A DNA stretch of 64,000 bases, taken from contig CAYLOJ010000004.1 in assembly GCA_964385285.1 (NCBI GenBank), positions 7,736 through 71,735 of the forward strand, read 5' to 3'. The notes below the pieces were generated by a model. The model saw only the letters and a list, made by a program, of their open reading frames with translations, was not told the origin of the DNA and ran no database searches. Positions 1 to 64,000 of this stretch are shown piece after piece (the first letter of the stretch is position 1; each line of letters starts with the position of its first letter). A program made the position numbers and the translations under genes. The stretch comes from an uncultured Gammaproteobacteria bacterium. Lineage in GTDB: Bacteria > Patescibacteriota > Patescibacteriia > UBA9570.

Positions 1-964
1 GATTCAATAACGCATTGGCAATACCGATGTTGCCTTCACTATTTTCAAAATAAATAGGGTTAATTTTATGAGGCATGGCTGAGGAGCCCACTTCGCCAGC
101 CACATTATGTTGTACAAATAGACCCCGTGAAATATACATCCACATATCTTGATCTAAATCACGGACAATACTATTCACGGTGGCTAGTGCCTGATAGGTT
201 TCAACTAAGCGATCATGGGATTCGATTTGTGTCGTTGCCGGATTAAATTCTAATCCTAACTTTTGCACAAATTGTTTACTAAAGGCTAACCATTTCACTT
301 TAGGATATGCCACCTGCAGTGCTGCCCAATTACCGGTGGCGCCACCAAACTTGCCTAACAATTTAATATGGCGTAAACGATCATATTGTCGCTGCAAACG
401 TAATGTATACACCATCAATTCTTTCCCTACCGTTGTTGGAGTAGCTGGCTGACCATGCGTTAAACTAAGTAAAGCTAACGTAGCATAGCGACGTGAACGC
501 TGTTTCAGTTGGGCAATAAGTTCCTTCAGTTTTGGCAGATAAACTTGTTGCAAACTATCGCGCACCATCAAACTATAGGCAAGATTATTGATATCTTCAC
601 TGGTTAAGCCAAAATGCACAAACTCCAGCTGTTTACGTAAGGACGTGTGCTGGAGTTTATGTTTGATATAGTATTCAACTGCTTTCACATCGTGCTTGGT
701 CTCAGCCTCGATGGTTTTAATTTGGGCTGCATTTTGTTCTGTAAAGTCGGTATACAATGCAGCCAACAATTTTTGCTCTGCAGCAGAAAATTTCCGCACC
801 TCTTTGAGTGCGGCTGTTTGGCTAAGCGCGATTAAATATTGGACCTCCACTAAAATGCGGTAGCGCATCAACGCCGCCTCGGAAAAAAACGGACTGAGAT
901 TTTCCAGGTCAAGCTGGTAACGTCCGTCTACTGGGGAAATGGCAAAAAGCGCTGGATGGTTCAT
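1..964 (-). CDS. purB: Adenylosuccinate lyase, partial; the C-terminus lies beyond the window start
   Basis: Manual translation of the minus strand from the ATG at 962-964 gives MNHPALFAISPVDGRYQ...TSEDINN...SAMPHKINP, which are adenylosuccinate lyase signature motifs. It reads open to position 1. Confidence 0.8.
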   Translation of the reverse strand, partial: MNHPALFAISPVDGRYQLDLENLSPFFSEAALMRYRILVEVQYLIALSQTAALKEVRKFSAAEQKLLAALYTDFTEQNAAQIKTIEAETKHDVKAVEYYIKHKLQHTSLRKQLEFVHFGLTSEDINNLAYSLMVRDSLQQVYLPKLKELIAQLKQRSRRYATLALLSLTHGQPATPTTVGKELMVYTLRLQRQYDRLRHIKLLGKFGGATGNWAALQVAYPKVKWLAFSKQFVQKLGLEFNPATTQIESHDRLVETYQALATVNSIVRDLDQDMWMYISRGLFVQHNVAGEVGSSAMPHKINPIYFENSEGNIGIANALLN

Positions 965-982
965 CGCCAACAGTATAGCACT

Positions 983-1198
983 TTACCAGTACTTTTTCAA
1001 GCGCTGCAGTTCGACCTCAATTTGTCGTAACCGCCCCTGTAAACGACCAAGATCATCCTCGGCCTCTCGGGCTGCAACGGGTTGGTTTAAACCACGAAAA
1101 CGTTCCAGCTCATGCTTGGCCTTAGTGATTTCTGACTTCACCGCATCATAGCGACCGGTCAGCTCTTGTACCTTCCGTTTAGCGTCTTCAGGCTGCAT
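983..1198 (-). CDS. Small coiled-coil protein (71 aa). It may instead be the frameshifted C-terminal continuation of the upstream 256-aa ORF.
   Basis: ORF track. It overlaps the 1188..1958 ORF by 11 nt in a different frame, and its charged heptad-like sequence is consistent with a coiled coil. Confidence 0.3.
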   Translation of the reverse strand: MQPEDAKRKVQELTGRYDAVKSEITKAKHELERFRGLNQPVAAREAEDDLGRLQGRLRQIEVELQRLKKYW

Positions 1199-1958
1199 CT
1201 TTTTGTGCCGCGGCTTCTAAGCGGATTTTCAACTCACGATAATGAGCGCGTTGGCGCTTCCCTAAATTATTCCATCCTTTGCGACGATAGGCTGCAAAAA
1301 TAACTTCATCAGCCGCCGGAGCTGGCCGCTCGCGCTTAGCATTATCTGCAGTACGAACAGGCAAGTTAACCACTGGCTCTGGTTCGTCGGCAGGAGCTGG
1401 CTCATCTTTAATACGTAAAGCCATAATCGGTTCCAACAATGCCTTTTGGCGCAATAATTCAGCTGGTGTATCTTTAGGATGATCAGCGAAGATCATCAGA
1501 TTCTGTTGCAACGTAGCCCATGCCGCATCAACACCCGCTTGCAAACTAGCTGGAGCATCACTTAAATCCATCTCATACTGCTGTTGATTGTAGTTAGGGT
1601 CAGTACTCTGAGTGATTTCAATTTTACCTGTCGGAATAGTAGATCGACTTAATTCACCGCGCAGCTCGGCATTACGTAGTTTTTTGCCACCATGTGCGGG
1701 GTCAAAATCCAGACCAACAAGATCGACTTGGGGCTTTAATAGCACAGCCTCTTGTGCGCTATCGCCAAACGGATTAGCAGCCGTGTGCTGACCACGCTCA
1801 GTCTCGGTCGGCGAAAAATGTACGCCGCCTGCTTCCATAATTCTGCGATCTAATTCATGACGCGCCTGTTCAGGGGTGCGTCGTTCAATAGTGCCAATTC
1901 TGATGCCGCCTGGTCTGGGTTCTCCCATATATGCATGGTGAAAAATAAAAGAATACAA
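1188..1958 (-). CDS. Hypothetical protein (conserved-looking, function not recognised). The start may instead be the internal Met at 1928.
   Basis: 256-aa ORF with somewhat higher GC than its neighbours. No motif recognised. Confidence 0.45.
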   Translation of the reverse strand: MYSFIFHHAYMGEPRPGGIRIGTIERRTPEQARHELDRRIMEAGGVHFSPTETERGQHTAANPFGDSAQEAVLLKPQVDLVGLDFDPAHGGKKLRNAELRGELSRSTIPTGKIEITQSTDPNYNQQQYEMDLSDAPASLQAGVDAAWATLQQNLMIFADHPKDTPAELLRQKALLEPIMALRIKDEPAPADEPEPVVNLPVRTADNAKRERPAPAADEVIFAAYRRKGWNNLGKRQRAHYRELKIRLEAAAQKDAA

Positions 1959-1992
1959 GTAGTTTACCTGAAAAAAGGCCTAAAGTCAAGAT

Positions 1993-2949
1993 TTATTGTA
2001 TGGACTGAGCAATACGCTCAACTGTGGAAACGTTGCTTGCCGGATAAACAAACTCCTGGCCAGTGATCATTTCGTACAGTTGGATATAGCGTGCGGAGAG
2101 TTCTATAACTAATTCTTTGGGAGCATCCGGTAGGGTTTTATCGTTATAGGGATCGCAGTGTTCAATGAACCAGAGACGTAAAAATTCTTTATCAATATTT
2201 TCGGGTTCTTGGCCAGCAGCAAACCGCTCAGCATAGCTATTGGCTAACCAGTAACGGGAAGAATCCGGCGTGTGGACTTCGTCGATCAAAATAATGGTGC
2301 CATCCGGCAATTTGCCAAATTCATACTTAGTGTCAACCAAAATCAAACCATGCTCTTTAGCAAGCATTTGTCCTCGTTTAAAAATTTGCAAAGTAGCCTG
2401 CGCGCAGTAATCCCAATCTGCTTGCGTCATTAAACCGCGTGCAACAATTTCCCGCGGTGAAATCTTCTCGTCATGCACATCACTTTTCGTTGTTGGAGTG
2501 ATGATAGGCTGAGGGAAAGCCTGGTTTTTGACCATACCCTCTGGTAAATGATTCCCACAAAACTCGCGTTCACCTTTTGCGTAAGCAGTCCACACTGCTG
2601 TGCTGGTAACTCCGGTTAAAAATCCACGCACCACAAACTCTACTGGAAACACGGTACATTTTTTTCCAATCATGACGTTAGGATCAGGCACACTGAGCAC
2701 ATGATTCGCAATAATATCTTGTGTGTGTTCAAACCAATACTGTGAAACTTGGTTGAGCACCTGGCCCTTAAATGGGATGGCCGCCAGTACACGATCAAAG
2801 GCAGATTGACGATCAGTCGTAATTAATAACAACCGATCACCCAGATCATAGGTATCGCGCACTTTACCTTGATACTTTTTTCCTAAATTGAAATTTGTCT
2901 CGGTTAGACAGTGGTCGAATTGAGCAGCAATTTTTTCACGATCAATCAT
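1993..2949 (-). CDS. purC: Phosphoribosylaminoimidazole-succinocarboxamide (SAICAR) synthase, long ADE1-like form
   Basis: GKVRDTYDLGDRLLLITTDRQSAFDRV matches the SAICAR synthetase N-terminal signature. The start is chosen at MIDREK (2949) to avoid overlap with purQ; the ORF is open to 2967. Confidence 0.85.
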   Translation of the reverse strand: MIDREKIAAQFDHCLTETNFNLGKKYQGKVRDTYDLGDRLLLITTDRQSAFDRVLAAIPFKGQVLNQVSQYWFEHTQDIIANHVLSVPDPNVMIGKKCTVFPVEFVVRGFLTGVTSTAVWTAYAKGEREFCGNHLPEGMVKNQAFPQPIITPTTKSDVHDEKISPREIVARGLMTQADWDYCAQATLQIFKRGQMLAKEHGLILVDTKYEFGKLPDGTIILIDEVHTPDSSRYWLANSYAERFAAGQEPENIDKEFLRLWFIEHCDPYNDKTLPDAPKELVIELSARYIQLYEMITGQEFVYPASNVSTVERIAQSIQ

Positions 2950-2959
2950 ACGAGCATCT

Positions 2960-4240
2960 TCACACAATCAATTTACAATCCTGAGAAAATGGATTGAATA
3001 AAATATGGGTATTCAAAATTTCGGTAGCTAATGCTGTGCGTTTCGCAGCATCATCACTATCGAAGGTCAGTTCCCATACTACACCTTTACTGAGGTTGGC
3101 AACCGACTTCAAGCCGAACCGTGTATGTAAGGTATTGGCAACCGCTTTACCCTCGAAATCATCTGAAAACCGGACGAGGAATGATAAAGTGTTTGGATTT
3201 TGGGTTGGTGTTTGGCTATAACTTTCTTTACTCGTATTCAGTAATTCCCCACTCTCAATTAGCGTTGGTAAAATTTCTTGCGTATCTTTAATGGAATCAT
3301 CATACCAAATCTCCCAATGTGTTTTCCGTGTGACTTTTACAGGAAACCCTTTTTGTTGCAAGGCTAATTCAACGGTTTTAGCAGCATTATCTGTAATTTT
3401 TAGATCGACGAAAAGCTGTAAACAATTACCAGATGTCTGATACGATTCGATCACAACTGGTTCGGGCTTCCATTGAATTTTATAATCGTGGGTAGGAGGA
3501 TGTTCTAACCAAGTGCGCAAATTATTGAATAACGATTCCCCGTTGCGTTCTAATCGCTCCGGATGTGGCATGTAGGCCACCACGTTACCAGCCGGATTGC
3601 AGAATCCAGCAATGCCCCAGATTGCGCCATTCGGTGTAGTCGGAAACTCATTAATCTCCTCACCTGTCTCGGTACAATATTTGAAAATGATTTGACCGTT
3701 CTTTTCCAGTTCAACCAGTAAGTCGGTTGGGAAAATAAATCGGCCTTCTCCATTCGCAACAGTCGCTGGCACTACTGCGCCGGCTGCTAAATCCATCGTT
3801 ACGCAACTACGACCAGTCGGTGCAGTATTCTTAATATAAATCGTGTCGTGATAAAAACCCGTACCGATAATTTGCCCGCCCTTCACCCGGGTATTCATGG
3901 CGACGGCACCCGCTAAGACATCCGCATCTAAACCAGGAATCAAGCCAGTTTCCACTAAGACCTGACAACCATTACAAATACCAATGACGGGTTTGCCCGC
4001 AGCAGCCTCCTTTTTAATGTATTCCATGATGGGATCCAAAGCCGCAATAATGCCAGCTCGACTACGATCTTCGTAAGCAAAGCCACCGGGCAATAGATAC
4101 GCATCGTAGTGGCCTTGTTCCAATTTCTCACGTTCATTCCAACGAACATATTCTGGCTCTAACCCAGCATTTACTAAAGAGCGATAGGTCTCGCCTTCAC
4201 AATTTGTGCCTGGAAAAATAACAACGGCTACGCGAAACAT
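2960..4240 (-). CDS. purQ: FGAM synthase glutamine amidotransferase subunit PurQ fused C-terminally to two tandem PurS-like domains
   Basis: The N-terminal MFRVAVVIFPGTNCE...GICNGCQVL...HPERL matches the PurQ class I GATase. The C-terminal ~170 aa contain two ~75-aa repeats resembling PurS (KITDNAAKTVELALQQKGF...; FEGKAVANTLHTRFGL...). Confidence 0.8.
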   Translation of the reverse strand: MFRVAVVIFPGTNCEGETYRSLVNAGLEPEYVRWNEREKLEQGHYDAYLLPGGFAYEDRSRAGIIAALDPIMEYIKKEAAAGKPVIGICNGCQVLVETGLIPGLDADVLAGAVAMNTRVKGGQIIGTGFYHDTIYIKNTAPTGRSCVTMDLAAGAVVPATVANGEGRFIFPTDLLVELEKNGQIIFKYCTETGEEINEFPTTPNGAIWGIAGFCNPAGNVVAYMPHPERLERNGESLFNNLRTWLEHPPTHDYKIQWKPEPVVIESYQTSGNCLQLFVDLKITDNAAKTVELALQQKGFPVKVTRKTHWEIWYDDSIKDTQEILPTLIESGELLNTSKESYSQTPTQNPNTLSFLVRFSDDFEGKAVANTLHTRFGLKSVANLSKGVVWELTFDSDDAAKRTALATEILNTHILFNPFSQDCKLIV

Positions 4241-5265
4241 ACCTCTTTTTTACCTGCCACTACTTCACCGATTAAATATGTTTTCAGGTCTGCATGCTGC
4301 TGTAATTCAGCAAACACTGCGTCGCGTTGCGCTGCCGGCACGACAACTACCATACCAATTCCCATATTCATTGCGGTATACATATCTTCTTCTGGCACTT
4401 CACCAAACTGCTGAATAGCTTCAAAAATCGGTAGAATCTCCCAACTGCCTTTTTTAATTTGTGCGCAACAACCTTCTGGCAAGATCCGTGGAATATTTTT
4501 CACTAAGCCGCCACCGGTAATGTGCGCTAACCCACGCACATCGTATTTAGCCAAAATTGGTAGTAGATACTTGGTGTAGTTTTTATGTGGCTTCATCAAC
4601 ATGGCACCAATGGATTGTGGCAATTCTGCAACCACATCACGGACACTGAATTTTTTGATATCAAAGAATACTTTACGTGCCAAGGAATAACCATTGGTAT
4701 GTAGCCCCTCAGAGCCTAAACCAATCAACGCATCACCGACTTGAATTTTAGAACCATCAATCATCTTGGATTTTTCTACAACCCCCAGTACAGCTCCGGC
4801 TACATCCCATTCACCTTCTTGATACGTGCCTGGCATTTCGGCGGTTTCCCCACCCACCAACGACATTCCATATTGAGCACATTCTTCAGCCATGCCGCGC
4901 ACTAACTCCGCCAAGATTTCTGGTTCTAGCTTTGCAGTGGCAACGTAATCGAGTAAGGTAAGTGGCTTAGCACCCTGACACAACACGTCATTGCAACTAT
5001 GTGCAACAATATCATGTCCGGCCTGCGCATACATATTCATCATTCCTGCGACCGCCATTTTAGTACCAACACCATCAATGCTTTGCACTAAGACCGGTTC
5101 TTTATACTCCTTGGCTAGATCGGTGATTTCATACAAAGAGCCAAACAAACCTAAGCCCGTTAACACGCGGTGATTGAATGTTTGTTTGACGATCGGAATA
5201 ATTTTGCGAATGGCGTCATCGCCGACCTCGACATTGACTCCGGATTCTTTGTAGGTGATAGCCAT
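4228..5265 (-). CDS. purM: Phosphoribosylformylglycinamidine cyclo-ligase (AIR synthetase)
   Basis: SIDGVGTKMAVA and GGETAEMPG motifs. 345 aa. Confidence 0.9.
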   Translation of the reverse strand: MAITYKESGVNVEVGDDAIRKIIPIVKQTFNHRVLTGLGLFGSLYEITDLAKEYKEPVLVQSIDGVGTKMAVAGMMNMYAQAGHDIVAHSCNDVLCQGAKPLTLLDYVATAKLEPEILAELVRGMAEECAQYGMSLVGGETAEMPGTYQEGEWDVAGAVLGVVEKSKMIDGSKIQVGDALIGLGSEGLHTNGYSLARKVFFDIKKFSVRDVVAELPQSIGAMLMKPHKNYTKYLLPILAKYDVRGLAHITGGGLVKNIPRILPEGCCAQIKKGSWEILPIFEAIQQFGEVPEEDMYTAMNMGIGMVVVVPAAQRDAVFAELQQHADLKTYLIGEVVAGKKEVCFA

Positions 5266-5268
5266 AGT

Positions 5269-6501
5269 TTAAGCGCTTAATTGTTTGGATAGTTTGGTTA
5301 AATGTTGTCGATAGGTTTTGAGATTGATTTTTTTTCTGGCTACTCCAGATTCTAACGCTGCTCGCGCGACTGCCACAGAGACTTCGACTAACGCCCGAGG
5401 ATCAAAGGGCTTCGGTACAATATATTCGGCCCCGAAACGTAGGCTGTTCAAGTGATATGCGCGCTTCACACTCACCGGCACTGGAGCATGCGCTAATTTT
5501 GCTAAGGCCAGTGTAGCGGCTAATTTCATCTCTTCCGTTACCTGACGTGCTTGGGTATCTAAAGCTCCACGGAAGACGAATGGGAAGCCTAAGACGTTAT
5601 TAATCTGGTTCGGAAAATCGCTCCGACCAGTCGCCAGTAGTATATCACGGCGGGCACGTTTGGCGAGAGGATAAGCGATCTCAGGATCTGGGTTTGCCAT
5701 CGCAAAGACAATCGGCTGATTAGCCATCGTTTTTAGCATCTCTGGAGTAACAATATTCGGAGCAGAAACACCAACAAACACATCTGCATTAACCAACGCA
5801 TCGGCTAAATCACCTGATTTTGGCTGAACAAACTGCTGTTTTAAGGGATCCATGCTGCCACGGTCACGGGATACGATCCCCCGAGAATCACACAACGTAA
5901 TATTTTTTTTATCGGCTCCTAAACGCACATAGTGTTCAGCACACCGGATGCCAGCCGCCCCCGCCCCAGACAGAACAATCTTTACTTGATGGATTTTTTT
6001 TCCGACCACTTCCAAGGCATTTAATAAGGCAGCTCCAGAGATAATCGCCGTACCATGTTGATCATCATGGAAAACGGGAATGGATAAACGTTTTTGCAAT
6101 TCTGACTCAATATAGAAACAAGCGGGAGCAGCAATATCTTCTAAATTGATACCACCAAAGGTGGGTTCTAACTTCTCAATAATATTGATTAGTTTGTCTG
6201 GATCAGTTTCGGCAATTTCCAAATCAAACGCATCGACACCGGCAAAGCGTTTAAATAAAGCGGCCTTCCCTTCCATCACTGGTTTGCCAGCTAACGCGCC
6301 GATATTGCCCAAGCCCAATACTGCCGTTCCATTGGTCACTACGGCTACTAAGTTAGACTTGTTGGTTAAGCGGTATGCCGCCTGAGGATCCTTAGCAATT
6401 TGTCTGGATGGCTTTGCCACACCTGGTGTATATAAAATAGATAAATCTTTCTGATTGCGTAGAGGTGTTGGTAAAGCCGTGACGATCCGTTTAGTAATCA
6501 T
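5269..6501 (-). CDS. NAD(P)-dependent malic enzyme (short form, no PTA domain)
   Basis: ILYTPGVA and [28 protein letters not shown] are malic enzyme signatures. 410 aa. Confidence 0.8.
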
Positions 6502-6509
6502 AGAACTTA

Positions 6510-7082
6510 TTAGTAGGTATCATCGAATTTAGCCCGATTAGCTCTGGAAGTTTTTTCGACTTCAGCAAAGAGACTTTTGCCTTTACTATCCATCATGCAA
6601 AAGACTGGAAAATTTTTGACTTCTAGTTCCCAGATGGCATCGGTCATGCCAAATTCGGTTTTATATACATTTACAACTTTAGTAATACAGTGAGCATAGT
6701 ACACCGCGGCTCCACCAATGGCTGCACAATAGATACCAATTCCTTTTAGGGCCTGACGTACACCTTCATCCATACCACCTTTTCCCATGATGGCGCGGAT
6801 ATTATATTTTTCAATCAGCTCTGGCGTAAAATGATTGAAGCGTGCACTCGTCGTGGGACCAGCAGCTAAAATTTTAATGGCGCCATCTGGAGCGGTCTCG
6901 TACATTGGACCACAATGGTACAACACTGCATGACGCATCGGTTTAAAATTGTTTTTTAATAACCAACGATGCGCTTTATCACGCGCGGTCATTACGCGCC
7001 CCGAAAAATACACCTCATCACCAGCACGCACCTTCTTGATGATGGCCTCGGTTGGTGGAGTAGTGAGATGTAAGATAGCCAT
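6510..7082 (-). CDS. Class I fumarate hydratase, beta (C-terminal domain) subunit
   Basis: The [23 protein letters not shown] and MGKGGM motifs are typical of the FumB/TtdB C-terminal domain. The start is chosen at the internal Met (MAILHL). Confidence 0.7.
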
Positions 7083-7096
7083 ATAGTAACAACCGA

Positions 7097-7978
7097 CTAT
7101 GGTAATAATAAAGTTGCACGACGCATACTCCAACAGCCAATCGACACCCCCACAAACCAAGAGGCGGGGTGCACATAGCGCGTCGTTAATTTCACGGCCA
7201 ACGCAGTTGTCTTTCCACCTACTCCCATCGGTCCGATATCGAGCGCATTAATTTTTTTCAATAAACGTTTTTCAATGGTCGCTAATTTAGGAATGGGATT
7301 ATGTCCGGTAATCGGTTGCAGATGACGATTTTTGGCACGATAACTTGATTCTTCCATATTGCCACAAACTGCTGCGCCAATAATATACGGTGGGCAACCA
7401 CGGCCTTGGGCTTTAATCACAGCGTCTACAATACATTTCTCAATTCCTTCTAAGTCTCGTTCTGCACCAATCGAACGATCTGGCAATTGATATTGACGTG
7501 AAACATTTTCAGAACCGCCGCCTTTTAATAGAAGTTGGATCTGGGACTGATCCTCAGTTTCCTTAAAATAGATAATGGGATAATTTCCAATCACCTTCCC
7601 TTGAATCACATCAAAAGCATTGGCGCGGAGCGGCACCTCCTTGGTCGCAATCGCGGTAGCCTCTTTGATGATTTTCTTTAAATCTAATTGCGTGTATTTT
7701 CCACTTTGATATTTTACATACAACAAAGGAATACCTGTATCTTGGCATAAGGGACGCGTCTCCGTTTCAGCCATTTCAATATTGGTCAGCATGGTTTTCA
7801 GGACATGCTTAGCGCGAGCGTTGGTTTCTTTGCGCAAACCAGATTTCAATCCGTCTACAACATCTTTAGGAAGATGAGTGACAGCCACGCGATACATCTC
7901 AACAATAGCAGCAATGAGTTCACGCCGCGATGGCTTGTTTCCAGCCAGCGTTAGAATATTTCCGTTGGTAGTAAGCAT
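7097..7978 (-). CDS. Class I fumarate hydratase, alpha (N-terminal domain) subunit
   Basis: CQDTGIPLLYVKYQ is the Fe-S hydro-lyase (FumA/TtdA) signature. The arrangement is two-subunit, archaeal-type. Confidence 0.75.
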   Translation of the reverse strand: MLTTNGNILTLAGNKPSRRELIAAIVEMYRVAVTHLPKDVVDGLKSGLRKETNARAKHVLKTMLTNIEMAETETRPLCQDTGIPLLYVKYQSGKYTQLDLKKIIKEATAIATKEVPLRANAFDVIQGKVIGNYPIIYFKETEDQSQIQLLLKGGGSENVSRQYQLPDRSIGAERDLEGIEKCIVDAVIKAQGRGCPPYIIGAAVCGNMEESSYRAKNRHLQPITGHNPIPKLATIEKRLLKKINALDIGPMGVGGKTTALAVKLTTRYVHPASWFVGVSIGCWSMRRATLLLP

Positions 7979-7980
7979 AG

Positions 7981-10326
7981 TTACAATTTACTGCGCAGTC
8001 CGTTCAGCCAAGCTGCAGCTAAAGCGCCAACCGTGTGTGTGATCACCTCTGTTTTGCCATCCATGATAATGAAATGTTCATCATCACGTACTTTACCAAT
8101 CACGCTCACGGGGACCCCTAAATCGGCAGCGTGACGTTGTACGGCTGGCAACAATTGCGGATCAACCTCAAATAAAAACCCTCCGGTTTCGGTAAATAAT
8201 TTTTGTGTTGCTGTTAGATTCTGTCCAGGAACATCAGCCAAATCGACGCTGATCCCCGTACGTAAATCACCTCGGCCTCCGAAACACATCTCTGCGAGGG
8301 CAGACAGCATACCACCGTCACTAATGTCGTGGCAAGTCTGGATTAATCCTTGTTCGATTAGATTTGTAATGAGAATGATTTCTTGTTCAACCGCCTTATA
8401 ATCGGGCTGCGGAACGTTTGCTCCATACTCATTAAATAGATCATAGAGTACTGAGCCACCTAATTCATTCTTGCGTTCACCAATCAAACACAATACATTC
8501 CCGGGCTGGATCAGATCTGGAGTAATCGCAGTTGTCACATCGGCCAAGCGACCAAAGCATCCCACAATGGCAGATGGATTAATGGCTTGATCTTTAAATT
8601 GGTTGTATAAGGAGACATTACCTGAAACAATTGGAATCGGAGCCTGATCATATCCCTTCACATGCAAGGCTTTGGCCGCTTCCGCTACGCCCCGTACTCC
8701 TTCGGTAAATTCCCACATCTGCTCTGGTTTTTCTGGGTTACCATAGTTCAGACAATCTGTTAAACACCAAGGAGTAGCACCGACTGCTGCAACATTACGC
8801 ATACTCTCTACAACCGCATTCGCGCCTTGCCAATATGGAGAAATTTTGCCGTAACGTGGATTACCATCAACACTTAATGCTACGCCAATTTTAGAACCCT
8901 CCTCAATCAATGGAGCGATCACACCTGCATCAGCCATGCCTGCTTCAATTTCTACTAACCCTTGCACATTTTTATCGTAATGCTCATACACTGGTTTCTT
9001 ACACGCAACCGCTGGATGGGATAGGACTTTCAAAACTACCTCTTCAATATTTGTAACTTCGGTCCAGGCAGGCTCTTTACCATGATACTTTTTTTCTTTG
9101 ACTTCGCGCTCATACCGTAATCCAGCTGTCACTGCTTCAGGGGCAGCATCTAATATTTTCTCTCCTTTATAATAAACGGTGTAATTGCCTTTTTGCACGG
9201 TTCCGACTACAGAGGCTCGGGCACCAAATGAGACGTTCGGGAAATCCCAAGTTTCGTTATAATGTTTCACAATCACTTCAGTAGCTTTTGGAGAGGCGAT
9301 CCACATAAACCGCTCTTGAGTTTCTGCCATTAGAATAACCGCTGGTGATAACCCTTCCATCCCGACATGCACTCGCTCCAAATCAATCTTCGCGCCATAG
9401 CCACCGGCTTCAGCTAATTCTACAGAAGCACATAAAATACCACCGGCTCCAAGATCTTTGAATCCGACTTCGGACATTAAATTTTGTTCTTTTAAAATCC
9501 GGAAGAGATCATAAGTGGCCATTAAAATATGACGCTCTAAGAAGGCGTTAGGTTCTTGCACTGCGCCTTTATTAGCTTCACGATTATCTTCGTTTAATTC
9601 AATTGAGGAAAACGATGCTCCACCAAAACCACTATGATCTGTCGGCTTTCCAATTAAGATGAAGTTGTATCCTTCGGCATTTTCTGGAGCGCGAGAATGG
9701 ATAATATCTTTCATCGGCACAGTGCCCATGACTACAACATTCACTAAACAATTAGTGTTGAAAGATTCGTTAAAAAAAGTATCCCCTGCTAAATTTGGAA
9801 TACCTAATGGATTACCATAACCACCGATACCTGAGATTACATTGTTTGCGATCCACTTAGTCTTGTTTAAATTCAGATCACCAAAGCGCAAGGGATCAGC
9901 CGTGGCCACAACCTTAGCACCCATGCAGACAATATCACGCACTAAGCCGCCAATACCGGTAGCAGCACCTTCGTACGGAACCACTTGCGAAGGATGATTA
10001 TGTGATTCATGGCCGACAACAATACAATAATCCGTATCTCCTACCCGATCGATCCAAACCGCGCCAGCATCTTCACCTGGGCCAACCACGACGTGTGGCC
10101 CTTGAGTGTAAAATTGCGACAAATATTTTCGACTAGAACGATATGAAGTATGTTCACTACCTTCGATACCAAAGGCGATTAACTCCGTGAGTGTCGGTGG
10201 ACGCTTCAAAATTTCAACCTGAACCTTGCGGGCTTCTGCCACGGTTAAATCTACGCGATATTTTGTTAATAACGCCTGTAGATCGTGATCAGATAGTGGG
10301 GCGAGATCAAAGATGGGTTCAGTCAT
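7981..10326 (-). CDS. purL: Phosphoribosylformylglycinamidine synthase subunit PurL
   Basis: 781 aa, VVGHESHNHPS motif, two AIRS-like repeats. Confidence 0.9.
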   Translation of the reverse strand: MTEPIFDLAPLSDHDLQALLTKYRVDLTVAEARKVQVEILKRPPTLTELIAFGIEGSEHTSYRSSRKYLSQFYTQGPHVVVGPGEDAGAVWIDRVGDTDYCIVVGHESHNHPSQVVPYEGAATGIGGLVRDIVCMGAKVVATADPLRFGDLNLNKTKWIANNVISGIGGYGNPLGIPNLAGDTFFNESFNTNCLVNVVVMGTVPMKDIIHSRAPENAEGYNFILIGKPTDHSGFGGASFSSIELNEDNREANKGAVQEPNAFLERHILMATYDLFRILKEQNLMSEVGFKDLGAGGILCASVELAEAGGYGAKIDLERVHVGMEGLSPAVILMAETQERFMWIASPKATEVIVKHYNETWDFPNVSFGARASVVGTVQKGNYTVYYKGEKILDAAPEAVTAGLRYEREVKEKKYHGKEPAWTEVTNIEEVVLKVLSHPAVACKKPVYEHYDKNVQGLVEIEAGMADAGVIAPLIEEGSKIGVALSVDGNPRYGKISPYWQGANAVVESMRNVAAVGATPWCLTDCLNYGNPEKPEQMWEFTEGVRGVAEAAKALHVKGYDQAPIPIVSGNVSLYNQFKDQAINPSAIVGCFGRLADVTTAITPDLIQPGNVLCLIGERKNELGGSVLYDLFNEYGANVPQPDYKAVEQEIILITNLIEQGLIQTCHDISDGGMLSALAEMCFGGRGDLRTGISVDLADVPGQNLTATQKLFTETGGFLFEVDPQLLPAVQRHAADLGVPVSVIGKVRDDEHFIIMDGKTEVITHTVGALAAAWLNGLRSKL

Positions 10327-10346
10327 GGTAACTAATGGGTACCAAA

Positions 10347-11660
10347 TTATGGAATTTGAATTGTAGATTTACGCTCTGCACCAACGGACACAAGACTAAT
10401 TGGAGTTTCCACTTGGTCTTCAATGAATTTCATATATTCTTTCATGCGACTCGGTAATGCCTTGTAACCATTGTTCACAATAGTGACAAAATCTGCATCC
10501 GTCAGATTTTTCCAACCCGATATCTCTTTGTAAACTGGCTTGCAGTGGCGACTGAGTTCTAGGTCGGCTGGTAATTCAGTAATATAGGAATTTTTGTACT
10601 TATATTTCACAGCCACCGGAATTTTTTTCAAACCACCAAGCACATCAATTTTCGTCATGGCCATACTTGTTAACCCATTGATGCGTGAAGAGTAGCGTAG
10701 TTGCACTAAATCTACCCAACCACAACGCCGTGGACGACCAGTAGTGGTGCCATATTCTTGACCACGTTCCCGCAGATAATCTCCCATTGGGCCTTTAGCC
10801 TCAGTAGGAACAGGGCCGGAACCAACACGTGATAAATATGCTTTGACCACACCAATAATCTCATCAATTTTGGTAGGACCAATACCCACACCTGGGCAAA
10901 CTGCTCCAGCGATGGTATTCGATGAGGTGGTATGTGGGTAGGCACCATGATCGTTATCTAACAAAGTACCTTGGGCACCTTCAAACAAAATACTTTTACC
11001 AGCTTTCAACGCCTGATTCACCTCTAGTGATACATCACCAATATAGGGCTTCATGCGTTGGCCATATTTGTAATAGGTGTTGAAGATCGCTTCCTTATTT
11101 AGGGTAATTTTTTGTCGATAGAGTTTCTGTAAAGTATTTTTCTTCAATTCATACAGCTGATCAAATTTCTCCTTGAAGATTTTCTTGTTCAATAAATCTA
11201 CGATGCGAATACCAAAACGTTCTGCCTTATCAGCATAGGCTGGTCCAATTCCGCGACGTGTGGTGCCGGCACCGAGCGTACCCTTGTACTCATCAATCAT
11301 CCCGTCCATTAAAATATGGAATGGAAAGATTACGTGAGCGCGTTCTGAGATTAATAAGTTCAGTTTTTGACCCTTAGTTTCAAAATTATCAAGCTCTGAT
11401 AATAATACCTCGGGATCGATGACCATGCCGTTCCCCATCACAATCCGCTTCTTTGGATACAAAACGCCAGAGGGCAAAAGATGCAATTTGTGTACAACAC
11501 CATCCACCACAACCGTATGACCTGCGTTATTTCCACCTTGAAAACGCACCACGTAATCCACTGTGGGTGCTAAGTAGTCGATAATTTTACCTTTACCCTC
11601 GTCACCCCATTGGGCGCCGACGATCATGATGGCTTTGGCTTTGGGAACGCGTTTGGACAT
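10347..11660 (-). CDS. purA: Adenylosuccinate synthetase
   Basis: GAQWGDEGKGKIIDYL P-loop and GIGPAYADK motif. The start is chosen at MSKRVPKAK. Confidence 0.9.
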   Translation of the reverse strand: MSKRVPKAKAIMIVGAQWGDEGKGKIIDYLAPTVDYVVRFQGGNNAGHTVVVDGVVHKLHLLPSGVLYPKKRIVMGNGMVIDPEVLLSELDNFETKGQKLNLLISERAHVIFPFHILMDGMIDEYKGTLGAGTTRRGIGPAYADKAERFGIRIVDLLNKKIFKEKFDQLYELKKNTLQKLYRQKITLNKEAIFNTYYKYGQRMKPYIGDVSLEVNQALKAGKSILFEGAQGTLLDNDHGAYPHTTSSNTIAGAVCPGVGIGPTKIDEIIGVVKAYLSRVGSGPVPTEAKGPMGDYLRERGQEYGTTTGRPRRCGWVDLVQLRYSSRINGLTSMAMTKIDVLGGLKKIPVAVKYKYKNSYITELPADLELSRHCKPVYKEISGWKNLTDADFVTIVNNGYKALPSRMKEYMKFIEDQVETPISLVSVGAERKSTIQIP

Positions 11661-11698
11661 AATATTCTTAGAGACGCACAGCAATGCGCCTTTACAAG

Positions 11699-12550
11699 TT
11701 ATTCTTTAGATTTTTTAAGCGCACATTTGACCGTGTTTTCAATCAATTTAGCGACGGTCAAGCGGCCAACCCCACCTGGTGGGGGAGTGACTATACTACC
11801 CTGTTTAGATACAGAAGTAAAATCAATATCGCCATACATTTTGTTATCCACGAAAGAAACTCCTGCATCTACAACCACAGCTCCTCGCTTGATCATTTTA
11901 CCAGTCAGTACACCATGTACACCTACACCTGTAATCACGACATCAGCAGTTTTTGTGTAAGCCGATAGCTGCTTCGTGGAACGATTTAAAATGGAGACTG
12001 TTGCCTCTTCATGCATTAACATGTTGGCTAATGGGCGCCCCACTAAACTACCTGCTCCAATTAATACTACATTAGCTCCTTTTAAAGTGACTTGATGATA
12101 ACGCAAAATTTCAAGAATCGCACCTGGTGTTGGCGGTTCAATCCAATAACTGCCAGTCACTAATTTACCTAAATTGGTTTGAGTTAAACAATCCACATCG
12201 ATACTCGGTGCAATACTCTCTAAGACTTTACCTGTATTCACTTGCTTTGGTAGTGGTAATTGCACAATCAAACCGGTCAAACCGTGTTTGGGTTGTTGTA
12301 ACTGCTCTAACTCCGTAATGAGATCTTTGGTACTAATTCGGCTTGGTAGGTGCACCAACACAAAATCAACGCCACAGGCAGCGGCGGCCTCACCTTTCTT
12401 ACGCACATAGGTTTGCGAAGGCTTATGATTGCCTACCAGAACTACTCCTAGCTTTGGGGTAAATCCACCTTTGACTAAGGCTGGCACCTGTTTTTTGAGG
12501 CGCTTATAGATGCTACTGGCGATAGTGTGTCCGCTAACAATGGTGGTCAT
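11699..12550 (-). CDS. folD: Bifunctional methylenetetrahydrofolate dehydrogenase/cyclohydrolase
   Basis: GVVLVGNHKPSQTYVRKK...GRSLVGRPLANML...TPPPGGVG are FolD signatures. Confidence 0.85.
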   Translation of the reverse strand: MTTIVSGHTIASSIYKRLKKQVPALVKGGFTPKLGVVLVGNHKPSQTYVRKKGEAAAACGVDFVLVHLPSRISTKDLITELEQLQQPKHGLTGLIVQLPLPKQVNTGKVLESIAPSIDVDCLTQTNLGKLVTGSYWIEPPTPGAILEILRYHQVTLKGANVVLIGAGSLVGRPLANMLMHEEATVSILNRSTKQLSAYTKTADVVITGVGVHGVLTGKMIKRGAVVVDAGVSFVDNKMYGDIDFTSVSKQGSIVTPPPGGVGRLTVAKLIENTVKCALKKSKE

Positions 12551-12577
12551 AACTAGATATGATCGGTAATTTGGGCA

Positions 12578-12602
12578 TAAAAAAATCCCCGGTTTCGGGG
12601 AT
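12578..12602 (-). terminator. Rho-independent terminator ending the island transcript before folD
   Basis: Stem atccccg/cggggat with loop gttt at 12585-12602. It is preceded on the + strand by an A7 run, which is a T-run after the stem on the minus strand. Confidence 0.55.
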
Positions 12603-12745
12603 GAATATCCTCATTTATATATATCACGCTCCAGGAGCACCGTCAAGCAGGCTCGTCAGGCTTAAATGGGGATTCAATGCTGGATAGCAATTCTTCAAAT
12701 TTGATAGGTATATTCCGTAAAAGTATATTTGTATAATTGTGCGGG

Positions 12746-14158
12746 TCAGCTTGTATGATTATGCTCATAAACCTGATTCTGCAAATAGAGGCAATTCCAT
12801 AAATTAAAACTTAAGAACTTACAAAACTCATTAATAAACATCTTGTCTTCGATCGTATAATTCTTGTGATTAATGCGGTCACTTAAGCAGAGCAAAGAGA
12901 TTAATTGATTATTATAGATGATGGGAAATATATTTTGGCAATGAAAATGATTTTTGACAGTTTGACTGACAAAGAAATTACTTTTCTGAAACTCCATGAA
13001 CCATCCTTCATCTTCTGCTATCTTGGAACGATTATGTGGGTAAACAGACTGAAAACTTCCGATATGTTTGTTATAGGTATAAATTGCTATGAATTCGACA
13101 GGCATTCTAGTCATGAAATGATCAACTGCTAAACGTACAAAAGCGTCTAGAGTGGGTATAGAATCAAGAATTTTCTGCTCATCAGCAGTAAGTTCATATA
13201 AATCAACTTGGGTTTGTGGAATGAAATAATGCACAACAATTTCTGCACATTTTTTAATAGGCCAAAATAAAATCAACATCACTGAGGAAAGTATTAATAA
13301 TATCAAGAAATAATTAGTAAATTGTGATACTAGAAGAAAATACAATATGATCACTATAATGATCTCTACCAGGAAACATAGGCAAATCAACAAGGCAAAT
13401 CTTCGAATATGATAGCGAATGCTGAAAATGCGATAACGTAATATAGCATAGGCAATAACGGCAGAAATAATACTTACACAAATTCCGCTTACAACTTGGG
13501 GTATGGATACAGCCAAAACTTCACTATGCGAATAACCTGCCCAAAATGTTTTTGCAATCAAAGGAATAACGACGTTTGCAGAAACAGCAATGAGGGTATT
13601 TAAACCGAAAGCAAATACTAATAGCTTGGCCTGCTCCTTTTTACGACCTATCGAGCGCATATACCCAAATGCCAACAGGATTATTAGAAGTGTTAATTGA
13701 AATAGTACTGCCGTGTACAATGGAATAGTGAAGCGAGCATTAGCTAGATAGAATAAGCTTGATTCTGAATCATAAATTTTTTCACCAACAATAAACTCTG
13801 GTATGTATGACATAACTACAAAAAAGGTCGTAATGATCAGTGTAATCCTTATGTGAAACGCTTTAAGATATTGCCTATCAAAAAAAATCCACAACAGCCA
13901 CAAAGTAGTAAACATGCCAGCAACCCCAAAGGCAAATGTTGATGCATTAAAGAAAAAATTAAATAGTGCGCCACGCTGTATAAAGAACGAAATGTACATG
14001 ACAATTTCCCATCCAATACTAAAAAACAGATTCACTAAATATATCTTTACTACTGGTGAGTGTAGATGGCGACTATTATTATAAAACCAAACCCCGACTG
14101 CTAGATCAAAGGCTACGCTGGCTAAAAATGTATATTGCATTAATGAGACCAATTCCAT
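12746..14158 (-). CDS. Polytopic membrane protein (~9 predicted TM helices) with a ~170-aa C-terminal cytoplasmic domain (possibly GAF-like/sensor). AT-rich.
   Basis: Repeated hydrophobic 20-aa segments across the first ~300 aa. AAGGAAG SD 7 nt upstream. GC clearly lower than its neighbours. Confidence 0.6.
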   Translation of the reverse strand: MELVSLMQYTFLASVAFDLAVGVWFYNNSRHLHSPVVKIYLVNLFFSIGWEIVMYISFFIQRGALFNFFFNASTFAFGVAGMFTTLWLLWIFFDRQYLKAFHIRITLIITTFFVVMSYIPEFIVGEKIYDSESSLFYLANARFTIPLYTAVLFQLTLLIILLAFGYMRSIGRKKEQAKLLVFAFGLNTLIAVSANVVIPLIAKTFWAGYSHSEVLAVSIPQVVSGICVSIISAVIAYAILRYRIFSIRYHIRRFALLICLCFLVEIIIVIILYFLLVSQFTNYFLILLILSSVMLILFWPIKKCAEIVVHYFIPQTQVDLYELTADEQKILDSIPTLDAFVRLAVDHFMTRMPVEFIAIYTYNKHIGSFQSVYPHNRSKIAEDEGWFMEFQKSNFFVSQTVKNHFHCQNIFPIIYNNQLISLLCLSDRINHKNYTIEDKMFINEFCKFLSFNLWNCLYLQNQVYEHNHTS

Positions 14159-14276
14159 CCTACTTCCTTACCATAATCTCAGTATCCCAGCAAGTAATTA
14201 CATATTCTGGCAAATTCTGATCTTGCCAAAATAAATAAGCCACTGTGGCGGCCTATTTATTGGACTTAAAACTAAG

Positions 14277-14507
14277 TTATTGCACTTCCACCTGAGTATC
14301 AACCGTTTTTTCGGTGATCTCTACCGTGGTCTCTGAAACAGCGTTGATGATTGTCTCATCTTGAACAATACCTTGGTAATCAGCACTATCTGATAGTGAT
14401 TGTATGGGTGACCCATCCATCAACATGATGATATTGACCAATAGCGCAACCGATAATCCCGCCACAACTACCGCGATCACAGTCAGGGTAGTCAGCGAAC
14501 GTTTAAC
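14277..14507 (-). CDS. Small single-pass membrane protein (start chosen at MVKRSL)
   Basis: N-terminal hydrophobic helix LTTLTVIAVVVAGLSVALLVNIIMLM followed by an acidic tail. Confidence 0.35.
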   Translation of the reverse strand, partial: VKRSLTTLTVIAVVVAGLSVALLVNIIMLMDGSPIQSLSDSADYQGIVQDETIINAVSETTVEITEKTVDTQVEVQ

Positions 14508-14514
14508 CATAAAA

Positions 14515-15480
14515 TTAGTGAGCAATTGTCGTTACAGTATTCGTACCAGTACAGACACCTTCTACACCGCTGGTTGGAATAGCAATATTCCAGAAGAGCG
14601 ATTTGGTTAGAGGTGCGCCATCATTGGTGCGATAACCAATGTTGATATCCGTATCAGCCGGTGTGCCTGATAACGCAACCGCAGAACCATCCGAGTAACC
14701 TACATCTGTTAGCACCCATTTTTGATTTGCTACCGGAATAGCCCCTGCCACAGTGCACCCCATCGGACCTGCTGACGATACTTCAACATCAGCCTCATCA
14801 TTACCATATTGCTGTAAATCCATCTGAACATTATTAGCATTGGTGGTTGTTTGCCCTAAGGACAAAGAGCCGTATGGGATTGTACCAGGGATGGATAAAG
14901 CCAACCGCGTTTCCACTTCTTTATGTAATGAGTTGTTGGTGGCATTGGCTGCATCATTATCTGTAACTTTGACACTGACTACCCAATCTTCAGCGGACGC
15001 GACCCCTCCTGTCGATGTCGAATCTGTGTAGAATTGCAAAGCAACTGGGCAGTTATAATCTACTTGATCACCCGTTGAACCGTTCACAGTAGTACAGGAG
15101 ACAGCATAACAACCGTTGTTATCCGGAGTACAGCCTGCAGTGAGTGATGAACGATATAACACTGCTGCTACTGAGGTAATATCTGTTCGGCCATTCAGAT
15201 CTTCAGCAGTTCCAGTAATCTTATACATAGCGGTGCCACCAGCAATGAGTGATAAGGTACCACCCGCTCCACCTGTATTATCACTTTGTGTATAATCTGC
15301 ACCGGTCGTCACAAACACATCCACAATGCTTGGAACAGCATTCGCAATTGTGGCTGAAGTACTCGAACTATCGGCCTGAGAATTTAAGATCACAATCGCA
15401 GCGACCATCGAAACGCCAATAACGACTAGCGCTGCTCCTAATATCCAATGTGTAAAACTAATTGATTTTTTTTCTGCCAT
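14515..15480 (-). CDS. Secreted/surface protein, family A (Thr/Ser/Gly-rich, conserved CxxDNNxCY motif)
   Basis: N-terminal signal-anchor MAEKKSISFTHWILGAALVVIGV. It shares CTPDNNGCY, W..VKVTD.DA and a C-terminal SGVEGVC block with the 18538..19854 protein. Confidence 0.55.
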   Translation of the reverse strand: MAEKKSISFTHWILGAALVVIGVSMVAAIVILNSQADSSSTSATIANAVPSIVDVFVTTGADYTQSDNTGGAGGTLSLIAGGTAMYKITGTAEDLNGRTDITSVAAVLYRSSLTAGCTPDNNGCYAVSCTTVNGSTGDQVDYNCPVALQFYTDSTSTGGVASAEDWVVSVKVTDNDAANATNNSLHKEVETRLALSIPGTIPYGSLSLGQTTTNANNVQMDLQQYGNDEADVEVSSAGPMGCTVAGAIPVANQKWVLTDVGYSDGSAVALSGTPADTDINIGYRTNDGAPLTKSLFWNIAIPTSGVEGVCTGTNTVTTIAH

Positions 15481-15487
15481 ATCTTTC

Positions 15488-16744
15488 TTAATTAGTAATT
15501 GTATTAGAAGATAATTTTCGTTTTTTACGTACAACCATCATCACGATTATGATGGCAATCACACTGACAATGACAATGGCGATGATCGAGATCATGAGCG
15601 GTGTTAAAAATGTATCCGGCTTAAGTACTGTAAATGTCGTTGAAACTGCTTCCGTTTTTTTATTCGCATATTCGACGGACAGTTCAATTCGGTAATTTCC
15701 GGCTTCCGCAAATTGAAAAAAGTGGGAAAAGGTGGTCGTCTCGCCAGCATCCACAACTAATTCTTCACCGCGCAGATAATCGACTAAAGAATCATCCTTA
15801 TAAATATCTGCCAACAAAATACCTGTAATACGTGTGTCACCGGTATTTTCAAATTCCACATCTACCTTGATATTCTCATTCAGCTGATACTCTGCTTTAT
15901 TAGCTTTGACACTGACTACCTGACCAGTCTGAGCCAAGGTATTAGCAGGAAATACATCAAACGGTTGTGAGGTTAATGTCGCGACGGCTTGATCTTTATA
16001 GATAAAGGTAGCCACAGCGATGTATGAACCCTGAGCTAATTCGACCGGAGCAATAAAGGATAATTGATCATTGGTACCAGGTTCAGAATATTCAAGCGTA
16101 TCACCTGCAATTTCTGCAACGAATGTTTTGGCAGAATCTTGTCGATCCGTAAACACTAATTTAATTTGATCAGGACGCCAAGAAACATTGCCATCATTAT
16201 TAATGGTATATTCCATTAATAACTGATCATCTTCTTCAATCGACGCCGCAGACAGATCGGTCACCTGATAGGAGACAATTTCCGAACCACCAATGCCAAA
16301 TTTTACGACCGCAGCTGCTCCCTCCACCACTCGAGAGACTGCAGATGTTTGAGCATCCGTGGCCTCTGTCTCTGCATTCACCGGCGTTTCTGTAAACACA
16401 AAAATCGCCTCATAGTCACCGTTGGCAGCCTGCGCGGAGTTGATTTTAAATGTATAACTATAGTGCGACTCCCCTGCTGGAATCACAAATCCCTCTGGCG
16501 CTTCAACGGCATTCTCATATGGAGTGCGAACGCTGACGGTATAGGCAACATCTTCATTTAGCTGGGATGCTTCTTTGGAGACATCAATCGTCTTAGTTTG
16601 GCTCGAACCACGTAATACGCTGTCGATCTGGACTAATGGAGGAGAGATTCCAATTGCTGCCGCAGAGTGTGCACTCAATACACTTGCACCTAATACAAGA
16701 CTGCAACAAAGCAGTAATGAACGTAAAATCTTTTGATGACTCAT
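15488..16744 (-). CDS. Type I membrane surface protein, family B (signal peptide, mature N-terminus GISP, C-terminal TM anchor plus KKRK tail)
   Basis: Signal peptide MSHQKILRSLLLCCSLVLGASVLSAHSAAA. C-terminal MISIIAIVIVSVIAIIIVMMVVRKKRK. Beta-rich repetitive body. Confidence 0.6.
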   Translation of the reverse strand: MSHQKILRSLLLCCSLVLGASVLSAHSAAAIGISPPLVQIDSVLRGSSQTKTIDVSKEASQLNEDVAYTVSVRTPYENAVEAPEGFVIPAGESHYSYTFKINSAQAANGDYEAIFVFTETPVNAETEATDAQTSAVSRVVEGAAAVVKFGIGGSEIVSYQVTDLSAASIEEDDQLLMEYTINNDGNVSWRPDQIKLVFTDRQDSAKTFVAEIAGDTLEYSEPGTNDQLSFIAPVELAQGSYIAVATFIYKDQAVATLTSQPFDVFPANTLAQTGQVVSVKANKAEYQLNENIKVDVEFENTGDTRITGILLADIYKDDSLVDYLRGEELVVDAGETTTFSHFFQFAEAGNYRIELSVEYANKKTEAVSTTFTVLKPDTFLTPLMISIIAIVIVSVIAIIIVMMVVRKKRKLSSNTITN

Positions 16745-16810
16745 GAATGAAATTTTAGCGCAGTATAAACTTCAAAAAATTATACTATAAACAAGTGGAT
16801 TGGTCAACCA

Positions 16811-17176
16811 TTAATTGCGTAATAATGCAGTGATTATAAGGATCGCGATCACCACACTTAAGATGACAAACTTGAGCTTGAATTTATCTACTTTGCTGGA
16901 ATGCGTGCTGTAGGATACTTCGTAGGAACCATCCGGATTCCTGTGATAGAGTTTCTCAAAACTCTCCCCTTTATCATACAGCAACATCGCAGCCATCTGT
17001 TTTGGATTTTCAGTGATGATAAAACCATATATAATACTAGCAACCACAAAGCCAATCAAAAATCCCCAAAATAATTCATACTGAACCAGAGAAGTAAAAA
17101 ACAAATCAAGGCTTCTCTCTGAGGCTTGAATGGCAAATACTGCATTATCCATAGCCAGAATCATATCATGTTTCAT
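16811..17176 (-). CDS. Small two-TM membrane protein (uncertain; its start region collides with the signal peptidase start)
   Basis: ORF track. It has two hydrophobic helices. Confidence 0.3.
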   Translation of the reverse strand: MKHDMILAMDNAVFAIQASERSLDLFFTSLVQYELFWGFLIGFVVASIIYGFIITENPKQMAAMLLYDKGESFEKLYHRNPDGSYEVSYSTHSSKVDKFKLKFVILSVVIAILIITALLRN

Positions 17177-17698
17177 AACCTTTACCTATATCTTAAACGC
17201 GTCCTCCAAATTGGTGCGGCCATCGCAATTGCTGTCATTGTGACACGCAATGTATTTATCGATGTTGGCAAGGTAAATGGTAAATCGATGGAGCATACAT
17301 ATCTGGATCAAACCCTATTTCTTGTGAATCGCATTGGTCTACTCGTGCATGAACCACGGCGCGGCGATGTGGTGCAATTTTTTGATCCACATCCACAAAC
17401 CAAAGAATTACTGATCAAGCGTGTCATTGGTTTGCCGGGTGAACGGGTAAAAATTTCACAAAATGTTGTCTCTATTCTTAGTGCAGACGGAACAGAAGTT
17501 CTACTAGACGAACCGTATTTAGATACTGATACGACTACACAGACTGCCTCACATGATACCGTTATTTTTCCAGTCATCCCTGAACACAGTTTCTTTTTGC
17601 TCGGTGATAATCGAGATGAGAGTGTAGATTCACGCTATTTTGGCGTAATCCATCGATCACTGATTACCGGCAGTCTAATTCCGCTGCCGCAACTGTAA
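17168..17698 (+). CDS. lepB: Type I signal peptidase (LepB-like, catalytic Ser/Lys intact)
   Basis: Box B VNGKSMEHTY (Ser), box D LIKRVIGLPGE (Lys), box E GDNRDESVDSRYFG. N-terminal TM. The start is chosen at MFHNL; the ORF is open from 17126. Confidence 0.75.
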   Translation: MFHNLYLYLKRVLQIGAAIAIAVIVTRNVFIDVGKVNGKSMEHTYLDQTLFLVNRIGLLVHEPRRGDVVQFFDPHPQTKELLIKRVIGLPGERVKISQNVVSILSADGTEVLLDEPYLDTDTTTQTASHDTVIFPVIPEHSFFLLGDNRDESVDSRYFGVIHRSLITGSLIPLPQL

Positions 17699-18535
17699 AT
17701 ACGCGATAAACGCCACTAATAGAATACTTACCACACACAACAGGGTGATGACCCAGGTTTGATTATAAACCATCCATTCGGTTGTCTCCGTGTGACCATT
17801 GAGTTGAATCTCTGCTTGATACCAGGCGATTGTTTTGATCGTTGGCGTCGCTAGTGGAATGCTAAGTCTATTGGCGCCAGGTGCAATCACACTACTCGCA
17901 ACACTATCTGTGGTAGTAATCGTGCGACCATTACGTTTGATGATGACACGATACGGAAGATACTGTATGCCCGATGAATGTGACGAATCGATCTCCACAG
18001 TTTGCTCGACCGCAGCAGCATCAGACTGCACGTATGCAACTGGTAGATGTACCAGGTCGAGATCGGAATAATTGTCTCCCTGCACAGCAGTTTCGTTCGG
18101 AATAGTTAGGGCTGTGTCATGGGTGATCTGTACTGTACTGAGATGAGTAATACCAAATTGCACACTACTGCCTTGATCCGCCTGCACATCTTGTTCTTGT
18201 ACAAACTGTACTTGTATTGGGTATGTACCTACTGGGGAATCGATCGATGTATGGATAGTATAGGTAAACAGATACTCCTGCTCTACTGTAAACTCTGTCT
18301 GTTCAGCATCAATTGTGCAATGGCAATTTTCCGGCACATTAATATGCGTACTATATTGTACGGGTTCAATATTTGTTTGATTGAGCGTAACCGCTTGTGT
18401 AATAGAATCACCAGGTAATACATAGTGTTCAACAACGGAAGGCGCCAGACTCACAATGTCTGCAGCAACCGGTTGAACATTGAAGCAAACCAGCGCCACT
18501 CCTAACCCAACTGCGAGCTGTATTAACTTCTTCAT
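17675..18535 (-). CDS. Type I membrane surface protein, family B (signal peptide plus C-terminal TM anchor plus RQRN tail)
   Basis: Signal peptide MKKLIQLAVGLGVALVCFNVQPVAA and C-terminal VITLLCVVSILLVAFIAYLQLRQRN. Same architecture as 15488..16744 and 21252..22172. Confidence 0.6.
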   Translation of the reverse strand: MKKLIQLAVGLGVALVCFNVQPVAADIVSLAPSVVEHYVLPGDSITQAVTLNQTNIEPVQYSTHINVPENCHCTIDAEQTEFTVEQEYLFTYTIHTSIDSPVGTYPIQVQFVQEQDVQADQGSSVQFGITHLSTVQITHDTALTIPNETAVQGDNYSDLDLVHLPVAYVQSDAAAVEQTVEIDSSHSSGIQYLPYRVIIKRNGRTITTTDSVASSVIAPGANRLSIPLATPTIKTIAWYQAEIQLNGHTETTEWMVYNQTWVITLLCVVSILLVAFIAYLQLRQRN

Positions 18536-18537
18536 AC

Positions 18538-19854
18538 TTAGTCGAGTACGGCAATGTAATAAATGGTGTTGCTACAACTGCCTTCAATCCCAGAATTGGG
18601 TACACGCAATTTTAAATAGGTATCTTTAATGGCCGCAAAGACCTCGCTTGTTCTGGCTACTAATGCCAAATTTACATTCGTATCCGTGTTTGAGAGTGCT
18701 TGGTCCCCTACGCCATAGGTGAATCCATTCGTAAAGGATAGGTGAATATTACTGGTGGGTATGGTTCCACGTGTACAACTAATATCGCCACTGGCGGATT
18801 GAGTCGCATCAATATTACGATTACCCGTGTTCGTAAATGCGAGCGTCTGTTGAGGTGAATCAACGCCGAGCGTTAATGTGCCGTAATTCACAGAAGCACC
18901 GACATCTAAGGCTAACAAACTATTCATTTCAAACGCATCGCTAGAATTTGCAGTGGCCGTAGCATCATCAGTCACTTTGACAAAGTTAGTCCAATTCGTA
19001 GACGCACCTGGAGAACCGGCGTCCGTCGCATCGGCATAATATTGAATCGGAATGACTGCTTCATAATCAATCGTAGTATCAGCACCACCTGAACAATTAC
19101 TGAGTGTAAAGGCAACAGTATTGGTATCCAACTGATAACAATTATTATTATCGGCACTGCAACTTGTACCGCCCGCAACATCACTTTTATATGCCGTGAC
19201 TGCCCATTGCGTTTTTGCGTCAATCTGCGAACAGCCATCGGCATCGGTCGCTGTTCCTCTAATATATAAATTGGTAGTTGAACCATCCGTTAAATTGAAA
19301 GATCCTTGATCACTACCGCCACTCGTTGTCGTTGTGATTACAGAATCCACGGATGGTGTGGCATTCCCACTGCTGCTGGCCGTGGCGCAAATTTTATTCG
19401 TGTAGGCAGCGGCGTCTCCGATATGCGCATTTGTGGTGACCGCAGACATGGAAGCAATGGTTGTATCATACCCTGCACAATTGGTTGCTTGATAACCAAC
19501 TGAAACCGTACCGCTACTTACGGATAAGCAGGCATTATTTGCGTAATTCATTTGTGTTTTCTGCTCGACATGGGCATTCGTGACGTCCGACAATTTTGCA
19601 ATCGTATCATAGGTACCAGAACAAGATGTGCCTAATCCTGCTACACCAGAACAACAGACCAATTGACTGTAATTGGCTTGACTAGCTAATTCAGCATGCG
19701 CATTACTAGTACCTGCCATGCGCAATACTACTGTACCACTAGGGCAACTTGTACCTACTGTGCAAGATAACGTGCCGGCTAGTGCAACCGGTGCGATGCC
19801 GCAGACTGCAATAAGAACCATGCCAACAACAAGAGATCGGTATTTACCAGGCAT
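18538..19854 (-). CDS. Secreted/surface protein, family A (Cys-rich N-terminal extension with three [ST][ST]NAH repeats)
   Basis: Signal peptide MPGKYRSLVVGMVLIAVCGIAPVALA. CSADNNNCY, NWTNFVKVTDDATATAN and a C-terminal SGIEGSC block are homologous to 14515..15480. Confidence 0.55.
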   Translation of the reverse strand: MPGKYRSLVVGMVLIAVCGIAPVALAGTLSCTVGTSCPSGTVVLRMAGTSNAHAELASQANYSQLVCCSGVAGLGTSCSGTYDTIAKLSDVTNAHVEQKTQMNYANNACLSVSSGTVSVGYQATNCAGYDTTIASMSAVTTNAHIGDAAAYTNKICATASSSGNATPSVDSVITTTTSGGSDQGSFNLTDGSTTNLYIRGTATDADGCSQIDAKTQWAVTAYKSDVAGGTSCSADNNNCYQLDTNTVAFTLSNCSGGADTTIDYEAVIPIQYYADATDAGSPGASTNWTNFVKVTDDATATANSSDAFEMNSLLALDVGASVNYGTLTLGVDSPQQTLAFTNTGNRNIDATQSASGDISCTRGTIPTSNIHLSFTNGFTYGVGDQALSNTDTNVNLALVARTSEVFAAIKDTYLKLRVPNSGIEGSCSNTIYYIAVLD

Positions 19855-21175
19855 ATACGCGCACCTCTCCACGGCCACCAGCGCCACCATTGCCACCAGA
19901 TGTTGTGCCGCCACCGCCACCGCCGCCACCTGCACCTAACGCACCATCTCCTCCGATACTACCCGCGCTATCCGTATCTCCACCACCACCGCCGCCAGAA
20001 CCACCACAAGCACCTTTGTTACTGGCTGCACCATTACCACCAACTGCTGATGTGGCACCGCCAATACCGCCAATAGCACCACCACCAGAGGCATAACGAC
20101 CAGTAGTACTACCAGCTCCACCAGCTGTACCGGCGTTGGCTGTTGTTACACCACCACCAGCGCCACCACCAGGACATCCATACATCGATGATCCGCCAGT
20201 ACCGCCCGCTGCAGGTACAGCGGAGCTGCCTGCGCCACCGCCGCCACCCCACTCCGCACCAGCACCTGTTACTCCAATAGCTCCCTGTTGACCTTGACCA
20301 CCGAATGCAGCTGCAGCAGAAGCTCCTGGAGCACCGCCGGAAACTGCAGTCGTTCCTGTACCTGTTATACCTGCGCCAGCAGTACCGCCACCGCCGCCAC
20401 CAACTGAAATATTGGCTGCGATGCCGCCTTCACCGCCACCGCCACCGCCTGCAAAACACAAAGTGCCACCGAATGTCGAGTTTCCACCAGCGCCACCGGC
20501 TGTACCAGAAGCACTACTGCCACCGCCGCCGGCAGTTCCACCAACACCCACATTAACAGATTCTGTTGAACCAAGATCCGCTGCACTAAAGGTGCGTTCA
20601 GTCAGTGCGCCACCGCCGCCGCCGCCACCGCCAATACGTGCAGAGGCTGCCGCTCCACCGTTGCCGCCGCCACCGCCGCCACCGCCGCCAATACAGACTA
20701 CTTTTACAGTCGTAACCCCGGCTGGTTTATTCCAGGTGTTGGCGCCTGTTGCAGTAAAGATTTGGACATCTCCTATCTTTCCCCAAGTACCGTTTCCTTC
20801 CCAAAACGACCCGGCACCCGCATTCGTACCCCCGTTTAAATTATTTACTGATAGATCTCCTGTCACCCCATTTGCCAGATTCACTTGTGACCAGGCAGGA
20901 TTATTGCTACCACCGGTATTGGATAAATAACGGGTGGCGGTAGTATTTTTTGCCAAAGCAACAATGGTGTTCGCCGCGGAACCATATAAGAGATCTCCCT
21001 GAGCAATCGTATTTAAACCTGTACCGCCTTGCGATGGCGTGACCAAAACATCACCAACTTCCGACCACGTATGTCCAGGATTCGGAGCAGCTGCCATCGC
21101 AATTTTAATGACAGAGGTGGCAAGACAAATCAATAAAAAAACGGATAGGATTGGATTAAAATATTTGAGTCTCAT
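19844..21175 (-). CDS. Secreted glycine-rich protein: ~150-aa N-terminal globular domain followed by ~280 aa of poly-Gly/Ala/Thr/Ser tracts
   Basis: Signal peptide MRLKYFNPILSVFLLICLATSVIKIAMA. Runs of G8-G10. Very high local GC from GGN codons. Ends RGEVRVYAW. Confidence 0.55.
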   Translation of the reverse strand: MRLKYFNPILSVFLLICLATSVIKIAMAAAPNPGHTWSEVGDVLVTPSQGGTGLNTIAQGDLLYGSAANTIVALAKNTTATRYLSNTGGSNNPAWSQVNLANGVTGDLSVNNLNGGTNAGAGSFWEGNGTWGKIGDVQIFTATGANTWNKPAGVTTVKVVCIGGGGGGGGGNGGAAASARIGGGGGGGGALTERTFSAADLGSTESVNVGVGGTAGGGGSSASGTAGGAGGNSTFGGTLCFAGGGGGGEGGIAANISVGGGGGGTAGAGITGTGTTAVSGGAPGASAAAAFGGQGQQGAIGVTGAGAEWGGGGGAGSSAVPAAGGTGGSSMYGCPGGGAGGGVTTANAGTAGGAGSTTGRYASGGGAIGGIGGATSAVGGNGAASNKGACGGSGGGGGGDTDSAGSIGGDGALGAGGGGGGGGTTSGGNGGAGGRGEVRVYAW

Positions 21176-21251
21176 TCTTTACTATATATCACGCGCATAG
21201 ACATTAGGCAATTCAAAAAGGATCAGATAGAATATAGGAATTGATAATATT

Positions 21252-22172
21252 ATGAAGCTATTTAAACACTCTCGTCCTGCAATCGTCTCTACTCTCGGAT
21301 TACTACTTTTGGGATGTTGTTTTATTCCACGCGCAAGCTGGGCATTGGGAATTAGTCCGGCTAATCTGGAATATCAACAGATTAAGACGAATTCCATTAT
21401 CCATGGCCAACTCTTGGTTTCCGGCACAAATAGCGTGACTACTGATACGCTCAACATTACGGCTACTGGTGAAGCAGCTGGAGCAATTGAATTGCCAGTG
21501 AATCAGATTACATTAGCTCCGCAAACGACTACACCTATTAACTACTCAATCAATACGGCTGGCTTAGAGCCCGGTAACTACACAGCTGATCTTTCGATCG
21601 TTCAGGCAATATCTGAAAAAAAAGTCGAAGACAATACCTCTGCCGTACAGACTGGAGCCACTGTACATGTACAGTTTTCAGTAACCACTGAAGATATTCA
21701 TCAATTATCTATTGATGGTGTCGAACTACGCACTACTGAGCAACCGATCACTCTGCAGTATCGATTGATTAATGGAGGGAATGTGAGCGATCGACCACTC
21801 AGTGCGACCTTGGCCATACAGAATCTCTCCACACACGAATCAAGACTCCTGACGATTGATGATCTATCATGGGTTGATCCATTTAACTCAATATCAGCCA
21901 ACATTCAATTACCCAGCAATCTCTCTGGTGGCAATTACGCCATCAGCGTTCAATTTACGAGTAATGATGGTGAGACTCTCTACACAAGCAGTGAACAACA
22001 CTTTCAGATTCCACTGACCTGGTACGAAACCATCACCCGAGCCAGTACAGCTCACCCCGTCACTGGGTTCATGATCACATTGGGTTGTTTACTCATCAGT
22101 GGTGCTGGCTTTTGGCTATATCAGAAGCGCGCACGCAGCACGTCCACAAAGTCAGCCAAGCACTCTGCTTGA
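21252..22172 (+). CDS. Type I membrane surface protein, family B (signal peptide, mature N-terminus LGISP, C-terminal TM anchor plus KRAR tail)
   Basis: Signal peptide ...IPRASWA / LGISPANLEYQQ. C-terminal FMITLGCLLISGAGFWLYQKRAR. Ig-like repetitive body. Confidence 0.6.
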   Translation: MKLFKHSRPAIVSTLGLLLLGCCFIPRASWALGISPANLEYQQIKTNSIIHGQLLVSGTNSVTTDTLNITATGEAAGAIELPVNQITLAPQTTTPINYSINTAGLEPGNYTADLSIVQAISEKKVEDNTSAVQTGATVHVQFSVTTEDIHQLSIDGVELRTTEQPITLQYRLINGGNVSDRPLSATLAIQNLSTHESRLLTIDDLSWVDPFNSISANIQLPSNLSGGNYAISVQFTSNDGETLYTSSEQHFQIPLTWYETITRASTAHPVTGFMITLGCLLISGAGFWLYQKRARSTSTKSAKHSA

Positions 22173-22197
22173 CATCGTTGTAAAAAGTGAGTACAAT
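22169..22197 (+). promoter_or_regulatory. Sigma-70-type promoter for guaB (TTGACA-17-TACAAT), near-leaderless
   Basis: TTGACA at 22169-22174, a 17-nt spacer, TACAAT at 22192-22197. The ATG at 22210 is only 12 nt after the -10 box, and no SD is present. Confidence 0.5.
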
Positions 22198-22209
22198 TCT
22201 TTTTAATAT

Positions 22210-23301
22210 ATGGCCGACATTTTAGATTTCCCTTTAGCCCTAACATTTGATGATGTTTTGCTGATTCCTCAAAAATCAGAGGTTTTGCCGCGCGATGTTA
22301 GCTTGCGCACAAAATTGACCAAATCCCTGTATTTAGAAATTCCACTATTATCGTCGCCCATGGATACCGTAACCGAAGCCTCTATGGCTATTGCCATGGG
22401 TAAAGAAGGTGGCCTGGGTATTTTGCATAAGAACATGGATGAGGACCAGCAAGTAGCAGAGGTCAAAAAGGTTAAACAAGCGGGTTTCTTGGCAGGCGCT
22501 GCGGTCAGCGTAGGTGAAAAAGCGATGCGTCGCGCTGAAGCGTTGATTGCTGCGCGCGTCGATGTTTTGGTGGTAGATAGCGCACATGGCCATTCTAAAG
22601 GAGTCATTGATATGGTGGCCTATTTGAAAAAAACCTATCCTACTATTCAGGTGATTGGTGGTAACGTCGCTACTCCAGAGGCCACAAAAGATCTGATCAA
22701 AGCAGGGGCAGATGCAGTTAAGGTAGGAATTGGTCCTGGTTCAATTTGTACGACTCGTATTGTGGCCGGTATCGGCGTTCCACAGCTCACGGCTATTATG
22801 ATGTGCGCAAAAGAAGCTAAGAAATCTGGTGTACCGATTATTGCCGATGGTGGCATCCGTTATTCTGGTGATATTGTGAAAGCGTTAGCGGCTGGTGCAA
22901 GCGCAGTGATGATGGGTGGTGTGCTAGCTGGTACTGATGAGGCTCCGGGTGAAGTAGTAGAAGACAAGGGTACTAAAATGAAGGTATATCGCGGAATGGG
23001 CTCACTGGAAGCAATGGAACGTGGTAGTAAAGATCGTTACTTACAAGAATCTGTAACCGAAGCTAAGAAACTGGTACCAGAAGGAATTGTTGGAAAAATT
23101 AAGTACAAAGGCCCTGTTGATACGGTCGTTTACCAGTTATTAGGTGGTTTGCGAGCTGGTTTAGGTTATTGTGGAGCCGAAACCATTGAAGAACTACACA
23201 AACGTGCCAAATTTGTCCGGATTACCAATGCTGGTATCCGCGAAAGCCATCCGCATAGTCTTTCCTACATTGCCGACGCTCCCAACTATACTTTAAATTA
23301 A
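22210..23301 (+). CDS. guaB: IMP dehydrogenase, short form lacking the CBS (Bateman) subdomain
   Basis: [13 protein letters not shown]...[11 protein letters not shown]...[20 protein letters not shown] are IMPDH signatures. The sequence runs from the SSPMDTVTE block into the second barrel half with no CBS pair. 363 aa. Confidence 0.85.
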
Positions 23302-23312
23302 TTGTCGTTAAA

Positions 23313-24377
23313 TTAATTTGGTCCAAGTGATCGCTGCAATGCGCCGTAATCCTGCGCATTTTTTAGTTCACGAGAGATCGCTAAACTATGTTGTTGAAAT
23401 TCATCCTCAACTGCAAATAGTTGCTCTTGCAGACCGGCAATATCCCTATCTCCTTGTGCCACTAGGTCACGCAGACGATCTCGCTGATCAGCTGTTTTCA
23501 ATAATTGGACATTCGCTTTTAGTTCAAGAATCATCTCACGACGTAAAGCTACGCTCTGTAACTTAAATTCGGAAGCTTTTCTCCCTAATTCAATAAGCGC
23601 TTTTTTATTTGGTATTTCATCTGGCACATTTGTACCTAGCTTCTGATACAGTACAGCAAACTCTTCGTCAGAGATTAACTCCTGTTCTACACGATGCATC
23701 ACTAATTCATAGTAACGTGTGGCCCGGACATTATACTCGCGGTCAGGCAGATCTTGCCGCGGTTTATCTGGAGGCAACGTTAACATCTTTACTTCTGGTA
23801 GCGCTAACATCTGGCGATAAGCATCATGAGCTGCTTGATAAAAGGCGGTCACCTCTGGACTATTCGAGGGCGCAGACAACTCTGCATCAATCAATAAATC
23901 ATTCATTCGTGCTAAAACCATCCCCCGCTCCTGCAGCAAATTCATCGGAACATTATTGGTAGTAGCCAACGAATCCTGCAGGGCTTGCGGTGCTGGTTCT
24001 TCTCCGTCCATATCTGACATTGCTATCTGCTCAAATGCGCTTACCAACTGATCAAGACGTTGATCGCAAGCTTCCCGCATTTTCTGATTCAGATCGAGCA
24101 GTTGAGTAGAACAATCAACCAGTGCCTGGCCATTTTTAAATTCGGTTCGCTTTGAAAAAATGGATAATCTAAATTCAACAATTGCATCTTGATCTCGACT
24201 GATTTCTTCCTTGCGACTGATCAAACTCCAGCGCTGTCTATCATTGCTGGCTAATGCTTCACGGTATTTGGAATTTTCTTTTTTCCAGCCTTTGTCTTCC
24301 TCTTGGTCAGCATGATCAGCTGATCCTTCTGCTTCATTATTGTGATCTGGTTTTTTTGTTTCTAATCTTTGTGTCAT
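23313..24377 (-). CDS. Hypothetical coiled-coil protein
   Basis: 355-aa ORF, charged/helical, no recognised motif. The start is chosen at MTQRLETKK. Confidence 0.45.
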   Translation of the reverse strand: MTQRLETKKPDHNNEAEGSADHADQEEDKGWKKENSKYREALASNDRQRWSLISRKEEISRDQDAIVEFRLSIFSKRTEFKNGQALVDCSTQLLDLNQKMREACDQRLDQLVSAFEQIAMSDMDGEEPAPQALQDSLATTNNVPMNLLQERGMVLARMNDLLIDAELSAPSNSPEVTAFYQAAHDAYRQMLALPEVKMLTLPPDKPRQDLPDREYNVRATRYYELVMHRVEQELISDEEFAVLYQKLGTNVPDEIPNKKALIELGRKASEFKLQSVALRREMILELKANVQLLKTADQRDRLRDLVAQGDRDIAGLQEQLFAVEDEFQQHSLAISRELKNAQDYGALQRSLGPN

Positions 24378-24418
24378 GGTTATAGAATAACACAAAAAAC
24401 TATGAAAGTCAAGTATAA

Positions 24419-25807
24419 CTAAACCTTTACGCGTTTGCGTAACGTCTGATGATGTGACTCGAGCTGATCTAACAGCTCGCTTTCATTTACAAAATTGTGG
24501 CGACGACCAGTGATCACAAAGCGTCCATTCACCATCACGTCACGAGCCGTATAGCCACCATGTGTAATGAAATTTCCTAATAAGGTTTGCGGTTGTCGTG
24601 GATCAAACGGTACGAACATCCGATCTTTCAATTTCCAGAAGGTAAGATCGGCTTTATATCCAGGTAGGATTTTTCCAATTTGCTTACCCAAACCAACCAC
24701 ATTAGCACCATTGCTGGTTAACATTAAAAATAGCTCTTCAAATGTGGCTGGATATTTTGTATCTTGGTGCATCAATTTTCCTTGAAATGCCTCAGACACA
24801 AGATCTAGCTTACTCTTCGAGATTACACTATCCGTGCCAAGCGCTAACCGATCTCCGGCTCCGGCTACAACATAATTCCCGTAAGGAAACTGCCCGGATT
24901 TATGTAAGCGATTTGAAGTGGGCAAATGAACAATACCAACCTTATATTTGGCTAACAATTGTATTTCATCTGTGGTGAAATGTACCGCATGTGATAATAC
25001 TAACCGGGGCGATAACAGTTTAGCCTTAGCTAACACCTCAATCGGACGCAGCCCATGTTTATGTACAATCGCAGCTACCTCTGCCAACGTTTCCCCACAA
25101 TGAATAGTCAATATTACTTTGGGGTGTTTGGCTAGCCATTGCTGAATTTTAACCAACTCCTTCATGTCGGTGCGCTGCAAAGTATGGATCGTAATTCCGT
25201 GAGTGATTAATTGATCAGTGATTTTTAATGCCTTAGTGGCTTTAGCCAGATTAGCGCTAGGATCAGTTTTGCTAGCCACACTGATGGCATCCACCAGACG
25301 AATATATGATCGTCGTGCGGCTGCTGTGGTAGCCTCCGGCGTATGATAATGTGACAATACCGTGGTTGTCCCAAACTTCTGTTCTTCCGTAAAATCTCCA
25401 ATGGCAGCAATGGTTTGATCTTCCACAGACATGGCACGTTCAACTTTGCGTGCGATCTGCAATGCCTCTTCTGTCGAAGCCTGATGATTATGCAGTAAGG
25501 TTGTAGAACGCAACAGATACATTGGCGGATGGGCATGAGCATTTACAAAACCAGGCATCACTAATACACCACCGCGCAAACCTGCATTGTAGATTAAATC
25601 GGCTTTGGCTCGGTAATTACCTGCGGCTTTCGTGGGTACAATATCTTTGATCGTATCTCCTTCAACATAGATCGAAACGTGTTTACGGTATTTGACCTGA
25701 TTCCGTTCATCGGCACTCACCGTAAATGGAATATGGTCGATCAGAATACTGTGTGGCAAGGATTGCGCAGTTCTCCAAATGTAGCGGTCGGCATGATCAT
25801 GTTTCAT
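24419..25807 (-). CDS. Metal-dependent amidohydrolase (ATZ/TRZ / MtaD / cytosine-guanine deaminase-like)
   Basis: FVNAHAHPP (HxH), IHCGE (HxxE) and GTDSV metal ligands. The start is chosen at MKHDHADRY (25807). Confidence 0.7.
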   Translation of the reverse strand: MKHDHADRYIWRTAQSLPHSILIDHIPFTVSADERNQVKYRKHVSIYVEGDTIKDIVPTKAAGNYRAKADLIYNAGLRGGVLVMPGFVNAHAHPPMYLLRSTTLLHNHQASTEEALQIARKVERAMSVEDQTIAAIGDFTEEQKFGTTTVLSHYHTPEATTAAARRSYIRLVDAISVASKTDPSANLAKATKALKITDQLITHGITIHTLQRTDMKELVKIQQWLAKHPKVILTIHCGETLAEVAAIVHKHGLRPIEVLAKAKLLSPRLVLSHAVHFTTDEIQLLAKYKVGIVHLPTSNRLHKSGQFPYGNYVVAGAGDRLALGTDSVISKSKLDLVSEAFQGKLMHQDTKYPATFEELFLMLTSNGANVVGLGKQIGKILPGYKADLTFWKLKDRMFVPFDPRQPQTLLGNFITHGGYTARDVMVNGRFVITGRRHNFVNESELLDQLESHHQTLRKRVKV

Positions 25808-25830
25808 GGTTGTAGTATAACATATAACCA

Positions 25831-25857
25831 AAAATCCCCTCCTGGACAGGAGGGGAT
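25831..25857 (-). terminator. Rho-independent terminator downstream of rpoC
   Basis: cccctcc-tggaca-ggagggg hairpin at 25836-25855, followed on the minus strand by ATTTTTGG. Confidence 0.6.
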
Positions 25858-25884
25858 AAATCACGCAGTGATTTTGGGGAGGTG

Positions 25885-28800
25885 TTAAATCTCCATGGCG
25901 GCCGCAGCTTGCTCAGCTTCGCGACGTTCGCGGGCTTTCGCAGCACGATTTTCGCGGATTGCCTTTTCTTCTGCTTCCACCTTTGCAGCCATAGCTTGGT
26001 GATCGACGCCATAACCGGTACCAACTGGAATCAGTTTACCGATAATCACGTTTTCTTTTAGACCACGCAAGAAATCTACTTTACCAGTAACTGCCGCATC
26101 GATTAAGACGCGAGCTGTTTCTTGGAAAGAGGCGGCAGACAAGAAGCTGTCCGTCGACAAGGAAGCTTTGGTAATTCCTAAGAGAATATTTTCTACTTCA
26201 GGGATCTTACCTTTGCGCTCTTTCACCTCATCTACGGCTTCTAGGTAAGCATCACGAGTGATAACATCACCGGCGACTAAATCAGAATCGCCTGATTCGA
26301 CAATACGATAACGTGAGAACATGGAACGTACAATCGTTTCAACGTGTTTATCGTTTAATTTCTGACCTTGTGACGAATAGATGTACTGAATCTCTTTCAA
26401 GATATACTGTTCAATGGCTTCACGACCACGTAAGGCGAACAGTTCTTGTAGATCCAAGTTACCTTCACTCAATTGCTGACCACGGACCACGAGATCACCG
26501 GGTTTAACCCAGATGCTGTAACCCACTGGAACTGGTAATTCAGCAACTTGTTCACGTTCACTAAAGATTTGAATCTCTTTATCCGTTAAGGTCACTGTGC
26601 CACCGGTAGTAGCAACCACTGGTTTGCCAGCTTTTTCAGCGATCGTATCGCCCTCAACTACTTTCTGACCATCCTTCACCATCAACTTCATGGTTTTGGT
26701 ACGACGGTGAATTTCTTTTGAGTTGCGAACCGCTTTGATAGTGATCACCTTCTGCTTGCCAGTTTCGATAATATCATCAATGGTACCATCCACATCAGAT
26801 AAGATCGCTTTACGCTTAATTGGGCGCGCTTCAAATAATTCTTCAACGCGAGGTAAGCCTTGGGTAATATCTCCACCAGCAACACCACCAGTATGGAAGG
26901 TACGCATGGTCAGCTGAGTACCAGGTTCACCAATAGATTGAGCGGCGATGATACCTACCGCTGTACCAATTGCGACCAGTTTATTGTGACCAAGATCATA
27001 ACCATAGCACAGTTGGCACACACCACGCTGAGTAGCACAGGTTAGCACTGAACGTAAACGCACAGATTTCAATTTGGCCTTTTCTAAAGCTGGCAAGTGA
27101 CTTTCTGTAATCAGTTCATTACGTTTGGCAATGATCTCTTTACCATCTTTCACATCTTCAGCTACTACACGACCGATCATGCGACTAGCTAAGGATTGAC
27201 CCATCTCTTCACTTTCTTCAAAGGTGACTAGGCGGCCATCTTTGGTACCGCAATCCATCTCGCGAGTAATGACATCTTGAGCAACGTCGATTAAACGACG
27301 CGTCAGATAACCGGCATTAGCTGTACGTAAGGCGGTATCCGTTAACCCTTTACGTGCACCATGAGTGGAAATGAAGTATTCCAATACATCAAACCCTTCT
27401 TTAAATGAAGACTTCACTGGTAACTCGATGGTATCACCAGTTGAGTTAATCACTAAGCCTTTCATACCCATCATCTGAGTCAACTGACCCCAAGAACCAC
27501 GAGCACCAGAATCAATCATGGCGAAGGCAGAGCTATTTTCATCTAACGCATTCTGACAATAACCTTGGACTTCATTTTTAACACGTGTCCAGATTTCAAT
27601 GACGCGCACACGTCGTTCTTCGTCTGTCAGTAAGCCCATTTCGTATTGACTATGTACTTCATCAACCTGAGCTTCACCACGTGTCATGATCTCTTTCTTC
27701 TGGGTCAATACTGGTGTGTCATCCATACCCCAACTGAGGCCAGATTTAGTCACATACTCAATCGCACGATCCTTAATATCATCGATCAATGTCACTGTAC
27801 GTTCGTTACCGAACATCGCGAAGACACGAGCAATAATATTTTTCAATTCTTTCTTATCCACCAAGATATTCACGAATCCTAACTCATTTGGAATTAACTC
27901 ATTGAACAAGATGCGACCAGCTGAGGTTTCAATTAACGTACCCTCTAGTTTTAGCCAGACGCGAGTTTGTAATTGAATACGATCCGTTTGGTAGGCCAAC
28001 AATACCTCATCAAAATCTGCGAAGTAGAGTTTTTTACCATTGGTGGTATCCCGTAGCAACGTCATGAAGTAACAACCCAGAACGATATCCTGCGAAGGAG
28101 TGACGACTGGTTCACCGGTAGCTGGCTTCAACAAGTTCTTGGAAGATAGCATTAAGTTGGCAGCTTCTTCTTTTGCTTCGGCTGTGAGTGGAACGTGTAC
28201 AGCCATTTGGTCACCATCAAAGTCCGCATTAAACGCAGTACATACTAAGGGGTGAATTTGAATGGCTTTACCTTCGATGAGCACTGGCTGGAAAGCCTGA
28301 ATACCCAAACGATGTAAGGTTGGAGCACGGTTTAATAGTACATGTGATGTACGAGTAATTTCTTCGAGAATATCCCAAACTTCAGCACGACCAGATTCAA
28401 TAAAGCGGTTAGCGCTACGTACATTGTAGACGTATTCACGTTCGATCAATTTGGAGATCACGAATGGACGGAATAGTTCCAAAGCCATGCGTTTTGGCAG
28501 ACCACATTGATTTAATTTCAAATGTGGACCAACCACGATAACGGAACGACCAGAGTAGTCGACACGTTTACCGAGCAAGTTCTGACGGAAACGACCTTGT
28601 TTACCTTTTAACATGTCAGCCAACGATTTCAACATACGTTTCTGGCCAGTCGCCGCAGTCACAGTTTTGCCATGACGAGCACCATTGTCGATCAAGGCAT
28701 CGACCGCTTCTTGCAACATGCGCTTTTCATTGCGCTGAATAACTTCAGGAGCATTTAACTCTTTCAAACGCTTTAAGCGATTATTGCGATTAATAACACG

Positions 28801-29847
28801 GCGATACAGATCGTTCAAATCAGAAGCAGCAAAGCGACCACCATCTAATTGCACCATCGGGCGCAAGTCTGGTGGAATAACTGGAACAGTCACCATAATC
28901 ATCGAACTAGGTTCGATCTTATTTTTCTTCAAGTTCTTAGCCAACTTCAATCGACGAATAATCCGTTGCGCCTGATTCTTGGAGACCGTTTTCATCTCCT
29001 CTTCAAGCATCGGAATCATTTCATCTAGTTTGACGCGGTTGAGTAGTTCATGAATAGCTTCAGCACCGATACTAGCTTCAAACAGATGACCATATTTCAA
29101 TGACAAGTCTTGATATTTGGTTTCTGAAATAATTTGCATGGGTTTAAGATCACGCAATTCTTTCTTCGCCATATCCACAGCATCATCGAGATCATTCAAC
29201 TTTTCATCACGCATGATAGAAGCATTAACTAGCTCTGCCTCATAGTGATCAGCTACTTTCTTCTTCTTACCATCAGCTGTTTCCTTAGCTACAGCATCAT
29301 CACGTTGCTGTTTTAGCTGAGTAATCACGCGATTGTTTTCAGCTTTGATTGCTTTGCGTTTCTGCTCAGCTTCCACATCAATCTGCTCGATCGTCTGAGC
29401 TTTCATCTCTTCATTTACATCGCTGATAATGAAGTTAGCAAAGTAGATGACCTTTTCTAAAGACTGGACAGACAGATCCAAAATCAAACCAATCTTGGAA
29501 GGAACGCCACGAAGGAACCAAATGTGAGATACTGGAGCGGCTAAATCGATATGACCCATGCGTTCACGACGAACGATGGAACGTGTGACCTCTACTCCAC
29601 ATTTATCGCAAACAATTCCTTTGTAACGAATTTTTTTATACTTACCACAGTAGCATTCCCAATCCTTAGATGGACCGAAAATCTTCTCACAGAACAAACC
29701 ATCTTTTTCAGGTTTTTGGGTACGGTAGTTGATGGTTTCAGGGCGGGTGACTTCACCATGAGACCACTCGTGGATCTCATCCGGGGACGCAATCTTAAGA
29801 CGGATGGCGTCGAAATCGTTGGTACGTGTAACTTGATATTCAGACAT
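25885..29847 (-). CDS. rpoC: DNA-directed RNA polymerase subunit beta'
   Basis: 1320 aa, [12 protein letters not shown] catalytic motif, zinc-binding CxxC...CxxC N-terminus. Confidence 0.95.
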
Positions 29848-29865
29848 ATATTGATGCGTTACCGG

Positions 29866-32800
29866 TTATTCTTGATTAGATTCAGAACTGGCTTCTACTG
29901 CGGGTGTAGCCGCATCTGCGATGGCAGCAGCATCCGCTGGTAGGACCGGCATAGAACTATCAACCTCGGTGTCGACCTCACTACCAAGGACCTTGCCTTC
30001 TTGAGAGAACAATTCCACAGATAATCCCAAGCCTTTTAATTCACGAATCAACACATTGAAGGATTCTGGTACGTTCACTTTATGAATTGGCTCACCTTTG
30101 ATCACCGCTTCATAAGCTTTCGAACGACCAGGAACATCATCCGATTTAATCGTCAGAATTTCTTGTAACATGTGTGCTGCACCATAAGCTTCGAGTGCCC
30201 ATACTTCCATTTCACCAAAGCGCTGACCACCGAACTGAGCTTTACCGCCCAATGGCTGTTGTGTGACCAAGGAGTATGGTCCGATTGAACGTTGGTGAAT
30301 CTTATCATCTACCATGTGGTTCAGTTTCAACATGTAAGCGATACCACAGGTGACTTTATGCATGAAGCGTTCACCGGTACGACCATCGACTAAGACGATC
30401 TTACCATCTTCTGGATAACCCGCTTTTTTCAACTCACCTTTAATGTCTGCTTCGGAGACACCTTGGAATGGCATCGCAGCAACTTTATAGCCAAGCGCCT
30501 GAGCAGCTAAGCCCAAATGCACCTCTAATACCTGGCCCAAGTTCATACGAGACACGATACCTAATGGGTTCAACATGATATCGACTGGACGACCGTCGGC
30601 CATATAAGGCATATCTTCAACTGGAACGATACGAGAGATCACACCTTTGTTACCGTGGCGACCAGCCATCTTATCACCCACTTGAATCTTACGCAGTTGT
30701 GCTACAGATACTTGAATCGTTTTGGTGACGCCAGATGGTAACTTATCACCGTTGTCTTTAGAGAACAGTTTCACATCTACAACTTTACCGTGTTCGCCGT
30801 GCTCCAAATACATGGAAGAATCTTTCACATCTTTGGATTTTTCACCGAAGATCGCGCGCAATAGTTTTTCTTCAGCGGATAATTCAGTCTCACCTTTTGG
30901 AGTGATCTTACCAACCAAGATATCGCCAGATTTTACCTGAGCACCAATACGCACAATACCATTCTCATCGAGATCCTTGAGTTTCTCTTCAGAAACATTT
31001 GGGATATCGCGAGTGACCACTTCAGGTCCTAATTTCGTATCGCGGACATCCATTGTATATTCTTCAATATGAATAGATGTGTATTTGTCGTCCTGCACTA
31101 CACGCTCAGAGATCAAGATAGCATCTTCGTAGTTACCACCTTCCCAAGGCATGTATGCAACCAACACATTCTGACCAAGCGCCAACTCACCATTTTCAGT
31201 GGAAGCACCATCTGCTAAGACATCACCTTCTTCTAATTTCATGCCAGGCACAACGATTGGCTTCTGATTCATACAGGTAGAAGCATTGGAGCGGAGGAAG
31301 TTACCTAAATCATAGGTATCAATGCCTTCTTTAGTTTTGATAGTGACGCGATGAGCCGAAACATGTTCAACTACACCTGCGTGTTTGGCTACCACTGCCT
31401 GTCCAGAATCTACCGCTGCACGATATTCCATACCGGTACCGATAATCGGAGCATCAGGGCGCACCAAGGACACAGCTTGACGTTGCATGTTTGTACCCAT
31501 CAACGCGCGCACCGCATCATTATGTTCCACGAATGGAATCATGGCTGTCGCTACAGAAATAATTTCTTTTGGAGAAACGTCGACATAATCAATATTCCAG
31601 ACATGATCTAATTCTGGACGACCATATTTACGTACTTCGACACGCTCTTTGACGAACTTACCTTTTTCATCCAATTCTACAGTCGCAGCTGTTGTGACAG
31701 ATCGTTCTTCCTCAAATGCATCTAAATAGACAATATCATCAGTCACGCGAGCAGTTTTGTTCTTTGGATCCTTTTCTACTTTACGATAAGGAGTTTCAAT
31801 AAAACCATAGGCATTCACGCGTGCATAGGACGAAAGATGGCCAACCAAACCAATGTTCGGACCTTCTGGAGTAGCAATCGGACAGATGCGACCATAGTGA
31901 GTACGATGCACATCACGAACTTCGAAACCAGCACGCTCACGTGATAGACCACCAGGCCCCGTCGCGGAGAGACGACGTTTGTGTTCGAGTTCAGCTAATG
32001 GATTGGTTTGATCCATGAATTGAGATAGCTGTGAACTCATGAAGAATTCACGAATCGAACCGATCACTGGACGAGCGTTAATCAATTGACCAGGAGTTAA
32101 AGTCGTAATGTCTTTGGTAGACATACGATCTTTAACGATACGTTCCATACGTGCTAAACCGATGCGGAATTTATTCTGCACCAACTCACCTACAGCACGA
32201 ACGCGACGGTTACCCAAATGATCAATATCATCAGCTTCTTCTTGGGTGTTGTTCAAACGGATAATTTCACGAATCACTGCAATCACATCTTCACGCATCA
32301 AGACACGAGTTTTTGGAGAGATCTCCTGATCAAATTGGAAGCGTTTGTTGATTTTGTAACGACCAACGCGACCGAAGTCGTAACGGTTGAAGTTGAAGAA
32401 CATGGCGTGAATCAAACCACGAGCATTATCGACAGTGGCCAAATCGCCTGGGCGGATACGTTTGTAAACTTCTTTCAAACCTTCACCTTCCGATTTAGAA
32501 GTATCTTTGGCCAATGTAGCTTCGATATATTTATTTTCTGCATCCGTATCAATATCTTGGAATAAAGGAATAATGTCTGTGTTGTTGGAATAGCCATAAG
32601 CCCGGAGTAATGCAGAGACGGCTACTTTACGTTTGCGATCAATTTTTACGTAGATCACATTGTTGGCATCGGTTTCAAACTCTAACCAAGCACCACGGTT
32701 AGGAATGATTTTGGCACCATAGTAATTTCGGCCCCGAATATTTTCTGAGGTGAAAAACACACCTGCAGAACGAATCAATTGGGAAACCACAACGCGTTCA

Positions 32801-33183
32801 ATCCCATTCACAATGAACGTGCCGCGATCGGTCATTAATGGGAAATCGCCCAAATAGACCTCTTGCTCTTTAATCTCTTTAGTACGCTTGTTTACTAAGC
32901 GAGTATTCACGCGTAGAGCAGCCTCGTACGTGACGTTCTTAGCTTTAGCTTGATTTTCATCAAAGCGAGGTTCGTCTAAATAATAGTCGTCGAAATGTAA
33001 TTCCAAATCACGACTGGTGAAATCCGCAATGGGCGAGATCTCTTCGAATAGTTCTTTCAACCCTTCGGTTAAGAACCACTCGTAGGAGGTACGCTGGACT
33101 TCAATTAAATTCGGAAGATTAATCGCATCGTGGATCGGTGCGAATGTCTTGCGATAGGATGGGATATCGCTGGTTTTTGCCAT
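29866..33183 (-). CDS. rpoB: DNA-directed RNA polymerase subunit beta
   Basis: 1105 aa with canonical beta-subunit conserved blocks ([14 protein letters not shown] etc.). Confidence 0.95.
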
Positions 33184-33416
33184 AAGTGCTTTGATTAGGG
33201 CAGATAAAAATACACCACTACTAGGGCCATTAGTAGCGGGTAAATGAATTAACTAATTTGTGGTTGTTTTCTTCACTCGGGCCGAAAGAGTGTAGTAATA
33301 AGGTTTTTGATGCTTCCTGCAACACGAATTCGGGAAAAAGATCAGGCCTTACTCTACTAAGGTTATCCACCTGTGTCAACGGCTGACCCCAGAGGTTGTC
33401 AACTGTTTATCCACAC

Positions 33417-33445
33417 ATTACAGTGATTTTTTATTCTTTTGTCAA
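33417..33445 (-). promoter_or_regulatory. Candidate promoter for rpoBC (TTGACA-17-TGTAAT on the minus strand). Two further TTGACA boxes lie downstream, and the leader is ~230 nt.
   Basis: Minus-strand TTGACA at 33440-33445, a 17-nt spacer, TGTAAT at 33417-33422. Additional minus-strand TTGACA copies at 33397-33402 and 33374-33379. Confidence 0.45.
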
Positions 33446-34762
33446 CTAAAAACCTAGTCTCGTCAACTCTTCGCGCGCGACCGTACGGTCATCCCAAGGC
33501 TCTTTTTTGCCTTTGGCACGGCAAATCTTCTGATCTGCTCCTTTGCAGGTTAAAAACACTACATCACCCGGTTTGGCCATTTGAAAGGCAGCAACAATGG
33601 CTTGGCGGCGATCGGGAATCACCCAAGCATTCTGGTTAAAGGTTTTGCCACCACCAGCTACCCCTTCTGCCACCTGCTGCATAATCACCATGGGGTCATC
33701 ATCATACGGATCCTCATCTGTCACCACGACATAGTCACAGATCAATCCCGCTACTTTTCCGTTCTCATAGCGCCGCGAAACATCGCGACCGCCGCCGGTA
33801 CTACTAATTAAGGTAATCAGCTTCTGGTTGGGTTTCAACTTCTTCCAGAAACTATAGAGTAACCCCAAACTCACGGGTTCGTACGCGTAATCTACAATCA
33901 CAGTGAAGGATTGTCCCGCCTCAATTCGTTCCATCCGACCAGGGATTAACCCAACTGGAGCCAACCCTCTTTTAATCGTGGGATAATCTAATCCTTGGGT
34001 TAAAGCAACCCCAATTGCGGAAGTAATATTATCTAAGTTCCATTCACCCAGTAGTCGGCTTGTCATGGGGTGACCATTTACTGAAAAACTTAGCCCCTCA
34101 GCCGATTCTTGTACATTACTAACCACTAAATTGGCATCTGCGTTGTCGTGACGTGTCCAAACAATTTTAGTGGGCACTAATGCAGCATTGGCAAACTCCC
34201 CAACAAATTCTGAATCACCATTTAACACTACTGCCTTATTCACTGTTTGTTTATGCAACTCTTTAGCAGGCAACTTCGATAAATGATGGAACAGCTGTAA
34301 CTTAGCTTGTTTGTAGTTTTCAAAACTGCCGTGCGCATCAATGTGTTCTGGAAATAGATTGGTCCAAGCGGCTACATCATAATGAATGCCAAAATGACGC
34401 CATTGTTTGATCCCTTCTGAAGAAGTTTCTACAACCGCATATTGGCAACCGGCGGCAACCATATCAGCTAACAATTTCTGCAACTGACTACGGCCTAACA
34501 TCGTCATCTTCGATGGATTAACCCACTCCTTGTCACCAATTCTAAAGTTTGCGGTAGTGGCAATACCAACGGTGTATCCCGCGGCTGTTAACATATACCA
34601 AATCAGATTGGCGGTGGTGGATTTTCCTTTCGTTCCGGTTACGCCAATGACAATGAGCTGTTTAGATGGATAGTGAAATTTCCAAGCCGCCAAACGCGCA
34701 AACAGTTTATGATACGCACTTAACCAACTCGCTGGAATCAATTTTTTAATTAGCTGTTTCAT
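33446..34762 (-). CDS. Mur ligase family protein (MurE/MurF-like, short N-terminal domain)
   Basis: GVTGTKGKSTT P-loop, NLFPEHIDAHGSFENY, DYAYEP, GGGRD motifs. 438 aa. Confidence 0.65.
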   Translation of the reverse strand: MKQLIKKLIPASWLSAYHKLFARLAAWKFHYPSKQLIVIGVTGTKGKSTTANLIWYMLTAAGYTVGIATTANFRIGDKEWVNPSKMTMLGRSQLQKLLADMVAAGCQYAVVETSSEGIKQWRHFGIHYDVAAWTNLFPEHIDAHGSFENYKQAKLQLFHHLSKLPAKELHKQTVNKAVVLNGDSEFVGEFANAALVPTKIVWTRHDNADANLVVSNVQESAEGLSFSVNGHPMTSRLLGEWNLDNITSAIGVALTQGLDYPTIKRGLAPVGLIPGRMERIEAGQSFTVIVDYAYEPVSLGLLYSFWKKLKPNQKLITLISSTGGGRDVSRRYENGKVAGLICDYVVVTDEDPYDDDPMVIMQQVAEGVAGGGKTFNQNAWVIPDRRQAIVAAFQMAKPGDVVFLTCKGADQKICRAKGKKEPWDDRTVAREELTRLGF

Positions 34763-35108
34763 GCAGATAATTGAAGGCCATTACAAAGAGATGTGCAAAG
34801 GTCAGGCAGATTACTAAAGCCCATTCGTACCATACCAACACACCAATGGGAGAGACTTTCTTGGCCCGCATCCATTGAGTGAGCACCTGAAACACAAACG
34901 CTACTGCAGTTAAGGCAAATAGCATACCAATAAATGATAGCCACAACAGATTGAGTACTAAGGCGATGCCGACAATCACACTGGCGCCTAACAACCACCA
35001 AGTTGCTCGTTTGGCTTTTGGCCACTCCGCAGGAGCTTGGCGATGTACAAAATATAATGTCACCCACTGAACCACAATCATGATGTAACTCACTAAGATC
35101 AGGATCAT
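34746..35108 (-). CDS. Small membrane protein (3-4 TM)
   Basis: ORF track, hydrophobic helices. An alternative frame, ORF 34759..35124, was judged less likely. Confidence 0.3.
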   Translation of the reverse strand: MILILVSYIMIVVQWVTLYFVHRQAPAEWPKAKRATWWLLGASVIVGIALVLNLLWLSFIGMLFALTAVAFVFQVLTQWMRAKKVSPIGVLVWYEWALVICLTFAHLFVMAFNYLHETAN

Positions 35109-36940
35109 AATTTAATGGTTTCAATTTTACTCAAGGAACTTTCGTTACCTAAATCGTCAATCGCACGGACTTTATAATAATACCGCTGTCCACTCTGTAC
35201 GGTAACATCTGTATATTTGCGTGTTGTAATTTCTCCAGACAACGAACGATATTGGCCATCGCGTGTTTCTGAACGATAAACCTTATAAGCTTGCGTATGT
35301 TCCCCGATTGGTCGATACCAGCGTAATTCAACCGTGCCATCATTTTGCTCCGTCAGACTACGCCAAGTAGGGCGTTTAATTTTACGATCCACTAAGTATT
35401 GAAATTCCGTTAAGTCTGAAGTGCGTCCTTCACTATCCAACGTTTTAATCCGTAAGCGATAGGTACGTTCATTGCCATGCAGTGATGTGGTTGGCTCATA
35501 GTGACGTGAGGTCTGGAGCGTACCATAGACAACCGGATCCAAGCGTTCACGGCCGAAGTAGACATAGTAGCCAGTAATATCCACCACACTGCTAGGTTCA
35601 GACCACTGAAAATATGGAGTCTGATCTTTCGTCCGTTCTGCATTGGCCACGGCAACACTGCGACTACTCGAACGATAGCCTGTAACGGAAACTGGGTCTG
35701 GCGCCAACTGATCGTGCACGGCATTTACGACAGCGGCTGCGTTTACCCTGCCTGCTCCTAACGTACTATCGTTGATATCTTCCGCATGATCCGCAATCAA
35801 CGCACTTACCTCAGTAGGAGTTAGGTTAGGATCAATCGACAGAGCTAACGCTGCAATACCACTCACCACGGGTGTAGCCATCGACGTACCAGACATGTAT
35901 CCATATTCATCATCTAGTGATGGGTATGTTCCCGTATCATCGTAGTAGAATGTGTTGTAAATCTCTTGACCAGGCGCAGCGACATCGACACAATCATCTC
36001 CATAATTACTGAAATAAGCAATGACATCACTATCATCTGTAGCGCCTACTCCGATCACGTTATCAAAACAGGCTGGATAAAATGGATCGGTATTTAAATC
36101 TGTCGCATCATTGCCAGCCGCGGCCACTAACACCACTCCGGCTGCAAAGGCATCTTCCATAGACGCTTGTTCAGTTTGACTTCTGCCACTGCCACCATAA
36201 CTCATATTAATGACATCTGCGCCATTAGCCACCGCATATGCCACGGCTTCCGCTACTTCACTGGTCTGACTTTCACCATCATCGTTAAAAATTTTTAACG
36301 GCATAATCGATACATTCCAGTTCACGCCTGTCCCACCGATACCATTATTGGGCTCGGCACCAATGGTACCGGCCACGTGCGTACCATGAATGACATAGTC
36401 ATGTGTGAAGACCAGGGATGATGGTTGTGCGGAGGGATTATTATCAGCGTTTACAAAATCCCAGCCGTTCACATCATCCACATAGCCATTGGCATCATCA
36501 TCGATTCCGTTGTCAGCAACTTCTCCTGGATTGATCCAAATATTATTAACTAAATCTGGATGGTTCAGATCTATCCCTGTATCAATCACGGCTACGACAA
36601 TATCGTTACTACCAGTGGTTTCATCCCACGCGGCCTCAGCATCAATATCCTGATCACTGGTTTGTTCTAAATACCACTGTCGATCGTACTCAGGATCATT
36701 GGGTAGTACGGCTAAATACCGCTTATAGTTTGGTTCAACATACTCTACCCGGCTATCCTGATTAAACAGATCAATGGCCGTAGTCACATCACTGACACGA
36801 ACCGTAGAAACGGTATCGGGCAATGCCGGCGTTTCCTTCCACTTGATTAACACCTCATTTTCGACGTAATCTTCAGCAAATACGGGTCCGGATAATACCA
36901 AACCAACCAGCGCCATCATCATTATTCTTCCTACCTGCAT
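35105..36940 (-). CDS. Secreted subtilisin-like serine protease (peptidase S8) with a C-terminal fibronectin type III-like domain
   Basis: Catalytic triad motifs VAVIDTGID, HGTHVAGTIG, GTSMATPVVSG. N-terminal signal peptide. C-terminal YRLRIKTLDSEGR...YYYKVRAIDDLGNES, which is FN3-like. Confidence 0.85.
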   Translation of the reverse strand: MQVGRIMMMALVGLVLSGPVFAEDYVENEVLIKWKETPALPDTVSTVRVSDVTTAIDLFNQDSRVEYVEPNYKRYLAVLPNDPEYDRQWYLEQTSDQDIDAEAAWDETTGSNDIVVAVIDTGIDLNHPDLVNNIWINPGEVADNGIDDDANGYVDDVNGWDFVNADNNPSAQPSSLVFTHDYVIHGTHVAGTIGAEPNNGIGGTGVNWNVSIMPLKIFNDDGESQTSEVAEAVAYAVANGADVINMSYGGSGRSQTEQASMEDAFAAGVVLVAAAGNDATDLNTDPFYPACFDNVIGVGATDDSDVIAYFSNYGDDCVDVAAPGQEIYNTFYYDDTGTYPSLDDEYGYMSGTSMATPVVSGIAALALSIDPNLTPTEVSALIADHAEDINDSTLGAGRVNAAAVVNAVHDQLAPDPVSVTGYRSSSRSVAVANAERTKDQTPYFQWSEPSSVVDITGYYVYFGRERLDPVVYGTLQTSRHYEPTTSLHGNERTYRLRIKTLDSEGRTSDLTEFQYLVDRKIKRPTWRSLTEQNDGTVELRWYRPIGEHTQAYKVYRSETRDGQYRSLSGEITTRKYTDVTVQSGQRYYYKVRAIDDLGNESSLSKIETIKL

Positions 36941-36982
36941 AGAGCGTATTAAACCACATAATTCTATGCTATACTAGGCCAC

Positions 36983-37996
36983 ATGAAACGAGTTTGTTTA
37001 ATCCATACGGGTGGCACGATCACCATGACCAAGAATGCGGAAGGCGTGCTAGAACCGGGCAGCCTACGAGAACACATCCTTCAGTACGTTCCTAGTATCC
37101 AAGATATCGCAGAAATTGATCACGTTGTACTGTTTCAACTAGACAGTTCTGACATTAATCCTAAGCACTGGTCGCAGATTGCCGCTGCCATTGGCGAACG
37201 GTATCATCAATATGATGGTTTTGTAATTTTGCATGGCACGGATACGATGGCTTACACAGCCACTGCGCTGTCATTTATGTTAGGAAATCTGAGCAAACCA
37301 GTCATTATCACTGGTGCACAACTTCCTATTTCTGAAATTGGATCGGATGGAGTAAACAACTTGTTAAACTCTGTACGCTTTGCTTGTGAATCGCTCTCTG
37401 AAGTAGCAATTATGTTTGGTCACCGCTTAATTCGTGGAAACCGGGCAAAAAAAATGTCACAGACACATTTTGATGCCTTCGAATCACCTAACATTGCATC
37501 ATTGGCCAAATTAGGCACAGAACTAAAATTAGAAGATCATGTCATCGTCCGACGCAGTAACGAACTACAACTACATACGAAGCTTGTAACGGATGTCGCC
37601 TTCATTAAAATTTTCCCTGGAATCAGTAATGAGTTCATTTTAGGGATGATTCCAACCCGAACAAAAGCGGTCATCATGGAAGCGTACGGCACGGGTAATT
37701 TTCCCCTCGGTGAAGACGGTATTCAGCAAGCCATTGATGCTATTAGCCATCAGGGAATCATTACCGTGATTGCTACACAGTGCATTTATGGCGCTGTAGA
37801 ATATGAAAAGTACCAAGGTGGTTTCTTTGCCAAACAACATGGTGCGTTGTCTGCACATGACATGACTAGCGAAGCTGCCTTGATTAAGTTGATGTGGGTA
37901 CTAGGGCAAAGTTCAGACTACGAGCAAATTAAGCGTTTGTACCATACGAATTTAGTTGGCGAACTAACGGAACGAGATCTCGATGACCGCAACTGA
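36983..37996 (+). CDS. ansA: L-asparaginase, type I (cytoplasmic)
   Basis: CLIHTGGTITM catalytic Thr motif and HGTDTMAYTA. Confidence 0.8.
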   Translation: MKRVCLIHTGGTITMTKNAEGVLEPGSLREHILQYVPSIQDIAEIDHVVLFQLDSSDINPKHWSQIAAAIGERYHQYDGFVILHGTDTMAYTATALSFMLGNLSKPVIITGAQLPISEIGSDGVNNLLNSVRFACESLSEVAIMFGHRLIRGNRAKKMSQTHFDAFESPNIASLAKLGTELKLEDHVIVRRSNELQLHTKLVTDVAFIKIFPGISNEFILGMIPTRTKAVIMEAYGTGNFPLGEDGIQQAIDAISHQGIITVIATQCIYGAVEYEKYQGGFFAKQHGALSAHDMTSEAALIKLMWVLGQSSDYEQIKRLYHTNLVGELTERDLDDRN

Positions 37997-39035
37997 TTTT
38001 AAAAAAATTCAATCCGCTACTTTTTTTGGCGCACTCATCGGCATTACATTATTATTTTTGTGGATGCTGGCTCCCTATGTGTATCCAGTGTTCTGGGCTG
38101 CGGTATTAGCCGCAATGTTTCATCCGTTGTATTTACGCATCTACGGTCGCGTACAACGACCTAACGTAGCTGCTGGTTTGACTGAGCTCATTATTTTTTT
38201 GATCTTCCTCATCCCTATCACTGGTTTGATGACCCTGATTGTTCAACAAGCATTCTCTGTTTATCAGATGTTTGGCAATCAAGAGACCTTTACCTCTCTG
38301 ACGTTAGCAATACAAGAAATTGTGGCACATCCCTGGATTAAACAATTTATCGGTAGTGTCAATATTTCAGAACAGTTGTCCAACTTCACGAATGCCGCCT
38401 CCAGTTTTGCTTATGGCGTTGTTACGACTGGCGGTCAAAATACAGCTCGGTGGATTATCCAATTCTTTATCATGATGTATACACTGTTTTTCTTTTTGAA
38501 AGATGGTAAAAAATTCTTAAAACGTTTGATGCATTTATTACCGTTGGGTGATGAATATGAGGAGCGTCTCTATCAACGTTTTGTTTCTACCACCCGAGCT
38601 ACCCTGAAAGGAACGATTGTCATCGGTACTGTGCAGGGCACCATTGGTGGCATCGCACTATTAATTGCCGGTGTACCAGGAGCTATCTTTTGGGCAGTGA
38701 TTATGATTGTCTTTTGCATTATTCCTGGAGTTGGTGCCGCAATCGTGCTGGTACCTACGGCCATTATTCTGGCCATCACCGGTGCTTGGTGGCAGATGAT
38801 TGTGGTATTAGTAGCCTTGCTAATTGCCGGTACGATTGATAACTTCCTGCGCGGTCCGTTAGTAGGCAAGGATACTCAAATGCATCCTCTATTTATCTTC
38901 TTTTCCACCTTAGGAGGTTTATTGGCCTTCGGTATTTCTGGAGTCGTCATTGGTCCGGTCATCACTGCTTTCCTTATTAGCATTTGGGGAATGTATGAGG
39001 AGAAGTATCATGCAGATTTAGTGCGGGAAGGTTAA
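37983..39035 (+). CDS. AI-2E family transporter (PerM/UPF0118)
   Basis: ~8 TM, 350 aa, glycine-rich TM pattern typical of the family. Confidence 0.65.
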   Translation: MTATDFKKIQSATFFGALIGITLLFLWMLAPYVYPVFWAAVLAAMFHPLYLRIYGRVQRPNVAAGLTELIIFLIFLIPITGLMTLIVQQAFSVYQMFGNQETFTSLTLAIQEIVAHPWIKQFIGSVNISEQLSNFTNAASSFAYGVVTTGGQNTARWIIQFFIMMYTLFFFLKDGKKFLKRLMHLLPLGDEYEERLYQRFVSTTRATLKGTIVIGTVQGTIGGIALLIAGVPGAIFWAVIMIVFCIIPGVGAAIVLVPTAIILAITGAWWQMIVVLVALLIAGTIDNFLRGPLVGKDTQMHPLFIFFSTLGGLLAFGISGVVIGPVITAFLISIWGMYEEKYHADLVREG

Positions 39036-39075
39036 TGTATTACCTCTCACTCCATTCCTATTCTTAACATTCGAC

Positions 39076-39103
39076 ATCTCCCCTTTCCGGGGAGATTTGG
39101 TTT
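39076..39103 (+). terminator. Rho-independent terminator after the AI-2E transporter gene
   Basis: atctcccc-tttcc-ggggagat hairpin followed by TTGGTTT. Confidence 0.6.
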
Positions 39104-39140
39104 AGCAAAACAAAGCTCTCTGCAAGAGGTATATTCATAC

Positions 39141-39194
39141 GAAAAAGATGAACCCCCGAGACCGGCGATTCATCGCTGCAGTTCACGGGGGTTT
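39141..39194 (-). terminator. Candidate terminator downstream of the high-GC amidase gene (minus strand)
   Basis: aacccccg...cgggggtt 8-bp stem with a structured loop, followed on the minus strand by CTTTTTC. Confidence 0.4.
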
Positions 39195-39267
39195 GAAAAT
39201 GCGTTTAATCACATCATCCTCCTAGGTTGAATGGGGTGCGTGCTCCCCTTGTGATTGTTGTAGCTCG

Positions 39268-40212
39268 TCAGTAGCCGCAGTCCTGGCACCAGTCGACGTG
39301 GTCCTGGATGTCCGGAAGCTCGTCGTAGAGCTGATCACCCGGGCACTCGGTAGTGCCATAGTCGCGATGACCCTTGATCACCGTACTGTTGGTGATGCCA
39401 GCTTCGAACATCACCCGCGCCACCACCGCTTCGAGCGTCTGAAGCTCCGTGGCGGTCGGCGTGACGCTGGTGAAGTCGCCCACCAACGAAATACCGACGT
39501 AGCCGGTGTTGTAGCCACTCGTGTGTGCACCCACGCACCACATGCTCGAGAACGAGCCGGTGCTGGTACACATGCGACCCTCGTAGATGTGCAGGCCGGC
39601 TGCGTCCTCGCACACCATCATCTGGTAGCCGATGTCACCCCAACCGTGATCAGGGCCGAAGATGTGGTAGTTCGCCACCGCAGCAACATAGGCGTCGCAG
39701 TCCGTGGTGTCGGCGGCCGTGTGGTGAATCGTCACCGCAATCGGCGCGTGCTCGCTGGGCGGCCAGTCGAGACTATCCGAATACCAACCGTAGCCGTAGT
39801 CGGCGTTCAACTCATCCCCCACGTCATAGGACGTCGGGAAGTTCGACACGCTAGGCCAGGAAGGAATCGGCGGATAGTAGCCAGCGACGATCGCGTCCTC
39901 CACGTCTGCAGAGTTGCTCCAGTCGGTCACGCCACTGCTCTGCGTGATGAGGCTCGCGCCCCACACGCTGCGGTCGGTCGTCATCAGACCCTGCCCGCAC
40001 AGCGCGGCAGCATCTGCACACTCGTCCGGCGCAGTGTCGGTGTCCGTGTTGGTGTCGCCAGTGTCTCCGGAATCCGTGTTGGTGTCCTGCGAATCGGTGT
40101 GCGTGTCCGAGTCGGAATCACCCGAGTCGGTCGACACACCAGTGTCAGTGGGAAAGGGCTTCGTGCCCATGTCGTCCCCATTGTTGCAGGCGAACAGCAG
40201 AATGAACGTCAT
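39268..40212 (-). CDS. N-acetylmuramoyl-L-alanine amidase (PGRP / amidase_2 family), putative lipoprotein with an Asp/Thr-rich linker. Horizontally acquired (high GC).
   Basis: IAVTIHHTA, NYHIFGPDHGWGDIGYQ, GAHTSGYNTGYVGISLVGDF and GHRDYGTTECPG are amidase_2 signatures. The N-terminus MTFILLFAC has a lipobox-like LFAC. GC >60% versus ~45% background. GGAG SD. Confidence 0.8.
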   Translation of the reverse strand: MTFILLFACNNGDDMGTKPFPTDTGVSTDSGDSDSDTHTDSQDTNTDSGDTGDTNTDTDTAPDECADAAALCGQGLMTTDRSVWGASLITQSSGVTDWSNSADVEDAIVAGYYPPIPSWPSVSNFPTSYDVGDELNADYGYGWYSDSLDWPPSEHAPIAVTIHHTAADTTDCDAYVAAVANYHIFGPDHGWGDIGYQMMVCEDAAGLHIYEGRMCTSTGSFSSMWCVGAHTSGYNTGYVGISLVGDFTSVTPTATELQTLEAVVARVMFEAGITNSTVIKGHRDYGTTECPGDQLYDELPDIQDHVDWCQDCGY

Positions 40213-40305
40213 TACGATCTCCAGGGTGGATGTACTTTGCTGAGAGGCTGTTGAAGAATAACAAGCCTACGATGACTACACAAATTTAGGAGGATTCGTG
40301 ACAAA

Positions 40306-40360
40306 CCGAAGAAAAACCGAAGTTATCCACAGCCAAGCTTGACCTTCGGTTTTTATTCGG
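40306..40360. promoter_or_regulatory. Candidate LexA operator / lexA autoregulatory region: CCGAAG-N5-CCGAAG ...21 nt... CTTCGG-N5-ATTCGG
   Basis: Direct repeats at 40306 and 40317 (11-bp phasing). Inverted copies at 40344 and 40355 overlap a putative TTGACC(40339)-17-TAACGT(40362) promoter 6 nt before the lexA ATG. Confidence 0.3.
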
Positions 40361-40373
40361 TTAACGTAGATGC

Positions 40374-41021
40374 ATGACCGCACTCACAAAAAAGAAAAAA
40401 CAGATTCTAGACTTCATCGGAGAATTCCAACAAGCTAAAGGCTACTACCCTACTCTGGAAGAAATCCGCAAACAGTTTCACCTCAATAGTCTATCTACTG
40501 TCCATCAACATCTCTCTGAACTGCAAGATTTAGGAATGATCGAACGTAACTACGGCAAAGCCCGCGACATGAAAGTTGCGATGGAAAGTAAAGTTGGCGG
40601 TAAAAACATCTATAAGACCAGTGCCGAGCCTTATCAAGTGGGGGCCAGCGCTGAACTACATATTGCTGGTTTAATTACTGCTGGGTACCCAATTGAAGCA
40701 GTCGAAGACACTACTGAAACTCTTACAGTGCCCCGCCACATGATCGATAATAAAAACGCTTACGTCTTGAAAGTAAAAGGTGATTCCATGATTGAGAGTT
40801 TAATTGCGGATGGTGATTACGTTGTAGTGCAAAAACAGGACTATGCTAGTGATGGCGATATTGTAGTCGCTTTGCTCGAAGATGGTTCGGCCACTCTGAA
40901 AGAATTCCACCGAGAAAAAAACTATGTGCGCTTACAGCCGCGCAATCAGAACTATAAACCCATTAAAGTACGCAATGTCGTCATTCAGGGTCGCGTACTA
41001 GGAATCATTCGCAAATATTAA
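40374..41021 (+). CDS. lexA: LexA repressor (SOS regulator, S24 peptidase)
   Basis: N-terminal wHTH. C-terminal VKGDSMIES (Ser), TLKEF (Lys) and the Ala-Gly cleavage region HIAGLITAG. Confidence 0.85.
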   Translation: MTALTKKKKQILDFIGEFQQAKGYYPTLEEIRKQFHLNSLSTVHQHLSELQDLGMIERNYGKARDMKVAMESKVGGKNIYKTSAEPYQVGASAELHIAGLITAGYPIEAVEDTTETLTVPRHMIDNKNAYVLKVKGDSMIESLIADGDYVVVQKQDYASDGDIVVALLEDGSATLKEFHREKNYVRLQPRNQNYKPIKVRNVVIQGRVLGIIRKY

Positions 41022-41029
41022 ATTGAGTT

Positions 41030-41335
41030 ATGTCGTATTCTTCTACTAGTACAGTTCCAATTGAGATGTTACCTGGCATCGGCCGTCGCACTGCTAAAGT
41101 GTTGCGCTCCATGCACATCCGCACTGTTGGTCAATTCAAAACACTACCAGAAAAGATGTTGGTTGAGATCTTTGGACCAAGCATCCGCACACTTTACACT
41201 GCTGTCCATGGCATGGAATATGCTTCCGTAGCGACACGACCGAATGTACAACCCAATGTACGTACAGTAAAAGCAATTAAAAATCTAAGCTTCACAAAAA
41301 AATTCCGCTTGGCTACACAGGTGTTGATGATGTAA
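41030..41335 (+). CDS. 101-aa protein matching only the HhH/thumb region of Y-family DNA polymerases (DinB/ImuB-like). Probable gene remnant or stand-alone HhH protein.
   Basis: LPGIGRRTAKVLRSMHIRTVGQF...LVEIFGPSIRTLYTAVHG resembles the DinB (IPGVGK..KL...GI.T.GDL...L...FG) thumb. No palm or fingers are encoded, and only 9 nt separate it from the lexA stop. Confidence 0.4.
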   Translation: MSYSSTSTVPIEMLPGIGRRTAKVLRSMHIRTVGQFKTLPEKMLVEIFGPSIRTLYTAVHGMEYASVATRPNVQPNVRTVKAIKNLSFTKKFRLATQVLMM

Positions 41336-41345
41336 GCCGCGAACG

Positions 41346-42134
41346 TTAAAACAACTTTTCTTGGTAGGCAGACGTCTGTTCACTTTCTGTGAGGTTGAGA
41401 ATTTTGTCCAATAAGTAAGTTTGTCGATCATTATCGGTGTAGGAATAGACCGTGACCGATTGATCGTTCAGATCTAATAGATCAACACGCGTGTGATGAA
41501 TCTGACGGTTTGTTTCTGTTTGCTGTAGTAGATCAATGGTGACTTGTTGGTGCTTCTTAAATGCCTCTGCTAAGCGTTGAAATATAGTCGGTTCATCTGA
41601 CCAACTCGTAGGCATGCGAAAACTATCTCCTCCTGATGTGTATAAAATGTAGCCATGGTTAACCCCATACTCATAGACATCTTTTGTAATGCGCACATCA
41701 TCTAAACAGTATTTCGCTAATGCCTTCATGTTTCCCTCCCGATAATACCGAATGGCATCTAATCCACTGCCGGATTTTCCTTCTCCTAGCGTAGCTTGAG
41801 CGACACTTTCCAGTTTCATACGAAACCCGAGTGTATTATAAATATCAGCCAAAATATCCACTTGTGGTAAAGCAGAGATATTGAGGGTTCTAAAGTAGGG
41901 TTGAATAACGACGTTATCAAAATTGATTGAATTGAAACCAATAATGGTTGGTTTCTCGGCGTTTAAAATCATCTCTAGTTTTGGAATGTCTTGTTCAAAA
42001 AAACTGAAATATTGTTTTTGCGTGTAGGAATAGAGCCCAAGAAATGAAACGCCCAATTCAGCATTTTTTCCAAATCCGCCAACTTCCGCAAAGGTTTTTT
42101 TAGTTTCTAAATCGTAAACAATGGTTGGGCCCAT
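41346..42134 (-). CDS. DEDDy-type 3'-5' exonuclease (RNase H-like, PolB-exonuclease/YprB-like)
   Basis: IVYDLETKK (Exo I), IGFNSINFDNVV (Exo II), YCLDDVRITKDVYEYG (Exo III, Y-x3-D). Confidence 0.55.
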   Translation of the reverse strand: MGPTIVYDLETKKTFAEVGGFGKNAELGVSFLGLYSYTQKQYFSFFEQDIPKLEMILNAEKPTIIGFNSINFDNVVIQPYFRTLNISALPQVDILADIYNTLGFRMKLESVAQATLGEGKSGSGLDAIRYYREGNMKALAKYCLDDVRITKDVYEYGVNHGYILYTSGGDSFRMPTSWSDEPTIFQRLAEAFKKHQQVTIDLLQQTETNRQIHHTRVDLLDLNDQSVTVYSYTDNDRQTYLLDKILNLTESEQTSAYQEKLF

Positions 42135-42150
42135 AGGTAATCTATTCCAA

Positions 42151-42915
42151 TTAACGTGGCGTGTGTTTTAGTTGCTCAATAAACTGCTTGGCTTCCGCAG
42201 AGCGAGGACAAATTTCTAAGAAGTCACAGTGCTTGCACCGTGAACTAATTTTTGGCTCAAGTTGCTGATCTGCACGAATTAAATTTACCTTCTCGATCAA
42301 TTCTTCGGTAATGGGCTCAAACAGATCATCTGAGATATCAATACTATACCATTGATTTGTGGCTAAGTAGAGGTAAGAGGCTTTATACACAGGGATGGAT
42401 TGATTCGCGCGCACAATCATTGCGTAAATGGCTAATTGATCCTCTGAAACTTCATCCTCCTTAAACTGACCGGTTTTATAATCAATCACATGCAACCCTT
42501 CCGCATCTTGGTCTACCCGATCGATGCGGCCTAGCACCTTAATATCTGAGGCAATCTCTGTGTCATAGTAATCCTCCAACATCACCGGTGTCTTCATTAG
42601 ATCATTTTTGAACGTATAGAGTTTCAACATCTGCAACGCTTTTGTCCCCCACTCGCGTTCATCTGCAATATCCATGAATCCTTTTCGATTCTCTCGCCAG
42701 CGCTTGCGTAACAATGCTTCTAGCACCTGATAGTTGCGCTCAGCTGGAGCATACTGCTCGTAGAGATCCTTTAAACTATTATGAACATGGGCACCCATGG
42801 TTAAATATGGTTTGGGAGTTTTGTACTCATCCGCAATGTAATCCACATAAGTATATTTATACTGTCGTGGACAGGTTTCATACATGGTCAGCTTGAATGG
42901 TGAGATCTTGAACAT
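42151..42915 (-). CDS. Cas4-like PD-(D/E)XK nuclease with a 4-Cys Fe-S cluster signature (DUF83/RecB-family), stand-alone
   Basis: N-terminal YETCPRQYKY, catalytic GRIDRVDQD...VIDYKTG, C-terminal CKHCDFLEICP (C-x2-C-x5-C). The start ATG overlaps the stop of the upstream LCP gene. Confidence 0.65.
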   Translation of the reverse strand: MFKISPFKLTMYETCPRQYKYTYVDYIADEYKTPKPYLTMGAHVHNSLKDLYEQYAPAERNYQVLEALLRKRWRENRKGFMDIADEREWGTKALQMLKLYTFKNDLMKTPVMLEDYYDTEIASDIKVLGRIDRVDQDAEGLHVIDYKTGQFKEDEVSEDQLAIYAMIVRANQSIPVYKASYLYLATNQWYSIDISDDLFEPITEELIEKVNLIRADQQLEPKISSRCKHCDFLEICPRSAEAKQFIEQLKHTPR

Positions 42916-43871
42916 TATTTTAAATATTGATTCACGATATCTTTGGTACCTTCTTCATCCAGAATCCAATAGTACAGTGATTTCCCGAACGATGGAGTAT
43001 AGATTCTTGTGCCTTCACCAGGTAACACCTGCTCCTCCATTTCTGGAAGATCCAAACCACGATGGCCCATTATGTAAGCGACTCCAAACGCCGCTAGACT
43101 AGATTTGGAAATATCCAGGCGGGCGCGATCACTGGTCAATAGATAATCGTAGATTTTCTTTGCTGTGAATGGTGACTTGGCCTTTTGCAAAACAGCTTTA
43201 AATATTTCGCGCTGTTCAGCGGCTCGCCCAAAATCACCTTCTGCTTGTTCGAAGCGATTATGCACTAACTCTTGCGCTTCGGCGCCATCTACATGTCCTG
43301 TACTAATATCGACTCCACCTACTGAATCAACGATGTCCGTGAAACTATCAAACGTCACTTCAACCTTACCATCAATTTTAATATCTAACAGATCTTCTAC
43401 CACACTGGTAGTGAGATCAACATTGCCCATTCGATCGGTAGACTCATCCCACATCGCATAAAAATGGGTAATCTTTTGGAGGCCTTTTTCCGGATGGTCA
43501 ATTTTGGTATCGCGCGGTACCATCACTAACGACATCGGATCATTTTTAGATTTTGGAATCGAGACAATCATCAGCGCGTCGGAACGTGCATGCTCATTGT
43601 TACGCTGATCCGACCCAATCACTAAAATATGATAATAGCGCGGCTGACTGACATAAAAGCCAAATATCAAGATCGCACCAATACAGAATCCAATCAGAAT
43701 CGTTTTTAGCAACACTTTGCGCAACCAACGACGGCACCCAGAAGGCTGAGATGGTTGCGGTGCAGCAGACACGTTACTGCTAGTTTTGGCGTTTGTAGTA
43801 TTATTCGTCTTTAGCGGTTTCGGATGTAAGCTCACGGTATTTACCTTTAATGGTTTTAATCGAGTGCTCAA
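42915..43871 (-). CDS. LytR-CpsA-Psr (LCP) family cell-envelope phosphotransferase
   Basis: N-terminal TM, then ILVIGSDQR...RSDALMIVS LCP core. The annotated start overlaps xseB by ~70 nt, so the true start may be internal. Confidence 0.75.
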   Translation of the reverse strand: MSTRLKPLKVNTVSLHPKPLKTNNTTNAKTSSNVSAAPQPSQPSGCRRWLRKVLLKTILIGFCIGAILIFGFYVSQPRYYHILVIGSDQRNNEHARSDALMIVSIPKSKNDPMSLVMVPRDTKIDHPEKGLQKITHFYAMWDESTDRMGNVDLTTSVVEDLLDIKIDGKVEVTFDSFTDIVDSVGGVDISTGHVDGAEAQELVHNRFEQAEGDFGRAAEQREIFKAVLQKAKSPFTAKKIYDYLLTSDRARLDISKSSLAAFGVAYIMGHRGLDLPEMEEQVLPGEGTRIYTPSFGKSLYYWILDEEGTKDIVNQYLK

Positions 43872-44043
43872 CCTCTTCCAAGTAACTCTTGAGTTCCTGT
43901 GCTAACTTTAAGCCCTCTTCAAACTTTGTTAAACCCGTCTCTAAATTATATTTCCCACTTTCAAAATCAGCAGTAATTTTCTCTAGCGCATCATACTGCT
44001 TCTGAAAATCGAAGGATTTTTTTGTGGAGGAAGACTTGGCCAT
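43801..44043 (-). CDS. xseB: Exodeoxyribonuclease VII small subunit
   Basis: 80 aa, FEKQYDALEKI..LE.GK..LE.GL..FEEGLKLAQEL pattern. Confidence 0.75.
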   Translation of the reverse strand: MAKSSSTKKSFDFQKQYDALEKITADFESGKYNLETGLTKFEEGLKLAQELKSYLEEVEHSIKTIKGKYRELTSETAKDE

Positions 44044-44052
44044 AGGTGAGCA

Positions 44053-45141
44053 TTATAGCACCTTCGATTGTAAGCTACCATCAGCCAAAATGGTTTCCAG
44101 CGTACTACCTGGTTTTGCTTGCTCAGCCTTGGTAATCACCTCACCGTTAGCTGTACGTGTAATGCTATAGCCACGTTCTAAAATCTGCTTTGGGTTGTAG
44201 GACCGCAGCAATGCTTCTAAATGATTTACATTTTGGTGATACTGCTCCATCTGCTTAGACAGTAACGACACTGCCGTACTAATCCGTTCAGTCACTACAT
44301 GGTGGCTGGTTTGGAGAGAACGATATTGTCGCTGGACAGACATTCGTAGCTGTTCAATGACATCGCGTTTATCTGGCACCACCATCTCTGCTGCGTTCGA
44401 AGGCGTAGATGCACGTTGATCTGCCACATACTCCACTAGAGTTTCATCCCGCTCGTGACCAATTGCGGCCACCAGTGGCACCTTAAGCGCAAATGCAGCG
44501 CGCACGACTGCCTCATCATTAAATGCTTGCAGATCTTCCATGGAGCCTCCGCCACGGGTTAAAATAATCACATCCAGCTCTTTAGTGTAACTATGGTTAA
44601 TCTCCTGCAATGCTAATACGATACTAGGAACGGCTTGTGCCCCTTGTACATTAACAGGAAAGTGATAGATCTCTACTCCAGCCCAACGATTTTTTAAGAT
44701 CTTCAGCACATCTGTATAGGCTGCTGCATCGCTCGAAGTAACTAAGCCAATCCGCTTGGGAAAACGTGGTAAAGCGCGTTTGCGATCGGCGTCGAATAAT
44801 CCCTCTTTGGTCAATTTAGCTTTTAGCAATTCGTAGCCTTTCTTTAAGGAGCCCTCCCCGACGATCTGAATTTTATTAGCACGTAGATGGAATTTTCCGG
44901 ATTTCTGAAATAAGGACGGCCGACCAATCACTTGAATTTGCATGCCATCTTCCAGCGGCTGATCCAGCTGAAAGGCGAGCATAAAGCAACTCACGTAGCT
45001 GGACTCATCTTTAAGATCAAACCACACAAACCGATTTTGGGCGATCTTAAAATTACTGACCTCTCCCTGCACACAAGCGGGAATGCCGGATAACAATTCA
45101 TTAACGCCACGGACAAAATCCGAGACGGAATATACCTCCAT
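44053..45141 (-). CDS. xseA: Exodeoxyribonuclease VII large subunit
   Basis: N-terminal OB-fold (SVSDFVRGVNELL...VQGEVSNFK), central catalytic domain, 362 aa. Confidence 0.85.
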   Translation of the reverse strand: MEVYSVSDFVRGVNELLSGIPACVQGEVSNFKIAQNRFVWFDLKDESSYVSCFMLAFQLDQPLEDGMQIQVIGRPSLFQKSGKFHLRANKIQIVGEGSLKKGYELLKAKLTKEGLFDADRKRALPRFPKRIGLVTSSDAAAYTDVLKILKNRWAGVEIYHFPVNVQGAQAVPSIVLALQEINHSYTKELDVIILTRGGGSMEDLQAFNDEAVVRAAFALKVPLVAAIGHERDETLVEYVADQRASTPSNAAEMVVPDKRDVIEQLRMSVQRQYRSLQTSHHVVTERISTAVSLLSKQMEQYHQNVNHLEALLRSYNPKQILERGYSITRTANGEVITKAEQAKPGSTLETILADGSLQSKVL

Positions 45142-45143
45142 GG

Positions 45144-45440
45144 CTAGTTGCGATCTACCAGTAATTGCCCAGTGCGATTATCACTCTTCTTGGGATGATT
45201 CATCTGATAAAAATGATTGTCTACGGATGCATCTGCTCGACGGAAATGTTTGGAGGATTCATGACCAATATGTTCCTGCATCCAAGCTGAATCTTTTTCC
45301 TCTAAAAATGCAACTACTTTCTGTTCGGTGAGGTCAGGCCAAGCTGCATTCACAAAGATCTCATACCCGTTAATATGGCCCATGTATTTGTAATCCTTGC
45401 CATCGAATTCAGCGTGCTCGTATTTTGTATAGTATTCCAT
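45144..45440 (-). CDS. Hypothetical protein (98 aa)
   Basis: ORF track. Tightly packed between xseA and the HAD hydrolase gene. Confidence 0.4.
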   Translation of the reverse strand: MEYYTKYEHAEFDGKDYKYMGHINGYEIFVNAAWPDLTEQKVVAFLEEKDSAWMQEHIGHESSKHFRRADASVDNHFYQMNHPKKSDNRTGQLLVDRN

Positions 45441-45446
45441 AGAACC

Positions 45447-46019
45447 TTACAATTTAATTTCGTTAAGTGAACTAATTTGATGATGTGGGCATTGAGGAAT
45501 CGGCTCTAAATATTTACCGGCTGGTCGTGTCATCCAATAGAGTTTCACATCTGAATACACTTTGGCCACGGCCTCCAGCTCACTCGCCCGATCATCTACC
45601 ATGATCATATCAGGTTCATAGTAGTCGGCAAGGCGTTGCACTTTTGGTTCCTGTACCACTAACGTACGGATGCTGCTCGGCAACATTAACGCCTTGAGCT
45701 TTTCTGTCTGCCAAGTGCGTTCACCGAACGTCATAATCAAGGCGTCATGGCCCTTAGCAACCACCTGCTGAATAAAAGGCCAGGTATCTTTGTAGCAATA
45801 GCGACGTAGATTTTGCAACACAGCGTAAAACTGTTTACGTTCCGAATCTGAGACACCGCGCAAAAAATCTTGGGCAGAAAAAAATCCATTGTCTTTTACA
45901 AACTGGTCATAGGAACTTAACCATTGTTCACGTGAGATGCCCAAACTAGTTGATAAAGCGTAACTAAACGCCGTGGTATCCAACAATGTATAATCCAAAT
46001 CCAAGATTATTTTTGACAT
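45447..46019 (-). CDS. HAD-superfamily hydrolase
   Basis: ILDLDYTLLDT (DxDxT motif I). Confidence 0.6.
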   Translation of the reverse strand: MSKIILDLDYTLLDTTAFSYALSTSLGISREQWLSSYDQFVKDNGFFSAQDFLRGVSDSERKQFYAVLQNLRRYCYKDTWPFIQQVVAKGHDALIMTFGERTWQTEKLKALMLPSSIRTLVVQEPKVQRLADYYEPDMIMVDDRASELEAVAKVYSDVKLYWMTRPAGKYLEPIPQCPHHQISSLNEIKL

Positions 46020-46921
46020 AATCGATATAAGGCAGCAGCTAATTTTTTACCATCTATTTTGGTTGGGTCAACGGCGCGTAAATTTGCTTCATGTACTTGA
46101 ATATTTGCCTGCTCTAATCCCACCTTATTATATTGTACTAAATTCGGCGTCGTCTTATCAGTCAGAATCGTTTGATCAAGGATCAAATCGTCTAATGGCC
46201 GGCCCACATACGCACTAATCGTATTGGCATAATCCGCTGCCGTATAAGCATTCGTTTCCCCATCCTTGGTAGTACGATTACAGGCATATACTAAACGCGC
46301 CTTAGTGTGTTGTAGTGCTTGCTGCACACCGCCAACTAACACATTAGGGAGCACACTGGTGTAGAGATCGCCGATGGTAAACACCACATAATCCGCTTGT
46401 TGAATTGCTTTTAACACAGCTGGTAATGCTTGTACTTTCGGCTTGAGATAAATTTTGCGAATGGGCGAACGCTTCGCTTGATCCGGTATGTCGATGGCAG
46501 TTTCACCATGTACCACCCTGCCGCTAAATAATTTTGCGTAGAGCGTCGTAGCAGAATTCGTGACCGGTAAAACAGTGCCACGAATATTCAACCACCTCCC
46601 TAACTGCTTAGCGGCTTTTTCGATTGAACCGTGTTTTAATTCTAACCCGGCTAAAATCAAATTACCGATGGCATGACCATCCTCCAGACGATAATTAAAG
46701 AGATCAGTCCAAATCGTTTCTTCTGGTGCTAGAGCAGCAATACAACGACGAATGTCGCCGGGCGGTAAGACACCTAGATGTTCACGTAAAATACCCGTCG
46801 AGCCACCATTGTCTACCATCGAAACCACTGCAGTGATGTTAACAGGATACTTTTGCAGGTGACGCAATAATAATGATTGCCCCGAGCCCCCGCCGATAGT
46901 TACTACACGCACAGGCTTCAT
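46007..46921 (-). CDS. YvcK/CofD-like (UPF0052) gluconeogenesis factor family protein
   Basis: VVTIGGGSG...VVSMVDNGGSTGILR signature. Confidence 0.75.
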   Translation of the reverse strand: MKPVRVVTIGGGSGQSLLLRHLQKYPVNITAVVSMVDNGGSTGILREHLGVLPPGDIRRCIAALAPEETIWTDLFNYRLEDGHAIGNLILAGLELKHGSIEKAAKQLGRWLNIRGTVLPVTNSATTLYAKLFSGRVVHGETAIDIPDQAKRSPIRKIYLKPKVQALPAVLKAIQQADYVVFTIGDLYTSVLPNVLVGGVQQALQHTKARLVYACNRTTKDGETNAYTAADYANTISAYVGRPLDDLILDQTILTDKTTPNLVQYNKVGLEQANIQVHEANLRAVDPTKIDGKKLAAALYRLCQK

Positions 46922-47628
46922 GACTGTAGGTAATGTTCTAATGCTTCAATATCTTCTGGCCGACCAAGATCCATCCACGGTTGTTGCAGGCGCACTAAAC
47001 GCGCTGGATGAGTTTTGGTTAATTGATTGATCGCATCAGTAATTTCTAGCTCACCGCGTTCAGATGGTTTGATAAATTCTAGAGTTTTAAAGACATCGCG
47101 TGTTAAGGTGTATAAACCCACATTAATGTCGTTACTTGTAGGGTGAGCTGGCTTTTCCACTATTCGGGCCAAGGTATGCTGTGGAGTGTATTCAATTACA
47201 CCATAGCGCTCGGGATGGTCATGTTCAGTCACCGCAACCAGAGGTTCCAAGGTAGATTGTTGCATCGCCTGTAAATCCAATGTGCCTAGCAGATGATCTC
47301 CCATGGTATACACAAAACGATCACCTTGCAGATAAGATTTCGCTGCCAATAACGGACAAGCTGTTCCGTACTGTTCGTCCCCCAATTCTTTGATCTGATC
47401 AATGACAATTAACTCTGTATCTGTATCATAGGCTTCCACTGCTGTCTTCAGTTTATCTACAAAATGACCCCCGACAATAAACACTCGGCGATACCCTGCC
47501 ATCACAATGGAGTCTAACAAATAATACAAAAATGGTTTGCCAGCAATCGGAATAATATGTTTGGGAATGGCACTGGTATAGCCCTGCAAACGCGTACCTT
47601 TACCAGCGGCGGCAATTACAATATCCAT
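46918..47628 (-). CDS. Sugar-phosphate nucleotidyltransferase
   Basis: IVIAAAGKGTRL (G-x-G-T-R-L) motif. 236 aa. Confidence 0.7.
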   Translation of the reverse strand: MDIVIAAAGKGTRLQGYTSAIPKHIIPIAGKPFLYYLLDSIVMAGYRRVFIVGGHFVDKLKTAVEAYDTDTELIVIDQIKELGDEQYGTACPLLAAKSYLQGDRFVYTMGDHLLGTLDLQAMQQSTLEPLVAVTEHDHPERYGVIEYTPQHTLARIVEKPAHPTSNDINVGLYTLTRDVFKTLEFIKPSERGELEITDAINQLTKTHPARLVRLQQPWMDLGRPEDIEALEHYLQS

Positions 47629-48473
47629 AATTTTTTTGCGATCTTATACGCAGTATACCACATTGGCTTTAGGGGCAGTTCATAGGTTCCTGGACGAGTA
47701 ACCACCTCTCCACCAAAACCAAGTTTAAAGCGAGTAATTCCAGCGAACGGATGATTAGGTTGATCTGCGGGCGCGATACCAAACCAATCATAATAATGAT
47801 GCCCTGCGGCAGCCGCATCTTGCATGATCTGCCAATGTAGGAGGTGTGGTGCCATCACTGCCCGCTGCGCATGATCTGAACCGCCATGTAAATATGTCGC
47901 CATATCTTCATGATAGATCACCATCGCAGTGGCCACGGGTTGTTGTTGATAATAGGCTAAGTACAATTTCACCATCTGATACGAACTCAGTACTCTGAAG
48001 ATGGTTTCGTAGTAATCTTTGGCATGAAGACGAATACCCTGGGTTTGCGCAGTACTACGCAGCAACTGATAAAATAGCTCTACATCTTCAGTAGTGTGTA
48101 CGGTGACACCTTTCTTTTCCGCTAAACGAATATTGTAACGCGTCTTCTGCTTACAGCGAGCGAGCATCTGCTCAGCATCACTCAACGGTGTTACCAATGT
48201 TGTACTGGGATGCACATCTTTAATGTGTTTACCCTGCGTTGGCGCGGTCATGGGTTCATAGCGCACAAATAAAGCGCCGTCATTTAAGACATCGATCTTT
48301 TCTGGGCAAGGACCCTGCGGAATAAACCAATACCATTGCTTAGCCGGTAGTGCATATCGAATCGCGCGAATGGTGAGATCAGCCTGTTGAATCGTTTGCA
48401 CTGTTCGCCCATAGGCTGCTTGCACCTCTGCCCAAGCTGCGGTCTGCAAAAACGATGAATGATAACTACCCAT
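47616..48473 (-). CDS. FemAB-family peptidoglycan interpeptide-bridge aminoacyltransferase (short)
   Basis: KTRYNIRLAEKKGVTV and Fem-family C-terminal half. 285 aa. Confidence 0.55.
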   Translation of the reverse strand: MGSYHSSFLQTAAWAEVQAAYGRTVQTIQQADLTIRAIRYALPAKQWYWFIPQGPCPEKIDVLNDGALFVRYEPMTAPTQGKHIKDVHPSTTLVTPLSDAEQMLARCKQKTRYNIRLAEKKGVTVHTTEDVELFYQLLRSTAQTQGIRLHAKDYYETIFRVLSSYQMVKLYLAYYQQQPVATAMVIYHEDMATYLHGGSDHAQRAVMAPHLLHWQIMQDAAAAGHHYYDWFGIAPADQPNHPFAGITRFKLGFGGEVVTRPGTYELPLKPMWYTAYKIAKKLWIL

Positions 48474-49044
48474 TGCTCAAAAGACTCAACGCCTGTTTTA
48501 ACTGCTGTTCTACATTGGCAGACTTATCCAGTTGTTGTAACACCAGGCGAATCTCCGCAGTGGAATATCCAAGTTGTTGAAGAGCTTCAATCACAGTATT
48601 GGAGCTACCGCCCACTGCATCGCTAGAAACCATTCCCAATGCCAACATGGCTGGTTGCAATTCTAATACCAATCGTTCCGCAGTTTTTTTACCCACCCCA
48701 GACACTTGGGTGAGAAGAGCTTTATCTCCATCAATGATGGCTTGCCGCACAGATGCAGCTGAAAGATCAGACAAAATAGATAACCCCACTTTGGGACCTA
48801 CTCCAGAAACACTGATCAACTGTTCAAAAACATCGAGGTCGGCAGCAGTAGCAAAACCATATAGATCATTAACGTCTTCTCGAATGACATGATGGAGATA
48901 ACATTCAATGTCTGCGCCCGGTTGTGCAGCTGACAATTGTGTTGTGGGTACAAATATTTTGTAGCCAATGTCATTGACCACGACGATCAAATAGCGTTTG
49001 AGCGGCTGGATCAGTTGAATTTTACCTCGTAAGTAACCTAACAT
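48466..49044 (-). CDS. ruvA: Holliday junction DNA helicase subunit RuvA
   Basis: MLGYLRGKI N-terminus, HhH pair VSGVGPKVGLSILS. Confidence 0.8.
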   Translation of the reverse strand: MLGYLRGKIQLIQPLKRYLIVVVNDIGYKIFVPTTQLSAAQPGADIECYLHHVIREDVNDLYGFATAADLDVFEQLISVSGVGPKVGLSILSDLSAASVRQAIIDGDKALLTQVSGVGKKTAERLVLELQPAMLALGMVSSDAVGGSSNTVIEALQQLGYSTAEIRLVLQQLDKSANVEQQLKQALSLLSNG

Positions 49045-49048
49045 GGCC

Positions 49049-49078
49049 TTGATTATAACACATTTTTTTAGTATAATG
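49049..49078 (+). promoter_or_regulatory. Promoter for the CPA2 antiporter gene (TTGATT-18-TATAAT), leaderless-type
   Basis: TTGATT at 49049-49054 and TATAAT at 49073-49078. The ATG at 49086 is 7 nt after the -10 box. Confidence 0.45.
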
Positions 49079-49085
49079 TAGTCTT

Positions 49086-50804
49086 ATGGAATCTATTTTT
49101 ATTGAACTCAGCGCCATCATTGTATTGAGTACCGGACTAGCTCTAGTTGCTAAAATCTTAAAACAACCGATCATCTTGGCCTTCATCGGCACTGGTATCT
49201 TATTAGGCCCAATTGGGTTCAATATCTTACAATCACACGAATTAATTGATGTTTTAGCTGAATTTGGCATTGCCTTGTTGTTGTATATCGTCGGAATTGA
49301 GTTAGATATCAAAAAATTTAAAGCGCTATCTTGGCCTACCCTATTAGCAGGTATCGGGCAAATTATCGGTACGGGCTGCATTGGTTGGCTGATTGGTATC
49401 GGTTTAGGCTTTTCTAGCATTGAATCTGCGTTTATTGGTATTACTCTAACCCTGTCCAGTACGATCATTATCGTTAAGCTCCTCAGCGAAAAACGGCAAT
49501 TAGAATCTCTCTACGGGCGTATCACCGTTTCAATGTTGTTACTGCAGGATGTCGCGGCTATTCTTGCCCTACTATTATTACAAAGTTTTGCGGGCACTAC
49601 TGGCTTCACTATTCCTTGGGCAACCTTCGGTGCGTTAGCATTCAAAACAGTCGTGATTGGTGGTGGTGCCTATCTGCTGGCCCGCTATGTGTTTCGCAAA
49701 ATCTTTTTGTTCATTGGACGATCCCAAGAATTGTTATTCTTGTGGAGCATTGCATGGTGCGTATTGTTTGCCGCCATTGCCATTCTTTGGGACTACCCCA
49801 TCGCTATTAGTGTCTTTTTTGCTGGGATCACCATTGGTTCACTGGACTACAACTACGAAATTGCGGCGCGTATCCGCTCTCTGCGTGATTTCTTCATCGT
49901 GATCTTCTTCACATTTTTAGGGAGTGAATTGATTCTAGATTTGGAACCAAAATTGCTGATCAGTGCATTCGTGTTAGCACTGTTCGTATTAGTGGGCAAT
50001 CCAATGATTGTTTATATCATTCTGCGTTTTGCTAAACATCAAGACCGTACTGCATTTTTTGCTGGCTTAACCATGGCCCAAATTAGTGAGTTCTCTTTCA
50101 TTATATCAAACCAAGGTTTAACACAAGGATTAATTTCCCAGCATTTAGTGTCGATGATCGCGGTCGTTGGGTTAGTCACGATGGTACTGTCCACTTACAT
50201 GATTACCTACAATGAAAAGATCTATCACTACTTTTCGCCTCTACTGCGCTGGCTGCCGTTACCAAGCCCTACTCCCGATGCGGCTGATGTTATTCCATTG
50301 GATTTAAAAAATCATTATGTGGTCTTTGGCTATCATGCTAATGTAGATCACCTACTGGATGAGCTTCACCATGCTGGCGAAAAAGTTGTAGTGATTGATT
50401 ATAATCCCGATAATACAGAGCGCATCAAGCAACAAAAAGTGCTCTACATTTATGGTGATATGCGCGATGAAGATATTCTAGATTTGGCAAATTTAGAAAA
50501 CGCCAAAATGATTATCTCTATTGTGCCCTACCATGAACCAACCATGAGCTTGCTGCAACACATTAAACATTTTGGAATCAAATGCAATGTGGTCGTGTTA
50601 GCTCCATACCTGATGGATGTCAAAGCATATTATGATGCCGGCGCTACCTTTGTATTGCACCCTGAATCCATTAGTTTGAAATACCTATTATCCGTACTCA
50701 CTCCTGAGCAGCTCGCCCATGCTAGTACGGCTCATCAAAAAGAATTAATCGATCTATTAGAACATTCTCTACATACCAATGGGCCTTTACCAGCTGGTAA
50801 GTAA
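49086..50804 (+). CDS. Cation:proton antiporter (CPA2/Kef-type) with a C-terminal TrkA-N (RCK) domain
   Basis: ~12 TM N-terminal domain. C-terminal HYVVFGYHANVDHLLDELHHAGEKVVVID is a Rossmann/RCK fold. Confidence 0.75.
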   Translation: MESIFIELSAIIVLSTGLALVAKILKQPIILAFIGTGILLGPIGFNILQSHELIDVLAEFGIALLLYIVGIELDIKKFKALSWPTLLAGIGQIIGTGCIGWLIGIGLGFSSIESAFIGITLTLSSTIIIVKLLSEKRQLESLYGRITVSMLLLQDVAAILALLLLQSFAGTTGFTIPWATFGALAFKTVVIGGGAYLLARYVFRKIFLFIGRSQELLFLWSIAWCVLFAAIAILWDYPIAISVFFAGITIGSLDYNYEIAARIRSLRDFFIVIFFTFLGSELILDLEPKLLISAFVLALFVLVGNPMIVYIILRFAKHQDRTAFFAGLTMAQISEFSFIISNQGLTQGLISQHLVSMIAVVGLVTMVLSTYMITYNEKIYHYFSPLLRWLPLPSPTPDAADVIPLDLKNHYVVFGYHANVDHLLDELHHAGEKVVVIDYNPDNTERIKQQKVLYIYGDMRDEDILDLANLENAKMIISIVPYHEPTMSLLQHIKHFGIKCNVVVLAPYLMDVKAYYDAGATFVLHPESISLKYLLSVLTPEQLAHASTAHQKELIDLLEHSLHTNGPLPAGK

Positions 50805-52773
50805 ATTTCAACCCACCGGTGATCAGCCTACGGCTATCGCCACGTTAGTGCAAAGTTTGCAGGCAAAGCATCGTGCCCAAACCTTGTTAGGTGTGACTGG
50901 CTCCGGCAAAACGTTCACGATGGCCAATGTCATTAGTCAGATGGAGCGTCCGACATTAGTATTGTCACACAACAAAACCCTGGCCGCACAATTAGCTTCA
51001 GAATTTCGTGATTTTTTTCCGAATCATGCCGTGCATTACTTCGTCTCGTTTTACGACTACTACCAACCCGAAAGCTACATTCCGCGCACAGATACCTATA
51101 TTGAAAAAACTACTGAGCTGAATGAAGAGATCAATCGCCTCCGCCACGCAGCAACCCAAGCACTACTCTCGCGACGCGATGTGATTATCGTCGCGTCAGT
51201 TTCTTGTATTTATGGCTTAGGTTCACCGGTGGTCTATAAATCATTTAGCGTTACCGTACATAAAGGAGAAGAGTATAGTCGCCGCGCACTGCTATCTAAA
51301 TTAGTAGACATGCAATATCATCGCAATGATGTGGCATTTAAACGCGCCACCTTCCAAGTCAAAGGTGAGGTGGTGGAAGTCTTTCCGGCAATGTCTGATA
51401 AAACCGCTATTCGTTTCCGCTATTTTGGTGATGAGATCGAACGGATTGAAGAATTTGATGTCTTGAACAATCAAGTCATCGGCACGCTGGATCATGTCGA
51501 TATTTATCCGGCGACACACTATGTTGCTCCACAAGAAAATCGACATCTCATTCTGGCGCAAATTGAACGTGATATGGAGGAACAGGTATCTTGGATGAAA
51601 CAAAATGGCAAGCCGTTAGAAGCGTACCGCTTAGAACAACGGACGCGGCATGATTTAGAGATGCTTAGTCAAACTGGCTATGTGAATGGGATTGAAAACT
51701 ATTCACGTTACTTTGATCGACGTAAAGAAGGTGAACCACCTTATACACTGCTAGACTACTTCCCCAAAGATTTCCTGATGTTTGTGGATGAATCACATAT
51801 TACCATCCCTCAAATCGGCGGCATGTATAAAGGCGATCGTTCACGCAAACAGACTTTAGTTGATTATGGTTTCCGCTTAAAGGCCGCTTTAGATAATCGT
51901 CCGCTGCAATATCATGAATTTGAACAACATATTAATCAACTTGTTTATGTCTCGGCGACGCCTAAACAATATGAGTTGGATCAATCTAGTGTTGTAGCCG
52001 AACAGCTGATTCGTCCAACCGGTTTGTTAGATCCTGAGATTGAATTACACAGCACAATCGATCAGATTACTCATCTACTAGAACAGGTACAAGCGCGCGT
52101 AACGAAGGGTCAGCGTGTCTTGGTTACCACCTTAACCAAACGCATGGCTGAAGAGCTCACGGATTTCATGCGTGAACGTGGTATTGCGGTACAATATCTA
52201 CACTCTGAGGTAGATACCTTAGATCGGCTTGAGATTCTCCGTGACCTCCGGTTAGGTGTATTTGATGTGTTGGTGGGGATCAACTTATTGCGTGAAGGGT
52301 TAGATCTACCAGAGGTATCGTTAGTAGCTATTCTCGATGCCGATAAGGAAGGATTCTTGCGTAGTGCCACCTCCTTAATCCAAACCATCGGTCGCGCTGC
52401 TCGCCATCAGGAAGGTCGTGTAATTATGTATGCAGATCGCATTACGGATTCCATGCGGTTTGCAATGGATGAAACTAAACGCCGTCGGGCTAAACAGATT
52501 GCCTACAATACTGAACACGGCATTACACCACAAAGTATCATCAAGGCTGTGAGCGATGATCGCCTGGCCGGAGCAAAAGATAAAATTGATGCCCCAGCAG
52601 ACCCAAGCATATTAAATAAGGAAGAGTTGGCCTGGCATATTGATACTCTCGAACAACAGATGGCCTTGGCTGCCCAAACCATGCAATTTGAGGAGGCCGC
52701 GCGTTTACGTGATGAAATCAAGCGACTAAAACAAGGGCGAGCAGAAAAGAATAAACAAGCGAAAAAGAAGTAG
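50779..52773 (+). CDS. uvrB: Excinuclease ABC subunit B
   Basis: PTGDQP, GVTGSGKTF Walker A, helicase motifs. C-terminal UvrB/UvrC interaction motif QFEEAARLRDEI. Confidence 0.9.
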   Translation: MGLYQLVSKFQPTGDQPTAIATLVQSLQAKHRAQTLLGVTGSGKTFTMANVISQMERPTLVLSHNKTLAAQLASEFRDFFPNHAVHYFVSFYDYYQPESYIPRTDTYIEKTTELNEEINRLRHAATQALLSRRDVIIVASVSCIYGLGSPVVYKSFSVTVHKGEEYSRRALLSKLVDMQYHRNDVAFKRATFQVKGEVVEVFPAMSDKTAIRFRYFGDEIERIEEFDVLNNQVIGTLDHVDIYPATHYVAPQENRHLILAQIERDMEEQVSWMKQNGKPLEAYRLEQRTRHDLEMLSQTGYVNGIENYSRYFDRRKEGEPPYTLLDYFPKDFLMFVDESHITIPQIGGMYKGDRSRKQTLVDYGFRLKAALDNRPLQYHEFEQHINQLVYVSATPKQYELDQSSVVAEQLIRPTGLLDPEIELHSTIDQITHLLEQVQARVTKGQRVLVTTLTKRMAEELTDFMRERGIAVQYLHSEVDTLDRLEILRDLRLGVFDVLVGINLLREGLDLPEVSLVAILDADKEGFLRSATSLIQTIGRAARHQEGRVIMYADRITDSMRFAMDETKRRRAKQIAYNTEHGITPQSIIKAVSDDRLAGAKDKIDAPADPSILNKEELAWHIDTLEQQMALAAQTMQFEEAARLRDEIKRLKQGRAEKNKQAKKK

Positions 52774-52783
52774 CCTAAACTAT

Positions 52784-52813
52784 AAACACGTCCCATATGG
52801 GACGTGTTTATAT
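52784..52813. terminator. Bidirectional terminator (perfect palindrome) between convergent uvrB and the anti-sigma gene
   Basis: aaacacgtcccatatgggacgtgttt at 52784-52809, flanked by A/T runs. Confidence 0.65.
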
Positions 52814-52829
52814 TAAGGTATGTTACCAG

Positions 52830-53906
52830 TTAGTTACTGTCCGCATTGGCATCTGCTGCCAGATCATCAGATGTGTACGTAATCGTAACATCGCCATTCT
52901 CATCTACTTGTGTACTTACCTCCACTTGGTCGACTAGTTCCCCTTGTGCGTTGTAGCAACCCGTGGGATGTGTGTTAAAGAAGTCAGCGCCAAGACTCGA
53001 TGCATCAGGGTAAAGATGAATCTCGGTTAAACCACTTAGCTCAGTAAAGATCGGCAATGTCATTTCATCAACGGCTAAATATTCATCCACTACATAATCA
53101 AGTTGAGAACGCACCTGGCCATGGGCATCAAGTTGTTTATAGGATTCTAGCGCATAGGTAGCAGGATCAAACCAATATTGAAAAGTCTGCTGATGAGCTT
53201 GAATTTCTAAGCCCCGCTGACCTTCCTGCACTCCTAAATCAACCACCTTACCTTGATCAACCATCGTACGTAATAGACTGATGCGCTCCTCTGTACTCTG
53301 TGCTTCAGTGGTAATACGAGCTAATTCAGCAACTTGTGCATCAAACGATAGATCTGGAAAGTCAGCAGAGTTGATACCACAGACAGTAGCGTCAGAATCC
53401 AATTGATTATCACTAATGATTGGATCGGTGATTGGATCCTTAGCATGTAACTCATAACCGCGTTGCTGGTTGGATGCAACGTCATATACTTCTGTATATT
53501 GTTCCAAGACCGTTGCGCCATCTTCAGATAATTGTTGATCCGCGTAATTATGATCACCATGCCACGTTTCTAAGAAATGACGCTCAGTGGTACCAGTCAC
53601 AGGATCAATATATGTTTCATGAAACTTTTGATGGAGCACACCACTCACCGGTGTGGTGGTAGCAGCTTCAGCGGCTGAGATAAAATCAACTAAACTTAAG
53701 TGGGTATTATTCGTAGAGTTGGTAGTATGTGGCTGTTGCCAGAGCATGACCGCAGCTAAACTGCCGACGGCCAGTGGTGCAGCCACTAACCAAGGAATAA
53801 ATTTTTTCATAGGCAATGCAGGACTCACCGGCGCAGGGGCACGTTGCAGCTCTTGTTGCAGCACACTGCGCAGTTTTTGATAATGAGACGATGAGTTCTG
53901 AGACAT
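52830..53906 (-). CDS. Putative anti-sigma factor (single TM, periplasmic/extracellular domain)
   Basis: Immediately downstream of the ECF sigma gene. A cytoplasmic N-terminus, then the TM helix FIPWLVAAPLAVGSLAAVMLW. Confidence 0.45.
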   Translation of the reverse strand: MSQNSSSHYQKLRSVLQQELQRAPAPVSPALPMKKFIPWLVAAPLAVGSLAAVMLWQQPHTTNSTNNTHLSLVDFISAAEAATTTPVSGVLHQKFHETYIDPVTGTTERHFLETWHGDHNYADQQLSEDGATVLEQYTEVYDVASNQQRGYELHAKDPITDPIISDNQLDSDATVCGINSADFPDLSFDAQVAELARITTEAQSTEERISLLRTMVDQGKVVDLGVQEGQRGLEIQAHQQTFQYWFDPATYALESYKQLDAHGQVRSQLDYVVDEYLAVDEMTLPIFTELSGLTEIHLYPDASSLGADFFNTHPTGCYNAQGELVDQVEVSTQVDENGDVTITYTSDDLAADANADSN

Positions 53907-53921
53907 AAGTGAATGGTTAAA

Positions 53922-54491
53922 TTAGTCTGGCCGGACACTAGAGATAATGTACTGGCTGGCAAAAGGTTGCAATTGACGCTGTAATTTTTTCATGGCCCGA
54001 CTTAACCGCGATTTTACCGTTCCTAGTTTCAACTCTGTGATGTCGGCTAATTCCTCAAGAGATAGTTCGGCAAAGAAACGTAAACTGACTAGATTGCGAT
54101 CTACCTCGTTTAGAGTTTGTAATGCGAGCTGCAGTTGGTGCGTATCCTCATTCAAGATGGCCAAGTGTTCAGGGCTGGGTTGCGGACTACGCAGTTCAGG
54201 ATAATCCTCCAGCGCCTCAAAGTGATACTGGTGCTGCTTACGCCAATGCATCCGCAACTCATTGAGCGCGATGCGATACAACCATGCCAAAATCGGTTTG
54301 CCCGTTTGCACCTGATAGCGATCAAATGCCTTAAGTGCCTTATAAAAGGTTTCGCTGGCTAGATCATAAGCCAGGGGGACGTCCCCACAATGTCGAATCA
54401 AATAGCGCACAATCATTTCATAGTGCGTATCATAAGCCTCCAAAAACGCCTGCTGCTGGGTATCATCCATAGCTAACTTAGTATAATGCAA
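53922..54491 (-). CDS. ECF (group IV) RNA polymerase sigma factor
   Basis: Sigma-70 region 2 (YRIALNELRMHWRKQ) and region 4 HTH (SLEELADITELKLGTVKSRLSRA). Confidence 0.75.
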   Translation of the reverse strand: MHYTKLAMDDTQQQAFLEAYDTHYEMIVRYLIRHCGDVPLAYDLASETFYKALKAFDRYQVQTGKPILAWLYRIALNELRMHWRKQHQYHFEALEDYPELRSPQPSPEHLAILNEDTHQLQLALQTLNEVDRNLVSLRFFAELSLEELADITELKLGTVKSRLSRAMKKLQRQLQPFASQYIISSVRPD

Positions 54492-54568
54492 ATCTTTCAG
54501 TTTGGTTGCATCCTGCCAGTAGCTTGGTCCATTGTCTGGTGCAACGGATTGTGATAATCTAGTGGCCT

Positions 54569-55645
54569 ATGAATAAAGCAACCCTCAAAAAATTAACCCC
54601 TCAACTACGTCAGCATATTATCCAACAGACCAAGCGCAAATCTGCAAAAGGTGGAGCAGTCAGTAAGTTTGCTCAAGAGACACTCTTACACACAAACGGT
54701 GGAAGCACATTGCAAGCTGCCTTGTGGTTAAAAGAGCATTTGGACAACGGCGGTAAACTGGTGATCACCTTAGCTGGTGCATTAAGTTCTTTTGAAATCG
54801 GCGTTACCTTAGCGGAGCTGATTCGCCAAGATAAAGTACATCTCGTTTCTGCCACTGGTGCCAACCATGAAGAATCCTACTATCGTTACGTGGCTCATTC
54901 TCACTACGCTGATATTCCTAAATACACTGAACTGACTCCAGAGCAAGAAGCTGAATTGCGTGATGCCGGTTTGCGTCGTATTACCGACACGTTCTTACCT
55001 GAGGATGAATCTGTCCGCATTATGGAACCGCATCTATTAAAGATGTGGCAGGACGCTCAGAAAAAAGGTGAACGGTATTTTCCACATGAATATTTCCGTC
55101 GTTTGTTTGCCAAGAAATTGATCAAACCTGACCCCATGGCCAACCCTAAGGATTGTTGGACCAAAGCGGCTTACGAAAAAAATATCCCAATTGTGATTCC
55201 AGGCTTCGAAGATTCCACTATGGGTAATATCTTTGCTGGTTATACCTACGCCGGCAAATACCGTAAAAATCCAAAAGTACTGCTTGACCCCACGATTATG
55301 AAAGGTGGTATCGAGTACTTCACTTGGTTGTATGAATGGTATATGGAAGCTGCCAAAACTGCTCCGGTCGCTTTCCTACAATTAGGTGGTGGCATCTCTG
55401 CAGATTTCCCAATTTGTGTAGTACCTTCGCTTAAGCATGATCTTGGCATGCATGGTAAAGTTCGCGATTGGGCTGGCTTTATCGAAATCGGTTCTTCCCC
55501 AATGTCTTATGGCTCCTACTCTGGTGCTGGCGGCAAAGAAAAGATCACCTGGGATAAGCTCTCTACTAAGAGCTACTACCAAATCATCCAGAGTGACGTA
55601 ACGGTCGTCTTCCCGTGGATGGCAGCGATCATGCTGGGCCTCTAG
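54569..55645 (+). CDS. Deoxyhypusine synthase (DHS) family protein
   Basis: LVITLAGALSSFEIG...VHLVSATGANHEE, IPIVIPGFEDSTMGNIFAG and FLQLGGGISADFP align to the DHS blocks IFLGYTSNLISSGIRE...VDVLVTTAGGVEE, IPVFSPALTDGSLGDMIFF and IILGGGVVKHH. Confidence 0.7.
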   Translation: MNKATLKKLTPQLRQHIIQQTKRKSAKGGAVSKFAQETLLHTNGGSTLQAALWLKEHLDNGGKLVITLAGALSSFEIGVTLAELIRQDKVHLVSATGANHEESYYRYVAHSHYADIPKYTELTPEQEAELRDAGLRRITDTFLPEDESVRIMEPHLLKMWQDAQKKGERYFPHEYFRRLFAKKLIKPDPMANPKDCWTKAAYEKNIPIVIPGFEDSTMGNIFAGYTYAGKYRKNPKVLLDPTIMKGGIEYFTWLYEWYMEAAKTAPVAFLQLGGGISADFPICVVPSLKHDLGMHGKVRDWAGFIEIGSSPMSYGSYSGAGGKEKITWDKLSTKSYYQIIQSDVTVVFPWMAAIMLGL

Positions 55646-55664
55646 CTCAACCCCACTGTAAATT

Positions 55665-55694
55665 AAAAATCCCTCCATGTGGAGGGATTTTTTT
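55665..55694. terminator. Bidirectional rho-independent terminator
   Basis: atccctcc-atgt-ggagggat stem-loop flanked by A5 upstream and T7 downstream. Confidence 0.65.
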
Positions 55695-55702
55695 GCAGTA
55701 AG

Positions 55703-56038
55703 CTACTTACCAAAGATGGGAAAACAATGCATGGATCTGCAAATGGCTTGCTCTGTATCGCTGAAGATGATTCCTGAACAAGACGCAACTTCCTCACCAT
55801 GATCATCATAAAGTGCATCAGTGCCAAAGTCTCCAAGATAGACCGTTGAGTAATAACCGATACCGTTACTGTAAAAACATCGCTGCACATCACTACCTTC
55901 AATCAATGGCTTTACAGCCGCCGGCACCGGCCAAAAAAAGAAGGCAGCCGTTGCCAGCAATCCCCCTAATAGTAGCGTGATACTGATAATGTAGAGTCGA
56001 CGCACATTATAATTTTCCAGGGAAGTAAAATGATCCAA
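55703..56038 (-). CDS. Small membrane-anchored hypothetical protein (uncertain; overlaps the agmatinase 3' end)
   Basis: ORF track. One TM (ISITLLLGGLLATAAFFFW). Confidence 0.25.
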   Translation of the reverse strand: MDHFTSLENYNVRRLYIISITLLLGGLLATAAFFFWPVPAAVKPLIEGSDVQRCFYSNGIGYYSTVYLGDFGTDALYDDHGEEVASCSGIIFSDTEQAICRSMHCFPIFGK

Positions 56039-56912
56039 TCATCTTATAAACTAATTTCGCGGCGAGAAAATCCGGAGCGCGTAAACCACCAATCGGCATG
56101 AACTCCATAATGTCTGCGCCAACTACGTTCTTAGTTTTAGCGACAGCTCTTACAAGGCTCAACACATCATACCAATTCAAGCCACCTGGCTGCGGCGTAC
56201 CCGTAGAAGGCATCACTGCGGCATCAAACACATCAATATCAATTGTAATGTAAACATTCTTTTTTAGGCTGTTCAAGATTTGTTTGATTGGCAACTTGGG
56301 AGCCAAGAACATGGTATGGCGTTTGGAAAATTTCTTATGTTCTGCAGCATCATCACTCGCTACACTACGCACGCCCACGGAAGTAACACTATCAGAACAT
56401 TCAATACTGCGACGCATTACACAAGCATGATTATACTTCGTACCCTCAAATGAATCACGGAAATCAGCATGCGCGTCAAAATGTAGCACCGAGAAATCCT
56501 TTGTGTAAATCTCTCGAGCCGCTTTTACCGCTCCGAAGGTTAATGAATGTTCACCACCAAAACAAAATGGGAATTTTTTATCGCGATAAATCTGTTTGGT
56601 TGCCTTATACACTTCATTCAGCATATCTCCAGGATTATTCATCTGGGGTTCCATCGGATCCAATGTATAAATCGGCACACGCTCTACTGTTTCAAAACCA
56701 AGCTCTTCATCATACAACTCTAACTGTGCTGAAGCATTAATCATTGCCTCTGGACCGAAGCGGGCACCAGATTGATAAGAGGTGGTGGCATCATACGGAA
56801 TCGGCAATAGCGCTACCTTGGCATCTTTCCAGGTTGGGTTTGGATACCCTAGAAAGCCGGACGTATTACGAATGGGATAGTCGATCATATATAACAAATT
56901 AATAATTACCAA
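56007..56912 (-). CDS. speB: Agmatinase (ureohydrolase family)
   Basis: GGEHSLT, HFDAHADF, DIDVFD and GTPQPGGL Mn-binding motifs. The start may be the internal Met at 56888. Confidence 0.8.
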   Translation of the reverse strand: MVIINLLYMIDYPIRNTSGFLGYPNPTWKDAKVALLPIPYDATTSYQSGARFGPEAMINASAQLELYDEELGFETVERVPIYTLDPMEPQMNNPGDMLNEVYKATKQIYRDKKFPFCFGGEHSLTFGAVKAAREIYTKDFSVLHFDAHADFRDSFEGTKYNHACVMRRSIECSDSVTSVGVRSVASDDAAEHKKFSKRHTMFLAPKLPIKQILNSLKKNVYITIDIDVFDAAVMPSTGTPQPGGLNWYDVLSLVRAVAKTKNVVGADIMEFMPIGGLRAPDFLAAKLVYKMIGSFYFPGKL

Positions 56913-58264
56913 CCAAAGACCTTACCTAACTCTTCCGGTGATTGGCGCTTAGCTGCCACTTTCACCTCACCATTGTGTGCAATGATTTTAGTTGGGCTAG
57001 ATAATAAACAATGACGAGCACCTAATGAATCCTGATAAGCACCGGTATCAAAGAAAGCAACATATTGATCATCATCTTCGGTCAACTTTGGTAATAGAAT
57101 GTAAGTACCTTGAGCAGTATACTTATCATCACTATCACAACTAGAACCGGCCAACCACGTGCGTTGGTTACTGCGCGTATTCATATTGTTAGCGGGAATC
57201 GCATGCCATTGTTGATGAATAGTCCAAGTATCAGGCAGATCATTCATGAACGATCCATCGACGATATACCATTTACGATTCGTACCATTATCTACTGGCT
57301 TTTCATTCAATACTTTAAACATCGTCACCTGTGCCGGCGCAGCAATATAACGACCCCACTCACAAATGATATTGGGTTCTTTCACATTGTATTTTTGACT
57401 CATCTGTTTGCAGGCTTTCACAATACGATTAGCCGCAGCCTTCACTGTATAAATCGACTTTTTGGTATACGGCACTGCGCCACCGCCTCCAATATCGATC
57501 GTGTCTAGTTTCGGATTCCGCTGCCGCATCTTTGCATAGATCATGAACATGCGCTTCACTGGATCAGTTAGGCCATCTAGTTTTTCGATCTGGCTAGAGA
57601 CGTGATAAGACAAAATACCCAAGTTAGGCACCTTCTGCAACTTCATCACCTCTTCTTCTGTTAAACCAAAATAGTTGAACTTTTTATCCCAGTGGGATTT
57701 TACTTTTACATTCAAATTTACGCGCAACCCAATTTCACTCTTGAACTTTTTAAAGGCAGTCAACTCATCACGATGCTCGACCATAGGCGTAATGGTGAGG
57801 CCTTTCTTATTCAACTCATCAATTAACTGGATGTAGCGGTCCGTTTTGGGTCCATTACACAACACTCGAATCTTCGCGTTGAAGCGCTCCTGCTCCCACA
57901 TACGTTTTACAATCCAGAGCTCGTTGGCAGATGAGGTCTCTAAGTTGGCGCCTTCAGAAACAGCTGACAACACAAACTGCTTGTGTTGGTTCACCTTCAT
58001 GGGATAGTGATAATAGAACTTGCCTTTGTAATCGTTCAGTTTGATGTACGCATTAAAAATGTCGGTCAGCTGGCGCAGACGGGTTTCCACAATAAATGGG
58101 AACATAATCTCTAAACTAGTGCCATACTGTTTGGCCAGCTTATAGAGATTATACTGATAGTTCCCTTCTTTTAACATCAACTCCCCATTGGCGGTGATGT
58201 CAAAATATTGAGTGTTAAATTCTTCCCGGCCAAGCTTCCAAAAGCGCTTGAAGTTTCGTTTCAT
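56906..58264 (-). CDS. PLP-dependent arginine decarboxylase (Orn/DAP/Arg decarboxylase alanine-racemase-fold family)
   Basis: HYPMKVN (PLP-Lys), DIGGGGAVPY and EWGRYIAAP motifs. Adjacent to agmatinase. Confidence 0.7.
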   Translation of the reverse strand: MKRNFKRFWKLGREEFNTQYFDITANGELMLKEGNYQYNLYKLAKQYGTSLEIMFPFIVETRLRQLTDIFNAYIKLNDYKGKFYYHYPMKVNQHKQFVLSAVSEGANLETSSANELWIVKRMWEQERFNAKIRVLCNGPKTDRYIQLIDELNKKGLTITPMVEHRDELTAFKKFKSEIGLRVNLNVKVKSHWDKKFNYFGLTEEEVMKLQKVPNLGILSYHVSSQIEKLDGLTDPVKRMFMIYAKMRQRNPKLDTIDIGGGGAVPYTKKSIYTVKAAANRIVKACKQMSQKYNVKEPNIICEWGRYIAAPAQVTMFKVLNEKPVDNGTNRKWYIVDGSFMNDLPDTWTIHQQWHAIPANNMNTRSNQRTWLAGSSCDSDDKYTAQGTYILLPKLTEDDDQYVAFFDTGAYQDSLGARHCLLSSPTKIIAHNGEVKVAAKRQSPEELGKVFGW

Positions 58265-58340
58265 TTCGGGCCCAGTAATGGGGATAATGAATTAAGAAGC
58301 TTATTATAAAAACTCTGCGCCTGGTGTCAATAGCTTTGCC

Positions 58341-58349
58341 TGCTATAAT
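58341..58349 (+). promoter_or_regulatory. Extended -10 promoter element (TGcTATAAT) 6 nt upstream of the ATG. Leaderless transcript likely.
   Basis: tgctataat at 58341-58349, ATG at 58356. Confidence 0.4.
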
Positions 58350-58355
58350 ACCCGC

Positions 58356-58736
58356 ATGAAAACCGTTTTAGCCTTTGGCACCTACGACAAGCTCCACCCC
58401 GGACACCAGTTTTTTTTGGCAGAAGCTAAAAAATACGGTGATCGTCTGGTGGTGGTGGTAGCACGCGATAAAAATGTGGAACTAGTGAAAGGCAAACTAC
58501 CGCGCGACCCCGAACAGCTCCGTTTAGCGAATGTACAAGCTGTGGCTGTCGTGGATAGCGCCAGACTCGGCTATGAAGATTATAGTAAAAAAGAGCAGAT
58601 TATTAGCGAAATCCAACCTGATGTGATCTGCCTAGGTTACGATCAAGCCCCAAAATTCCGTTCCCCCGACCCTAACATTGAAGTAATCCGTCTACCCGCT
58701 TTTCATCCCGAGCTGTACAAATCCAGTTTGCTGTAG
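58356..58736 (+). CDS. Cytidylyltransferase-like nucleotidyltransferase (HxGH family; RibL/FAD synthase-like or CTP:glycerol-3-P cytidylyltransferase-like)
   Basis: AFGTYDKLHPGHQFFL, the (H/T)xGH motif. 126 aa. Confidence 0.6.
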   Translation: MKTVLAFGTYDKLHPGHQFFLAEAKKYGDRLVVVVARDKNVELVKGKLPRDPEQLRLANVQAVAVVDSARLGYEDYSKKEQIISEIQPDVICLGYDQAPKFRSPDPNIEVIRLPAFHPELYKSSLL

Positions 58737-58772
58737 TTTTTGGTTGACAGACCACCACGAGATCATTAAGAT

Positions 58773-58982
58773 GTGCGCGCCAACACGGAGGTTCCATTGG
58801 CACGTCGACACTGTGCAAAGCACAACAAGTACTACCGGCATGAAAAGTGTCCTGACTGCTTCCCGGACGCAGGGAAGCCGCGAAAGGTCTACAAGACCCG
58901 GCAGGTGACCACCTGCCGCAGCTGCAAGTCCGGGGTGCCGGCCGGCAGCGGTCGCTGCACGTCCTGCGGGACGAAGCAGTAG
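58773..58982 (+). CDS. Small zinc-ribbon protein (two CxxC pairs x2) inside a high-GC insert. GTG start; uncertain.
   Basis: HCAKHNKYYRHEKCPDC and TCRSCKSG...GRCTSCG. Strong GC3 bias consistent with real coding in a high-GC donor. Confidence 0.4.
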   Translation: MRANTEVPLARRHCAKHNKYYRHEKCPDCFPDAGKPRKVYKTRQVTTCRSCKSGVPAGSGRCTSCGTKQ

Positions 58983-59079
58983 GAGGAGGGGGGCGGTTGA
59001 TCATTCCAGATCGGCCGCCCCAACCATTCATTATCCCCAGACTTGTCAACCTTTTAACCATGTGATATCGTCTACCCCT

Positions 59080-59346
59080 ATGGCACATAAATCCGCAGCC
59101 CTTAAATCAATTCGAAAAACCGCTAAGCGCGCGATTCGTAACCGTACCAATAAGCGTGTCGTCAAGGAATTGACGAAAGCTAGTTTGGTCGCCATCAAGC
59201 AGAAAGAAGCGACTGCTTTGGAGAAAGTTCGCGCCGCCAGCAAAGCAATTGATAAAGCTGTTCAGAAAGGGACCTTGCACGCCAACACTGGTGCTCGCAA
59301 GAAATCTCGTTTGATGAAACAGTTGAACGCCCAGTTGAAGAAGTAA
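59080..59346 (+). CDS. rpsT: 30S ribosomal protein S20
   Basis: MAHKSAALKSIRKTAKRAIRNR...ANTGARKKSRL is the S20 signature. Confidence 0.85.
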   Translation: MAHKSAALKSIRKTAKRAIRNRTNKRVVKELTKASLVAIKQKEATALEKVRAASKAIDKAVQKGTLHANTGARKKSRLMKQLNAQLKK

Positions 59347-59362
59347 GAGTAATCTTGCAGCG

Positions 59363-60289
59363 CTAACTGAGACACAGTTCAGCCACCAGTTTATCCAGCA
59401 CTACGGCTGGCTCTAGACTGGTGGTTTTTAGTTGTTCGTCCACGCGTACTACTTTACCGTACAAAGTAGTCAGTTGCTCCATGCTAAAACGCCGAGCATG
59501 CAAGGCCGATTTTTTTTGGACATAGGGATGTAACTTCTTGGCAGCCTCCCCACCGGATTTCACCTGTAACAGAATTGTGATCTGCCGCGCGAGCATAGTC
59601 AGGATATAAAATGGGTTGGCTCCACTCTCCATTTGATCATGCAATACTTTTAAAGCCGCACTAGCGTGTCGTTCAGATAAAGCGTCTGTCAGATGAAAAA
59701 TATTATCATCTAGGGGTGAGGCCACAAACAACTCAGCATTTTTCAGGCTGATATTTTTATCATAATGCGTTAACTGTTCTACTACCCCACTCATGCGCCA
59801 ACCATCACTACCAATAGCTTGTACTAGGTAGTGAACGGCCGTCGGTTCAATCGTAGCGTGCAATTTTTGCACCCGCTCTTTCAACCATTTGGATAATTGC
59901 GTAGGGTCTAACAATGGAAACGCTTCCACCCGATCGGCTTTTAACAAGACGGGTAATAAAGGAGATTCGGTCTTAGCATCCGTTTTGGGCAACTCGCTAG
60001 CAGTGGCGATGACAATGGTATCTGCTCCACAGCGCGGCAACAAGGCTAAGAACACATCCACCACTTGGGGTTTGAGTTTGAAAATTTCGGTAATGACTAC
60101 ACAGCGCTTGGTGGTAAATAAGCCACCACTCAATAGTTTACTTGGTAATACTTGGGGATCTAGTTCACTAGCCACTAATGTCTCTAACCCAACACTATTG
60201 GCATCATATTTCGATACAAAACCTTGGCGAAGGGTTTCTAGCCGTTCATGTAAGCGAAAGCTGTCAGGACCATGTAAAAACATCAACAT
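59363..60289 (-). CDS. holA: DNA polymerase III delta subunit
   Basis: Delta-subunit length and pattern (LHGPDSF..., AAA+ lid-like C-terminus). Conserved divergent rpsT-holA synteny. The start is chosen at MLMFLH to leave an intergenic space. Confidence 0.6.
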   Translation of the reverse strand: MLMFLHGPDSFRLHERLETLRQGFVSKYDANSVGLETLVASELDPQVLPSKLLSGGLFTTKRCVVITEIFKLKPQVVDVFLALLPRCGADTIVIATASELPKTDAKTESPLLPVLLKADRVEAFPLLDPTQLSKWLKERVQKLHATIEPTAVHYLVQAIGSDGWRMSGVVEQLTHYDKNISLKNAELFVASPLDDNIFHLTDALSERHASAALKVLHDQMESGANPFYILTMLARQITILLQVKSGGEAAKKLHPYVQKKSALHARRFSMEQLTTLYGKVVRVDEQLKTTSLEPAVVLDKLVAELCLS

Positions 60290-60374
60290 AGGGATTCTAG
60301 TATATACTGATCCTGTAATATTTGCCAAAATGGCGCATTATACCTATAGGTACCCAATAGATCTATTGACCACC

Positions 60375-60911
60375 ATGACCGAACCGACCAAACCACAGTA
60401 TCCGGAACTCGCTTCCCACATCATTGAACAGGCCAAAACTGAGCAGGCGGCATTTGTTGAGTTATATCGTCATTACGGCCAACGTGTCTTGCGCTTTCTG
60501 ATCGTACGGACCGGTAATCTGCAACTCGCAGAAGACCTGACGCAAGAGACATTCATAGCAGTGATGCGATCGTTGCCTAGCTACCAGAGCGGCCAGGCTA
60601 AATTCTCTAGTTGGTTACTGCAGATTGCCCTGAATTGCGCCCGTATGTACTGGCGCAAACGCAGTAATGCTGAACCGACGGAATTGGCGACTATCCAGGA
60701 GTTGTGGTTCGATCAACCCAATCGACAGACTGAGTGGATGGATTTTTTTCTGGCTCTACATCAACTATCCGAAGAAGATCAAACCTTGTTAACACTCAAA
60801 TATGTCGAAGATTATTCAAACACACAGATAGCCGAGATCTTAAATATTTCACCTAACCATTGCGGAGTAAATATTCACCGAGCACTACAACGATTACAAG
60901 CCTATTTATGA
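60375..60911 (+). CDS. ECF RNA polymerase sigma factor
   Basis: Region 2 (ELYRHYGQRVLRFL...EDLTQETFIAV, LLQIALNCARMYWRKR) and region 4 HTH (SNTQIAEILNISPNHCGVNIHRALQRL). The start is chosen at MTEPTKPQ. Confidence 0.7.
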   Translation: MTEPTKPQYPELASHIIEQAKTEQAAFVELYRHYGQRVLRFLIVRTGNLQLAEDLTQETFIAVMRSLPSYQSGQAKFSSWLLQIALNCARMYWRKRSNAEPTELATIQELWFDQPNRQTEWMDFFLALHQLSEEDQTLLTLKYVEDYSNTQIAEILNISPNHCGVNIHRALQRLQAYL

Positions 60912-62113
60912 ATACTGAACATAAACTTCAAGAACTGAATCAGCAACTGGATCGTTTAGATACGCATGCCATGCAATCTCGCATTGAGGCTGGCTTACGT
61001 TCCGCTTGGGTTGAACACCACTCCACACAACCTACTATGAACACTTCGACCCTACCCCGAAAAGGCTGGCGCTGGCTACAACTCGCCATTGGTATTCCCA
61101 GTTTAGCTGGTTTAGCTCTCATTACAACCTTCGCCATTCAACCTGCCAATCCAAATACAGCGACGCTTAGTAGCCGCACATCTGGCAGCGTCACATTAAT
61201 GGGCGCTATGCTCGGCACCTCTGATGTGGTCGCTCAACCCGTCAGTGATGCGACTAAAAACATCCAAGAAAATTATGCCCTAAAAGCAGATCCGCTAGAT
61301 GCGGATAACTCTGCTGCAGGTGGCAGAGTAGAAGAGTATAGTTACGATGATCTGGTTGTAGAAAACGAGACACCTAATGATAGAGCGTATACTTACACGG
61401 ATGGCGATCAAGAGAAACAATTATTTGATGAGTCTGTTGGTTTATCGGTTGAGCTGAAAGGCGAGCTGTTGGATGCAATCCATACTCTACGTGATCAGGT
61501 AGCCACACTGAATGGTCAATTGGTGAATATCTCCTACTACGACACTATGGGCACAGTAGATATCAAATTGCCCGCAGATCAACTCGACACCTTTGAAGAC
61601 ACACTTAAAGAACTGGATGCTCATCACACAGTTGAAGTGGATAGCTACAATGTAGTGAATGTAAGTGAGGAGATTGTCTCAATCGACGAGGGTATTCAAC
61701 AGGCTCAAGATCGCATTACGCAGGCCCAACAATCATTAGGAGCCGCGGGCTTAACAGATGCAAAGCGCCAGGAGTTAGCCGATCAAATTCAAGCTGATGA
61801 AGATTACATTCAAGAAAAACAATCCCTCCGTGATACCACGATCGCTAACTATGATTTAGTAGCCGTGCGTGTCACACTACAACAGTACCAATCCCTATGG
61901 TCGGGCAATTATACACAGTATGATCGTTCTACCTTTAGTGGCATGATCAAATACGAATTGGGTAAAGCAATTTATACGCTGATTCGCTCGACTGGCAAAT
62001 TAACAATCTTCCTTGTTTGGCTATTGGTTTATAGCATTGTGTTAGTGCCCGCGTACTGGTTGCTACGCTGGTGTGTGCGCAAACTAATTCGCGTATTGAG
62101 AAAGCAAGCTTAA
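60908..62113 (+). CDS. Putative anti-sigma factor / membrane-anchored protein co-transcribed with the ECF sigma gene
   Basis: ATGA start/stop overlap with the sigma gene. TM after ~80 aa, long extracytoplasmic domain, second TM at the C-terminus. Confidence 0.45.
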   Translation: MNTEHKLQELNQQLDRLDTHAMQSRIEAGLRSAWVEHHSTQPTMNTSTLPRKGWRWLQLAIGIPSLAGLALITTFAIQPANPNTATLSSRTSGSVTLMGAMLGTSDVVAQPVSDATKNIQENYALKADPLDADNSAAGGRVEEYSYDDLVVENETPNDRAYTYTDGDQEKQLFDESVGLSVELKGELLDAIHTLRDQVATLNGQLVNISYYDTMGTVDIKLPADQLDTFEDTLKELDAHHTVEVDSYNVVNVSEEIVSIDEGIQQAQDRITQAQQSLGAAGLTDAKRQELADQIQADEDYIQEKQSLRDTTIANYDLVAVRVTLQQYQSLWSGNYTQYDRSTFSGMIKYELGKAIYTLIRSTGKLTIFLVWLLVYSIVLVPAYWLLRWCVRKLIRVLRKQA

Positions 62114-64000
62114 AGATCGCTCCATCGCTCACCCACGCCGAGGTCGACAATCAACGGTACTTTCAACTTCACTACCGTTTCCATCGCATCTTTAATGATG
62201 GCGGCCTCGGCTTGAGCCTTACTCTCTTCCACTTCAAAGACCAATTCATCGTGTACCTGCAATAACATGATCGCATGCAATTGCTGCTGTGCAATGACAT
62301 CAGCTACTGCCAACATGGCCTTCTTCATAATATCCGCTGCCGTACCTTGGGCAGGCATATTAATGGCAGCGCGTTCAGCCGCTGCTCGCACCTGCTGCAT
62401 GCCTGATTGAATGTCGGGAAGATACCGTTTGCGTCCAAAGAGCGTTTCCACATAACCTTGCTTGCGCGCTAACTGTTTGGTCTGCTCAACGTATTGCTCG
62501 ATTGCGGGATGCAATGCAAAGTAGCGCTTGAGATAATCACGCGCCTGCTCATGCGAGATCTTAGCATCACGTGATAATCCATAGGCACCCATTCCATATA
62601 AAATTCCGAAGTTGATCGACTTAGCCGCTCGCCGCATCTCTTTTGTGACGGTTGATTCCGAGATATCATGCATCTCCGCAGCGGTTTGGGTATGGATATC
62701 TGCACCACGTTTGAAACCATCGATAAAGGTTTTATCATTTGCTAGATGCGCAATGATACGCAGCTCAATTTGAGAATAGTCTAACGATACCAATACCTTG
62801 CCCTTGGGAGCCACAAAGGCGCGCCGAATTTCACGACCTAATTCGGTGCGAATCGGAATATTCTGTAAGTTCGGATCCACTGAAGATAATCTCCCGGTTG
62901 CGGCAATCGTTTGATTATAGTTCGTGTGAATGCGTTTAGTATTTGGGTTCACCAATTCTGGCAGGGCGTCTACATAGGTTGATTTCAGCTTAGCGACCTC
63001 ACGATAATCACTGATCATATCGATGATTGGATGCAAGCCACGCATTTTTTCTAATTCACTGGCTGCCGTGGAAATACCGGTTTTGGTTTTAGCCAAGCCT
63101 TGTGTGTCGATCTTTAAACGATCAAACAAAATTTCTTTCAGTTGCTTCGGAGAAGCAATGTTAAATTCAATACCCGCTTGCTTGTAAATTTTCTTTTCCA
63201 ATGCAGCAATATCACTAGCTAACTGTGTACTCATCCGTTTTAAGAATGGCACATCTAAACTGATACCTGCCATCTCCATGGCTGCTAAAATAGGAATTAG
63301 GTCTACTTCTAATTGCAAAGTGTCATCCAACTCAGCTTTATGGACGCGGGGTAATAATAATTCATACAATCGCCAGGTGTAGTCGGCATCCTCAGCTGCA
63401 TAGAATGCTAACTTACGTAACGGCACTTCAGTAATCGGCAACTCTTTCTTACCCTTGCCTACCATCTGTTCATACGGCATCATCTCATAACCAAATTCTG
63501 CAAAGGCCAACGCATCAAGACCATGTCCGCGTGTACCGGGATTCAACACATACGAGGCGAGCATTGTGTCAGTGACAATTCCCCGCACTGTAATATCATG
63601 TGTACATTTGAGTACTTTGTAATCGTATTTGATATTGTGGCCTACTTTTTGGATCTTCGCCTGCTCTAACACGCCACGGAATTGCTCCACATATTTACCC
63701 ACAATGTAATAGGCATCGCCTGCCGCCACGGCAATGCTAAAGCCAACCAGTTCACATTGCATCGGATCAAGGCTGGTAGTTTCAGTGTCTAACGCGAACA
63801 CTTTGACCTTCTCCAATCGTTTAACTAAGTCGGCTGCAGCTGGCACACTATCCACTAAGTGATAGGTACTCTCCCCTAACCAATCTTTCTCTGGAGCATC
63901 TACTAAAGCTTTAGTGCCTAACGTTAACTGGCCAGTGGTTTCAGTGGTCGGCATCTCTGGCAAGTTCTTCAATAGTGATTTGAATTCTAACTTTTGAACT
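62110..64000 (-). CDS. polA: DNA polymerase I (3'-5' exo-like plus polymerase domains), partial; the N-terminal 5'-3' exonuclease domain is presumably beyond the window end
   Basis: RRAAKSINFGILYGMGAYGL (motif B), LQVHDELVFE (motif C), DYSQIELR (motif A). The ORF is open to the window edge. Confidence 0.85.
   Translation of the reverse strand, partial: VQKLEFKSLLKNLPEMPTTETTGQLTLGTKALVDAPEKDWLGESTYHLVDSVPAAADLVKRLEKVKVFALDTETTSLDPMQCELVGFSIAVAAGDAYYIVGKYVEQFRGVLEQAKIQKVGHNIKYDYKVLKCTHDITVRGIVTDTMLASYVLNPGTRGHGLDALAFAEFGYEMMPYEQMVGKGKKELPITEVPLRKLAFYAAEDADYTWRLYELLLPRVHKAELDDTLQLEVDLIPILAAMEMAGISLDVPFLKRMSTQLASDIAALEKKIYKQAGIEFNIASPKQLKEILFDRLKIDTQGLAKTKTGISTAASELEKMRGLHPIIDMISDYREVAKLKSTYVDALPELVNPNTKRIHTNYNQTIAATGRLSSVDPNLQNIPIRTELGREIRRAFVAPKGKVLVSLDYSQIELRIIAHLANDKTFIDGFKRGADIHTQTAAEMHDISESTVTKEMRRAAKSINFGILYGMGAYGLSRDAKISHEQARDYLKRYFALHPAIEQYVEQTKQLARKQGYVETLFGRKRYLPDIQSGMQQVRAAAERAAINMPAQGTAADIMKKAMLAVADVIAQQQLHAIMLLQVHDELVFEVEESKAQAEAAIIKDAMETVVKLKVPLIVDLGVGERWSDL

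Follow-up and report, generated by a model that had tools for sequence, protein, structure and literature searches.

A candidate horizontal-transfer islet of about 300 bases, carrying one tiny orphan gene, upstream of rpsT in a Kerfeldbacteria genome

How does a short stretch of DNA with a composition unlike that of its host come to lie between two native genes of a streamlined genome, and does it encode anything? The question is raised by a locus in a 64,000-nucleotide stretch of a Kerfeldbacteria (CPR) genome (here called the window), where the spacer between a cytidylyltransferase-like gene and rpsT had been described, in a reading made from the sequence alone, as a high-GC insert with a tiny double-CxxC open reading frame (ORF), bounded by inverted repeats and possibly mobile. 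On the basis of comparisons with relatives, codon statistics and exhaustive homology searches, we consider it reasonably probable that the segment is a foreign-looking islet of about 300 bases, of the horizontal-transfer type, with a single tiny orphan gene.

Extent and composition of the inserted segment

The flanking genes were correctly named in the sequence-only reading, and family matches agree with both names. The native left neighbor (58356 to 58736, plus strand) codes for a 126-aa cytidylyltransferase-like protein (Pfam PF01467, 1.3e-10; TIGR00125), with orthologues of 69 to 73% identity in three relatives (L002, L030 and L042). The native right neighbor, rpsT (59080 to 59346, plus strand), codes for the 88-aa ribosomal protein S20 (TIGR00029, 7e-17; PF01649, 1.5e-17). 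Even the closest relative, L042, is still distant, with 89% identity in S20 and 73% in the cytidylyltransferase. From the cytidylyltransferase stop to the rpsT ATG, the spacer lengths are 343 nt (window), 45 nt (L042) and 15 nt (L002 and L030). In the comparison of the rpsT upstream region in relatives that had been proposed as a check, the segment is missing from all three relatives in which the two genes are adjacent, and homology to the relatives is found in the flanks on both sides of the insert. Alignment of the spacers against L042, L002 and L030 delimits about 298 nt of extra, lineage-specific DNA, from 58737 to about 59034 (the right edge is uncertain by some 7 nt), which begins directly after the TAG stop codon of the cytidylyltransferase gene and ends shortly before the native rpsT promoter. 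The latter is a promoter-like site of the form TTGTCA-17-TATCGT with a TG (59043 to 59071, plus strand) that ends 8 nt before the rpsT ATG; L042 has the homologous site TTGCCA-17-TATCTT at the same position, and the window from 59042 to 59079 aligns with L042 free of gaps, with 27 of 38 positions identical. A 14-mer, ATTCATTATCCCCA (59026 to 59039, plus strand), lies at the right end of the insert and has an exact inverted copy in the arginine decarboxylase leader (58279 to 58292, minus strand), within a leader stretch of about 29 nt that is missing from L002.

The jump in GC content that had been pointed out between the two genes is real. GC reaches 60.1% over 58742 to 59052 and 64.0% in a 250-nt core (58773 to 59022), versus a window mean of 44.6% (200-bp windows have a standard deviation of 5%), and values of 58% or more are attained at only three places within the 64 kb. 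Resolved by codon phase, the GC fractions of the core are 0.55/0.58/0.80, and in both composition and synonymous codon choice the core is like DNA of a high-GC genome. The elevation is confined to one reading frame and a hairpin; the first 36 nt of the insert are AT rich (39% GC) and hold a promoter-like site. These observations support the interpretation of the segment as additional DNA with a foreign composition.

As an aside on the neighborhood, gene content around the insertion site varies between relatives. Exact-protein look-ups returned no record for the 69-aa ORF product, the 138-aa frame antisense to it, S20 and HolA (two starts each) or the decarboxylase; a metagenome scan with the cytidylyltransferase as the query retrieved distant relatives only (at most 47% identity), and the insert flanks showed no convincing homology to the spacers of L006 (18 of 1,000 and 971 of 1,000 shuffles scored equal or better).

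A small frame with two predicted zinc sites

The 69-codon ORF with strong GC3 bias that had been recognized in the insert is present, with the sequence given for it, at 58773 to 58982 (GTG start). Its GC fractions at the three codon positions are 0.53/0.57/0.80, the last to be compared with a mean GC3 of 0.41 over 53 open frames of at least 150 aa. The high-GC3 frame reaches back to position 58773, where the GC-rich core begins, three-base GC periodicity is strong across it, and the available starts are GTG and TTG only, with no ATG; read from the TTG (58797 to 58982, plus strand), the product would be 61 aa long, with a mass of 6.9 kDa and a pI of 9.9. A log-likelihood of synonymous codon choice under island versus host tables gives +0.55 per codon for the ORF and -0.42 and -0.28 for the native neighbors. 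A 138-aa frame that is open on the opposite strand was rejected as a coding sequence, since its GC-rich codon position is the second.

The product displays two knuckle pairs, forming putative zinc sites at C6/H9/C18/C21 and C40/C43/C54/C57 (C6-x2-H9-x8-C18-x2-C21 and C40-x2-C43-x10-C54-x2-C57), the second with the separation of about 10 to 15 residues seen in zinc ribbons, and the ORF is the sole short open frame within the 64 kb with two C-x2-[CH]...C-x2-C pairs. Profile searches against Pfam, NCBIfam, PHROGs and PADLOC retrieved only subthreshold zinc-ribbon noise, the best Pfam scores being far below gathering (DZR, 13.9 versus 27.3 bits; Zn_ribbon_15, 14.4 versus 28.9; DZR_2, 11.7 versus 27). 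The ribosomal zinc-ribbon families (bL32, bL33, bL36, uS14 and others) gave no NCBIfam or Pfam match at E values up to 1, and PDB sequences gave none at E values up to 10. A word-indexed search yielded no candidate, and exhaustive phmmer searching of 1.84 billion representative proteins found no true homologue. The latter returned six weak matches, none of them orthologous: three zinc-ribbon repeat proteins (P0002, P0004 and P0005), two internally repetitive proteins (P0001 and P0006) and an unrelated multidomain protein (P0003). Only the C-terminal half resembles a generic zinc-ribbon repeat (E = 2.4e-5 to 1.3e-4 in those 1.84 billion proteins), with residues 40 to 61 (CRSCKSGVPAGSGRCTSCGTKQ) fitting the consensus CxxCGxxVPxGSxFCTSCGTK of the repeats in P0002, P0004 and P0005. 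Nucleotide and tblastn searches of phages and plasmids gave chance-level matches only, and back-translated scans of metagenome and viral contigs yielded no relative of the ORF. The ORF shares with generic zinc ribbons (Pfam DZR, PF12773; Zn_ribbon_15, PF17032) the two knuckle pairs and their usual spacing but differs in that its first site, CxxH...CxxC, matches nothing and in that it is a stand-alone, basic protein of 61 aa without repeats or other domains. A single-sequence AlphaFold model is unreliable (mean pLDDT of 51). The product would most probably coordinate two zinc ions and serve as a small nucleic acid- or protein-binding accessory factor.

The signals around the frame suggest that the gene is a self-contained unit. 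A sigma-70-type promoter-like site, TTGACA-17-TAAGAT (58744 to 58772, plus strand), a near-consensus match (10 of 12 positions), could start transcription near 58779, and a GGAGG Shine-Dalgarno-like sequence read at 58787 to 58791 (plus strand), 5 nt before the TTG at 58797, could direct translation from that codon. The GC-rich hairpin reported after the ORF is real: at 58990 to 59021 (plus strand), a 13-bp stem including two G-U pairs encloses a 6-nt loop, with a folding energy of -31.7 kcal/mol and a z score of -3.8. It has the GC-rich stem-loop of an intrinsic terminator but no U-tract, the tail being AACCAUUCAUUAUCC, and the missing T run is the reason why a terminator scan passes over it. 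Terminator hairpins without a U-tract (I-shaped terminators) have been described for high-GC Actinobacteria, and the present hairpin is reminiscent of them in that its long, GC-rich stem follows the stop codon immediately and has no U run, although in a CPR host it might only stabilize the 3' end or do nothing. It probably forms the 3' end or an insulator of the small gene; the transcript would stop or stall there, or have its 3' end shielded, and transcription of rpsT would continue from that gene's own conserved promoter, 20 nt beyond the hairpin.

Competing readings of the segment

An account in which the ORF was delivered by a MITE-like mobile element bounded by GGTTGACA and TGTCAACC draws on a repeat pair that does exist, although the right arm lies at 59044 to 59051 rather than at 59045 to 59052, as first given (left arm, 58742 to 58749; both on the plus strand). 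The pair is a perfect 8-bp inverted repeat near both ends of the insert (p of about 0.02 in a flank-to-flank shuffle test), TTTT adjoins both arms, and MITEs typically have such a length, about 300 bp, and such an intergenic position. Nevertheless, the repeat is not convincingly above chance: the window has 3 occurrences of GGTTGACA where 2.1 are expected, and the surrounding 600 bp contain 6 perfect 8-mer inverted pairs versus 2.5 expected, a number equaled or exceeded in 42 of 500 shuffles. The idea that the repeats bound the insert fails on the alignment with L042, in which the right arm (aligned with TGCCAATC of that genome) and the adjoining TTTT are homologous to the -35 box and spacer of the conserved rpsT promoter; they are native and outside the inserted DNA, so that only the left arm lies within it, as part of a promoter-like site whose -35 hexamer it includes. 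The data instead favor the other interpretation that had been offered, that of two TTGACA-like -35 boxes, both arms lying in promoter-like sites. The only other GGTTGACA in the window, at 2331, is inside a coding gene (ORF 1993 to 2967, over codons for ...LILVDTKYEFG...) and is coincidental. Unlike MITEs, which it resembles in size, position and the short repeat near its edges, the insert has no terminal inverted repeats of its own and no target-site duplication (local alignment of its two flanks is no better than in shuffles, 224 of 2,000), carries a coding frame and is single copy in our searches, no second copy having been found in the window, 42 loci or the phage, plasmid, viral and metagenome collections. 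We consider a miniature mobile element very unlikely. That the segment is an assembly chimera, with high-GC reads of another organism joined into a CPR contig, is extremely improbable. The DNA evidently comes from a metagenome-assembled genome, the switch in composition is sharp and the one independent contig across the left junction, Logan contig L001 (SRR12487046), found by exact look-up of the cytidylyltransferase protein, ends 54 nt into the high-GC part. However, that contig, from an independent assembler, is identical to the window up to 58826 and reproduces the left junction (and that junction only); a chimera would need two joins within 300 nt with native synteny restored on both sides; and an analogous high-GC amidase island recurs at one syntenic position in assemblies made independently from other samples.

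If the segment is neither a mobile element nor an artifact, its frame might still be fortuitous and encode no functional protein, with the core being a recombination scar that holds the eroding 3' end of a larger foreign gene and its terminator. We judge this unlikely, while recognizing that the GC3-rich frame begins exactly at the left composition boundary, that six of the eight codons upstream of the TTG already end in G or C, that GTG and TTG are the only starts, that there is no homologue by which to show conservation and that long open frames arise easily at 64% GC, as the 138-aa frame on the other strand illustrates. Set against this, no longer protein among the 1.84 billion representatives ends with the ORF sequence, the two four-ligand sites are complete, canonically spaced and found in no other short frame of the window, a GGAGG precedes the TTG by 5 nt with a strong promoter-like site just upstream, and useless DNA would be expected to be lost from streamlined CPR genomes. 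There is scarcely any likelihood that the segment functions as a structured noncoding RNA or rpsT leader instead of a protein gene: the 263-nt putative transcript does fold at -117.4 kcal/mol (z = -4.0 versus shuffles; -2.7 for the ORF part alone) and includes a perfect 9-bp palindrome at 58899 to 58918, but the fold of the reverse strand is almost as stable (z = -2.2), which palindromic GC-rich DNA would lead one to expect, the three-base periodicity of GC is strong, and the rpsT promoter of the relatives lies 8 nt before the ATG, making the gene leaderless. Rfam gave no match at gathering score (best subthreshold score, 17 bits versus 41.2) and only chance-level matches at E values up to 10; a tRNA/tmRNA scan of the DNA found nothing. 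The suggestion that the product is an anti-sigma factor, antitoxin or similar zinc-binding regulatory peptide tied to a neighboring gene is likewise most improbable and finds no support in family matches or partner genes. A small, basic, cysteine-rich product and a sigma-70-family-like ORF about 1.4 kb away, recognized from its translation only, speak for it. Yet the product reads H15-x2-C18-x2-C21 and lacks the ZAS signature H-x3-C-x2-C; no cognate ECF sigma gene is adjacent; there is no match to zf-HC2 and no meaningful family score in Pfam, NCBIfam, PHROGs or PADLOC; rpsT and holA separate the ORF from the sigma-like ORF, directly downstream of which lies a DUF4349 gene; and no toxin-like ORF is adjacent.

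Origin of the islet and other high-GC3 genes

For the reading that we prefer, an islet of the horizontal-transfer type, the composition and codon use are unlike those of the host and close relatives lack the segment at this site, but no donor lineage or homologue elsewhere emerged from any of the protein and DNA collections searched. About 298 nt would have been inserted in this Kerfeldbacteria lineage between the cytidylyltransferase stop codon and the native rpsT promoter, and none of the hallmarks of transposition is present; we find no integrase, transposase, tRNA or repeat hallmark at the islet. Horizontal transfer is documented as common in Patescibacteria (PMC12455944), and the islet shares with the acquired genes and islands of that group an atypical composition, absence from relatives and a variable neighborhood, but it is only about 298 nt long, has one mini-gene and none of the above hallmarks, and is high in GC only in its coding frame and hairpin, its promoter part being AT rich.

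The closest parallel is an amidase_2 gene in the same window (39268 to 40212), which has a GC content of 62 to 63%, a GC3 of 0.80 and the same synonymous-codon preference (+0.57 per codon versus the +0.55 of the ORF). The proposal that the two belong to the same class of anomaly is thereby borne out. In each case, GC is elevated in the reading frame only, and a GC-rich hairpin follows. The amidase gene differs in having distant actinobacterial relatives and orthologues whose syntenic location, next to lexA, is conserved (L039 and L040; an AI-2E transporter is also nearby in L039), whereas the small ORF has no relatives and its site is empty in L002, L030 and L042. A common donor, also proposed, is not demonstrable, and the amidase is no fresh import: it holds a GC3 of 0.80 to 0.84 at its syntenic site in other Kerfeldbacteria, across lineages with native genes near synonymous saturation, and its identity at 4-fold-degenerate sites between lineages is greater than that of its neighbors. 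Because the amidase keeps this GC3 syntenically across distant lineages, high GC is no proof of recency in this lineage. Single genes with high GC3 are also found in L002, L030, L039, L040 and L041. We place the islet in a set of coding-confined, single-gene, high-GC3 islands that recur in these genomes and that were presumably gained originally by horizontal transfer from high-GC organisms.

Taken alone, the islet is an ordinary ORFan islet, one more orphan small zinc-ribbon gene, and routine for the genome dynamics of Patescibacteria. With its edges fixed to within a few bases, a stop codon on one side and a conserved promoter on the other, the insertion is a clear-cut example with which to study how very small gene cassettes get into streamlined genomes when they carry no mobility genes. 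The codon signature that it has in common with other islands of the clade, one of them long resident, could point to partner organisms if it proves genome-wide. We also entertain, as a decidedly unlikely proposal, that the small gene is a minimal member of an undescribed class of Kerfeldbacteria-like CPR genes in which the coding frame alone stands at a GC3 of about 0.7 to 0.84 in a genome of 43 to 47% GC, with its product being a host interaction or ribosome- or RNA polymerase-associated factor. If true, this would imply either that genes keep arriving from a high-GC partner or host organism, leaving a record of the episymbiotic host in the genome, or that some force preserves the codon composition of selected genes.

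An insertion of foreign composition upstream of rpsT

The window has a mean GC content of 44.6% (standard deviation of 5% in 200-bp windows) and reaches at least 58% in just three stretches, 19731-20820, 39221-40230, and 58741-59110. The last of these lies between a cytidylyltransferase-like gene (58356-58736; PF01467) and rpsT (59080-59346; S20, TIGR00029). The GC jump reported here by a sequence-only reading is real. The interval originally delimited, 58742-59052, has 60.1% GC, and the true high-GC core, 58773-59022, reaches 64.0%, with AT-richer edges of 36 nt at 39% GC on one side and 57 nt at 42% GC on the other. The excess falls at third codon positions both in the small open reading frame (ORF) within the core (58773-58982; GC1/2/3 of 0.53/0.57/0.80, compared with 0.55/0.58/0.80 by phase across the entire core) and in an amidase_2 gene that adjoins lexA on the reverse strand (39268-40212; GC3 of 0.80). 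The stretch at 19731-20820, the Gly-rich part (PF21722) of a 443-aa protein, instead has its excess at codon positions 1 and 2 (GC1/2/3 of 0.63/0.70/0.35) and is thus explained by amino acid content; it also shows a strongly negative GC skew and overlaps a 465-aa ORF, rich in Thr, Ser, and Ala, at the start of the latter. A low-GC stretch at 12601-14400 (31-39%, with positive AT skew) deviates in the direction opposite to that of the high-GC islands.

Relatives of the adjoining arginine decarboxylase occur in MAGs at 75-90% identity, several of which are labelled Candidatus Kerfeldbacteria (CPR/Patescibacteria), the others carrying less specific or apparently wrong titles. The closest relative reached, contig L042 (S20 89% and cytidylyltransferase 73% identical), has 45 nt at the insertion site and lacks the GC-rich ORF, and contigs L002 and L030 have 15 nt between the cytidylyltransferase stop codon and the rpsT ATG, as against 343 nt in the window. 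In our alignment with relatives (A2), the extra DNA starts right after the TAG stop codon (58737) and ends at about 59034 ± 7 nt; window positions 59042-59079 align without gaps to the L042 spacer (27/38 identical). These short spacers, the alignment, and the conserved rpsT promoter show that the segment, absent from all three relatives, is a lineage-specific insertion of ~298 nt between the stop codon and that promoter. The neighborhood is rearranged among relatives: the cytidylyltransferase gene is inverted in L005 (160-537), an opposite-strand open frame of ~430 aa, mgtE-like by translation alone, separates it from rpsT in L006 (3241-4542), and two genes (~2.4 kb), argF/argG-like by translation alone, separate it from the decarboxylase in L030 (2734-4888), with an apparently similar gap in L003.

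Support from a second assembly comes from Logan contig L001 (run SRR12487046), a run that may or may not be independent of the window's source sample. This contig carries the 5' part of the decarboxylase gene, the cytidylyltransferase gene, and the initial 90 nt of the spacer in a form identical to the window (L001 1290-1379 = window 58737-58826). It ends at 58826, 54 nt into the core, and thereby supports the left junction alone. Low depth across the GC-rich DNA, or branching due to insert-free variants, could account for the stop.

Inverted repeats and promoter-like sites

The sequence-only reading had favored a miniature mobile element bounded by 8-bp inverted repeats, with two -35-like boxes as its fallback. 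The repeat pair exists, with its right arm at 59044-59051, 1 base to the left of where it had been placed. Each arm corresponds to a -35 hexamer, the left to that of a promoter-like site in the insert (TTGACA-17-TAAGAT, 58744-58772; 10/12 matches) and the right to that of the conserved rpsT promoter, in native sequence. The latter reads TTGTCA-17-TATCGT in the window and TTGCCA-17-TATCTT in L042, and in both it has a TG upstream of the second hexamer and ends 8 nt before the ATG. The right-hand TTTT belongs to the native promoter spacer and is thus not a target site duplication. The window contains the motif GGTTGACA three times (2.1 expected); the third copy falls within an ORF at 1993-2967, across codons that specify ...LILVDTKYEFG.... 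In the 600-bp region surrounding the insert, we counted six perfect 8-mer inverted pairs, where 2.5 were expected; 42/500 shuffles had at least six, and a test limited to the two AT-rich flanks gave a p of ~0.02. Direct comparison of the flanks revealed no significant repeat, and no second copy of the insert was found in the window, 42 loci, phage and plasmid records, or viral and metagenome contigs. Given the arm positions, the lack of a significant flanking repeat, and the lack of a second copy in these collections, the mobile element is unsupported, and the two -35 hexamers fit; we consider the location of the arms more decisive in this regard than the repeat statistics.

The -10 hexamers end just 7-8 nt before the starts of rpsT (window 59043-59082, L042 354-393) and of the L002 decarboxylase gene (2966-3031), and neither rpsT (window and L042) nor the latter gene has a Shine-Dalgarno sequence, which suggests that leaderless or near-leaderless mRNAs may occur in this clade.

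An exact 14-mer, ATTCATTATCCCCA, occurs at 59026-59039 (+) and, inverted, 747 bp away at 58279-58292 (-). These copies flank the cytidylyltransferase gene and the insert, one lying at the insert's right end and the other in the decarboxylase leader, within an ~29-nt stretch absent from L002. BLAST with the 14-mer gave an E value of 0.067 for the window, and no copy was found in relatives; the pair might represent an operator or a trace of recombination, or have arisen by chance.

A predicted small zinc-ribbon protein

The ORF likely starts at TTG 58797, 5 nt past a GGAGG (58787-58791), and extends to 58982 (+), giving a product of 61 aa (6.9 kDa, pI 9.9, 7 Cys, 3 His). The GTG at 58773, which would give a 69-aa form, adjoins the -10 hexamer and would thus lie upstream of any transcript from the insert's promoter-like site. 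Open frames are cheap in 64% GC DNA. We scored synonymous-codon fit against a high-GC3 table from five genes (three Kerfeldbacteria amidases, the L002 oxidoreductase, and an L039 hypothetical gene). The ORF scores +0.55 log2 units per codon, placing it, as earlier proposed, in the same compositional class as the window amidase (+0.57, itself included in the table); its native neighbors score -0.42 and -0.28. An antisense 138-aa frame was rejected as a gene because it is GC-rich at the second codon position, a pattern unfavorable to coding.

Among short open frames in the 64 kb, this ORF alone has two C-x2-[C/H]...C-x2-C pairs. The C-terminal end of its product (22 residues, CRSCKSGVPAGSGRCTSCGTKQ) is similar to a widespread zinc-ribbon repeat, CxxCGxxVPxGSxFCTSCGTK, with matches to the repeat proteins P0002, P0004, and P0005 at E values of 2.4e-5 to 1.3e-4 (against 1.84 billion proteins); Pfam DZR and Zn_ribbon_15 gave sub-threshold matches only. 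The protein is otherwise an orphan. No homologue was recovered by word-indexed search, among PDB sequences, by tblastn of phages and plasmids, by back-translated scans of metagenome and viral contigs, or in NCBIfam, PHROGs, and PADLOC. An exhaustive phmmer search of the 1.84 billion proteins returned nothing at an E value of ≤1e-10, its best matches being internally repetitive sequences, zinc-ribbon repeat proteins, and one unrelated multidomain protein. The AlphaFold model, built from the single sequence, was unreliable (mean pLDDT of 51).

The ORF, the hairpin downstream of it, and both flanking genes are as the sequence-only reading described. The hairpin (GGGGCGGUUGAUC/GAUCGGCCGCCCC; 13 pairs, 6-nt loop, -31.7 kcal/mol, z = -3.8) has no U-tract after it. 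The whole putative transcript has a z of -4.0 against shuffles and the ORF part alone -2.7; as the reverse strand also has a z of -2.2, the structure looks like that of palindromic GC-rich DNA rather than of a specific RNA, and Rfam yielded no match. A perfect 9-bp palindrome within the ORF (58899-58918; CGGCAGGTG/CACCTGCCG, 2-nt spacer), over the codons for RQVTTCR, is a strong internal hairpin in the predicted mRNA fold. In the region 58982-59065, GGAGGAGG lies directly 3' of the stop codon, and a second GGAGG (58985-58989) is followed after 7 nt by TTG 58997, opening a 22-codon frame, MIIPDRPPQPFIIPRLVNLLTM, that crosses the hairpin, ends at TGA 59063, and is probably fortuitous.

High-GC3 genes in the clade and the origin of the insert

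Other single genes of high GC3 occur in related contigs and are absent from the window: an FAD-oxidoreductase (DAO) gene just upstream of holA (L002 217-1332 and L030 28-870; GC3 of 0.71-0.74), a hypothetical 248-aa gene (L039 6214-6960; 0.83), and a CDP-alcohol-phosphatidyltransferase-like gene (L041 7608-8315; 0.81). Amidase orthologues adjoin lexA in L039 (4967-6022; 0.80, an AI-2E transporter also being nearby) and L040 (6001-7074; 0.84) and lie in a different neighborhood in L041 (5001-6086; 0.72); the background around the amidase in the four lineages is 43-47% GC. Across the window, L039, and L040, LexA is 81-87% identical, as against only 47-71% for the amidase. At four-fold sites, lexA and the transporter are near saturation (0.32-0.44 identical versus 0.26-0.28 expected from composition), and the amidase is 0.51-0.56 identical versus 0.32-0.33 expected, a pattern pointing either to exchanged or replaced alleles or to constrained synonymous sites. 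As the amidase orthologues keep their high GC3 while their neighbors approach saturation, high GC3 in this lineage is not simply a mark of very recent import, and composition alone cannot date the insertion.

We propose that the inserted segment, with its foreign composition, coding signature, zinc-ligand pattern, and orphan product, would act as a self-contained unit: the promoter at 58744-58772 would direct transcription from near 58779, the GGAGG and TTG would yield the 61-aa protein, and the hairpin would end or stall the transcript, leaving undisturbed the expression of rpsT, whose own promoter lies 20 nt downstream. The main rival reading, which is less probable, is that the frame is the decaying 3' remnant of a larger foreign gene; in its favor, the GC3-rich frame extends to the core's left edge and the ORF has no ATG. 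Under the self-contained unit, the product might bind two zinc ions and contact nucleic acid or another protein, a function that we suggest with low confidence from its sequence. The original observation of an anomalous insert was thus largely right, and its interpretation as a mobile element was not.

Genomic islets commonly contain small orphan zinc-ribbon ORFs. In Patescibacteria, frequent horizontal transfer and genomic islands have been documented (PMC12455944), and like those islands, the insert is compositionally foreign, with an ORFan mini-gene of an already known kind.
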